Assembly: GCA_964016885.1 (NCBI GenBank)
Contig: OZ024743.1
Location: forward strand, 58,714,001 to 58,778,000
Direction of reading: 5' to 3'
Source of the DNA: Eledone cirrhosa
Lineage: Eukaryota
Length of the DNA: 64,000 nucleotides
The notes below the pieces were generated by a model. It did no database searches. It worked only from the letters and a program-made list of their open reading frames with translations, and was not told where the DNA came from. Made by a program: the position numbers and the translations under genes. Below are positions 1-64,000 of this stretch, one piece after another (positions within the stretch are counted from its first letter, which is position 1; every line of letters begins with the position of its first letter).

Positions 1-295
1 TAGGTTTGTGGTACGGGTAATACAGGGAAGTATCTAAATAAGTGACATCTAAAATATTGGCCCTAGTCATATTTGATTGTATAGTTATTCTAAATTCTAG
101 ATTACTGAAGAACGAGCATATGTTTTTCCGAAACCCATATGGGTTTTACAATATGCCAAAAAAGGCCATCATCTAGGTATAATCCTCCAGTCAGGCCTGT
201 GAGGAGTTGGTGATGTAAGGTGTACAGGTCGACCAGGTCGCTAACATCGGCCGAGTCATTTGCTCTCATACTGACGTCATATATATATATATATA

Positions 296-1197
296 CAGGG
301 TGTTCGGGATAAATTTGAGAGAATAATATTTGGTTGTTTTTTCAGATGTTTTAAATTCATTCATGCCCACTAGGCTTTATTTGAAAGTTTAAACCCTCCT
401 TCATTCATATATGTGATGACAACGAGAATGGATGACTGGGAGCCACCTGAATCATGGAAGAGAATAACTTGTATCATGATGATTCGCGCCGGCCATCAAA
501 ATAAGGAGATTATGGTCGCTGCTCAATGCTCCCTGAACACTGTAAAAACAATCCGACATGAACTGGAGAATTGCAATGGAGACTACGAGGCTATGGCTAG
601 AAGAAAGAAACATAACAGAAGATCTGATTGCTCTCGCACAGCAGAATTCCTCGAAAATCTGCAGAAAAAAGTGTTGGAGGACCCTGGCATCAGAATTCGG
701 TCTTTGTCGCATGAATTGAAGCCCTGGATAACAAGGGTAGCCAATAATAGGCCGTATGTATGGCAGCTGGATTCGGCACCCTGCCACACCCCGGGGAAAA
801 GTCAAAAATGGTTGTCAGCCAAGTTTTACGACTACACCAGTCCCAATGTTTGGCCTCCGAACTCCCCTGATCTTGACCCGATGGACTATTATGTATGGGG
901 CGCTGTAGAGAAAGACACCAATCGCCGTGCCAGTACTACAAAAGCCCAGTTAATCGACAGAATTAAAGTAGTTTTTGAGGGCCTTCCCAGGCAAAGTGTA
1001 AAATCAGCTTGCTCTAGGTTCCGGGCCCGGATTGAGGCTGTAATAGACGCTAATGGAGGTTATTTTGAGTAAAACTCTTTGACAATAGTGTAATTTCCTT
1101 CTCCATTGAATTTCTTTTAAACCAAATAAATTTTGTAGATACCAAGCACTTTTTCTTTTTTCCTGATGAAACTGTCAAATTTATCCCGAACACTCTG
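296..1197 (+). mobile_element. Tc1/mariner DD37D (maT-type) DNA transposon, internally deleted
   Basis: 23-bp TIRs CAGGGTGTTCGGGATAAATTTGA (296-318) and its complement (1175-1197, 1 mismatch), TA on both sides; encloses a transposase ORF. Confidence 0.92.
413..1072 (+). CDS. Truncated DD37D transposase (N-terminal HTH region fused in frame to the C-terminal half of the catalytic domain)
   Basis: QLDSAPCH...WPPNSPDLDPMDYYVWG with 37 residues between 2nd and 3rd D; ends ANGGYFE; the first catalytic D region is absent. Confidence 0.8.
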   Translation: MMTTRMDDWEPPESWKRITCIMMIRAGHQNKEIMVAAQCSLNTVKTIRHELENCNGDYEAMARRKKHNRRSDCSRTAEFLENLQKKVLEDPGIRIRSLSHELKPWITRVANNRPYVWQLDSAPCHTPGKSQKWLSAKFYDYTSPNVWPPNSPDLDPMDYYVWGAVEKDTNRRASTTKAQLIDRIKVVFEGLPRQSVKSACSRFRARIEAVIDANGGYFE

Positions 1198-1204
1198 TAT
1201 ATAT

Positions 1205-1290
1205 CTTTCACCGCATTTTTGACTAAAGGAATTTTAGCCTGATAATGGGGTTTCAGGCTAAAATTCCTTTAGTAAAAAATACGGTGAAAG
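1205..1290. repeat. Short fold-back (38-bp arms, 10-nt loop), possible micro-MITE
   Basis: CTTTCACCGCATTTTTGACTAAAGGAATTTTAGCCTGA / TCAGGCTAAAATTCCTTTAGTAAAAAATACGGTGAAAG, 2 mismatches. Confidence 0.8.
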
Positions 1291-1361
1291 CTATTCTATT
1301 TTCTAATTTCAAACCTGCTCACTGTTTCAAAACATACTTACTTGATATATATATATATATA

Positions 1362-1548
1362 GTTATACTTGAGGAGAGTCATATTGTTGTAATAATATTG
1401 CCAGAAACAATAACAGAACACACTCACTGGTTCGCTTTCGCTTCTGTATCTTTTATATCTCCATAGCGAAAATCACCCAAACAGTAGCGTGTTCGGTTAT
1501 AATTTCTGGCAATATTATTACAACAATATGACCCTCCGCAAGTATAAC
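1362..1548. mobile_element. MITE with ~60-bp terminal inverted repeats
   Basis: GTTATACTTGAGGAGAGTCATATTGTTGTAATAATATTGCCAGAAA... mirrored by ...TTTCTGGCAATATTATTACAACAATATGACCCTCCGCAAGTATAAC; abuts (TA)n. Confidence 0.75.
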
Positions 1549-1620
1549 AATATTTGTTTCGACACACTATTTCATATCAAAAACCTTGCAAAACAAATTC
1601 ATCGCCGTCACACACACACG

Positions 1621-1696
<76 letters not shown>

Positions 1697-1781
1697 GATA
1701 TATATGTGTGTGTGGGTGTGCATGTATGTACGGGTTTATGTACGGATGTGTGTACCTGGTCATCAGAGACACGGACTCCCA

Positions 1782-2225
1782 TGATAAACACCAACCAGCG
1801 TGAAACAGACTGACAGCTTCTCTCCCTTCTTTCGCCGAAATGAAGTAAGTGACATAGTCACTATTTTGAAACTGATAGCGTATGGTCTTCTAAATGTTTT
1901 TAATCAAACAAATGGTAAATTGCCAAATATACAATACATACATTCATGTATACATCGCTATTTCAGAGCACCAATCCTAATACCTAATTTTTGCTGGACC
2001 GGCAATCGCTCAGAATAATCAGCTCCTGATTATTACTGGAATTCTATAAGAATCCAGCTTCTATAATTGTCGGTGGAAGAGGGGAATAGGTGGCTCTGAT
2101 GAACACCAACCAGCGTGAAACAGGCTGTCAGCTTCTCTCCTTTCTTTCGCCAATAAGAAGTAAGTGACATAGTCACTACTTTAAAACTGATAGCGTATGG
2201 TCTTCTACATGTTTTTAGTTAAACA
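1782..2225 (+). repeat. Direct repeat, 315-bp period, each copy starting in a hammerhead motif (retrozyme-like partial dimer)
   Basis: 1782-1910 repeats at 2097-2225; no ORF. Confidence 0.8.
2092..2133 (+). ncRNA. Type I hammerhead ribozyme (minimal)
   Basis: GGCT-CTGATGA-ACACCAACCAGCGT-GAAAC-AGGCT-GTC-AGCT; stem III ACAG/CTGT; weak stem II. Confidence 0.75.
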
Positions 2226-3029
2226 TACTGTGTGTGTGTGTGTGTATAAATAAATATATATATATATATACACATATTTTTATATGTATATGTGTATATT
2301 TATAGATATGTATGTATGCGTGTATATTTACACATGTGGGTGTTTGTGTATTTGTGTGTGATAGTGTGTTTGTGTGAGCATGTGGGCCTGTGTGATATTG
2401 TAAGGACCTGACCAGTTTGTCGACTTTAACAAGGCATGTTAATACACCCACTAAAAGAAATTCCGTTTGTCTGCTTAACATAATTGAACCTTGAAAAAAA
2501 ATATATGTGTGTGTGTGAGTGGGTGTGTGTGTGTGTTTGTGTGTGTGTGCGCGCGCGCGCGCGTGTGTGTATGATTGTAGACACCTAAGCATTTTTGCAG
2601 AACTCAGCTTCCTTTAGCAGTGTATTTTAATATTGCCACTCAATGAAAACCCTTTGTTTGCTTAGAATAAAGGAACCTTGAAAATAAGGAGTACCTGTCA
2701 GTGTATATGTGTTTGTCTATAGGTAATTAACGTGAATTTACTTTTGCCTTTGTACTTTTCTCTAAATATATTTTTTTTTAAAGAATCCCCATTCTTTAAA
2801 TCCATCAGCCAATGACCTCCACATATCCCAAACACCAACCCCTACCATCAGCAAATGTATAAATACCACCACATTACATTGACAGTCGGCTTTCCTGATG
2901 ATTTCCTCGAATGAAATAGATCTAATCCTGTAGAAGTCATTTCTATATCAATTATTCATACTCTGCTATATATTGAGTACCTTACTTACTGTGGTTACCT
3001 TCCGATTAAATCCGGGATAAACATATTTA

Positions 3030-3114
<85 letters not shown>

Positions 3115-3449
3115 GTATGTGTGTGTGTGTATGTGTGCATATTTGTGCAATTGATTGTGTATCAATTTTAAAATCAGATATATTTTGTCTCAAGAAAAGG
3201 AATAGCACCAATGGAATGTGCAGGCCTTAAATTAGTAGTGGATATTAAAAAGAATACGTTTCTGAAATGTATTCACCGCGAAAACCGTAGTGCTGTGGTC
3301 CGTTTATTTGGCAGGCGACACGGTAACGGTAAAGAATAAGGAAGTTCTTGTTGATATAAACGAACGCGTGTTTGTCTAAATGCCTTCAGCTAATTATCCA
3401 TTGTCTAGTTATGGATATGATATATGTATTTTAGCAGTAGCTTAACGTA

Positions 3450-3765
3450 TCATCATCATCACCATTCTACGTCCATTTTTTTAGGCTAGCATATGACAGA
3501 AGTATTGTCCTGTTGTGGGCAATGCTTGGTCAGGTGACCATGTCTTGTTCATACAGAATTGATTTTGGCTTGGTTTCTACAGCTGGAAACTCTTCCTAAC
3601 GCCAACCTCATTTACAGTGAGTACTGGTGATTTTTATCTTGTCACCTACATGAAAGCTTTACAGCGTGGACTGGGTGCTTTTTGCGTGACACCTACACGT
3701 CCAATTTAGAGTGTGGGCTTGGTGCTTTTTGTCATAACTCATACACGTCCCATTTACAGTGGAAG
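3450..3765. repeat. Interspersed repeat fragment with three ~48-bp tandem units
   Basis: Units TTTACAG..G.ACTGG.TG.TTTTT...GTCACCTACA at ~3611, ~3658 and ~3705; (CAT)n at the left end. Confidence 0.5.
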
Positions 3766-3889
3766 GGGGCGCATACTGTTTATATGCTTCAGCTCCGCCC
3801 TGCAGACGTGGGAAGTCGGGTGTTCTGTATTACTGCGTAACGCCAGAGATCTCGGTCCTGTGTCGTTGCCTTTGAGAGGTGCAATTAGG

Positions 3890-4330
3890 CAATTTCAGCT
3901 TTTATCACCTCATCCCAAGTCTTCCTGGGTCTTCCCATTCCAAGACTTCCATCGACTTTGAGCGTTTTGCACATTTTTATGCAGCTGTCATCCTTTATAC
4001 GCATCACATGTAGATACCAACGTAATCTCCTCTCCTGCACACAACATTTGATTCCTTTTATGCCAAGTTTCTCTTTCAGCTCATTTATGATTTACCGTTT
4101 ACGAATATTACTATTACACATCCATCGTAGAATGCTTTATTTCTTTCCAATCTACGCAATTCTTCTGCACGCAGCGCCAAAGTCGCACAACCAGCCAAAT
4201 TTGTTGTTAGTATGCATGCATCATACAGTCTGCCTTTCATTTTTAGGGAAAAGCCTTTTGTAGATCACTGAACTTCTCTTTCAGCCCAGATCAACCGCAT
4301 CTAAGGGCCTGCATATTTCATGAACACTGT
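3890..4330 (-). mobile_element. RTE-clade LINE 3' ORF fragment, degenerate
   Basis: Minus strand reads ELKEKLGIKGIKCCVQERRLRWYLHVMRI...GRPRKTWDEVIK, a typical RTE C-terminus. Confidence 0.7.
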
Positions 4331-4626
4331 CTATGCATCTTAATTAAACCCAAAACAAGTATAAATATTTAAAAAGATAGTTAGCTTACGATGATCCGGA
4401 ATATGTAATATTAACGAAGTTCCTGTCATGTGAGTATCTTGGACGAAATTTTACACATGTGTATTTTTCCCATAAGTGCATGCCCTTTAACATGTCCTGC
4501 TTGAAGTTATATGGAACTGAAAATGATAATGTAAACAGTAACAATTAAGTATCAATATATATTAGATCATTAGGTAGCAACGTCGATCAGGGGGCAGCAA
4601 TATATATATATATATGTGTATATGAA

Positions 4627-5555
4627 TAGGAGAGCAGTGAAAATCCTTGCTGGTACTTCCATAACCAGCCGAAGTGGAAGACTACTGAGGGGCACCCTGA
4701 TGGAGGCGAAATTGATGGCAACCAGCCTAAGGTTTAGGAAGAATCCGGAGAAGATGTGGACTTACATCTCTGATATGCACCTGTCTAAGTCCCAGATTGA
4801 TTTAATTCTGGTGACGAAAAAGTGGCGGAATAGTGTTCTGAACACAGAACCTTACAATTATTTCAGTACACTGGGCAGTGGCCACCAGCTTGTTATGAGT
4901 GAGGTCTGGGTCAGCTTAAGAAAGAGTAAGGCTCATCACCGGAGGGCAATCTATGATTGGGGAGTTTTCAGGGGAGGTACACAGTAGGAGTGAGGAACAG
5001 GTCCAATGTTCTACGTGGAGAGGCAGAGGAGAGGCAGAGGAGAGAGAGATTGGATGGGCTGAAGAGAGTGTAACGAGGAGATAAGGGTACTTTACCATTG
5101 CAATGGCCGAAGTTAGTGTGACCCTGGTGCCGAGGAGAGAGAAGAAGAGGAAACGCGTCAGTTCTGCAGACCCAAATGTTTGTGCGGCCAGGAACACCTG
5201 ATAACTGCCAAGGACGTATTCTATGCTGATCCTACGGAGGAGTAGAAGGAGAATATGGAGGTGATGAGGGAAGAACTCAGGACCGCTTACACTGAGGCCG
5301 GAGTGGGGTGCTGATAGAGAAGATCAGAAGTGTCGAGAGAGCGGTTGACAGGACTAGGTGTAAAGAGAGCTGGATGATCATCAAAGAGATCACAGGGAGG
5401 AAGTGAGAGGCTTCGAGTCAGATCCAAGGAACAGGGCCCGATGTTAGGAAGAGGAAATGGCTGGACCATTTTAGGACCATACTAGGAGTGTCACCCTCCA
5501 CAGCCCAGAACACTGGGGATATCAGGCAGCTGTTTGAGGAACTGGATATTGAGAC
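4627..5555 (+). mobile_element. LINE fragment (end of APE endonuclease plus linker), degenerate
   Basis: WTY...SQIDLILVTKKWRNSVLNTEPY..FSTLGSGHQLV resembles the APE ID.IL...SDH motifs; stops and frameshifts follow. Confidence 0.7.
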
Positions 5556-6059
5556 TTTTTTTGTTTTGTCAAACTGGAAGTATTCATGTTCAGCGGTCTA
5601 ATACGATTATAAAAAGAAACAAATAGAACTATATGTAATTACTTATAAGAGTTTAAGAAGGCGGTGCAATCGTTTGAACTTTGAATAACAGGCTTTAAAG
5701 TATGTTTTGCGTTTCTTTACTATCTGACCTCCAATAACTATACTTTTAATCGTTCCGGGATCGATAGCATAAATACTAATAAAATTTGGGTGGTTATAAT
5801 TAATATAATTCTAATCCAAATTACAGGTGTTTTCCCTGAATTAAAAGAAACATTATAAGCATTTAACTTAGAATAAAACGAAACAAATTATTTTTCACCG
5901 GCATTAGTAAGTATAACCAGAAGATGAGTATTCAGTTTGTTCAAGCAAAAGTACACTCTGCTGATTACATCAATGTATTAGTAGCTGAGCGCGCGATAGA
6001 CTGGTGGACCCTGAATGTAATTCTCAAGCAGATTCAGCTTCATACATCTAGTGAAAAGG

Positions 6060-6255
6060 CTGTCCTTTTGAATCACAGATACGGTCAATTCGAAGGCCTT
6101 CCAACAGTTTCTGTCAACATAATTTCACTCAAAATGCATAGGTCAACTGGAGGATATGGGGAAGGACACTTCTTCAAGATGCCATGCAATGGCATCGAAC
6201 ACTAGTCTTAATGAATGCAAAGCGAACATTTTAGTATTTCGCCATTCTGCGGCGA
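6060..6255 (-). mobile_element. Degenerate tRNA-derived SINE (second family)
   Basis: Minus strand has A-box-like TGGCGAAAT and B-box-like GTGTTCGATGCC followed by GGCATCTTGAAGAAGTGTCCTT. Confidence 0.45.
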
Positions 6256-6779
6256 ATCGAATCGTACATCTGTTATACTAAACTAGCCTGTTTTATCATT
6301 ATTCAAAAGCGTCTGTCTACCATTTCTCGCCTTTATTGGAAGGGTTTGTTTTGCTAAAATCAGAGTCTCTGAAAATCAACACGGAATATTGCATATGAAC
6401 GAATAAAAACTGTAGAAATAACAAAAGCATTATGCTAAAGATTGACAAAGAAAATAAAGAACATTTGAATGCTACATTACACAATCACATACCACAGTAG
6501 CTGGAAAATATAAAACTGCGTTACAAATCTATAGTTTGCCGAACATGACGTAGATCAAAAGATAACGTTTTTGTCAAAAGGGTGTGAGATCAACAAGGAA
6601 CGACAACACCATGTAATACAACAATAGCAATTCTTTTTGAGAAGATGCGAGCATTACTCTCTCATTCTTAGTCTCAGGCCATCCTCGGTATGTTCGTCCA
6701 TCTTTTAAAATATGTAGTGGTGAGCATCAGTTCTCACTCCACCTACAGATTACATTCCAAGAGGAATTTGAAAAAGTTG

Positions 6780-7760
6780 ATGAGGGCTTGACCGAAGAGG
6801 AAAGTTTCTGTCTTCACTAATTTCAGTCACGAACACCACGCAACGTCTGTCAACACAGCTGCCAGACAGAGGAAAACAGTCAGTCCACCTCGACTAAAAG
6901 AGCTAGCGAGGTGATCTTCACGATGGAATCGGGCGATACCGGATTTGTCCCATACGAGATAATAGAAGCATTGGACGGATGCGAGCAGAATGGTTTCATC
7001 TCTGCGTCCATCTCGCACAGCTCCGTCTGACAGCAATTCCATACCTATAGAGTTTGTTATGAAGCAGTAGTGCCATCCGGTAGTATTGCCAGGCTAGGGA
7101 TTTCTGTAAATTATCTATAGTTCCTGGTCTGAAAGTTCTCCGGATCAGACTGGTTTGTGTGTTCTTATCAACGCCTGGATTTTCCTCGAGAACGTCGTCC
7201 CATCACTAGTCCCTTATAAAACGCTAATGTGGAATATCCACTTAACACATTGCTCGATTGGTAGTAGGCTGTGTACACTAGAAAATATTTCACAGACCAG
7301 AAGGACAGACTTTAGCCTTTGCTTGACCCAAGATTGCAGCTCACTCAAGGAAACGAATTATGTAAAGATGCGCCTGAAAAATGGTGAACACAACAGTTTG
7401 CTGTTCAGGAATATCTGTTGATGCGGGAGCCGTATCGCATGTTTGCGCATCCCCAGCCATGGTATATCCTAGTACCCGATGTAAAGGGCGTTTCCAGCAA
7501 ATGGACCGCCTGAACATTGAAACCTATCCCTTTTGGAAGAAGTAGAAGAGCAGATGCTCTATCTTTGTGAAGCGCAAAAGGAAGCAAGGGGTGTTGGTAG
7601 TAGTTGGAGAGTTTGGCAATTCAAAACTAACCATTCTACAAGAAGTGGAAGAGCAAACGCTCAGGCCGGGTGAGGCGCAAACTGGAACAAATTCGACGGC
7701 AACGCAGTAATATATGACGTTGGCAATGGATGTGTTCGTCCCCTATGCTCGACCTTTTAG
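6780..7760 (-). mobile_element. Degenerate Tx1/L1-like LINE ORF2 3' fragment
   Basis: Minus frame FYFFQKG.VSMFRRSICWKRPLHRVLG aligns with FRFLWKGRAPMVRRSFCCQHPLRGGLG of the 39.2-40.5 kb copy. Confidence 0.6.
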
Positions 7761-8231
7761 TAGTAGATACACAAATAGATGGGGAAAACGAAAATGATAT
7801 TTCCCATAACATTAATAACAATTGAAGGGATTGTTCTGGTAATACTAATTAGTAGAAAATGCTCCAGATAAAGTTACTTCCAGAAAACAAAAAGGATACG
7901 TGCGAGAGGTCTTTCTGGCCCGTGGAATAGATGAAGGAACCGTGAAGAATGAAAACATTTCCTTAGTACGTTAGGCAATACTTCTATATGGTCTCAAAAC
8001 TAAAGTAGGTGGGATACATACTAGCCTATATCTGGTACATTGCGTGTTACATCTACAGGGCTGAAGGTTATAGAAGAGTGTCTCTGGTTTTTAAGACTCA
8101 GAAAAAGACAAAGTGTTATGTAGTCTTAGCGTATTATATAACTGCTCAGAGAGACATTGTTAATAAGGTCGTTTGTCGATACTAGGCTCATCGTTAAACT
8201 TGAAATAATATAGTGTCAAATGGTGTTACTA

Positions 8232-8418
8232 TTTTCTGATTTAGGCACAAGGTCAACAATTTTGGAGAGGGGAAATTGATGAAATCGACCTTGTGCGATA
8301 CTGGTACTATATTTTATTTACCTCGTAATTATAACAGGCATAGCTAACATCGGCGGGATTTGAAATCAGAACGTAAAGGGATGTAACTCTATGTCTGACA
8401 CTACCAATCCACCGAGTC
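8232..8418 (-). mobile_element. tRNA-derived SINE (main family), diverged
   Basis: Shares GGCACAAGG...CTGGTACT...TCGGCGGGATTTGAA.TCAGAA with the other copies. Confidence 0.7.
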
Positions 8419-11400
8419 GGATCTGTTTTCGATGATCAGTTGTTTCAAATGTACTGGAAACATTTCGAAAATTCATCGTTTTCATCACCTTGGTCCTCTA
8501 TCCCCCTCATTGCCTTCCAATAACAATTCCATTAAACTCACAGCAGTACTCCGTTCTTTATGAGAACCTTGTCTGAAGCAATTCTTCTGAAGTTGACTCC
8601 AGTGAATACGTTGGTTGGCCTTGACCATATTTGGTATGACATTTCCTCGATAAGATGTCCGCCTATTGTCTACATTTCACTCTTCACTATTTCCTTCTCC
8701 CCACAACAGTAACAGGATTTCAGAATTCACTCCCACCTATCAGTTTCCTTTACACAATGACGGAAGATTAAGAAACAGTTTGATCAGTCTAGAAGGGTTA
8801 TGGACAATTCTCGTGATCTTTCATTAACTTGTAATTTTAATATTTGTAAAATGGAGAGAGAAAACTAGTATGGCTTTAAGAGTAAAAGAGGGCGCATATA
8901 CTTACCATTAGCCATTTGATAAGGTATCACACCATCTGTCCAACGATTTAATTGTGATCGTACAGCAGCTCTTTTACGTCTACCTTCGGGTCTATAATGA
9001 TAAGTATTAAATCAGTGTTAATACCTATATTAATGGTAAATAAATTAAACAGAATAATAAAATCCTTGTTTGGAAGAATTATTAGTTATATTATAGCTTT
9101 GATCTACGTTTGATAAGAAATCTAATTATTTGGAGAAGAAAGAGCCAGATAATATTATGTTGGAGTTCCCTTCAGGGGTAAAACTCTATTTTCTAGCTTT
9201 TCCTCTTCTGAGGCAATAGACTGGTCCCAGATACTCAGATTTTAAGAAGTCCAAGAAACTTTTTCAGGACATCCGTCTATTCAGATGACGTGCGCCCCAG
9301 ACGATTGAACAAGGGAAAGCATACTCGTGAAATTAACATGCAAGTATGTTTGATTGTTCGTGTGTATATATATGTATGCATGCATCCATGTATGTATGTA
9401 TGTATGTATGTATGTATGTATGTATGTATGTATGTATGTATGTATGTATGTATGTATGTGTGTATGTACGTAGGTATGTATATATACATATATATATGTA
9501 TGTAAGTTTGTATGTATGTATATGTGTATGTATATATGTATGAATGTATATATGTAACTATGCTCGAATATATTCATGTATGTATGTATGTGTGTATGTG
9601 GGAGGGGGGGGGGTGTATGTGTGTTTGCTTGTTTGTCCAGACCCAGGTATGACAGAATCTGTTACGCTTCCGCTATGAGTAAATGCCCAAGGATGGAAAT
9701 ACATTCTAGTTGACAATATTGTGATATAAGCTAGAATAAAAAATATTTATTTAGAATGAAACACCTAGCCAGACATTACTAAATTCCCATCAAACTTTGA
9801 TGTAAATTGTAAACTGTCTTAGTGTTAAAAACAGTCGAACATCTTGAAGTGATATTCACCCTATTCATTAATCAGTCAACATCTCATGATTTATTTGGTA
9901 CATAGTGCTGGCGCTATTAATAAGCCACCCAGAGCGAATAACATATATGACAGCAATCCTGAGCCTTAAAGAAATAGAATTTTTTATAAGTTTGTACAAT
10001 AAAGTACAGTATATAATAGCCTCTTTCGAACAGTAAATTAACGACTAAACATCTTGTAGCGTAGAATCCAAATATGGAGTGTCGTATGCCATTATGATTT
10101 GTCCCATGAATAGGCATGGCTGAGTGTGGACTGTGTGATAGAAAATATTGGCTATGTAATTTTCTTTGTGTAGTCAGAGCAATACACTGATATTCTTTTT
10201 TAAATTGTTTTTACAGAAAATGACGCACACTGTAGAGGTTGCCTAGGGCACTGGATACCGAACCGCCAGGACTAGGTATGCCATATCAATGTATAAGATT
10301 ATTTTTACTAACACCAATAAATATGTTGTGTAATTCTTTCTAATATTTCTTTTTCGTTTTAGAAACTTTTTTATTCAGAGAACAATTCCTTTCAACACAT
10401 TTAAGAATCATTTAAATGTTACTTACTGTTCCGTTTGAGGAATACCATTTCCGGTTACTTCTACGCTGGGAACTGAATAAAATAAAGAGCATAGTCTATA
10501 ATACATGAACTATCAAGAGTGGTAAAATATAATTTACTTGAATGGAATCAACGTTAAGATATTTCGGAGTCGTCCTTGTATGGTAAGTGACTGGATTCGA
10601 GACCGATTTTTGAAAGTAAAATAATTGATCTGTGGAAGAGTGGTTTTAGCGAAAGATGGATATATTGTGGAAGAGACTTGATCTAGGACTGTGTTGAAAG
10701 TAAAACAATTAAAGCGGGGAAATATTCATTTTAGCCCTTTAGAATACACACAAAACAGTTGGCATTGATTTCTTGTGAGTCGCATTATATTTTCGTCAAA
10801 TTGTGTGGGCCGTTGTTAGAGACAGTGCAACAAAAATGTTGACACCAATAAATACATGATAATTAAAGAATATAATTAACAGTATCTCTACTTTATAAAG
10901 GGTTAAAGTGACTCTTCCTCCACGTAAAAGTTAAGATGCTGTAGTAAGAAGTCGTTAGTGTTCGGTAACTCTGATATACTCACCTGTGTCAGTTACAACA
11001 ACCGGTTCTTCAGTAACCTGAAAAGATGCAAAAGAGACAATACCTAAGCTTTATGTTTGTAGGTGTGTGTATGTGAAGGCTTGTGCCTTTCTGGTTCGGG
11101 TTTTCAGCTCACAACTTTATTGTGTCATGAGTTCAAATAGACGTATATGTCCTCAGCTAGTCTTCTTGACTGGGCTGTAGATCTGGTTTAAGCGAACACC
11201 GACAGAGAGCTCTTGATAATTGGAATGACGTGAAGCACTAACAGTTCTTTGCCAATCGAGCAGTACGGTCGGAGGAAACGCCACTTTGGCTTTCTATAGG
11301 AGCATATTGGCAATTAAAAGGACCGCATGATCCTTATGCATGCCAGAAGAAGGCTGCTCTTTAACAGAATAATGCTGCTCTTTAACCAACACAAGCGGGC

Positions 11401-11689
11401 CATTCGACGTGCGCATGTGCTCGTATTATGGAACATGCGTATGTGATTTGGGCAGTCTATGGGATATATATCCATCTGTGCGCTTCGGTATATAGACGCT
11501 CTTGCAATATCATTACAAATGGACACACCCTATATAGATTCAACAACGAGATTATACAATCTTTCAAATCATTCGTCTTAAAATAGCTAAAGACAATAAC
11601 CGTACCAGTGCATAATTCCTACATGTAACACTAGAGCTAAATAATAGCAGTGAAAACCACGTATAACTGACCAAACGAGGTCAGTATTA

Positions 11690-12170
11690 ACTTAATGTTA
11701 AACTCCAAAATTATTATAACAATTAAGTCATCATTACCCAACCAAATCTTATGCTCATATAGGATCGGAAACGCATGTCCTCTGGTAGAGACATGCATGA
11801 CAGAGGCCGTAGTCTACGAGACAAAAGTAAATTTGATTAACCACCAATATCATGAATATCATGAGGTACATCATTGTTATCGAATGATAAGTTAAAGCAT
11901 AATACAACAATCATTCGGCGTCGTTCCGACAATTTAAAAATTGAACACGCTTAATCTCTCCAGTCATATATGAAAGCTAAAACAAGACTGTACGGACTAC
12001 AACATAAGGTGGGAGATACAGGAAAAAGGTTAACATTACATCACTCGTTGTAAGAATTGCAGGCTCTGCAACTAAGAGAAATGATTTATATGGAGAAATT
12101 CGCTGGTCCAAATCTCATGCATCAAATCTTGGCGTGAAATATATAAGCCATTTCCACACAGCACTGATTA
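11690..12170 (+). mobile_element. Penelope-like element GIY-YIG fragment, degenerate
   Basis: CSYRIGNACPLVETCMTEAVVYETKV ... YNIRWEIQEK ... CKNCRLCN.EK. Confidence 0.7.
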
Positions 12171-12195
12171 TGAGAAGAGCGCTCAATAAGGATTA

Positions 12196-12248
<53 letters not shown>

Positions 12249-12610
12249 CAGCAATAGCCGTCGAAACGGCTTAATCTCTGCTGATGGGCTCATACATTTT
12301 CCTATATATATATAAGTTGTAATAAAATGAAAACGAAATTTCATTTCTCACTCTTAGTACGGCACTTACTTAAATGTAAGTATGTATGTATACGTACATA
12401 CATATATGTATACAGACGTACAGTAGCATGCATATATATATATATATATATACATACAGGTACACATACATATATGCACGTATCAGTTTAGCGGACACTT
12501 ATTATAACGCCCGTTTTGTTCGTTTGTAAACAAACTGAACAGCCTGAATTTATGCCGTACGAAGTTAAGGCAACCACGTCACCTTTTTGTTCAACACTGA
12601 CACAGGAACG

Positions 12611-12675
<65 letters not shown>

Positions 12676-13594
12676 CTAAATTAAAACAAAAATGGCGTAG
12701 ACACACAACACAATAGGGGGAGACATAGTACAACTAATGATGTTGCAGATATGCAACGAAAGAACTTTGGTAGACTATATATATATATATTTATATCTGT
12801 ATTTTTAACCGCTGGCCAATCAATGATAAACATTGATTGCCAAATAAATTAACTATGGAGATATGAATGATACAGAATCGAAAACCAACCAAACAGTGAA
12901 TGTGTTCTGTTATTATTTCTCAGCGGACAGCAGAGGACACGTACCGTTCCTCTCCGACAGATAACTACCCCCGGAAACCCCCCTCCAAATTGATGGATGC
13001 TTATCGTGTTATTATTTTTAATTTTTACGCTCTTTCCTACGTTCTTCTACACATTATACATCTCATTCTATATTCCCTTACATCTCTCTCTTCACCACCG
13101 GATTCTGTTACCCGGAGATTTACCCATCTGCCTTGTTAAGGCTTCCAAAACCACCCCCAAAAAATAAATCTTATTATTCCACAATGCTTTAAGCAAAATT
13201 CAATACTCAATTAAATAATCAATTATTCAGAGCATAATAAATTTCTGAGTGGGAAAACAAATAAGATAATAAAGTTACCTAATTTACTTCTAGGTCCCTA
13301 TTGCAGTTTTTCTGTGTAAGAAGCATCTCAGGTATTCCAATAATTTAGGTTATCATTCTGTGTGAGATATCTCAGCCCATTGAGGGATTTCTCAATCCAA
13401 GAAAAATTTTTTTCAAGTGATCGTTACCAGGGATAATTTCGAGTGGAAATGTATCACGTGGTAGGTGGTCAACAAAAAGGGTAGCAAAATGTGGACTATT
13501 GGCGATTAACGTGATTACTAGAAAAATCAGTCCATCTCAGTCTAATTTTTCCTGAACTGTAAAGGATTATACAACAAAATTATTGTAGATACAT

Positions 13595-13767
<173 letters not shown>

Positions 13768-13986
13768 AATATTGAAGAATAACATGGTCGGCTCTACAAC
13801 CGACCATGAATTCTTCAATCTTTCACTATTATCACTCCTATTATAACCTGCATAGGAATCCTCGCGAACTCACTACCAAACTATGGAAATATCTTGTTGA
13901 GTCAAACAAAGCCGTACGTTAAAACTATCCACAATACGGAGTACTCACAACCTCTAACTCGATTACCTATAACGGTAACTTGTTAT

Positions 13987-14038
<52 letters not shown>

Positions 14039-14079
14039 GAGAGTAAAACAAAGAATCTTTTAATACATCAAAAGTTTTT

Positions 14080-14124
14080 ATTAGCCGACAATGTTTCGTC
14101 CTATTAAGGACTCATCAGGGCAAT
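14080..14124 (-). ncRNA. Type I hammerhead ribozyme (antisense copy)
   Basis: Reverse complement of 18589-18633. Confidence 0.92.
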
Positions 14125-14252
14125 CAAAACAACAAGAAGTAATATCGGCAGATACAAGCCGGAATCTCCGAAGAATATGGAGTGTACATACACTAAAGTC
14201 TTGCAAAAATATATGATAATAAAAATAAAAATAAAAATAATAAAAATATATA

Positions 14253-16710
14253 ATGAGAATAACTAAGGATGTATATAACATTAAGAACCATATTACAAAT
14301 ATAGTCCAAAGCAAAATGGACAAAAATGTTAGGTTTAGGCCAAATAATAGACATAGAAATTATAATAACCTTGATAAGTTCCAGTCCAGACTTAAAAATA
14401 TTGTTAAGGGTTTCAGTGAGAATAAGTCCATTCTTGTCCCGGCAGATAAGACTAAGAATCTAGACTCCATGGACTATAGTACATACCGCGATTTTATTTA
14501 TAAAGAGTTATATAGAAACTATAAAAAAAACTACGCTTGAGAATTTGAACCACACCAATAGTGAGGGCCTTAGAATAGTCTCTGACCTCGGACTCGATAA
14601 ATATACCCAGCCATATTACCCTCGAGAACCGAGATTCACACTTAAGGATCATAAGGTTGATTTTATTAGTAAACCCTCAGTTAGACTTATCTGTCCTTCT
14701 AAGTCAGATATAGCCATTATCAGTAAAAAAATCCTTGACCTTATTATACCAGATGTTAGGGATCAGGTTAATTTTAACCTATGGGGGAACACTGGGGAAG
14801 TTATAGATTGGTTCTCTGGGATTAATAGAATTGAATCTAATAAGTTTATCCAATTCGATATTGATGCCTACTACACATCAATTTCACCCATCCTCCTCAA
14901 TAAAGCCTTAATGTTGGCCATGAGAGTGTCCAGGCTTACACGATCGCAGGTAGATATTATACTAGCAGCCCGTAAAACTATTATTAAATTTGAGGACACA
15001 TTTTGGACCCGTAAAAACACGCCCAATAATTTCGACGTTACAATGGGTTCGAGTGATTCGGCCCAGGTTACTGATCTTGTTGGGTTGTTCCTCCTTAATG
15101 AACTATACGCTACCTTCCCGCACCTTATAGGCGGACTATATCGTGATGATGCATTGTTTGTAATTAACTCTAGCACCAACAATGTAGAACATAATAAGAA
15201 GAAGCTTTATAAGTTTTTTAAAAGCTACAACCTTTCGATCACGATAGATAGAAATGATAGAGCGGTTAACTTTTTAGATGTGACTTTGGACTTGGTCACT
15301 AATAGTTTTAAACCCTTCCATAAGCCTAATGAAATTCTTTCTTATGTTAGCCCCAACTCTAACCACCCTAAGTCTATGATAAACTCTATAATTAAGGGCG
15401 TATCTAATAGGATTTCCACACTCTCTAAGGACATAGGAACATTTAATGAACATGCGGAGTACTACAATAATGCCCTAGCATATTCAGGTCACTCTAGTAA
15501 AATAAATTATAATAATAGTAACCTTAGAAAGTCTCCGCTTACTCTTAATAATAATAACATTATATCATATAACATGGCCATGAATGGGAGTAGCAAATAT
15601 AGTAACCGTAGAAATTATATAGGTGTATCTGAACCCATCCATAAGTTAACCCACCGGACTCGTAATACCAAATATAATACCTCTAGGAGACAAGTTGAAC
15701 CCCCTGTGCGCTCACGCATTGGTGTTGGTTTTGCTGGATCTTATTCTAATAATGTTGCTCCTACTGATCCTATCATTGGCCCTAATCCTCTTGAAGGGAT
15801 TCCGGACAGCAGCAGATCTACTGGAGGTAGAGACTATAATAGACATAACGAAATTATGGCTGATTCTATGAATGTGGCTTCAACTAATCCTGATAGTAAC
15901 CCTAGTCTCGACGTTGGGACATTTGATAAAGGTAGGGTCGGTAAGAATAAAAATAAAAATAGAAGGCGATTAAATACTTATTTCAACCCGCCATACAATC
16001 AGGATGTATCAACTAATATCCCTAGATCTTTCTTCACTATCTTAGAGAAAAATTTCCCCCCTTCTCATAAATACCATGGTATTTTTAATAAAAATGTTAT
16101 TAAACTCTCATTCTCTACCACCCCTAATATTAGTTCTCATTTAGCTAGCACTAATAATAGGAAAATTAGGGATGGATTCTCCTCTCTACATACTACTAGT
16201 CTGAACGGATCTGACAATGCTTTACCACCAGAACAGTCCTTATCTAATAGAGGTCCTACGTGTAATACATCACCACTCGAGCCAACCAATAACACCCGGA
16301 AGTGCAATTGTAGAGTGAGTGCTAACTGCCCTCTAAACGGTAACTGCCTTTCTAAGAACATTGTCTACGCTTGCGAAGTTATAACTAATTCCTCTAATAG
16401 AACGTATATAGGATCTACTTCAAACACTTTTAAGACTAGGTTTAACTCTCATATCTCTAACTTCAAACATGTTAGGTTTAAGAATTCTACCTCTTTAGTG
16501 CATTATATCTGGGATCTTAAGGGAGCTTATATACCATATAGCCTTAACTGGCGTTTAGTAGCACGCTCTAACCACCTTCCTATAATTTTCTCTAGCGTAT
16601 CCTTACTTAATAGAAAGTCTGAGATATTCTCTTCTTGCCCCCACGCCATTTCTAATTCTTATTTTTATTATAAACCCAAACGTTCTAGTAGTACAAATTG
16701 TACCCATTAG
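14253..16710 (+). pseudogene. PLE reverse transcriptase-GIY-YIG endonuclease ORF with one +1 frameshift in the A8 run at 14523-14530
   Basis: ADKT, TLKDHK, FIQFDIDAYY, VTMGS, YRDD, FLDV, CNCRVSANCPLNGNC, IVY..YIGST; the C-terminal CxxC block seen in PLE2/3 is missing. Confidence 0.88.
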
Positions 16711-17621
16711 CAGATATATTCCATTACTTAGTTTTTAGTTTAGGTTCTTTTGTTTGCCAACATTATTGTTATCATCATTATTACCATTGGTTTTTGATGA
16801 CTCTTCATTCTAGCTCTCATTTGGCTACTGTACCATATCTATGTTTTCACTATTACACCTTGTTAATATATATAAGATTACACACTTTACGCCACTTACG
16901 TTATTCAATTATTATCTTTATTTTTATTTTTATTATTAATTTTATTTTTAATTCTATTTTTATTTTTAATTTTATTCAGATTCATCTTTGGATAACCCCC
17001 CCCCCCCCCCCACCCTCCCCCTTACCCCTCCCCCCGTGCGCACATAAACTTATTGTCAACCCCTCCAGATTGACTATGATTATATTTACCCCCCCCCCTC
17101 TTTTACGCTCCGTTCTATTATTTATTATAGTATATCGACTATATTTTATGCCACTTCGCATCCTCCATATATTTCATCAATTCTGTCCCCATTAGCCTAC
17201 CTTAATTCTACTTAAGTCAGTTTTTTAGTTATCGTTACGTATATGATAGTAAAAAATGTCATTCCTTTTTGTAAACATTTGTAACGAAACATTAAAGTTT
17301 ATAAACTTTAATGACTTAAACTACAGCTAATATTATACTACCCTATTCGATAGTTTTGATATTTTTAATATTAATTTATCAAATAGGGTTTTGAGTCAAT
17401 TAAAATGATTGTTTTCCTTAGTGTTTACCTAACTTCTTAACCTTATTTGCTTTTGTTTTGTAATTTCCGGTTGATTATATTTATTTATTTTATTCTATAT
17501 TCTATTTACTATTCACTGTCTGGCTTTACTTACACATCCACATATGTCTGTCTACAAACCTTGTAATTATAAGTATTTATATATTATTTTATGTCAATTT
17601 ATAATATATTATATTATATTG

Positions 17622-17808
17622 TATTGTAATATTGATCCTTATTACTTACTGTTCATTATATGTCACATTATGATATTTAAACTTTATATATCATGTGAGA
17701 TGTCTGTATTTTTGTAATATTGTAATATTGATCCTTATTACTGACTGTTCATTATATGTAACATTATGATATTTAGACTTTACATATAAGATGTAAGATG
17801 TTTGTATA
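17622..17808. repeat. ~96-bp tandem duplication in the PLE1 3' UTR
   Basis: TATTGTAATATTGATCCTTATTACT.ACTGTTCATTATATGT... at ~17622 and ~17718. Confidence 0.75.
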
Positions 17809-18588
17809 TTTTTTTCTGTACCATCATAATTTTTCCTGTACCATTATAGTGTTTTTTTGAGTATTATATAATTTAATTTTCCTCTTTTACTCTGTAACCC
17901 AGTATGAATCGATTTGTATATATTGTTTATTGTAAATGTTAGTACACTGTTAACATATTATCATTGTATTTTATTGTGACATCTATATTGTTTCTGTAAA
18001 TTAACCGGGTATTATCTATTATATTATATTGAATTATATAATTTTATTGTTTATTATTGATTATATGTGTCTCTTGTAATTATATCATATTATTGCCTCA
18101 TGTATATTGGGTAGATGTATTGGTATTATTTTCACTCTTATCATTCTTATTTTTATATTCAAACTTCTAATAAGGCTTAATTTGTGTAGTTGAACATAGA
18201 TGTGCGTGTTGTTATATATGTGTGTGTGTGTGTGTGTGTGTGAGCGCACATATATACATGTATATATTGTACCTTTTGATTTTTAATTGTAATTTTAATG
18301 TTGGTAAAGGTATATTATTATAATGTATTATGTTATATTACATTGTGTTATATATAATTCCTGCTCTATATAACCAAATTTGTTCAGATTTAGGTTAGTT
18401 GCTTTGGACTATATTTGTAATATGGTTCTTAATGTTATATACATCCTTAGTTATTCTTATTATATATTTTTATTATTTTTATTTTTATTTTTATTATCAT
18501 ATATTTTTGCAAGACTTTAGTGTATGTACACTCCATATTCTTCGGAGATTCCGGCTTGTATCTGCCGATATTACTTCTTGTTGTTTTG

Positions 18589-18633
18589 ATTGCCCTGATG
18601 AGTCCTTAATAGGACGAAACATTGTCGGCTAAT
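18589..18633 (+). ncRNA. Type I hammerhead ribozyme, canonical core
   Basis: GCC-CTGATGA-GTCCT taat AGGAC-GAAAC-ATT-GTC|GGC; predicted cleavage after C18626; minimal stem III. Confidence 0.93.
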
Positions 18634-18800
18634 AAAAACTTTTGATGTATTAAAGGATTCTTTATTTTACTCTCTTAATTTTTTGGCTCTGTTTAACTGC
18701 ATTGAGCTATACCTTTTACTGTCATTTCTATAATACGAAGAGGGTGTTTAACTCCAACACGCTCCAGTATTCTAATCCTTATATATATATATAGGATTTA

Positions 18801-20888
18801 TTGAAAACTACCATGGACATTAAGTTCAACAAACATAGAAATAATGAGCTGCAGAACAACATGAAAGCACTACTCCGAAGATTGCAAAATACCAATGGAA
18901 TTGTTGTGAAAGCTGACAAGACTTCTAACGTGTATACCATGGATATCGATACGTACAATAACTTCATACGCAACGAACTACACAAAAAATATAGAAAAAC
19001 AAATGAAACTACGCTAGCAAATATTAACAACGAGGCATATAAAGTGGTAAAGAATCTCAAGATAGACGATAGAACCGAGCCGATTATACCCGCTACCCCA
19101 CCTTCAACCTGAAGGACCATAAGGTAAATTTTGACTCTAACCCTAAGATTAGACTTATATGCCCTTCTAAATCAGACATAGGGAAAATTAGCAAACATAT
19201 ACTTGACAGAGTAATAACTCAAGTGAAAAAGAAAACTGAAATTAAATTATGGGGCAACACTAGAGAAGCAATTCGCTGGTTTAATAATGTTAAGAATAAG
19301 AATAAATCTAAGTTTATACAATTTGACATAGACGAATACTACTCTTCCATCTCACCAAGCACTTTACGTAAGGCCCTATCGTTTGCTAAGGCCAATTCCG
19401 ACCTAACGGAGGACGAAATTAATATTATTCTCGAGGCTAGAAAAACCATTATTAAGTTCGATAACTGCTACTGGGAACGTAAGGACAGACCCACAAATTT
19501 CGATATTACCATGGGTTCCAACGACTCGGCGGAGGTCACGGATCTCGTGGGAATTTACATAGCCCACATATTACATAGTAGATTTAGTAATCTACAGGGG
19601 GGGGGGGGGGATATATAGAGATGACGGGCTCTTATTAGTTAATAACATGAATAACCAAAATCTTGAAAGGCTACGGAAAAATATTAGAAAATCTTTTAGT
19701 GAACTGGGTCTAAAAATAACATATGAATACAATCTTAAAGTAGTAAACTTTCTGGACGTAACTCTTAATTTAAATACCGGACAGATACGACCCTTCCACA
19801 AGGTAAATGAGAACCTTACGTATATTAACTTTAACTCTAATCACCCACTCTCCATGATCAAATCAGTTAGAATCTCTCGCCTATCGTCTAACTCTGATAT
19901 TTTTAGTGAACATGCTGAGTACTACAATAATGCATTAAGGAATGCTGACCACCGGGATACAATAGAATATATCGATAGTAATTTCCACAACACACATAGC
20001 TCTACACGTAATCAAGGTATACGTAACCGGGGGACTAAAACACAAGCACACACACACGGTACTACCAGACATACTAATAATAGAAGATCACCACCAAATA
20101 AATCACGTTGTAGAAAGTATATCTGGTACAATCCTATTTTTAATGCCTCGATTAGTACAAAACTATCTCTTTCATTCTTTAAATTAATCAATAAACACTT
20201 CCCTAGTTCCCATAAGTACAGCAAAATTCTGAACTCTAAAACTATTAGACTATCATACTCCACGGCACCAAACCTTGAAGCATACATAAAAAAACTTAAC
20301 TTAAGGCAATTAAACAACTCTACAAAACAAAACATTTTAGTAACAGATGGGCAGAACGCAATATCTGCCTCCCAACCACTAAATGGGAGACGGGTATTGC
20401 ACAACCCACCTGTACCGCTATCACAACCTATCCATGGTATACCCGCTACCCACAACAAAGAATGTAACTGCCATCTACCTGAAAGATGTCCATTGCAGAA
20501 TGAATGCCTAAAGTCCAACATTGTTTACCAATGCACGGTTGAATCGAACGACCAGAAATGGTATTATATCGGATCTACCACCACATCGTTTAAATCTCGC
20601 TGGTACCGTCATCGATTCTCAATCAAACATCCGAATCACCGTTTTGTGACCACGCTCGCCAACAAGACCTGGCAACTCCGTGAACACAACCAACAGTTCA
20701 CCTTAAAATGGGATATACTTTCCAGCGCAAATGCATATCGGAGTGGATTGAAGTACTGCAGGTTATGTAACCTTGAGCTATTTTACATACTAAAATCCAA
20801 AAACAAACTACTTAACGATAGAATTGAACGATCATTATACTGCAACCACAAACTAAAAGCTAAATTATCTCACTATAAAATAACTTAA
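18801..20888 (+). pseudogene. PLE RT-GIY-YIG ORF with two homopolymer frameshifts (C4 near 19097, G14 at 19597-19610)
   Basis: ADKT, NLKDHK, FIQFDIDEYY, ITMGS, IYRDDG, FLDV, CNCHLPERCPLQNEC, IVY..YIGST, CRLC, CNH. Confidence 0.88.
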
Positions 20889-21382
20889 CATTCGAACCCG
20901 TAACTACAACACCACTTTCTAGCTAACAACCTTCTCTTCCCCCCACACTACAAGACAATACACTGCTTATCACTATACATGGTAACTCAGTACAATTCCT
21001 AGATTACTACTACAAAACCAAAAGTTCACTCACCACACATACTTTATCTGTCCCCTCTCTACCTATATATCTCTCTCTACATCCATTACACTCTCTCTCT
21101 CTCTCACCTTTGACCTACCTCCCTCTCAACATCTATGAACCTGCCCTCTGGGGCAATAAATAATTCCGACCTCAACTATCTACGCATCTCTCCAAAAGTA
21201 ACCAATAAAACGCCTACCATAACATTTTGATTAAGATATCTACAAGCCACTCTCTCCTACTTCTCCAACCCCTGCATATCTTTCCTTCTCTCTCCCTCTT
21301 CCCTACTTTTCTCTCTTCCTGTTCCACTCTATCTTCCCCAACAACCCCACTTAAGGGTTTTTACATTGTACATTTACCATTC

Positions 21383-21494
21383 TGCTCTGAGGAAACAGTG
21401 GTCACAGCATTGGATATTCGAGTTCTGCAAATACTTGTGAATTTGCACGTAGCGGATCTAGGCTGCAGTACCACCGTGGAAACACTTGTAAGCA
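21383..21494 (+). ncRNA. Type I hammerhead ribozyme with extended (~85 nt) stem II
   Basis: TGCT-CTGAGGA-aACAGTGGT...ACCACCGTg-GAAAC-ACTT-GTA|AGCA; internal hairpin TGCAAAT/ATTTGCA. Confidence 0.75.
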
Positions 21495-21542
21495 CACGGA
21501 ATAAATTACCTTTTTATGATGTCTACCTGTTATTATTCATTC

Positions 21543-21587
<45 letters not shown>

Positions 21588-22017
21588 AGTCATACATATA
21601 AAGGTGTCGTTCAGTTAACAGTTTTGCTCAATGAGAGAATTAATTAAATAATACAATAGTAAGAGCATTATAAATTTATGAGTTGGAAAAGCTAATAGGA
21701 TATGAAAAAAGATTCCTTGGCTATATGAGTGTTTGTGCACCCGTGTACGAGCGTGAGAATCTGTGTTAACGTGTGTTCTGATATATACATATATGTATGT
21801 ATATGGACACGCATATTTTTATATATGCGTATTCATATTTTCATGCGCCACGTGTGCGGCTGCATGTACATGTTTCGCAAAGAATTATTTTTCATAAGGA
21901 GCTATAGCCGCCGATGGAGCTCTAGCTGCCGATGACAATCTTTTAATTTTGACTGAAAAACGAACCGGCAATAATATCTGCTCTCTTAGGGAATCTTCGA
22001 GTAATATATATATGCAT

Positions 22018-22048
<31 letters not shown>

Positions 22049-22100
22049 CACGTACACACATCCGCGCTCGCAAACACACACATACACATACATACATACG

Positions 22101-22175
<75 letters not shown>

Positions 22176-22331
22176 CCTCCACCCCCCACACACACACATA
22201 TATATAATAAATAAATAAAAACACTCGAAAGACTCAGATTACATTTATAGTATTCAGCCATGTAGAGTGATATTACTTTTTTTATAATTGAATAGGGCAA
22301 AGCCCACCATTAATTGCTCGTATACAGGAAA

Positions 22332-22440
22332 CTGACCAGCCTGTCTGCTAATATGTAAATCAAGCTGATCAGTGGATCTGCTAATATGCAGATCTGACTG
22401 ATCAGCCTGTCCGCTATTATCCAAAGTAGGCTGATCAGTC
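22332..22440. repeat. 33-bp tandem repeat, 3+ units
   Basis: CTGATCAGCCTGTC.GCTAATATG..AAT..AG-like units at 22332, 22365, 22398, 22431. Confidence 0.75.
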
Positions 22441-22502
22441 CCTGTATATTTTAGAAAATATATATTTTCACTAGTACTGACAGTTGGCAGGTGAACAGTG
22501 AA

Positions 22503-22546
22503 CTGCACTGATGAAGGGTGATACCCTGAAACATTAGTGTCTGCAG
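22503..22546 (+). ncRNA. Type I hammerhead ribozyme (solo)
   Basis: CTGCA-CTGATGA-AGGGT gat ACCCT-GAAAC-ATTAGT-GTC|TGCAG; all three stems pair. Confidence 0.92.
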
Positions 22547-22721
22547 GTCTGTTTACTTGTCAACACAAAAGCAACAGTGAGGGGCTCATTCTACTGGCAT
22601 TGCTTTAAAAAATAAAAATGATACTTTTTGCATAATTGCAAACGAATCGAATATTATTATTAATATTCGACAAACTCAGATTACACACACACACATATAT
22701 ATATATATGTATATATATTAC

Positions 22722-23100
22722 TCTGGTCACTTCCAACCGACCAATTCAACAACAAGAGGTTAAATCCTATGTAGGTATGGTAGAGTGCCGGTTTAATGAA
22801 CACTTCCTGAACCATCAGTCGACCTTTAGATATCCGGACAAACAATACTCAACGAAACTCGCGAGCCATGTATGGTTCCTTAAAGACTCGGGCATGACTA
22901 CTCCATCCAATGGAAAGGTATCATTAAATTCAAGCCATACGCAAGGGGAAATACGTCTTGTGGACTGTGTATTGAAGAAAGGAACAATATCCTGAGATGT
23001 CACGCAATAACGATTGCCTAAATTCAAGGAATGATCTTTTTTCACATTGGCCACACGTCAGGAAACACCTATTACACAACTACAAAGCTGCAGATTGAAT
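22722..23100 (+). mobile_element. PLE GIY-YIG 3' fragment
   Basis: KSYVGMVECRFNEHFLNHQSTFRYPDKQYSTKLASHVWFLKD, then a frameshifted CGLCIEE. Confidence 0.75.
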
Positions 23101-23342
23101 AACATCAACGATCCAATATTCTGAGCAAATCGAACAATTTAGTCCAGATATCCAGGGTTATCTCCCATACAGCGATCGACCGTGGGATACCTTGTTCAGG
23201 AGAAGTGATCGTTTCTGCTCATGAGGATTCGTACGTTTGATTTTCCTTTTCCGTATAACATCATTCAGACCGAGCTGAAGATCCGCATAAGGTGAAAAGG
23301 TTGTTCTCGGCATGGTGAACTAACTGTTGTGGAACTACATCT

Positions 23343-23452
<110 letters not shown>

Positions 23453-23479
23453 TATATATGGATATGTATAAAACAAAGA

Positions 23480-23676
23480 GGGTGTGGTAAGATAACAGGT
23501 GGACCATAACGCACCTAAGTACTCAATACTTAGGGTAGTAGAGTGGGCCTTAAGAAAAGAGTGAGGACTCCGACGGCTGAGCACCGGTCGTTTTGACAGT
23601 TAGATCCGAAGAGCTAGAGTTCGGATCTACTGTCGAAAAGGCCGGAGCCCAGCCGTCGGGGTCCTAACTCTTTTGC
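23480..23676. repeat. pLTR remnant of PLE family D ending in a ~56-bp-arm fold-back (23555-23674)
   Basis: Same sequence family as 46848-46975 and 38970-39097; arms AAAAGAGT..GGAC.CCGACGGCTG...TAGATCCGAA / TTCGGATCTA...CAGCCGTCGGGGTCC..ACTCTTTT. Confidence 0.75.
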
Positions 23677-23712
<36 letters not shown>

Positions 23713-24075
23713 CAGACTTGGCATAACTGGACAAGTAGGTGAGTGGCTGCATGATTTATTACAAGACAGAAGGCAGACAGTTGCAGCCAATGGGGCCCTA
23801 TCAAAGGAAACATCAATAACAAGTGATGTCCCCCAGGGCACAGTCTTTTGACCGCTACTGTTTTTTATGACTCTCTCAGACATGTTCTCTGTAGTACATA
23901 CAACAGCCCGCACTAGTTATGCTGATGACACAAATGAAGCACAGGCGATCAAGTATCCGGCTGATGCTGCCCTTTTACAAGATCTGAACGTCATATACAA
24001 ATAGCCTGAGGACAACACATGCAGTTTAATACTGGAACATTTTAAGTCCTACAATACCAACCTGCAAACACAAAT
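23713..24075 (+). mobile_element. CR1-like LINE RT fragment
   Basis: LGITGQVGEWLHDLLQDRRQTVAANGALS..SDVPQGTVF*PLLF...SYADDT. Confidence 0.8.
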
Positions 24076-24077
24076 AC

Positions 24078-24212
24078 TAGGGCAGATAAAGTTAACATTT
24101 TCTTAGCCCATTGCACTTCAAGAAATATAAGTAATGTATGTGTAAAGTTTGAAAAAAGTCGGTTGGGTAGTTCTCGAGTTTCAGGGATTTACACAGACAG
24201 ACAGACATCCTC

Positions 24213-24220
<8 letters not shown>
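24078..24220 (-). mobile_element. Fragment of the non-autonomous Helitron family at 47506
   Basis: Shares CTAGGGCA...AAAGTTT.AAAAAA...GGTTGGGTA.TTCTCGAGTT.CAGG with 47893-48002. Confidence 0.5.
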
Positions 24221-24268
<48 letters not shown>

Positions 24269-24365
24269 AACTCCTGCTAGCAGGGAAAGTGGACATTTAA
24301 AACAACGACCTGCAACATTTTAAATAGACTTTAGTCTATTTCCATGCCAGTATGGATTGAATGTG

Positions 24366-24412
24366 TGTCACTGATGAAAGATTAACTAATATTGAAACAA
24401 CACTGTCTGGCA
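24366..24412 (+). ncRNA. Type I hammerhead ribozyme (solo)
   Basis: TGTCA-CTGATGA-AAGATTA ac TAATATT-GAAAC-AACACT-GTC|TGGCA. Confidence 0.82.
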
Positions 24413-25313
24413 TCCTTGCGTGGACTGGCAACTCTGTTATATATTATTAGAGGAAAATAGAGACAAATAAATTGCTTTGTTACGAAAAAATAATTTTCTT
24501 TGATAGCAAGTCTACTAAAATGAACATGTTTTCATCTTCACCCCTATAATGCTTAAAAACGTAAGATAGAAATCTGATTTTATTTTATTGCTCTCTCTCT
24601 CTCTCGTTTTCTTGCTCTATCTCTCCTTTCTCTCTTACTTGCTGTCTCTCTCTCCCACTTCTACTCAATGAATTGCTATACAAGGTTCTCTTATTCGATT
24701 GTTTACATTCACCTACTCCCAGTATGTGAGTGGCCAGAAATAATTAAAAGTTTGAGAAACTTGTTGAAACTATAAAACGAATGAAATGGTAAAAATGCAT
24801 TACATAATGGAGTTGTGAAACAAAAACTATATTCTATACGACACTTAAAACATTTTAAACATCAAAATATTAAAACTTCATAAATATATTTTATACTCAT
24901 GAGTATTTCAAAACCACACAATCTAAACATGTGTTGATTAGCTACCTCAGCTTATAAACGGGTTTTCGACATTTGCCCATTTCTCAAGCATAAAATAGGA
25001 GTTTAGATTATATTTAGTTCAGTTGATATTTGAGTATATATGGTAATGTCACTGTTATGTCTAATTTAGGGAAAAGAGAAACAAATAGAGAGGATAACAA
25101 AATATTATCAAATTCTGGCTATCACTATATATGATTACCATATTGCTCTAGATTCAGAAACCCTAGAAAAAAGAAAAAGTTGTACCATTATATTAATGAC
25201 TTTCTGTTTCTATTTCAAATGACATAAACTCATTAAGCTCGAAATTATATATACATATATATACACACACACACTCAGACACATACACACACAAACACAC
25301 ACACACACACACG

Positions 25314-25555
<242 letters not shown>

Positions 25556-25690
25556 GGAAAGTGCAAAGTCTACATATAACAGAAATATAAGAGAAAGAAA
25601 AAGATAGGAAAATAGAAGAAATGGAAAGAAGGAGAAATAGGAAAAAAGAAAGTGAAGAGCGGAAAAAAGGAAAAAAAAGGAAAAAAAGAA

Positions 25691-25732
<42 letters not shown>

Positions 25733-26354
25733 GAGAGAGAGAGATGGGGGGGGGGGAGAGAGTCTTTTGATCAGGAACGCTGTCAAATTGAAACAGGCTG
25801 TAAACAACGGCTAAAAAGTAAATTGATGAGGTTATGTACGAATATTATAGATGGTATTCAAATATTCGACGTCTAAAATATAGAAACTGCGTATATTATT
25901 TTATATTGGGCTTAAATACTAAAAATTGGATTAAAAAGTGTAAAATTGTATTAATAAAAAAAAAAAAAAATCAAATTAAAATAAGTATAAAAAAGATTTT
26001 TATAAAATAAAATTAAATAAAAAAATAAAAATAGTCTATCTATGTCAAGATAAAAAAAATTTCTATTAAAAATCTATATATGTGGGGTGTAATATTTATA
26101 TTTTATATCAACAAGTAAATAAAGGAAATTGCTAGAATGATTTATAAACGTAGAAAAACATATGATGTCATAATTTGTTTACAAAATCTACGAAGGTTTG
26201 AACGAAAATCTAAGGCTATAGAAAAATGGTCAAAGGTTTAATATATGCTGAGAAAACTAAATTAATACATTGTAGAATATATTGAAATATGTGTTAAAAA
26301 TTAACCGTAATTCGTGGAATATGTTATAGGACATTAGCTATATACTTTGTGAAA

Positions 26355-26404
<50 letters not shown>

Positions 26405-26698
26405 TAAAATAACAGAATAAAGTTTAAGCAAAGAAACATCGCTGTTTAACGGTGAAAGCAGTGATAGATATCTATTGTATTCAGGCCTCGAGAGGTAATT
26501 GGCTCCACCAGGTTTTAAAAATGCCCTAAAAACGCCATATGTTAATATATGGTTCCTACTACTCCCTCGGAAGCTACGGGTCCATACCATAGCATAATAG
26601 ACACACACATACATGTGTGTATGTATGTATGTATGTATGTATGTTTGTATGTATGTATGTATGTATGTATGTATGTATGTATGTATATATGTATGTAC

Positions 26699-27306
26699 GT
26701 CAGGTCACCAGTTGGTGCTACTGGTAACATGTATTCCAGTACAAGCTGTCCCATGGTCGCGTCGTTGGCGACTAAACTGGTAACCCCACCAAGGTTTCTT
26801 GGTGAGCAGGGTGACTTTGGACATCCTGCAAGACTAAAAGCAAAACCTGTCAAAGGGCAAAGGATCTCTTATGAGTCAATGGCCATCGAAAATCACCGGG
26901 AGAGACGACCCCTTACCCTTTGTCAAGGCATAATTCTAGGAGAAGGAAAACTCTGATATAACACCTGCAACCCTGATGGTATCCAATGATGTTGACTTGT
27001 TCTCCTTTTTGGTAAATATCATCTTGGTTAAGAGAGTGGGACTGGCTTTGTGCAGTCCCTTTGCTCACTATAAAAGCTTCACGGCACAGGCATTGCTTTA
27101 TATCTGGAGATCTCTCTGCACTTGTCATCACATGGTACCATGGGCCCAGCACTATGTGTCAGAAATTGTCACAAGTGTAGTGTTTGTACCAGAGTTTTCA
27201 AGTCGCTGGCTGGACAAAAAGTCACACTCGTTCAGCGCATCGGTAGGAGTTCTCCTACATGGATATAAAGTACTGGCCGTACTCGAAAACGAGTTGGCAG
27301 CCACCA
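26699..27306 (+). mobile_element. ~610-bp non-autonomous RTE-derived element, copy 1
   Basis: Highly similar to 49916-50524; RTE-like 5' motif CTAGGAGAAGGAAAACTCTGA; C2H2 remnant (frameshifted here); flanked by (TATG)n. Confidence 0.75.
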
Positions 27307-28299
27307 TGTATGTATGTATGTATGTATGTTCTTCTTGTTTTACCAATAGAGAGTCGGTTTCTAACATAGACACAAGACTCTCTCATTGGAATTTACACAT
27401 CAACTAGACAGATTATGTGTGCATGTCTGAATGCATGCATGTGTAGATATGGATGTTATTGTATGTGTGGATGTGTATGTTTTGAGTTGTATGTGTGCAT
27501 GTGTATATGCTTTGTATCTGTACATGTGTATATGCAGTTATTAGATGCAGAATTTTTGGAATGTTTTACATATTTTTACTGTTCCATTAATGGATTGTAC
27601 TTGTAATTTCCTAACTAGTTGTGTTCTTTCTGTTCCTGTGAAGCCTAGCTTCTCAAGATTTGTATTGAGGCAGTTACTACGTACATGTATGTATGTATGT
27701 ATGTATGTATGTATGTATGTATGTATGTATGTATGTATGTATGTATGTATGTATGTATGTATTTATCTATGTATGTATGTATGTGTACGTGAAATGAATC
27801 AACGAATAATAAAAAAAAACACACCTAGATTGTGAGGGTAGAAAAAAAATCAAATTTTGTGTGCTAAATTATGTTTTACAAATTACATGGAAGTTGGTGA
27901 AGATAAATGAAAGGTAGAACTTACATCAGATGAAGACGTAGGAATTTGGTAGGCGAACAATATTAGCAGAGCTGCGAGATTCATTCCGGTTGTCACTTGC
28001 CACTTCATGGTTGTAGCGATAATGGTGTGGTTTTCAGCAACATTTGCTACTTATATAGATAGAGGTACAAAGATAGACCAGTATATCGTCATGCCATTGG
28101 CTCCCATAGATAGATAGACAGATAGATAGATGAATTGATATGGGGGAGACAGAGAGGAGAGCTGAAGAGAGATAAGGATAGAGAATTAGCTGGTACATTT
28201 GCCATTGATCAGCAGAAATATACATAGACATATTCCCTAATTCCCTATGTCGACGTACATATACGCAACCAGACGGGTACGTCAAACACATATAATCAC

Positions 28300-28362
<63 letters not shown>

Positions 28363-28373
28363 GTGTGTTTGAC

Positions 28374-28435
<62 letters not shown>

Positions 28436-28767
28436 CGGAAATAATTCATGAACTTTCATTGGCCCTTGACTGATCCTCTTTCTAAACATTGACCCTAAGG
28501 CTTCCTCGGATATCTAGTGCTAAAATGATTTGTATTCTATCAGATTTCGCAGAGCTCAATCAACGTTGACTTTATAATCTGAGTCAAAAGAAAATACCGT
28601 TTACTTGTTTTATAATCGAATTAAAGAAACCCTTGAGGAATTTATGTTGGATTGAGCAGTTAACTACTTTGAAAACATTTCATTTAATAACAATTCATAA
28701 AATTGATGATTACTGAAATATTTCCGTCACTACCTTAATCTTGTTTATAAGTTCTTCACAATTCAAG

Positions 28768-28812
<45 letters not shown>

Positions 28813-28998
28813 TTCTTCTTCTTCTTCTTCTTCTTCTTCTTCTTCTTCTTCTTCTTCTTCTTCTTCTTCTTCTTCTTCTTCTTCTTCTTCTTCTTCTTCT
28901 TCTTCTTCTTCTTCTTCTTCTTCTTCTTCTTCTTCTTCTTCTTCTTCTTCTTCTTCTTCTTCTTCTTCTTCTTCTTCTTCTTCTTCTTCTTCTTCTTC
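28768..28998. repeat. Compound microsatellite (GTC)n(TTC)n
   Basis: Direct reading; explains the poly-F/E/R ORFs. Confidence 0.98.
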
Positions 28999-29830
28999 CC
29001 AAGAGGGTCGTTCTGGAAGATTCCTCAAACACTTTCTTCCAGGGGTACTGTCAGAAGCAAGCGTCTCCAATTGATCCAACTTGAACCCCCAAATGCGACA
29101 AGCCAAGCTCGTCGATGTTAACCAACCACCTTGCTTGGGGTTTAAACCTGGGTGTCCTGCGGGTTGATTTTGCTCAATTATTCTAGTTCAATTTGTTGTT
29201 GGTATATGTTTTCCTGATATGTTTTAATGGAGTCGCATGGCATCTCTGTTCGAGTGCTAGGCTTATAATCCGAATGTTAAAATTTGATTTTCCGGATCGA
29301 GTGTCAGATTGGGACCTTGTTTACAACACTTTATTTCCCGTTGCTGCAGTTTACTCAAGCAGACAATATGATTTGCAACGATCCTCGTTCCGTCTTTCCA
29401 TTGTTCAACATCGGCGACGTGAAAATGTGAGACGGGCTGCCTGTATGAGTATTTGTCTTCTCAAAACACTCAGCCTAATCTCATGCATCGCAGGGGCAAA
29501 TCCATAGAGAGGAAATCCTGCGGTGTATAATACATGGCAAATAGTGACAGATGGGGGTTCTTCTCTTCCCCTCATGTAGCTTTTCTTTTTACTTTGTTGA
29601 ACTTGTTTTTCTTAATCATTTAATTTGTAAAACTGCAGTGAGGAAAGCTCTATAGTGTTCCGGAGTACAAAATGATTTGTATTATGACTTTTACTATTTA
29701 ATCTTTGGAGGAAGTGATTAGACAGTAGAATCCTTGTAGAGACATTCATGTTCGTTAGTGCAGATGGATAACTATTCCTATGGGTGTATACACGAGCCAA
29801 ATATCCACAATGTAGCAGAATACGCTAAAC
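28999..29830 (-). mobile_element. Degenerate RTE LINE 3' end running into the (GAA)n tract
   Basis: Minus strand ...ARWLVNIDELGLSHLG...LETLASD....RKCLRNLPERPS resembles RTE/Expander C-termini; the upstream boundary is approximate. Confidence 0.5.
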
Positions 29831-30099
29831 GTTCTCAAAGACCTGAGTAAATTGGTGTTGAGCGACGGATTAAATCCCTCCAACAAGGGCAGAACCTGTC
29901 ATCGCGACGGGCTTCAAAATCACGATGACACTAAAAATTTAGGTCTAGTGCGAATTTGTGTGATTATGTATATGTTCGATCGAGGCAGACGTTAGACTAG
30001 GTAACAGCAGCAATAACAACGTTAAAAAAGGAATTGATGTTTCTTTATATTCATTGTATCGTATGTTTTATCTTTTCTATATGATATTTGTTACTATAT

Positions 30100-30425
30100 T
30101 ACAAACATCTTCTGAAGGTATCGCAACATAACTTTTGACGATATCTCCAAATATGTTATCAAGATATCCCACTAACCCTCCTAATGATGTCACAAAATAA
30201 TTTGCGTAGATATAGCTATATAACTTCTAAAGATATTAAATATGTTGTCAAGATAACCTAATACAACTTCTCAAGTTATCACAGGATAATACGTGACAGT
30301 GTCATAAAATATCTTCTGGTGATATCATAAAATACCTTACCAAGATATAGCAAAACACCTTTTGATGATATTAGAGAATAATTTCTGAAGATAAATCAAT
30401 ATATTTTCTGATGATATAACTATAT
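30100..30425. repeat. Degenerate ~22-bp minisatellite
   Basis: Recurrent TTCTGA.GATATCACAAAATAA-like units. Confidence 0.55.
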
Positions 30426-31323
30426 TTTCATATTGCTTTTTTAAAATTATTATTTAAGTGTGAATATTAGGTATAATGATTCGGTGAAGTGGATTGGATA
30501 CAGATGAAATTCAACTTCAATGTTGATGACTCTCCGACAAACATAGGAAGAGAACGAATTTCAGAGGTTAAGAGGGCAGGAATGTCTGAAGTGATGGACA
30601 TATAGTGTGGTGTTGAAATTAAATTAAATGAACAGTGGAAGAAAAATCGATGCATACTTGAGGCCACTGGGGTGTAGCTTGCTATTGCAATAAAATATAA
30701 ACGATCGTAGAAGACCTCCTAACCATCTCCTTTCACAAATCACTGTTCTTTTTTGAGGAGATAAAACTATCACCACTCAACAACGCATCAGGACCAAGAT
30801 TTGCTATTTTTAGTATTTCTGATACGAGACCGACCTCATTTTGACTAATAACAGCCATATATATATATATATATCCACCGAACTTCCGACTATTAAGGTT
30901 GATTTCCATGGGTATATCGTTACTTATAAAACAAATTTTGTATTTTATCTGATGAAAGCGCACCAAGATTGACATATATATAATAAAATAAATATGGCTT
31001 TATAAAAATAGTTTCCATTTATTAATATCTTTGAATACTTACTCCAGTAAACTGTTGAGTGCTCTATATCAGTTATAAACATTTATGTTTTTCGGAATTC
31101 CAACAAATCAAACACAACTTCTACATATATATGGTGTGGGTTCTGTATGTGTGTGCGGGTTTTTTTTGTGTAAGTGCTTGTATTTGTATACCTATGGCGA
31201 GTGTTTTCGCGTATGCTTGTGTATGTACGTATATGGATGCGTGTATGTATTTATTTCAATTACCTCTGTATTTTATTTACTTTATTCTTAACTCTGAAGC
31301 CGAGAATCATTCGGTTTCCCAGT

Positions 31324-31760
31324 TAGAATTTTAGTCTACGACTTCAGTTATACCATTTACGTGGTTTTGTCTTTGCGCGCATTTGTTCTCCCCGCTCCAT
31401 ATTATGACGTATTTTCTTCATTTTTTCATTGCCAGAGAACGTCTCCATGAATCACCTAATAGAATTTTAGTCTGCGACTTCTTTTATACCATAAACGTGG
31501 TTTTGTCTTTGCGTGTAATTGTTTTTCACCGCACCAAATAATTGTTTCTACTTTTGGCACAAGGCCAGCAATCACCCAGTACATCACTGGTACTTTATTT
31601 TATTGACCCCATAAGGAGGAAAGGCAAAGTTAACCTCGGCAGGATTTGAACTCAGAATGGCAAGGACCGTAACTCTATGCGTAACTCTATGCACTAAATA
31701 ATGACGTATTATCTTCGTTTTTTCCCGTTCTTTGCCAGGGAACGTTTCCACGAACCAAAG
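31324..31760. repeat. 137-bp tandem duplication whose second unit is interrupted by a SINE (~31541-31695, minus)
   Basis: AGAATTTTAGTCT.CGACTTC at 31324 and 31461; the unit resumes with ATGACGTATT at ~31700. Confidence 0.7.
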
Positions 31761-31910
31761 TATCGTCTTTCTGTCTTCCTCCTGTTGCAACGTTTTTTCA
31801 AATATTTACTTCTGCGTTCCCAGGTTGACTTCTTTAGTTTCAGAAGATCCCGTTAAGGGTGAAAGCAGCGATTGTTTGCTTAAACCTTAATCTGTTATTT
31901 TAATAAATAA

Positions 31911-31953
<43 letters not shown>

Positions 31954-32100
31954 AAATAGGATTTCGCTTCAACCACATCTTTATACAATATGTATAGATA
32001 TTTCGTATCTCCAAAGAAATACGGTTTTAGGAAGCCGTAGCTATGCAAACACCGGGGGGCTGACGCCCTCTGGTGATGTCCAGCAGAAGCAAGGCGGACA

Positions 32101-32144
32101 ACCGTCTATGCATTTCAGGCTTAACTGGCCTTCGTCAGGATGGT
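32101..32144 (-). ncRNA. Type I hammerhead ribozyme (minimal, palindromic stem III)
   Basis: ACCATC-CTGACGA-AGGC cagttaa GCCT-GAAAT-GC-ATA|GACGGT. Confidence 0.85.
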
Positions 32145-32420
32145 CCCTCCCACCGCTTGTGACTGCTGGACTAGAAGACAGGCGAGAATATATACTTTTT
32201 TCCTCTGTAAATGAAGCGATTAATCTCATTTGCATATGAAGCTGCATGAGTTGGCTCAACTTATAATGAAAAAGAAATCGGATTTCGCTTCATGCATAGC
32301 TTTATACAATTTGTATAAATATTTCGTATCTCCATGAAATACGGTTTTAGGAAGCCGTAATTATGCAAACAACGCGAGGCTAACGCCCTCTGGTGATGTC
32401 AAGCAGGAGCAAGGGGGACA

Positions 32421-32464
32421 ACCATCTATGAATTTCAGGCTTAACTGGCCTTCGTCAGGTCGGT
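32421..32464 (-). ncRNA. Type I hammerhead ribozyme, second unit
   Basis: ACCGAC-CTGACGA-AGGC cagttaa GCCT-GAAAT-TC-ATA|GATGGT. Confidence 0.75.
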
Positions 32465-32508
32465 CCCTCTCACCGCTTGCGGTGATGTCCAGCAGAGGCA
32501 AGGGGGAC

Positions 32509-32595
<87 letters not shown>

Positions 32596-32882
32596 ATAGA
32601 GTGCCGTTAGCTTTTGCTAAAACAATCTCTATACCTCTCATTTATATATGTTAGAGGTATCGGCTCTGGTCCAATATTCGTTGTTGAACTCTAGGATGGT
32701 TTTACGTGCGGTGAGGATGATGTGAAGTTCATCTGTGGTGATGTCAGAATATTTAAGTGCGAAAGATAGAGCATTATTGAGAAGTGAAGGCGAAATGGAG
32801 GAAAACATTTTTTGAGGAATTTAGGTTAGAGATTGTGTTCTTGAGATTTACAAGGTGCTCTTGTCCTTTGTAAGGGTATCTC

Positions 32883-34519
32883 TTGAATTTAAGATTCTTT
32901 ATTATTTTAGTTAATCAATTCGATATTGCCAGCTACTATTCCTCCATTTCGCCTTCACTTCTCAATAATGCTCTATCTTTCGCACTTAAATATTCTGACA
33001 TCACCACAGATGAACTTCACATCATCCTCACCGCACGTAAAACCATCCTAGAGTTCAACAACGAATATTGGACCAGAGCCGATACCTCTAACAACTTCGA
33101 CATCACAATGGGAGCATCCGATTCATCCCAATTGACTGATTTAATTGGTATCTTCATTTTGAACTCTTTGAGTCGGAAAATTCCTCAACTTCGCGGTGGA
33201 ATTTATCGTGACGATGGACTCTTTACTATCCTAAATTGCAATATAGTTAAACTTAATATTATTAAGAACAATATACGTAATCTCTTTAACCAACATAACC
33301 TAAAAATTGAATTTGATAATAGTATCAAACTAGCTAATTTCTTGGATGTATCTCTTAATCTTGACACTGGCCTATATTACCCTTACCATAAAAACAATGA
33401 TAATCTTAATTATGTTAACTTTAAATCTAACCATCCTACCAATATCAAGAATGCTATAGTTAATAATATTGGAAATAGAATATCTAACATATCTTCTAAT
33501 AAAAACATCTTTGATGCTAACGCCAATTACTATAATAACGCACTTTCTAAAGCCGGCTATCCAGATAAAATCAAATATAATAAAGAAACAAATTCTAGGA
33601 AAACTTACAGTAGAATAATTAATCATGACCATTCCAATAATTTTAATAAAAGACCTAGATACAAAAACATAATCTGGTATAATGCTCCTTTCTCCATCTC
33701 TATTAATAACAATATTCCTAAATTATTTTTTAGTGCCTTAAATAAATGCTTCCCTCCCTCACATATCTATAGTAAAATATTTAACAAACACACCATCAAA
33801 TTTTCGTATTCTACATCCTCCAATATTTCCAACATCATCTCTAAACACAACAACAAAATATTAAATACTAAATCTCTTCCTTCCAATATTGAATTTCATA
33901 ATAACAGTAATAGTACTCCCGACGTCATTGTAAACCCTAGGCTAACTTCTGTAAACCCAAATACAACGTCAAACACAACTTCGCTAAATGTTCATAATCC
34001 AACTCTAAATCAAGAAACTATTATTCCTATTATTCCTATCCAATTCCTTCTATAGATAACACTAGATCACTCATTAATAATCTCTCTAATTGCAACTGCC
34101 GCATTAAAAATAAATGTCCTCTCAACAACCATTGCCTCGATAAAAACTTAATTTATGAATGTAAAATTATAACTAGCACCAATTCCTTCACCTATTTTGG
34201 CTCCACTTCCACCTCTTTTAAAGCTCGTCTCTATAATCACCATTCATCTTTCAAATACAAACTTAAAAGAACTAACACTGCTCTCTCAGAACTCATATGG
34301 TCCTTAAAAGACAAAAACATTAAATATAACATCTTTTGGAAAAAGATTTCTTCTGCATCCTCATACTTGAACAGCTCTCTATCTAAAATCTGTAATCTCT
34401 GCCTAAATGAAAAATTTACCATTATCTCTAACCTAGAATCTATAATAAATAGACGCTCAGATTTGTTTTCTATCTGCCTGCATAAATTCCATAGAACTTT
34501 TCACAAAGTATACAGTTAA
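32883..34519 (+). pseudogene. 5'-truncated PLE RT-GIY-YIG ORF, one frameshift
   Basis: ORF 32883-34055 plus a downstream frame with the endonuclease motifs; the first ~11 codons come from inverted sequence. Confidence 0.85.
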
Positions 34520-34998
34520 TATTCAATTCTTTATCAATTTAGAATCTTTTCTCAAAGGCACATATACATACACCTCTTTAAAATATACCCATCTACCTTA
34601 CTTTAAAGGGCATTATACACTCTATAATACTCGTTTACTCATTACCCTCATTCTATCTTCTCGTAAAATAATAACATTTGTTTTTGACATTTTGAATATT
34701 CATCCGCAATCATTATTATTTTTTCTCTCTATCATAAATCTTTTTAATCTCAATTTCATCCTTAATTTATTATTATTATTTTTTTTTCTCCCCATCAACG
34801 AACTCATTATTAATACATATCAATTCAATATACAAACTTTAACTTCACATTATTTTTCTCAAATCCTTCTACACACAAACCTTAACATTTTTTCTCTTCG
34901 CTAATTTTGAAATTGCCACAATACATACATTTCTTCTTTTGACGTTAGAATATTCACCCACAATTATTATTTTTTTCTCTCTATCTTCATACATAATT

Positions 34999-35412
34999 TC
35001 CCTTCGTTAATTTTCAAATTCCTTTAATTTATACATTATCTTCCAACGGTTCCCAACCTCTCTATATTAAAACAATATATCTTTTTCTCAGTTATAAAAA
35101 CTATCTCTTTCTCTCTATCACCCATCTCTCCCTCTCCACCTTCACTCTCATCTCCTCCCCCCTTTTTTTCATCCTTTCCACCCCCCCTCCCTAAATAAAA
35201 TATTTTTTCCTCGCACATATCCTCCCTTCGTTAATTTTCAAAATTTTTAATTTATACAGTATCTTCCAACGGTTTTCAACCCCTCTATGTAAAAAAATAT
35301 ATCTCCTCTCAGTTATAAAAACTATCTCTTTCTCTCTATCACCCATCTCTCCCTCTCATCTCCCTCCCTTTTCATCCTTCTCCCCCCCCCTCTCTAAATA
35401 AAATATTTTTCC
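34999..35412. repeat. ~224-bp tandem duplication in the PLE3 3' UTR
   Basis: TCCCTTCGTTAATTTTCAAA... at 34999 and 35223. Confidence 0.8.
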
Positions 35413-35508
35413 CAATATCACACATCAATCTAAAACCACTTTTCATATGTTGATTTAAAACTGCACTATCAACAAGTGTTTTTTTAGCCTTCATATCATG
35501 TTCTCCTG

Positions 35509-35575
35509 TTTTATCTGATGAAAACACAAATATTATTGCTTGATGATGTTTGTTTTTGAAATGCGCATAATAAAA
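35509..35575 (+). ncRNA. Type I hammerhead ribozyme, AU-rich, AUA cleavage triplet
   Basis: TTTTAT-CTGATGA-AAAC..(36-nt stem II)..GTTTTT-GAAAT-GCGC-ATA|ATAAAA; stem III palindrome ATGCGCAT. Confidence 0.85.
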
Positions 35576-35776
35576 TATATAATATATAATATAAAATATA
35601 TAATAAAATATATGGAACTCCTTTAACCATCTTTTGATCTTATATTATGCATACTCCAGTCCCACAAACTGTAGAGTGCTTCTTATCCGATATCTGCATT
35701 GCTTTATTGTACTGGTGAGTTTTATTGTAGTACAATAAAGCAATGCAGATATCGGATAAGAAGCACTCTACAGTTT

Positions 35777-35950
35777 CGGCATTATTTGCAATATCGGTAG
35801 AGTGTTTTGCAGCAAAGTGTTACGGCCTTTTATGATCTGATTTCAAATCCCGCCCAGGTTAACTTTGCCTCTCATCCTTACGAGGTCGATAAAATAAAGT
35901 AACAGTAATGCAATGGGATAAATGCTGGCCTTGTGCCAAAAGTAGTAATA
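35777..35950 (+). mobile_element. tRNA-derived SINE (main family)
   Basis: TTGCAATATCGGTAGAG...GATTTCAAATCCCGCC.AGGTTAACTTTGCC..TCATCCTTACGAGGTCGATAAAATAAAGTA...GCTGGCCTTGTGCC. Confidence 0.8.
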
Positions 35951-37319
35951 ATTGTAATATAGGAAAATATATGCCATATCAACATCGTTGCTGCTGTTTG
36001 GTCGTTGATTGATGTAGCTATTACACTTTAGTTCACTGAGATATTTTCAGAATAAGATAGAAACTGTTAACCTCTCAATATCCTATACCCGCAGACACAT
36101 ACGGTGTCTATTTATCAAGAATGTTTCTCAATAACTTTGGTTTGGTTTATGAAACCTGTTCAAATTTAGACTGTATGTTTACAGATATTCAAACGTTGGT
36201 CATTTATATCTATTGTGTACTTAGTATTTTTTCTAATATAACATCTGACTATAATATTTACTAATTTCATCTTATATAACACCAACTTTGAAATATTTTC
36301 TTCATGACTGAACATATATATGTTCGAAAATGAATGACTAACCACTAAATTGATTATGTATGTAAACTATATGGAGATTTGCTTTGAATTCAATATTTGT
36401 ATTCATCACACAAAGAGAAATAATGATATGAAAATATTATTATGAAATCGTTTGATAAGTATTTTATTACTATATTTTATAACAGAAAACAAAATAATTG
36501 CCCAAATGTTGTTAAGTTCCAGTGTTCTATGAGTATCAAGTAATTCAAGCAATCATGATAATTTAATTGTGATTAACAGGAGTTACAAGTTTTATAGATA
36601 CAAGATTGATAGCTGTTCATATTATGGCACACAGTTGTGCAATTCACACTCCTTTCTTTATGTTGTGAAGCGATACGCTACAATTTCATCGGCTGTTTGG
36701 AATTGAGCAATACTTGGTGAGTCTTTAATGAAAGAAGAAACTAGCCTGTCTGATTCTAACTGAATCAGACCAAAGGTTTAAACACATCCTTCTTTTGCAT
36801 TTCAAACATTGTTTAAATATATGTTTATTTATCATGTGGACAAGATAAATGTTTATATTTCATAGTGGAAATATTATTCTAGCGGCTGTTCCGTGATTTA
36901 TGTATTTAGTGGTTAGATAGTCTTTGATATGATCTGATTAATTGCAGATTTTTATCTTTTATTCCATAGGTCGATTGATATTGTCCATAGTCGCAGTATT
37001 TTGTTGTTGTCCTAGTTTGCCTTTGAAATAAGGGCTTTTATAAACTTTTATACTAAAGTGCAAGGCTCTTATTCAATGCACAATTCTCCTTGCAGGAACC
37101 CGGTCACGTTTTAGTTATATATTTCTTGAACCACCTGGAATTTCGTGATGGGTAGTCATTTACTATGTATCAGCCTGTTTAATTTATTATGTGAAAACAG
37201 AATCGAGAGTCTGAAAATCGCAACACTTCATACTGGCCTAAAAAAATTATAGTTTCTACTATGGAATACGCATTCTTGCATATCATCAATAATGTGTCTA
37301 TATGTATCTCTCTCTCTCT

Positions 37320-37474
<155 letters not shown>

Positions 37475-37491
37475 AGATAGGAACGAGTAGG

Positions 37492-37587
37492 ACCCCTACG
37501 GCTGAGCTCAAGCCGTTTCGACGGCTAATTCTGGACTAAATGAACATTTTTATCCTGGTAAATGAATAGCCGAGCTTCTCAGGGGGT
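37492..37587 (-). ncRNA. Hammerhead-like motif, family D (CUGAGAA core)
   Basis: ACCCC-CTGAGAA-GCTCGGCTA...TAGCCGTC-GAAAC-GGCT tgagctc AGCC-GTA|GGGGT. Confidence 0.68.
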
Positions 37588-38908
37588 AATTCCATATATG
37601 GTAAAATGATTGTCACAAGGATTGGCCAAAAGTTTGTTGTTGAGACATAATTCTATCATGGCATTTTGTGGAAGGAAGGGGTAGCTGAACTTGCCAGTAG
37701 AAGAAAGAAGAGGGAGTGGAGGAAACGCAGTCGTGCGTTGAAAGTGACAACTATAGCATAATCCTACGGATAAGAGGTCAAGAGAAGTATACTAGAGAAG
37801 GGGAGAGGGAGGAAGTCGAAACAATAAGTAAATCTATATGGAGTAAATATATTGAAAAATAAGAATGTTAAAAATATTTAAAAAAAAAACACAATTTCTG
37901 GTTACTAATCCCCTACCACAATCATCAAATCTCTCACTGGTATTGCTAAACTATAGAAAAGTTTAATAGGTGGGACGGAATACTAAATACGAGATTGTAG
38001 TGAAATAATTTTATGAGTTAGTAGTAATCGGTCAAATCTATCTTACAATGACAGGTCAACAAGTAGGGTGCCAAAATACTAAAAAAAACTAATACGAAAT
38101 AATAATTCAGAGTCCCGAAACTAATACGAAATATTAATTCAGAATCCCGAAAATGAATACTAATACGATATATAAGAGTACCGCTACAATACATAAATTC
38201 TAATACAAACTACATAAATGCTCGTACGATATATATGAAAAATTTAATACGAAAAATTAATTCAGAATCCCCCCCCCCTCCCCCCAAAAAAATACTGATA
38301 TACGAGAAACTAAAGCAGAGATACCACTAAGAAATCTAGAAATCATGGAAATGGGGCAGCAATCAGATAAGAAAGCAAGTATCTGGGTCTAGCATATCTG
38401 CTATAAAGTGGAGTCGGCCAATTCTGCCATTGAATAGGGGGTGGGTTGGGGGTACTGAGGCTACAGAGGACCGACAGGCTGCCATGGGGTGGGCGAGAAG
38501 GTGAAAAGAGCGACGACAAAGAAGAACTGGAGTGGTAGGACTAGGAAGGGATGGGGGGAAGAAGGAAATATAGAGGAAACAATAAAAAATATATAAGAAA
38601 ATCTTCCGTCTTCCTTTATAAGCAGGGGTTACCCATTACAAAATCAGCAAGTGGGGTGTTACAGCCCTTGTGTACCCCCCCCCCGCCCTCCGCCGGGTCA
38701 TTATGGGGTTTGAGGGCGAGATAAGTCCTACGCAATATGTGTTTGCATGCAGTTACCAATTCTTCTTTCTTGTTTAGGAGTTGGTCCGTCGAGAACAACA
38801 TTTGTAATGTTTCCTCCGAGCATAAGTTACACGGATGGCGTCCTCCCGTGTAAGAGTTGGCTCTTATGACCAATCCTTGTGACAATCACTTTTACCATAT
38901 ATGGAATT

Positions 38909-39004
38909 ACCTCCTGAGAAGCTCGGCTATTCATTTACCAGGATAAAGATTTTCATTTAGTTCAGAATTAGCCGTCGAAACGGCTTGAGCTCAGCCGTCG
39001 GGGT
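38909..39004 (+). ncRNA. Hammerhead-like motif, family D (CUGAGAA core)
   Basis: ACCTC-CTGAGAA-GCTCGGCTA...TAGCCGTC-GAAAC-GGCT tgagctc AGCC-GTC|GGGGT. Confidence 0.68.
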
Positions 39005-39121
39005 CCTACTGGTTCCTATTGCTCACTCTACTACCTCAAGTATTGAGAATTTTGGTGTGTTAGGGTCCATCTGGTTCCTTACCACATTTCCTTCGTTATA
39101 TATATATATATATATATAATT

Positions 39122-39204
<83 letters not shown>

Positions 39205-39206
39205 TA

Positions 39207-40487
39207 CTTGCTTTATTAACCACAGGGGTTTACATAAAGTAGACATTAAGGACAGTACAGGACGAGACAGAACGGTACAAATGGGCATTTCTGCGTGTAA
39301 AAAAAAAAAAAACAGGGGATGTAACAAAAAATAACAATGAAACATTCCCCAATACGGGGGAGATTCCCGAAGTACATTCGTGGAGAAAGCCCATTAAAAA
39401 GCCACAGTGACCATGATCACCAGGGCAAGTACCCTCTCCCAGTTTTCCACCTTTAATTTAGAGACACATACTCAGAGTAGACCCATTCACTCGGGCTATT
39501 CTTGCCTCTCTCACACATCTTTCAACAAAATGCTGGGAAGAGAACACTTCCCTCTCTACCCTGATTTTCCTTTTCAAATGAAATTTGAAAAGGTTAATCA
39601 CGGCATCACCGAAGAGGTAAGTGCTCGTCTTCAGCCCTTTCAAACATGTCCACCATACTATCTCTTTCGCCATGGTCACCTGACAGATAAAAACTGCCTG
39701 CCCTACCCGGCTAAAGGAAATGGGGCGGGGCAATCCTAACGATGGACTCAGCTGATAGCTGGAACCGTCCTACACGCGACAGCAGGTGTTCGACAGAAAC
39801 CCACAAGTCAGAAATGCTCGGACACTGGTCGAGTGCGTGCAGAACGGGTTAGTCGCTCTGCGCGCATCTCGGACATACCCGGCTGACGGCACCTCCATGC
39901 TTGTAGAGTTTATCCCGAACTGGCAAAGCTCCTCGTTATCACTGCCAGGCCAGGGATTTCTGGAAGTTGTCCATAGGCCCCGGCCCGAAAGTTCTTCCGA
40001 AGGGATTGGCTAGTCGATTTTCGTCGACGCCTAGATTTTCCCCAAGTACGTCGTCGTTCTTCCCCTCCACTAATCCTCTATAGAACGCCAAGGTGGAGTT
40101 TCCACCGATCACATTGCCCGATTGGTCGAGGGCTGTGAGCGCCTGAAGACATTCCAGTCTCCAAGCGCTCCCTCTCGGTCTTCGCTTGACCCAGGACTGC
40201 AGAACCGTCAAGGAGACGAGCTGGGGTAAGACGCGTCTAGCAAAGGGCGACCACACCTGATCACCGTCGAGGAAGAGGTGGAGATGTCGTAGCCTGAGCG
40301 CGGGTCTGCGCATCATCAGCCACGGCATTCCCAGCCCTCCACGTAGCGGGTGTTGACAGCAGAAGGACCGCCTGACCATTGGAGCGCGTCCCTTCCACAA
40401 AAAGCGAAAGAGAAAACGCTCCTGCGCAGTCAGGCAGGGCTTAGTACAAGGTACGACGGTCAGGCTGTATTAGATGACAGACGCGAC
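39207..40487 (-). mobile_element. 5'-truncated Tx1/L1-clade LINE embedded in (TAA)n
   Basis: FRFLWKG...QHPLRGGLGMP; LPVRDKLYKHG..VCPRCAQSD..VLHALDQC zinc knuckle; AATAAA near the 3' end; (TAA)n at 39123-39205 and 40488-40505. Confidence 0.82.
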
Positions 40488-41051
40488 AATAATAATAATA
40501 ATAATGATGATTTTTTACATATTTAAAACAATTGTGATAGAATAAGTCTTATTACAAATGGAACATAAGATAACAGTCTTAACTCTCAGGAAGTGTCGAT
40601 GCATCAAATTATGGCATAGGGCTCCAATATTTAATATTTAATGTTGTACCAGAAATGTTTTAGTCAGAAAAGAAAATGGCTAGAAAACAACAGCCAAATA
40701 ACTTCACCACCAACACCACCACCGCCACCGTCACTATCACCATCACCACTATCACAAAAAAATCTAGCAAAATACAAACCAGCACTATCCCTACAGTACT
40801 GCTACCCCACAACCACCGCTACGACTGCATCATCGCTACCACCACTATTCCCTCACCACTTAAGAGACGGGTGGTGGTAGTGCCGCTACACATGATAAGA
40901 AGCGAGCAAGGTATCAAAAGATATAAATAGACTGAGTTAGTGACTCGGTCAAACAGCTAACAACAACACCAAAATAATTATGTTGTATTTCTAAATTATC
41001 TCAAAATGTTTAGTTTAAACGATGTCAAATCTAAACTATAATATAATAATA

Positions 41052-41142
41052 ATAATTGTTTCTGCTTTTGGCACGGGGCCAGCAATTGTCCCGATGTGTT
41101 GCTGGTGCTTTGTTTTGTCGGCCCCGTAAGGATGAAAGGGAA
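41052..41142 (-). mobile_element. SINE 3' fragment (main family)
   Basis: TTGTTTCT.CTTTTGGCAC..GGCCAGCAATT...CCCCGTAAGGATGAAAGG. Confidence 0.7.
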
Positions 41143-41459
41143 AAACAAATTATAGAACAGAACACAGACAGAAGCAAACGCAACAACAAACACAAATTCC
41201 AAAAGTTTTGAACACAACAACCCCTACTTCCCTTAGCAGCAGCAGCAACAACAACACTAGTAACCGATGTTACTGGCCTTGAAAAACGAAAAATGCAAAG
41301 GAAAAAACAAACAAACCAGAAGAACTAAGTCAGACATTCAAACATTACAATGAAACATCTTTATCTATTTATTTGTTTATTTATTCATGTTCGTCTACAG
41401 CGTGATGGTGCCACGCTAAAATCACCGGTAGTTATGTCACCATACATTCACCTATCCTC

Positions 41460-44400
41460 GATATGAGTGTTTAAATATCGAACCTAAACAGTTTGAATAA
41501 CGGTGAACAGGAGACTGGAACGTTATGTGACAGACTCTCACTCAGCAAGTGCTCCCTGGCCCAGCAGCAGGGATCTGGCTGTCATCCAAATACTGCTGGT
41601 GTTGGAGGAAGAAGAAGAAGGAAAGGGACAAGAACCAACTGGACGAAATAATTGAATAGAACTGTTATGCAATGTTACCTGAAGAGTAATCCCAAGGAAA
41701 AAGGCTATAGGAAACGGATGCATAACATCTGGAAGGATATTGGTCTATTTAAATTAGATGAACAAAAATTGGCCGGGCAGGACCAGGTAATAAAACCTGA
41801 TGGATGGATAAGCGAGTTGGAACTGGAGGAACTAAGCAGAGAGATTAGGTTCGAAATGGAGAGTGGAGTATGCCAGGCAAACGAGACAGTGGGAAATGAA
41901 GGTGGAGAGGTTGAGAGACCGGAGGAAGCATCCGAAGCAGACAATGATCTGAATGCTGACATAAATAACATCTGGAACAAAGGTGTGGCCATTGAAGAAA
42001 TGAATGCTGACGGGCTAGTACAAGATTTGGTTGATATCCTAAACTTAGTGGTAGATGAAATGAACAATGATAGTGGGAAACCTATGAACCTCAGATTTGT
42101 AGACAGGAAACAGTTAAAAGAAACAACAGCTAAGGTAAACAAAGTCATCCCATACCTTGAGGCGAGGAACCTTCACAAATGCAACAATATCCTCAAAGCA
42201 ACAGCAAATGCGGTGAGGAAATTACTTGGCATAAACACGAGAGGAAACAACAAACAAGAAAAATTAGAACCTTGGTGGAATAAACGACTGAATGGTCAAA
42301 TCAGGGAAATGAGAAATGACATTGGAAAGCTTGAGTCCCTACTGAATGGGACACTACAAAACATAGACACTAAAAATAGACAGGAAATAAAGTACAAAAC
42401 TAGGAGGAAAAAGCTAAATATTATCATAGAGGAACTGAAGCAACGCATTGTAGCAAACAGTGCAAAGATTAGGCGGTATGAGAGCAGAGTCAGTCAGTAT
42501 AGAATGAACCGCATGTTTGACAACAACCAGAAGATGTTGTTTGGACAGCTTGAAGGGAAAGAAAGAGGCAACGACTTGATCCCTGAGGCGGAACAGAGTA
42601 TAACATTCTGGAGTGGAATATGGGAGCAGGATGTTGAACATAATGATCAGGAAGTGTGGATTGACACAGTACAAAAGGAGATTAGTGAACAAGCACACCA
42701 ACAAACTGATTTAAGTATCACAGTTGAAACTCTTAAAGGGCAGGCCAGAAAACTAACCAACTGGAAATCACCAGGCCCAGATGGTGTGCAGGCGTATTGA
42801 ATTAAAAATATAACATACCTCCACCCGAAACTGACAACCCTGTTCAATGACTGCTTGATGTCGGGTGAGGTACAAGAGTGGTTGACAAAGGGTACCACAG
42901 TCCTGGTAATGAAAGACCGAATCAAGGGTAATGATGTTACCAACTATAGACCTATCACATGTCTATCCGTAATGTGGAAACTGTTAACAAGCATTGTGTC
43001 TGAGGAAATCTACCATCACCTCCACCCAAATTGCTTGATACCGGACGAACAGAAAGGATGCCGAAAGAAGTCCCGTTGTACAAAAGACCAGCAACTTATT
43101 GATAAGATGGTAATGAGGAATTGCAAGAGGAGACACACTGGTCTTGCCATGGGATGGATAGACTACAAAAAGGCATTCGACATGGTACCTCATTCTTGGA
43201 TAGCCTAATCTTCAAGGTGGCAGATAACATCAACCAGTTGTTGAGCAAAAGTATGAAGCCCTGGGAAACAGAATTAACATCGGATGGAGAATCGTTGTGA
43301 AGCGTGAAGATCAAGAGAGGTATCTTCCAGGGAGATAGTCTGTCCCCTCTGTTGTTTATCCTTGCCCTGATACCCTTGACCATTATACTGCGAGAAGTGA
43401 GAACAGGATACAAGTTGGGAAAAGGAGAGCTTAACATGAACCACCTTCTCTTCATGGACGATCTTAAACTCTTTGGGAAGAGTGAAAAGGAGTTGTATGT
43501 ACTTGTTGACATTGTCCGTATTTTCAGCAGTGATATATGCATGCAGTTTGGTATTAATAAGTTTGGACTCCTAGTGATGAAGAGGGGTAAATTGAGAAGA
43601 AGCAACAGAATCCAGGTACCAACAGGTGAGATGATAAAGGAAATTGACACTGAAGAAGAATACAAGTATTTAGGTGTTCTGGAGGCAGATTCCATCAAGA
43701 ACAAAAGAATGAAGGAATTGATAAGATCTGAGTACATTAGGAGAGTAAGGAACGTATTAAAATCACGTCTAAATAGTAGGTATGTCATAAGTACAGTGAA
43801 TTCCCGAGCTGTGTATATTATTAGGTACAGTGCGGGAATTCTGAAATGGAATGTTGCTGAACAAAGAGATATGGATAAGAAGACTAGGAAGCTATTGGCT
43901 ATCTACAACATATTCCACAAGAGGATTGATGTCGATAGACTCTACTTAAAGAGATCTGAAGGTGGAAGAGGTCTTATCAGCATAGAGGACTGTGTTCAAA
44001 TGGAGAAAAACAACCTGCACAAATACGTGACCGACAGTAGGGAGCCAATGCTCAGAATTGTACTGAAGATGAGAACAATAGACAAGGGGATGTCCAAGGA
44101 GGAAATAACAACAAGGAGGAAGAGCAACCTTCATGAAAAATCCGTTCATATTACCTTCGTTGAGAAAACTGAATTTAGAGATCCACAGACACGGAACTGG
44201 TTAAAAAGAGGAGACTTAAAACGGTTGCAGAAGGAATGCTAATGGCTGCGCAAGAGCAGGCACTCAACACGAAGTGGGTGAAACACCATATTTACAAGGA
44301 GGAGGCTAGCCCAATGTGTAGGATCAGTGGAGGGAGAGAGAGGAGACTGTGGCTCACATTGTATCCGAGTGTAAACATCTAGCCCAGACTCACTATAAAG

Positions 44401-44891
44401 GCTGGACACGTGATGTGATGGGCAGGGTGATCCACTGGCACCTATGCAAAGTAAACAATTTACCACATTCTGAAAAGTGGTATGAGCATAAGCCAGAGTC
44501 GGTGATAGAAAACGATCAGGGGAAGGTGCTATGGGATTTTAGGATACAGACGGATAAGAAACTGGAACACAATAGGCCTGACCTGGTGGTTTTGGACAAG
44601 GAAAAAAGGTCGTGCCTGATTGTAGATGTGGCCTGCCCATTCGACACGAGAGTGCAAGAGAAGGAGAGGAAGAAAATTAACCGTTACCAGGACTTAAAGT
44701 GGGAGGTAAAAAGGATTTGGAACTGCCATGAAGTCAAAGTGGTCCCGATTGTCATAGGCGCACTAGGTACTATCTCAAAGAGTTAACAAGGATGGATAAA
44801 GAAAGTTAGTCCAGCCCCACTTTTTGGAACACTTCAAAAGGCATGCTTACTGGGAATAGCAAGAACACTCCGATACGTCCTGAATATCTGA
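41460..44891 (+). mobile_element. R4/Dong-type non-LTR retrotransposon (RT + CCHC + restriction-like endonuclease), near full length, inactivated
   Basis: CYLKSNPKEKGYRKRM..IW N-terminus; KSPGPDG, YRPITCL, DYKKAFD, GIFQGDSLSP, FMDD, GGRGL, HIVSEC, NRPD, DVACP, KINRYQDL; several stops and frameshifts. Boundaries are approximate. Confidence 0.87.
41652..44786 (+). pseudogene. RT-RLE ORF split into 41652-42800, 42855-43208, 43304-44242, 44349-44786
   Basis: Colinear motif order across the four ORF-track pieces. Confidence 0.85.
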
Positions 44892-44932
44892 GGCTGCAGA
44901 TATTCATGCTTGGTATACATTTTAAGAAACTT

Positions 44933-45465
44933 TCATGACTGATCAACCCCGGACCAGTCCTCTCTTCCTGTCCTGGTAACCTCTATTGTGACGGCATCTG
45001 ACCCCTCCACAATCACGCATCCCAAAAGCCACCACATATCTATTCCAGGTGGAATCCTGGGAATGCGTACTCTAGTTTTTCTTTTTTCCATGTGGGAGGG
45101 GTACATAATAACCTTGCTGGTTTTCAAGGGGTCGTCGAGTGCTTCAAAGTGAGGGCCTCCGACTTAAACAGCACCGACATGGTGACGTATTGTTGATCCC
45201 TCGCTACGTACTCTGTATCTCCTTTGATGCACCTCAGCGCAGCCTCGACGTCTGCTTGGGGAGAGTTTGTGACTCTTTTCGTCTCAGCTGAGATGCATTT
45301 GGAGACCAGAGTTCTCTTCTCCACCGCTTCTATGGCTTCTGCCGGGGCAATTAAGTTGGCCCAGGTTTGCTCCTGTTTGATGAGCTTCCATGCCTAGACC
45401 AACTTTGTTTCCTTGTCTGTCAAGTCCATGTTGAAGCATGGCCTTTTCTTGGCTCTGCCGCAGCG
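44933..45465 (-). mobile_element. Probable LINE ORF1 (Tx1-like) 5' fragment
   Basis: GC-richer minus-strand coding-like stretch ...KTRVRIPRIPPGIDM..., like the RRM-type T.V.I..IP motif of L1/Tx1 ORF1; weak. Confidence 0.4.
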
Positions 45466-45469
45466 AAAG

Positions 45470-45890
45470 TGTTCTTGTTGTTGTCGTTGGTGTTGTTGTT
45501 GTCGTTGTTCTTGTTGGTTTTGTTGCTGTTATCACTGTTACAGTTAGTTATATCGTTGGTGCTGTCGCTGATTATGTTCTGGTTACTGGTGTTAATTTCG
45601 TTGTTATTTTAGTTGCAATTGTTGCTGAAGCTATTGTTGTTATTGTTGTTGTTGCTGTTGTTGTGGTTGTCACTGTTGTTGATATACTTTGTTGTCGTTC
45701 TTTCTGTTGTTGTTGTTGTTGTCATTATTGCAGTTGTCGTTGATTTTCCTGTCGTAGCAGGTGCTGTTGTTCTTGTTCAAGAATCTTTTTTTACTGTTTT
45801 TGGTAATGTCGCTGTTGCTGCTGCTGGCCTTTTTCATTCATTGTTGCTGGTGCTGGTGTTGGCGATATTGCCTGTGTGTTGTTATATTTT
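45470..45890. repeat. Degenerate (GTT)n low-complexity tract
   Basis: Direct reading; explains the poly-V/L ORFs. Confidence 0.9.
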
Positions 45891-46221
45891 AAAATTGTTG
45901 TGGATGGAGCAGCGTTATTAGCCTCAAAGTTTGACTAGCTGTCGCAAGACAGCAAAGTCAAAGTTGGGGGGCGTGCCTCCGCCATGCTTTTTTTTTCGAT
46001 AAAAATTTTCTTTTACACACACAAAGTTTAAATATTTGGGCCATAAGGCCCAAATATTATGGGGAGTCCTTTCTTGGGGGCAAAAAGACTAAAGTCTTAT
46101 TTCCCGTTTGAAACAAAAATATTAATGACAAACTTATTTCAAACCGTTGAACCAAACAAACTTACGAGCTCACGATAGTACTCCATTCACTTCAACGACC
46201 AATAATAATAATAATAATAAT

Positions 46222-46408
46222 AATTGTTTCTATATTTGGCACAAGGCCAGCAATTATCCAGTGCATTACTGGTACTTTATTTTATCGACCCCGTAAGGAT
46301 GAAAGGCAAAGTTAACCTCGGCGGGATTTGTACTCAGAATGGCAAGGGCCGTAACTCTATGCGTCAAAGCATGGCGTCTGACCCTCTACCGATATTGCCA
46401 ATCCAGCG
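46222..46408 (-). mobile_element. tRNA-derived SINE (main family) with (TTA)n tail
   Basis: Near-full copy; A box TGGCAATATCGGT on the minus strand. Confidence 0.85.
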
Positions 46409-46847
46409 AATAATAATAACATTAATGAAGATGCTGATATTACATAAATCGTTTATTCATTAGAATTATTTCAACGGTTCTCCTATGAAATCAAGATGCA
46501 ATTCATTAATTTGTTGCTGTTATGATAACGGTATCCTCAGATGAAATTCGATTTTGTGTTTTGTTGACAGCAGGAAAAAACCCACACATCCTTCTGCCCG
46601 TGCTTCCAGAAGACATATGAATACCTGAAAGGGTCTCCCAGCCGTCGTGTTTACTGGAGTAAAGTGCTATCCACGTTTAAATTAGGGAAATCATGAGATT
46701 CACTCATCTCCCATGGAATTGAGGTCGTAAATCAGCAGAAAGGTAACAACTCAAGTATGCTATTGTTATCTGTATCAAACGATAGTATATGCGTAGCCAG
46801 AATATATGTATGTATGTGTATAAATATGTATATATATATATATATAT

Positions 46848-47469
46848 AACGAAGGAAATGTGGTAAGGAACCAGGTGGACCATAACGCACCAAAGTACTC
46901 AATACTTAGGGTAGTAGAGTGGGTAATAGGAACAAATAAGACCCCGACGGCTGAGCTCAAGCCGTTTCGACGGCTGAATGAAAATTTATTCTGGTATTTA
47001 AATAACCGAACTTATCAAGGGGTAATTCCATATATGGTCAAAGAGATAATCATCAGGATTGGTCACATCACAAGTTAGTAGTAAATCTGTGATGGCAAGT
47101 TGGTAGGGGAAGGGGTAGCTAAACCGGCCGGTAGGAGAAAAAGGGAGGGGGTGGAGTAGACACATTCATGCGTTGGTAGTGCCAGCTCTAGCTGGGTTTG
47201 AGGTCAAAGAGGATACTGGGGAGGGGGAGGAGGTCGAAACGGTAAGTAGAACAATGAAAGGTAAAACTATAAAAGGTACTGAGAGAGAGAAAAAAAAAGC
47301 AAAATCTGGTTACTAAGACATGTTTCTCGCTAGAGCTAGGCTAAAGAAATACATAAATAAATAAATAAGCAAATAAGTGAAAGAATAGATAAATAAATAA
47401 AAAAATTTCATTCAGTACAGAATTAGCCGTCGAAACGGCTTGAGCTCAGACGTCGGGGTCTTATTTGTT

Positions 47470-47474
<5 letters not shown>
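46848..47474 (-). mobile_element. ORF-less PLE family D insertion with inverted termini
   Basis: Homologous to 37478-37900 and 38970-39097; inverted repeat 46926-46987 / 47403-47474. Confidence 0.78.
46941..47023 (-). ncRNA. Hammerhead-like motif, family D (UUGAUAA core)
   Basis: ACCCC-TTGATAA-GTTCGGTT...AGCCGTC-GAAAC-GGCT tgagctc AGCC-GTC|GGGGT. Confidence 0.68.
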
Positions 47475-47505
<31 letters not shown>

Positions 47506-47506
<1 letters not shown>

Positions 47507-48220
47507 TAGCAGAATGGCCTGGCGTTGCTCGGGATTCTAAACATATATTGGCATGTTTATTCCTCCGTTCTGAAACAATACAGAGAAGTACGGAATACCT
47601 CGATGGTCTACATTTTGAGCTTATAAAAAAATTCATCGTAGATTACCAGGGGTTTAACTTAATCGGGTGCCTGAGAGTAAAATGTTCAACCCACGAAAGC
47701 CAAGACAGTAGGGGTAAGTAAAAAGTCATTCGACAAACCGAACATGTATGTGTTGTGCTATGGTACAATGGAAGAAATAGTTACAGAGCAGTAAGCATAT
47801 GGGACTGAAGTGGTAGAAAGCATGAAAGAATTTAGTTGGATACTTTTAAGGTGACAGTCCCTAACTCAACCAAAATGCTAAACAATGCGGTCCTAGGGCA
47901 AACATTTGAAATCTTTTTCAATCAGGAAGATTTGTGAAACATACGTAATGCATATGGAAAGTTTAAAAAAACATTGGTTGGGTACTTCTCGAGTTACAGG
48001 CCCTAAGGCAACCAAAATGCTTTAAAAAATCGGTTTTTCGCCTAATGCGATCCCTGGGACAAACAATGATAAAATATTTTTGCTCAAAACACTTTAAACG
48101 ACAGAAGTAATGCAAATTTTGAAGAAATCGCCTGGAATATTGTTCCATTATGCCTCATAAAATCCTTTAAAGCCTAAAATATGCGGTTTTTTGCCTAATG
48201 CAGTCCTTGGTGTATTGAAA
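47506..48220 (-). mobile_element. Non-autonomous Helitron, 3' part
   Basis: Minus strand GC hairpin CCCGAGCAACGCCAGG followed 8 nt later by CTAG|T; internal AATGCG.TCC.T.GG repeats. Confidence 0.6.
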
Positions 48221-48249
48221 TATATATATACATACACATATATACATAT

Positions 48250-49230
48250 AGATGTTAATTCAAACCACCCCCAAAATATCACAGATAATTTAGTGTCTCA
48301 CTTAGAATTCCCGATCTCTCAACCAATGAAGATATTTTTAGTGCCCCTTCCTCTTATTACAACGATGACCCTTGCCCGCATTGGCTATAAATAAAACATT
48401 ACCTATCTAGAAAACACCCCCAAGACGACATATGATAAATAGACATAGGCAGATTAGTAGGTACTACCTCCTCCCCCCTTCAACCGAGAGATTTCTACAC
48501 TAATAACTAGGACTTTCTTCAAATTGCTGAATAAATACTTCCACACACAACATAGGTGCTACACGATTTTTCATAAGAATACGATAAGACTCTCCTACTC
48601 CACTACACCTGAATCAGCTAGGAATATAGCCAACCTCAACACTGCTAGATTAGATAAGACTACTACCTCTGAATCCCACCCCTGGACGGGAGCCTTATGC
48701 AACTACCACAATAAGGAAGCGTGTCCACTCGAAAACAAATGTCTGATGACATTGTGTATAAATGTGATGTCATCCCCGGCATCGATGACAACAGCAAAAA
48801 AACATATATCGGAATGACATCCAACAAATTTAAGACCCAGTGGTATGCTCATATCCACTCGTTCAGTAGACCAGACAAAACCAATTAAACAACACTCACG
48901 GCTTATGCCTTGGGCCTCAAGAGGAACTCCCCATCTTTCACGCTCAAATGGAAATTAATACAGAGAGCGCGCTCATACAAGGGCGGCCACAAGTGTTGTG
49001 ACCCTTGTATTTCGGAGAGCTATGGAATGCTATTTGCCAACTCTCTGTACACTACCCGAAATCATGCATAAAAACTATGCAATGTATAAATCCTACAAAC
49101 GAGTTCTGCCCACAGAACGATAATTTCAAAAAACACCTCACTCGACATAATATCCCCTCACTATCCATTCCATCCCACACCCTACCCTCAATCTTTGCCC
49201 TCTTTCTGTTCGCCTCAGAATATTAAGGTT
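48250..49230 (+). mobile_element. Degenerate PLE fragment (thumb to GIY-YIG)
   Basis: VNSNHPQNI; IFHKNTIRLSYSTTP; CNYHNKEACPLENKC; TYIGMT; CCDPC. Confidence 0.8.
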
Positions 49231-49350
49231 CTGTAAGTACTCTTTACATACTTGCGTCTTCTACTTGTATAAACGTACATGTATGTATGAAAACGTGTGT
49301 GTACGCTTGTATGTATATATGCATGTATGCTTTTGCGTATATACATATAT

Positions 49351-49696
49351 ATATATAAGATCAAAAAATGGTTAAATGAGTTCCATGTATTTTATTATTT
49401 GCATTTTAAAAACAAATATCATCATGCAATAACATTTGTGTTTTCATCAGATAAAATAGGAAGACATGACCACAAGTGTTTTTAACCTTCATATCATGTC
49501 TTCCTATTTTATCTGATGAAAACACAAATGTTATTGCATGATGATATTTGTTTTTGAAATGCGCATAATAAAATACATGGAACTCAATTAACCATCTTTT
49601 GATCTTATATATTATGTATACTCCAGTCCTACAAACTGTAGAGTGCTTCTTATCCGATATCTGCATTGCTTTATTGTACTACAATAAAACTCACCT
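49351..49696. repeat. Solo PLE3-family pLTR fold-back: 119-bp arms (49351-49469 / 49494-49612) plus tail
   Basis: Right arm and tail match 35470-35713; left arm is its inverse. Confidence 0.88.
49505..49575 (+). ncRNA. Type I hammerhead ribozyme (PLE3 family)
   Basis: TATTTTAT-CTGATGA-...-GAAAT-GCGC-ATA|ATAAAATA; the antisense twin at 49388-49458 has GAAA mutated to AAAA. Confidence 0.87.
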
Positions 49697-49698
49697 CC

Positions 49699-49824
<126 letters not shown>

Positions 49825-49915
49825 GAACATTATTATTAATGTTCCATATAACCCATACGTACATATGTATATGTATGTATATATATGTGTGTAAGTATAT
49901 ATATATATATATTAT

Positions 49916-50524
49916 GTCAGGTCACCAGTTGGTGCTACTGGTAACATGTATCCCAGTACAACCTGTCCCATGGTCGGGTCGTTGGCGACTAAACTGGCAA
50001 CCCCACCAAGGTTTCTTGGTGAGGAGGGTGACTTTGGACATCCTGCAGGACTAAAAACAAAACCTGTCAAAGGGCAAAGGAGCTCTTAAGAGTCAATGGC
50101 CATCCAAAATCACCGGGAGAGATGACCCCTTAGCCTTTGTCAAGGCAGAATTCTAGGAGAAGGAAAACTCTGATATAACACCTGCAACCCTGATGGTATC
50201 CAATGATGTTGACTTGTTCTTCTTTTTGGTAAATATCATCTTGGTTAAGAGAGTGGGACTGGCTTTGTGCAGTGCCTTTGCTCACTATAAAAGCTTCACG
50301 GCACAGGCATTGCTTTATATCTGGAGATCTCTCTGCACTTGTCGTCACATGGTACCATGGGCCCAGCACTATGTGTCAGTAATTGTCACAAGTGTAGTGT
50401 TTGTACCAGAGTTTTCAAGTCGCTGGCTGGACTAAAAAGTCACACTCGTTCAGCGCATCGGTAGGGGTTCTCCTACATGGATATAAAGTAGTGGCCGTAC
50501 TCGAAAACGAGTTGGCAGCCACCA
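49916..50524 (+). mobile_element. ~610-bp non-autonomous RTE-derived element, copy 2
   Basis: See copy 1; 50387-50464 encodes HKCSVCTRVFKSLAGLKSHTRSAHR* (C2H2). Confidence 0.78.
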
Positions 50525-51682
50525 TATATATATATATATATATATATAACTATATATAGAGAGAGAGGTAAATAAATGTATTCTCTTTTCTCCTAGTTTA
50601 TTTTACACCTAATTCTGTTTATTTAACTGTATATCTGGGCGATTACACTGTCGAAATATTCAATAAATATTCCGTCGCAGCCGACGCGAAGGGCTAGTTT
50701 CGGGTATTTGTTGAGGATTTCTTCATAGAAGCCTTATTCTTATAGCCTGGTCTATTCGATTTTTATAGCCTGGTCTATTCGATTTTTTATTTTTTATTTT
50801 TTTTTCTTATATAGTTGATTATGCTAATTGGGAGAGGAAATGGTATATATTTTATCTGGTGATTCTATTGACATGTTTTATGATATATATATATATATCA
50901 TAAATATTGGTTTTGAAATAACTAATTAACCCGCGTGTGTTTTATATTTTACCCTTAATTCGGCCGGAGGATTATATTCCCATTTGCCCTTTATAACATA
51001 ACTTTCTGCATTTACTGCGGTTATGAGAAGCGGTTCTTATTCGGGTACAACTTCTGATTTAGCCTAAGAAAATATCTATATGCGTGTGTAATTTATACAA
51101 GCATGTATTTATTTTTTTATTTTCAATTGAGTTCTTAAACACGTCGGATTGATAATGTTTTCAAAAAAACTAATTAACCCGCGTGTATATTATTTTTTTT
51201 CCTCATTTCGTGGGTTGTCTCCCCTTCCCGCTTCGTGTTGCTATGATACTTCCTCAGTCAAAAACTGCTGGAATTTCAAATTTGGCGGTCATTCGAGGTG
51301 AGAGAGAGCTACTGTACGGACATGACTTTTGACAGCGGTAAGAAATTTGTTTTCTTATATCAATGTTTAATGGGCTTCCACTGACGATTTATAAGTGCCC
51401 ACCTAAATATATTCTTACATGAATATATATTAGGCTTCTACATAAACTGGAAACATTCTCCCAAACTTGTAGAAAACTTATAATGGAACAATTGTTTGGA
51501 AAGAGAGATATACTTTAACTTTAATTATATCTCATAAAATAATACAACTGGTTTTTCCACATTATACATATTGTTAGCACGCCAAACAATTAAATTGGGT
51601 TTATATTTTAATATAACCTAATGTTTGTTGAGTGAGATGGTTACCAGTCAGAGTTTAGCTTTAAACTATCTCTGTTATTGTA

Positions 51683-51725
<43 letters not shown>

Positions 51726-53367
51726 CTGTTTCTATCTACAATCAGGGGCTTTTTTCTCGCTAACTCATGCTTGCTAACCTATTTTATACTACTTTCCTGC
51801 AGTTAAGATATTGATGAGCGTGTAGAAAAATGTATTTGCTCATGACCTATATGTCACCCTTTTTCCACCACATCAGCAATACATCAATACCCACTTAAGC
51901 TATCACAAAGAAAATATTTTTTATTTTATATAATCCGTCTCATGGAAGGCTTTCGCATAAATCAAATCCTGCTACTGTTTCGCTAATAAGCTTAAACAAT
52001 GGAATGTGTCAGCACAGCATTTCTGACGCTACCAATTTCATGTAGTTTTCATGTATAGAGCAAGGTTCACTAGTTGCAGTCATATGATGAATGAACATTT
52101 GTTCAAATTCTTTGAAAATTGTGACTGACTTAAACCCTGGCATGTTTGAATATTATTCTTTTAAATACCAAAATTGATGTTTGTTTATTCACATTTATAT
52201 TCAACACAGGTGTATTCATCTTAAGTCAGCGTTACTTTAACATCTGTTAATCTCTCAATGACCATATTAAAATTATTTCAGTAGGTGATTTTACCACAAA
52301 ACGTATTATTGCCGATGCCATCTTCAAAGTTATTTTATTATGTTTACAGCTTCTGTCGACATTATAAGTGTATCGAAGTAACAGAATCAGTTTTACGTCG
52401 GGCAACATGTCTTCTTTTTATTTATTTGTGAAATATGAATTTAACACCACCGAATAAACATTGAGGTCACCTAAATAATCATCTACTCCACGGACATCAC
52501 AAACGCAAATATATTTATATGGCTATATATCAAATTTTTAAGTTTTAATATTATTATTGTAGTTGCTTTTGTATTAGAAATTACTATTCTTCTTAAATAC
52601 ATCAATTAAACCCTCGAAACTCTCTTATAGACCAACAGTACTACAACCAAAAAACGCAAACCAATTGTGTGTTTCTATATTGAATTTATAAATATGGTTA
52701 AATAATATTATTTTTTTTAATTATTGATGTTGTCTCAAAAACATTTCTATTGCTGTTGTATCCATATTTTGAGAATAGATGACACAAACGAAGAAAGATT
52801 GAAGAAATTTAGTGTATTTCCTATTTTCTTTTTCACCAGTTAAAATGCACAGCAGGCACGACATGTTAATAGTTCCACTTCAATAGAATGGAAATTCTAA
52901 AACATGTTTAGTTTACAAATCGTATGAGTGTTTTACAAAAATGTATAATAAATCTTGCATTAAACATGATGTTAGCAGTCGTCCACATGACACTAAATTG
53001 AGAAAGAAACATCTACATTACAAAACTAACATTCTTCTTTCAATTCTATGAGAGAGCAATTATTTACATTAATTTAATTTAAAGCGAATCCTGTAGTTTA
53101 TTATCCATTATTAGTAAACCTATATACATATATTGCTACCAGTTTCATTGGAAATTTATTTCTATTTGAGGAGAATACTTCCGCAATGCTTGGCTTCATG
53201 CAAACATGTCGATTCCTGCGTAATGACATCTAAATGAGTCAATATGATTACATTTATTATTACTTGAATGTCGTTTAAAAGTGTACGTCTAAATGAAGAT
53301 ATTAGTACATTTGAATTATTTCGTATGTGTGCCTGTCTGCATTCATTACTCTCTAATACAGAATATA

Positions 53368-53500
53368 TAACCTCGGCGGGATATGAGTTCAAATCCCGCC
53401 GAGGTTGACTTTGTCTTTCATCCTTACGGGGTCGATAAAATAAAGTACCAGTAATGCACTGGGTAATTGCTGGCCTTGTGCCTAAAGTAGAAACAATTAA
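53368..53500 (+). mobile_element. 5'-truncated SINE with fold-back 5' end and 18-bp TSD
   Basis: TSD TCTCTAATACAGAATATA at 53350-53367 and 53501-53518. Confidence 0.88.
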
Positions 53501-53829
53501 TCTCTAATACAGAATATAGCATCTATAATTTTTATATCTGTCGGAATCCATCCTTGGTCAGTCCTGGCAACGGCTGATTTCTTTCACAGAGAGGGAAAGA
53601 GAGGGAAAAGAAAGAAGAATTGAATAGTGTACTAGATTGTTACTTATTTATCGGCCGCGATAGGAAGAAAACAAAGTTAAGTCATGCATCATTTGAATAG
53701 AGAGAGATCTGGAACGAATATCGACAAGTATTATATCTGTAACTTAAAAAGTATCCTATCTCTAAATTTGCTGAGATTATACTGGTGTTGAATTAACATA
53801 ACAAAAAATACTGCCTTGTTATTAACAAT

Positions 53830-54023
53830 GTAGGGCGGTGGATTGGTAGTATCGGTAGAAGGTCGAATGCCATGCTTTGCAGTATAGAATTACGGTCCTT
53901 TACGATCTGAGTTAAAATACCGAGGAGGTTAACTTTGCATTTCATCCTTACGAGGTCGATAAATAAAGTACCATTAATACACTAGGATAATTGCTGGCCT
54001 TGTGCCAAAATAAGAAACAATTA
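53830..54023 (+). mobile_element. tRNA-derived SINE (main family), full length
   Basis: GGGCGGTGGATTGGTAGTATCGGTAG head, B-box-like GAGTTAAAATACC, conserved body. Confidence 0.85.
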
Positions 54024-54159
54024 CTACCAATATAGCAGATGTTTCATACAAAATCAAGCTCACGCCACATGGCTACATTGTTATGTGTCTTTCTTGTTAC
54101 GTTGAGTGTATTTGCTCTTTTCAAATTATCTCGGAGAAAATAAAAGAAGATACTTACTA

Positions 54160-54268
54160 ATTATTTCTGTTTTTGGCACAAGACCAGCAATTATCCTAGT
54201 ACATTACTGCTACTTTATTTTATCGACCCCAAAAGGATGAAGGCAAAGTTAACCTCGGCAGGATTTGA
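54160..54268 (-). mobile_element. SINE 3' half (main family)
   Basis: Conserved body and tail. Confidence 0.8.
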
Positions 54269-54524
54269 TGAAACAACCGCATAATTTTAAAAACAACTAC
54301 TCTCGAATGTGCAATATTGTCTCAAAAGATGACTTTATATTCCATAATTGATGCTATAAAATATATATGGCCTAAACCAATATTATATCTAATACACACA
54401 CACACAAACAAACAAACACACACAAACACGCACAAACACACACACACACACACACACGCGAACACATATGCACTCATACACACGCGCGCCCACACACACA
54501 CACACGCACACATACACACACATG

Positions 54525-54590
<66 letters not shown>

Positions 54591-55406
54591 CACGGAATTT
54601 AGAAACCTTGGATTGGTGTCAGATGCGTGGTTTGACCAGTGGGTGCTGAATTTAGCTAAATCAAGTCTCTAAGAAAACTGTACTCCGATATAAAACCCAT
54701 TGAACGACGATAGGTATGCATTCTCAATAGATGAATTAGGAATACCAATAAGTGTAAGGCTCCTGATAACTGTGGATTATGCATTATCGTATCACACAGA
54801 ATCCTATCGAACTAATTATTGTAGAGTGACGTGTTTGTTTTCTTCTAAATTACTTGAAAAATTCAAGTAAGCTTAATTTGTAATAAAGAAATGTTATGAG
54901 TATGAAGTGTGGAAACTACATGAGCATTTGTTTCCTATCAGTTTCTGGCAAGATATTGGCAAGATTTTGGCAAGTGCTCTTCTTATCCACTTCAATATAT
55001 CAATCCTAAATTATGTCCTTCCTTAATATTTTTGTGGGTTCTGACAAGGTAGCAAGTGATATGAATTTAACTGCAAGACATTTAAAACAAATGACTTCAA
55101 AATAAAGTATTAAAGTTTGTCACTTAAACATCTTTAGATATACTCGTTTACTTTAACTTTGCAATTTCATTGAATTTCATTCATCAGCAAAAATGTCAGT
55201 TCCTTAGAACAATAGCTAGCCTATTCTTATGATAAGCAACATTGAAAATGCTAGCGAATACCGGGGTCCCTTTGAACCTCACTGTAGCAGACTATTGTTT
55301 CTTTCTGTTATACATGATGTCATGGCACCACATGCAATAACGATATTTATCTTTCAGTTAGTATTTACATCATAGGCACAGCCAAATATACTTTAAGAAA
55401 AATAAT

Positions 55407-55599
55407 TGTTTCTACTATTGGCACAAGCCCAGCAATTATCCAGTACATTACTGGTACTTTATTTTATCGACCCTGTAAGAATGAAAGTCAAAATTAACCT
55501 CGGCGGCATTTGAACTCAGAATGGCAAGGGCCGTAACTCTATGCGTGAAAGCATGGCGTCCGACCCTCTACCGATACTGCCAATTCACCGCCCTACTAC
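55407..55599 (-). mobile_element. tRNA-derived SINE, full length, 12-bp TSD
   Basis: A box TGGCAGTATCGG, B box GAGTTCAAATGCC; TSD AAGAAAAATAAT at 55395-55406 and 55600-55611. Confidence 0.9.
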
Positions 55600-56489
55600 A
55601 AGAAAAATAATATATTTCAACAAAACTGCAGAGAAAATGTAACATGTTCAAAGATTTCTAAACACAAAACATACAATCGTAAATCACCAGCTTAATGAAC
55701 ATTCTATGCAAATCAGATAACTTTTTATATTTTACTCCAAATGCGGATAAAATTAACCAAAAATGTTAAGCCGATTGTCACATTCTGTAATATATAGTGT
55801 TGAATTGTAACAATTAGAAATTCTATTTTACAGTTTAACAGTTGCTAGAACAGCTAACTTGACATTCACACTTGAAAGAAATAAGATTAATTGTAATCAT
55901 TGAATCTTTCGACATTCATGATAACAGTTCCATTAAAGCTATTAATGATAATTTGAATGATTTACCAAATGAGTTGTAAAGATAGAATATTACTCATTGT
56001 ATGGCACCAATCTTAAAGTTTCTGCTTTACATAGTCTAACAGCCATGAACTAGATAACATTGTATTGCACAGACACATTTATTAATATAATTGAATATTT
56101 TTAAAAATACATGCTGATCATACTGTTATGGAAAACAATTATCTTTCTCCCAAGAAGAATTTTACAGGTCAAAGCTTAATGTTAGAATGAAGATATGCTA
56201 ATTACTACGGCTAAATGTCTTGCTATAATGTGTCCCATAGCATGAAAGGAGCTGGAACTGTTTCTAATTACTGTTTACTAGAGCACATTATTTCTAAACA
56301 AATGCTTACATCTTGGTCTTCTTCTCTCTTGACTTATAATGGGTCATGTAATCATGACAAACTCATCATGTATTTGTCAAACCTAAGCAGGTTCCATGGC
56401 AAGTTGAATTATGGAAGATCAGCAGTCATCAATGCATACAATTCTCCTTTCTCCATGAGACTGATGTTGGCGAAGGGAAAATAAAAGGC

Positions 56490-56666
56490 CGATGCATCTT
56501 GGTATCCATGTAGTCGCAAGTAATTTTTTTCAGCTGCGTGGACTGGAGTAATGTATAAATAAACTGTATTTCTCAGGAACACAACGCACTACTCTGTACA
56601 GGAATCAAACTGAGAACATTACGATCATGAGAATAGCAACCCAACCACTAAACCACACGCTTTCAC
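56490..56666 (-). mobile_element. Degenerate tRNA-derived SINE (other family)
   Basis: Minus strand GTGTGGTTTAGTGGTT (A box) ... AGTTTGATTCCTG (B box) ... GTTGTGTTCCTGAGAAATACA. Confidence 0.55.
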
Positions 56667-57823
56667 AAAAATGTTTACAACAGTGCGTCAATGTAAATGA
56701 CTGCTTACTGCTGTGCGCCAAATCTATATGAATGCAGTTTACTTTGTAACCAGTCTAACAGTTTGTATCGGATCTCCATCGGCTCCGATGAGGAGAGTTC
56801 CATTTGAATCAATCAATGGACACAACGGATCAGCGGTAACCGAACTCACGAACGTACGGTCGTGAGGCACTAAACCAAACTTGCTATTAGGTACCAAATC
56901 TAAATGACTGTTTAGTACGAAGTAGCAACTCTAAACAACTGCTTTGTGCCGTGAAATATATCAAAACGATTACTTACTACGATGCAACATATCCAAATAA
57001 TTACTTGCTCTGGTGCAACAAGTGTAAAATTGACCTATAAATCGAGTCAATAAGAAAGACTATACGTAGTCGCATTACAAGTCGGAAATAAATGGCAAAA
57101 CCTCTTAAATCATGCACAATTGTATAAGATAAATGAGCTGATAATGTAATCCAGATGAGACGGTCACGGCTAACACCATTTGACCATAGTTATGCATTAT
57201 CACGGCTGGCATTAGATTAACACTCACCCACACTGAAGTAAAATGACTGGAAATATTTCAAAACTTATTTAACAATCATTACCATATATATTTCCGCGCA
57301 CACACACATGGTTTTCAGCCCCTATGGGCTACAGATAGAAACAAAATAATGAGCACGCGAAGATGCTGGTTAGTTTATTTATATAACAGCAATAAATATT
57401 CAAAACACTCTGCAACAATGTAAAAAAGATACAAATTTACAGATCAATTTAATATACTGTCTCGTAACACGAATCAAAGAGATAAATATATTGACAGTAA
57501 TAATTGGTTAAATAAACAACTGAACATTTGGCATATTGAAGATACCAAAGAGATGAAAAAAAATAACTCTCGTTAATGCCTAAGGATTAAGTTAGTCAGT
57601 TGTGATTCAGCGGGTTTAGATTTAAATTACTTTTATATACGTCTAACTATTAATCGTTAGTCGATACCCACCCTAGTGAGACATCACGACTAAGATGAAA
57701 GAGCTCAGGTCGCATGAATGCTTCTCCAGAATAGTGCGATGTGTAGTATAGGAGAGAAGTGAGATACCATTAATTCCATACGAAAAATCATCGACCCAAC
57801 CACCTAATAGAAATAACTATAAC

Positions 57824-57909
<86 letters not shown>

Positions 57910-57910
57910 A

Positions 57911-58019
<109 letters not shown>

Positions 58020-58301
58020 CGTGTGTGTGTGTGTGTGTGTGTGCGAACTCAGCACGGTGCATCTTTGGAATGTGCAGTTTTGCTATTGGTGTGGTATATT
58101 TCTAAATCCTCAGATTTCTGTTATGTATCGACCCACATGATTTTGTGTCATTCCCAAAACACATGTTATTATAAGGATTGTTGCTGCTTTCATCATCCAT
58201 ATTTGGAATATGTTTCCATTCGATTAATATATATATATAGGAAAAGAGTCAGGACACCGACGGCTGAGCTCCGTCCGTTTCAACAGCTAGATCTGAACTA
58301 A

Positions 58302-58438
<137 letters not shown>

Positions 58439-58819
58439 CATGGCGTGCAGCGTTGTTGCAAATGGGATACATATGAATAAAATTAGAGCGAGAAGACAGG
58501 GCGTCGGTCATCAGTGATCTTCCAGCCGTCATTCGTATTTCTTCGCATTAAAGATCATATACCTCCGTTTGATGCGAGCAATAACTAAAAAGGTTATTGG
58601 GATACGTAGAATAGGGAGAAGCGAGCGAGACATGTAAACAAACAGAGATGGTAATGCAACGGAAAGAGAGGAACAGGAGAAACAAATCCATGATATCTGT
58701 GAACTTAAGTTCTATCAAATCATGGACGAGGAAAGACAGAGACGCGTCCGAGCCATGTGAGATGTAAGCGAGAAAAGGATATCACACAAGTCAGACGGGA
58801 GGAAGTGAGTCCCCTCTCT

Positions 58820-59960
58820 CACTTTGAGAGAACCAAGGAGTTGTAGGTACATAAGGGTGGGTAAATCTATACAGATGTAGGTCCTTAACCCGAGCCTGGT
58901 CCTTTTGGTTAAGTAAGTTTACGCAGGAGGGTATATTTTTTTATAGTTCTTATTAAGCTCCTTAAGAACGAAAGAGTTGTAGGTTTCAGGAGGCATGGTG
59001 TATAGATTTTTGGTTTTGTCAGACATAACATGTCCTATATTGGCTCTACCTCTAACCCTTTTAAGGTACACTATAACGCGCACTTATTTTCCTTCCGAGA
59101 CCCTAGCAATAGATGCTCAACATCTCTAGCTAGGCTCATTAAAATCTATAAATTAAGCAACATTGAACACTCACTAACATGGGATATCTTGGCTAGATCA
59201 CCAGCGTTCAACGGACGAAGAAACTGTTGTGATCTCTGTCTTACAGGGGCCTATTACATAACTCTGTCACGACCACGACCTATTAATGATAGAAATGAGG
59301 TAACTATTAACTGTCACCATCGAAAGGCAAATTCCTTCGCCAACTGAATATTTGACCCAACATAGTCATCAAATATCGCCATTACATATAGCTAGCGTGT
59401 TAAATATTTAACTGAGACTGTTATCTCCCTTACATTGTCTCACATTAAAGCCTATTAGCATTACATAGTTATAAATTACCCAGAAATTTAAATTTTCAAG
59501 GAGTTACCTCCCTTGAAACCCGTCTCTAATTAGTAAGGTAAATTTCCTAAAGTGGCCATTTTATTACGCATAGGCAGGCCTTGCTCAATCCAGACTCGAC
59601 ATAAGCCTAATGCTTGCTTATAGCAGACATTTGACACACCCAGGAACCCTTTCGTGAAATACCTATATATGTAACATCACCTTCACGTAATCACCATACT
59701 TTACTTTATTTTATATTCCTTATTCCATCTTAACCTTATCAATATTTTCATTATCTCATTTGAAGTTCTGAAGAGCTGCTCGATTATATTACCTAAGTTA
59801 CCTATCTTCATCTGAACCAGATCAATAATGATCTATAATCAATTGATCCAGAAATATTATATGGAGTAGCGAACAATTGTAAACAAACATTATTATTCCT
59901 TACATTAAACTATAATTACACTCCTTATTCCTTACATTAAACTGCAAACATGTTGACACT
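58820..59960. mobile_element. PLE remnant: inverted RT N-terminal piece (58820-59026, minus) joined to GIY-YIG, 3' UTR and pLTR (59030 onward, plus)
   Basis: Minus: MSDKTKNLYTMPPETYNSFVLKELNKNYKK...HPYVPTTPWFS. Plus: SYIGSTSNPFK...CCDLC...CHH. Confidence 0.8.
59765..59884 (+). ncRNA. Hammerhead with ~96-nt stem II domain; one core A missing
   Basis: GTT-CTGAAGA-GCTGCTC...GAGTAGC-GAAC-AATT-GTA|AAC; stem III palindrome ACAATTGT. Confidence 0.65.
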
Positions 59961-60032
59961 CTTTAACTAACGTCTCTCTTGTGAATGTTGTAGTCTTGTT
60001 TTGCTTAACTAATGAATATATATATATGTATA

Positions 60033-60921
60033 CTAGCATTAAAGCCCGGCGTTGCTCGGGGTCATTAAGTTACCAAAGTTAGGTTGCACCACCCATTTTA
60101 TGGCAGCACTTTTTTGTCTGCCAGGCACTGGGTGAATGAATTGCAGACCTGGAAGCATGAGCTGCGCCAGCAGTGACAATTGTAGTTTCGCCTATGGATA
60201 TTATCTCTGTGCAAAAAATTGTTGAAATTTATTGTTTCACAGTACTTGCGCAACACGCGCGTAGACGATGCCAGCCGAACTGCGATGGAGTTGTTCTGCA
60301 TGGTTGTCTAATGTGTGTTTTCTAAATTTAAGACAGTAGGGAGGGATGTGATATGAGGGAGAGTTAGCTGTTGTTTCTAGCAGCTTTAGTGACCTCATAG
60401 AGGATATGTGTTTTCTAAATTTAAGACAGTAGGGAGTGGTGTGATATGGGGGAGAGTTAGCTGCTGTTTCTAGCAGGTTTAGTGACCTCATAGAAGATAT
60501 GTTTTCTAAATTTAAGACAGTATGGAGTGGTGTGATATGGGGGAGAGTTAGCTGCTGTTTCTAGCAGGTTTAGTAACCTTATAGAGGATATGTGTTTTCT
60601 AAATTTAAGACAGAAGGGAGTGGTGTGAACGGACAGTATCACCATCAAGCTTGGAAACAGAAAGTAGCAGAGAGTATGAAGTTGTATAGATTTTGAATGG
60701 TAGTGGAAAGAGTTTAGCAGTTTAAATGACAGAGAAAAATCGTAAAATATTGAGTTTTATCTATTTTTTGCGTAATTGTGGCTGAAACTGAAAAAATTAT
60801 CTGCGCTAAGACGCAATCGAAACTATTTCGAGTACTGAATTGTAAATTTCAATTGAAGAAATTCTATATCATAGATTTCTATAAGGAAGGAGCTTGACCA
60901 CACACTGAGATTTATAGATTA

Positions 60922-60924
<3 letters not shown>
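60033..60924 (-). mobile_element. Complete non-autonomous Helitron
   Basis: Minus strand starts A|TCATAATCTATAAATCTC and ends with hairpin CCCGAGC-AAC-GCCGGG, 8 nt, CTAG|T; sits in (TA)n. Confidence 0.72.
60314..60627. repeat. ~93-bp tandem repeat, 3.4 units, inside the Helitron
   Basis: TGTTTTCTAAATTTAAGACAG recurs at ~60316, ~60409, ~60500, ~60593. Confidence 0.9.
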
Positions 60925-60960
<36 letters not shown>

Positions 60961-60968
<8 letters not shown>

Positions 60969-62038
60969 CCTGCGGGATAGATCGATGAATTAGAAGACAT
61001 CTTTTTCTTTGAAGTTTGAACTATAATACCAGGTTGGTTAGCGTTGATCCCCCTATCAGTGCGTATTTGCATATCCTAGAGTGAAGAGGCTTTGGCATTC
61101 TCTGACACCATTTCTTGTGTACGTGTATACCACTTTTTCTGTTTGCATTTCGTAGTATTGGCATTACTTCCAGTGTATGTTAATCCTAACTCTGTCGTGT
61201 CTATGTATATGTACTCTGTTACTTCATTCATTCATACGTTTTTGAACTTCTGTGTATTCCAACTCCTTTATCTCATAGATTTTCACTCGTAATTTTCCCC
61301 TCTTCAGGGTTGTTCTGGCACATTATTGTAGTCAAAATCACGTGTGAATCTATTTATTGCTTGAAGCAGCGTTTTAAGTTGTCTCACGTCTGTCGCGCAC
61401 GGATTATAGCCTCCATAAACTGGAGATGCTCAATTTTCTTGCCATAGCATTTATAACCAAGTATAGTCCTGGTTTATATCTCAGGTTATAGTGTCAATGC
61501 TAAACACAAGAGGAATTGTGGTAGGGAGTCTCCTTGAAATATTCATCTTTCGCCTTATCTGCTGAATTCATATATAAATTCATCTTTCCCCTTATCTGCT
61601 GAATTGCTTGCCACTTATTCATGTCATATATGATGAATGTTTTTATTCTTTGCACTACTTAGTTTATGACTGATTCTGTCAATCAGTCCATGCCATGTGG
61701 GATATTTTTTCATTTTCTGCAGTTTTATGTTATCATTTTGTTGATTAGTAATTGGTTTTTACAGGCATATGGTAGTTTGTAGCAGAATTTCTGTTCTTCT
61801 GGAAATAGAATTTGTTATCTAAGCGCTTGGTCAGTTTCTGCGATATTATTGCAGATAAGATCTTTTAATTTATAGAAAGCCATATTATGGAGGTTTGCCG
61901 TAACATCATTCATGCGGTTCAGTGTGGTTTACCTCTTAGTTATCTAGTCGGGCGGCACCCCTGTCTCCATTAGCATCTCATTAATTTTTATCGAATTGCA
62001 CCATGTGTCTCTGTTAAATATTTCAAGCAGAAATTTGG
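60961..62038 (-). mobile_element. Degenerate, internally deleted R4/Dong-like LINE adjoining (TAA)n
   Basis: Minus strand L*DMQIRTDRGINANQPGIIV parallels LWDFRIQTDKKLEHNRPDLVV; the remainder is weak. Confidence 0.5.
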
Positions 62039-62619
62039 TATTATTATTATTATTATTATTATCATTATTACCATTATTATCATATCAAGAGTAAGCCAAA
62101 ATGATAAAAGAGATGAAATAATTTACACACCACACTTAAAACCATGCAATGAATTCTTTTCAAAATTCCAGTATTCGCTAGTGTAAATTGATTATTTGAA
62201 TTACAAAAGAAGCATTAATAGCTTGCTGCGTGGAAGCTATTTATTAAATGCAGAAACACAAAACAGTTGACTTCACTTCACATTTATCAATTATAACTTA
62301 GTGTCAGACTTTCGTCGCACAGTCTGCCACCTGGTTACTAACAGAGTACTGAAACTAAGAAAAGAATTGACAAGAAGAAAATGATAATTATAAAGTAAAA
62401 TTAACAGTTTTTCTATCATATTTTGAATATCTACAATGAGTCATCCACGATATAATTTCTTTAGTTTCAAGACACTTTAACAGATCAGTTGTCATAGAAG
62501 TACAAATTTAGAATTAATAGTTCAATCATCGAACTATTTGAAATGCTAAATAATGTCGTGCGACATTATAGTAATTGTTCAAACAAGATGGGCAAATCGT
62601 GTGAGAATGTTTGTTATAT

Positions 62620-62800
62620 AATTGCTTCTACTTTAGGCACAATGCCAGCAATTATCCAGTGCATTACTGGTACTTTATTTCATCGACCCCGTAAGGATGA
62701 AAGGCAAAGTCAACCTCGGCAGGATTTGAGCTCAGATCGTAAAGGGACGTAACTATGCTGGAAAGCATGGCGTCTGACCCTCTACCGATACTGTCAAATG
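62620..62800 (-). mobile_element. tRNA-derived SINE (main family)
   Basis: Conserved tail, body and head CCCTCTACCGATACTG.CAA. Confidence 0.85.
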
Positions 62801-64000
62801 GGCATGAAATATAGTTTGGAAGTAAGAATACCAAATATAACAATTCTGTAGGCTTCACTGTTCATCAAAATAGTTTAAATTCAGTAATAGTTTGAGCATC
62901 AAATTCCAGCAGAACTTGTGAAATAAGACTGGCGTCGAAGCTCTACATTTTAATCAGATACATTTGCTTCTGTTAGAGATTTGAATGAAAAGAAACGTTA
63001 AGTAATAACAATTGAAGAACAAAAAACAAACAAACATACAAAAACAATGGAAATGTATACTTGTAATACAAAATTAATTCGAGTGCAAAGAATGCATTAA
63101 ATCGGCTAAACATGATAATTGTAAAGGAACATTTTGTAAGGATGGAAAACTAACAGTAGGGAAATACAATTATTAGAACTATTAAAACAGTTCGAGAATT
63201 GCACGAACTATCAAGAAAAATATCTTAGCATTTAGCAGTAGTGATATATACAATAACCATATTGATTTTATTCTCGACCCCCACAAATATTAATCGAAAA
63301 TAAAGTGTGCTAAATTCGATTATAGTGCAGATCAATCAGCCATCATATACTAGTAATACTAGTAATAAAAAATCAGCTCAAAACAATCAAAATGAACGAA
63401 AACTCCAAGATAAAAGGCGATAAAAAAAAACCTTCTCACGCATGACAGAATGCAAATGAAAGATAGGAAGACAAATTTCATCCTTATTGTTATTAGATGT
63501 AAATGTTCAAGATATACTTGCATGTTTTGAAGAAATACTAAGAACAGCCATCATTAAGGTAGAAAGGGAACCTTTGGATAAATAAAGATGGTAAAGATCT
63601 CTTCTTTAATCAAGTGTGATGAACAAATTGGTCTTGAATAAAGATGTTATGAATATAAAAAGAAGAAATATGTTAGGAAGCAGGTTTGGCTGGAAATTAG
63701 AGCAGCTAAGGGTACAAGAAATATGGGAAGTCATAGAAATAAGTGAGAGAGCAAATAACCTACAAAAAACATCATGCCATATATTTAAAGCTATCGAAAG
63801 AGCAAGTTACTGAATATAGATATGGACGCCTACTAACAAAAGCACATGAGGGTATTGATAGCTGGCTAGATTACTGTGAGTGACGGTAGAGCTACAAAAG
63901 GATGATGTTAGTAATGTGTTAAACCAATTAAGCTAATATATTTCGAGAGACAGAGAGTACTTCAGAAGCTGATAACCAAGCAATTAGAAAACTAAAATGT

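Follow-up and report, generated by a model that had tools for sequence, protein, structure and literature searches.

The stretch of DNA analysed here (the window; 64,000 nucleotides of Eledone cirrhosa) holds, within a (TA)n run, what is quite probably a decayed and likely inactive copy of a 323-nt non-LTR retrozyme, likely copied from RNA into its target by Penelope machinery. The two letters that seem to repair its hammerhead stem on circularisation are, in this reading, two CpG mutations, likely separate events.

Organization of the locus

The features of the locus are given below in window coordinates; unit positions (+n) are numbered from the cleavage site.

31903..31951, no strand: (TA)n target at the 3' end of the element, from the sequence
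31952..32106, minus strand: last partial unit, +1 to +155, stopping at the long ('tail') end used family-wide
32101..32144, minus strand: downstream type I hammerhead; its core and AUGCAU stem III are preserved, a CpG G>A at 32141 gives stem I a single A.C mismatch, and cleavage is predicted between 32107 and 32106
32107..32426, minus strand: full monomer between the cleavage sites, with 23 listed differences from the family's commonest letters
32189..32194, minus strand: TATA-like word, with a counterpart at -30 in host U6 genes
32228..32235, minus strand: octamer ATGCAAAT; host U6 genes have the same or a one-letter variant at about -77
32421..32464, minus strand: upstream type I hammerhead, damaged; stem I A.A mismatch (32460), stem III AUUCAU (32431), CpG C>T at 32424
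32427..32480, minus strand: first partial unit, about +270 to +323, without octamer and TATA
32481..32509, minus strand: 29-nt copy of unit +7 to +35, joined to +269/270, likely by a template switch across the paired rod
32510..32592, no strand: (TA)n at the 5' end of the element, from the sequence

What the preliminary description took for a dimer is instead a 29-nt fragment (+7 to +35), a partial unit of 54 nt, one full unit of 320 nt and a further partial unit of 155 nt. Its account of an ORF-less element within (TA)n held, with no ORF in the element reaching 120 aa and (TA)n on either side. A segmental duplicate situated 143 kb away (L062, L063; G000:C4:58879100-58898900) is 92-97% identical, covers at least window positions 26400-40500 and also contains the retrozyme insertion. 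We also observed that a very high-copy repeat at window 31700-31900 (contig depth about 10^6) borders the (TA)n run; the same repeat is found beside two other loci, L006 and L131.

Hammerheads and circle fold

The minus-strand type I hammerheads at 32464-32421 and 32144-32101 were recovered as described earlier, with cleavage sites 320 nt apart and the monomer 32426-32107 between them. Each genomic copy indeed has a stem I mismatch (ACCGAC/GATGGT upstream, ACCATC/GACGGT downstream), while in the predicted fold of the circle ACCAUC/GAUGGU makes a perfect stem I with pairing probabilities of 0.92-1.0 and a GGGA/UCCC extension. The palindromic AUGCAU stem III, on the other hand, is a property of the downstream hammerhead; the upstream one has AUUCAU as well as an A.A mismatch beside the core, which had been overlooked. 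The stem III duplex energy of the upstream with the downstream copy is -0.1 kcal/mol, compared to -6.7 kcal/mol for two palindromes. The term 'minimal hammerhead' does not suit a ribozyme with a 4-bp stem II, a 7-nt loop and a long stem I rod. The monomer length of 320 nt is true of the locus but not of the family, whose unit is 323 nt; the difference is decay of the locus copy. A search of Rfam returned no hammerhead match for the locus motifs or for an intact family copy.

The two intact hammerheads by which Li et al. define an 'active' copy are not present at the locus, where stems I and III are damaged upstream and stem I is mismatched downstream. The minimum free energy of the circle computed for the locus monomer was -78.2 kcal/mol (z -1.8), compared to -109.1 kcal/mol (z -6.2) for the family yardstick (60 shuffles). 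The locus fold ranked 33rd among the 37 complete genomic monomers, being worse than 32 of them. Given the damaged upstream ribozyme, the poor predicted fold and an upstream partial unit without promoter-like words, the locus copy would be an unlikely source of circles. Elsewhere in the window, hammerhead-like motifs of other families were picked up by pattern at 24365-24413 and 2090-2135.

The family and its subfamilies

Genome-wide we counted 483 exact 34-nt cores (reversed control, 0) and 1,709 looser cores from all subfamilies (control, 2), while the first-look candidates amounted to about 2,200-2,400 places in the genome. The analysis used 161 of 190 loci, since 23 overlapping loci were merged and six long loci omitted; L002 (the duplicate) and L177 (a local duplication) were excluded from most counts. 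The copies diverge by about 3-4% from the family's commonest letters, with which contigs from three sets of one sequencing study (kind unrecorded) agree. The family unit of 323 nt closes on itself and has a GC content of 44%. Complete monomers numbered 37 in the 161 loci, and head-to-tail arrays reached about 10 units. No ORF linked to the unit was found in the loci examined.

Two older subfamilies were recognised, an intermediate one and one that is 78% identical and has a closed 333-351-nt unit. Between the young (235 motifs) and the old (16 motifs) subfamily, two stem I pairs changed from C-G to U-A (in 14/16 and 9/16), and in stem II an A-U pair became G-C and a G-C pair became A-U (10/16 each). 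Over the whole predicted fold, 73 of 99 pairs were unchanged, 9 were changed on both sides, 2 on one side, and 15 were broken. Judged by this comparison, the hammerhead is genuine at the family level, with stems covarying between subfamilies. Stem III of the family has one pair and a palindromic tetraloop. A recurrent variant at unit +299 leaves the base of stem II with a U.U mismatch in 15 of 235 motifs, like that described for axolotl HHR_Amex2.

The family has a type I core and stems, head-to-tail units within 150-450 nt, no coding capacity and a self-paired predicted circle. It fits the non-LTR retrozymes on every feature that can be tested in DNA, cleavage and circles being predictions. 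The earlier assignment to non-autonomous elements of the retrozyme class is borne out by the closed 323-nt unit, the covarying stems and the lack of an ORF. Our literature search found no paper on cephalopod retrozymes; relatives may be listed in the supplements of PMC7229834 and of bioRxiv 10.64898/2026.07.22.740005. In the giant squid, 235 hammerheads were counted, according to the available text of PMC6962438.

Origin of the compensatory letters

The preliminary description proposed that the excised monomer rebuilds a better ribozyme on circularisation. We found that linear DNA of the family already has a perfect stem I (268 exact copies genome-wide) and that the letters of the locus are those of CpG decay, both changes being transitions at the stem I CpG pair. 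In a set that includes loci picked for the two stem CpGs, CpG transition rates were 5.0% and 4.3%, compared to 2.3% at other C/G positions; the unselected rates of change at the two stem I sites were 4/103 and 3/99. Copies with a single change were found as well (13 with ACCATC, 21 with GATGG), and no place was common to both lists.

The 143-kb duplicate has ACCATC (G>A) like the locus, but GACGG, i.e., without the C>T; each of the duplicate copies carries a few private changes in the monomer unit. Since the duplicate shares ACCATC yet keeps GACGG, the C>T is most simply dated after the duplication. The two 'compensatory' letters are likely, from this comparison of sequences, ordinary CpG mutations in DNA that were separate in time.

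That the genomic hammerheads are detuned by design, with the circle restoring a better one, is by comparison hard to credit. The circle does have a perfect stem I, and the pair of changes occurs in 2 of 38 monomers, of which the one in L026, chosen for its likeness to the locus monomer, has both in circle register; the units that flank it are without both changes, and its core is broken. However, a design of this kind has to contend with a stem that is perfect in family DNA, with the absence of doubles among 247 young-family hammerheads, with an upstream ribozyme that is broken and promoterless, with the poor fold, and with a duplicate that lacks one change and so contradicts it unless converted back. 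A compensatory ACCATC/GATGG subfamily was considered and rejected: only 2 exact copies exist genome-wide, both in the sister subfamily and none in the young family. The novelty that had been claimed, completion of a ribozyme by circularisation, does not hold. The trap is a general one, as CpG decay on both arms of a stem yields U-A pairs that look compensatory.

Insertion footprint

The family insertions carry the footprint of Penelope: two kinds of 3' ends, a tail at one end, an inverted 5'-truncated arm and a (TA)n target. Two back-to-back arms were present in 70 of 104 loci that had not been picked for length, and in 37 of 60 hold-out loci. The 3' ends cluster near +117 and +157, about 40 nt apart, the short end falling at a hairpin loop of the predicted fold. 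Among insertions with two such ends, 42 of 46 had one long and one short end (p = 5e-9), and in the hold-out of 60 further loci one end of each kind was seen in 23 of 23. A TA run followed 174 of 225 canonical ends.

An inverted truncated arm together with a 30-40-nt tail at one end is given as the Penelope signature in the available text of PMC8557442, and the tail is explained in that of PMC11167929 as the stretch between two internal reverse transcriptase (RT) starts. Penelope-like elements likely mobilise the family, as far as the anatomy of its insertions tells. The proposal that the neighbouring Penelope-like elements did so was supported by this family-wide footprint as regards Penelope-like elements in general. 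It was not supported for the neighbour in particular; the adjacent element is missing from the duplicate and its hammerhead is unrelated.

The word CGAAAT occurs at unit +102 and +141 (window 32106-31952), 39 nt apart and 10-15 nt before each priming site; it is a possible recognition signal for the RT. The long end coincides with a T6 run, a possible Pol III stop.

Penelope-like elements and the question of an autonomous partner

Several Penelope-like elements were observed in the window. The one at 32593-35780 is frameshifted, with ORF pieces at 32874-34055 and 33998-34519, an inverted 5' arm, a CxCX5C linker and a hammerhead at 35509-35575 whose stem III, AUGCGCAU, is palindromic; 49507-49573 holds a related end. 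In the duplicate this element (about 32593-35780) is absent, and 1.6 kb of other DNA takes its place. Further elements lie at 14034-18679 and 19073-20888. The former has 281-nt inverted repeats at its ends, each with a hammerhead (14084-14124 and 18589-18629), and is probably young, since the repeats are 99% alike.

The Penelope ORFs of the window have the CxCX5C linker, a feature given for the (TA)n-targeting Hydra clade in the available text of PMC8557442; this placement is a comparison of linkers rather than a tree. Pfam produced only sub-threshold GIY-YIG matches, in 2 of the 4 Penelope ORF pieces.

No autonomous partner sharing sequence with the unit was found in the window or in the sampled loci (about 300 of some 2,000+ places). 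Two candidates or sets of candidates were discarded. L030 has, at 270-1501, a GC-rich and inverted fragment of Penelope RT/GIY-YIG that is fused directly to unit +4; it shows no second family hammerhead within 9.9 kb and is possibly one chimeric two-armed insertion made from two RNAs. The Penelope neighbours in L230/L258, L223/L259 and L228/L260 are pieces without a family-like hammerhead.

We regard it as improbable that the unit is a pseudo-LTR, or a 5'-truncated end, of a coding Penelope element outside the sample. The end signatures are all those of Penelope, an inverted RT fragment adjoins the unit in L030, and among 57 Xenopus retrozyme families, 24 have ends that match known elements, nearly all of them Penelope-like, according to the available text of bioRxiv 10.64898/2026.07.22.740005. 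However, arms extending upstream keep within the unit and come round to the preceding hammerhead, and the older subfamily is likewise a closed 333-351-nt unit. Penelope protein matches occurred in 10 of 161 loci and none continued an arm in sense; an RT/GIY-YIG ORF continuous with the repeat, the finding by which the preliminary description would have given up a separate element, was seen in 0 of 161 loci. These counts come from a sample of about 300 of the 2,000+ places.

Putative internal promoter

The octamer ATGCAAAT is located at unit +193 and TATATA at +236 in the young and old subfamilies alike. Among distinct upstream regions of host U6 genes, 3 of 5 carry a TATA at -30 and, at about -77, the octamer itself or a variant differing by one letter, with a spacing of 46-48 compared to 43 in the unit. 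Variation is lower in the octamer block than around it (1.4% vs 3.6%). When the unit was aligned with U6 upstream regions, the old subfamily against L261 was the single case in which the octamer match exceeded those of shuffles (1/300; young subfamily, 71/300).

By the U6 geometry, transcription would start at +266. Of all 4-nt windows, +265 to +268 collected the most 5' stops, with 12 of 233 arms from 10 loci where 3.4 would be expected (Poisson p = 2e-4; local scan p = 0.08), in an arm list that had been seen before the test. In the hold-out, 3 of 81 stops, all at 266-267, compared to 1.1 expected (p = 0.10). The motif match and the stops are suggestive of a U6-like internal promoter with a start near +266. 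At G000:C19:31780605-31840331, more than 30 U6 genes were noted in tandem, spaced by about 1.8 kb.

Circular or linear template

Among 30 matches anchored on +1 to +35, none began at the cleavage site, and the 5' stops did not pile up there. The RT therefore read through the cleavage site, and the template was circular or uncut. Derived letters were shared by 10-17% between units of one locus, compared to 2.3% between loci. In a three-way comparison, 21 variants occurred in every copy, 8 (6 distinct) were confined to the same pass of the two arms, and 2 and 2 showed the other patterns; a linear template or gene conversion would account for the same-pass-only variants more readily than a circle. 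None of 100 tests for pass-specific variants was significant (best p = 0.027), and the search for scars of A-to-I editing showed no A-to-G excess (0.72% vs 1.23% for T>C). Stops after exactly one turn were rejected as evidence for a circle, being uninterpretable when both arm classes stop near both priming sites.

One long array was found, about 10 units head to tail in L191 (3131-6435; G000:C2). It is satellite-like, with blocks of shared variants, signs of DNA-level shuffling and the same private stem I change throughout. This array is not the master, as its private change is present in only 2 of 250 dispersed segments.

It is rather unlikely, in our estimate, that the family was never circular and that, as a SINE-like, non-autonomous derivative of Penelope, it was copied from a few master arrays by way of linear, uncut transcripts of several units. 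In vitro, Penelope works mainly on uncut RNA (in the available text of PMC11167929), the 12 arms ending at the predicted start include both arms of L090, and six same-pass-only variants and an array of roughly 10 units exist. Such an origin is at odds with the rarity of the L191 change among dispersed segments and with the lack of a pass-specific variant in the 100 tests. Many two-site arms, moreover, pass upstream of the predicted start and would need trimers, which are rare, and related elements of coral, mussel and axolotl form circles, as reported in the available text of PMC7229834. A circle would explain the multi-turn arms most simply.

Proposed cycle

The reading that we prefer for the locus comes with a proposed cycle for the family. 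Transcription would set in near +266, driven by the octamer-TATA block inside the unit. The transcript would be cut by hammerheads acting as dimers, as is known of this class when stem III is palindromic, and the monomer would be ligated into a highly paired circle. The microsatellite would be nicked by a borrowed Penelope RT/GIY-YIG enzyme, whose clade is probably Hydra, the one that targets (TA)n. Each DNA end would be primed at a different one of two RNA sites, which lie about 40 nt from each other; this would give the single and back-to-back arms whose anatomy was described above, and a minority of the templates may be linear primary transcripts. Beyond this, we put forward tentatively, as possible though short of probable, a long-lived lineage of circular RNA in which each unit has a U6-like promoter and a dimeric Penelope enzyme copies the circle, less often the uncut transcript, from two fixed sites. 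If this is true, the genome would preserve both priming sites, the start of transcription (as 5' stops at +266/267) and a succession of three subfamilies whose ribozyme stems covary.

Comparison with known systems

In the available text of PMC7229834 (Cervera and de la Pena 2020), metazoan non-LTR retrozymes are ORF-less units of 170-400 nt with a type I hammerhead, a GC content below 50% and a highly paired predicted circle in which the ribozyme is free. The family resembles them in unit size, hammerhead type, GC content and predicted fold. Its stem III, of one pair and a palindromic tetraloop, is like that of newt satellite 2 and of axolotl HHR_Amex1; the latter is cleaved efficiently only in dimeric form (PMC7229834, available text). 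The family differs from the metazoan retrozymes of that text in consisting mostly of dispersed arms of 1-2 units rather than long arrays, and is known here from DNA alone. Penelope tails and back-to-back arms, both features of the family, were not found described for metazoan retrozymes in the same available text.

With newt satellite 2, which carries an snRNA promoter (as cited in PMC2220036), and with the schistosome hammerhead SINEs the family shares a hammerhead repeat of about 330 nt and an internal promoter of the small-RNA type (as cited in PMC2220036 and PMC6765202); unlike theirs, its promoter is a motif match to host U6 alone.

The family shares with anole Poseidon (PMC11167929) and the Hydra clade (PMC8557442) two internal RT starts, a 30-40-nt tail at one end, the inverted 5'-truncated arm and AT-rich or (TA)n targets, as far as the available texts of both describe them. 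It differs from these Penelope elements in having no ORF, a self-closing unit, a full stem II and a long stem I.

Li, Clavereau and Pollet 2026 (bioRxiv 10.64898/2026.07.22.740005, available text) proposed, mostly for vertebrates, that retrozymes are the non-autonomous partners of Penelope-like elements, and found 8 of 9 predicted genomic dimers inactive in vitro. Their case is built on co-occurrence and pLTR homology, whereas here no homologous pLTR was found and the case is built on the insertion footprint. Penelope mobilisation of animal retrozymes, so far proposed in the available sources from co-occurrence and homology, thus gains support at the level of individual insertions, with candidate priming and start sites named.
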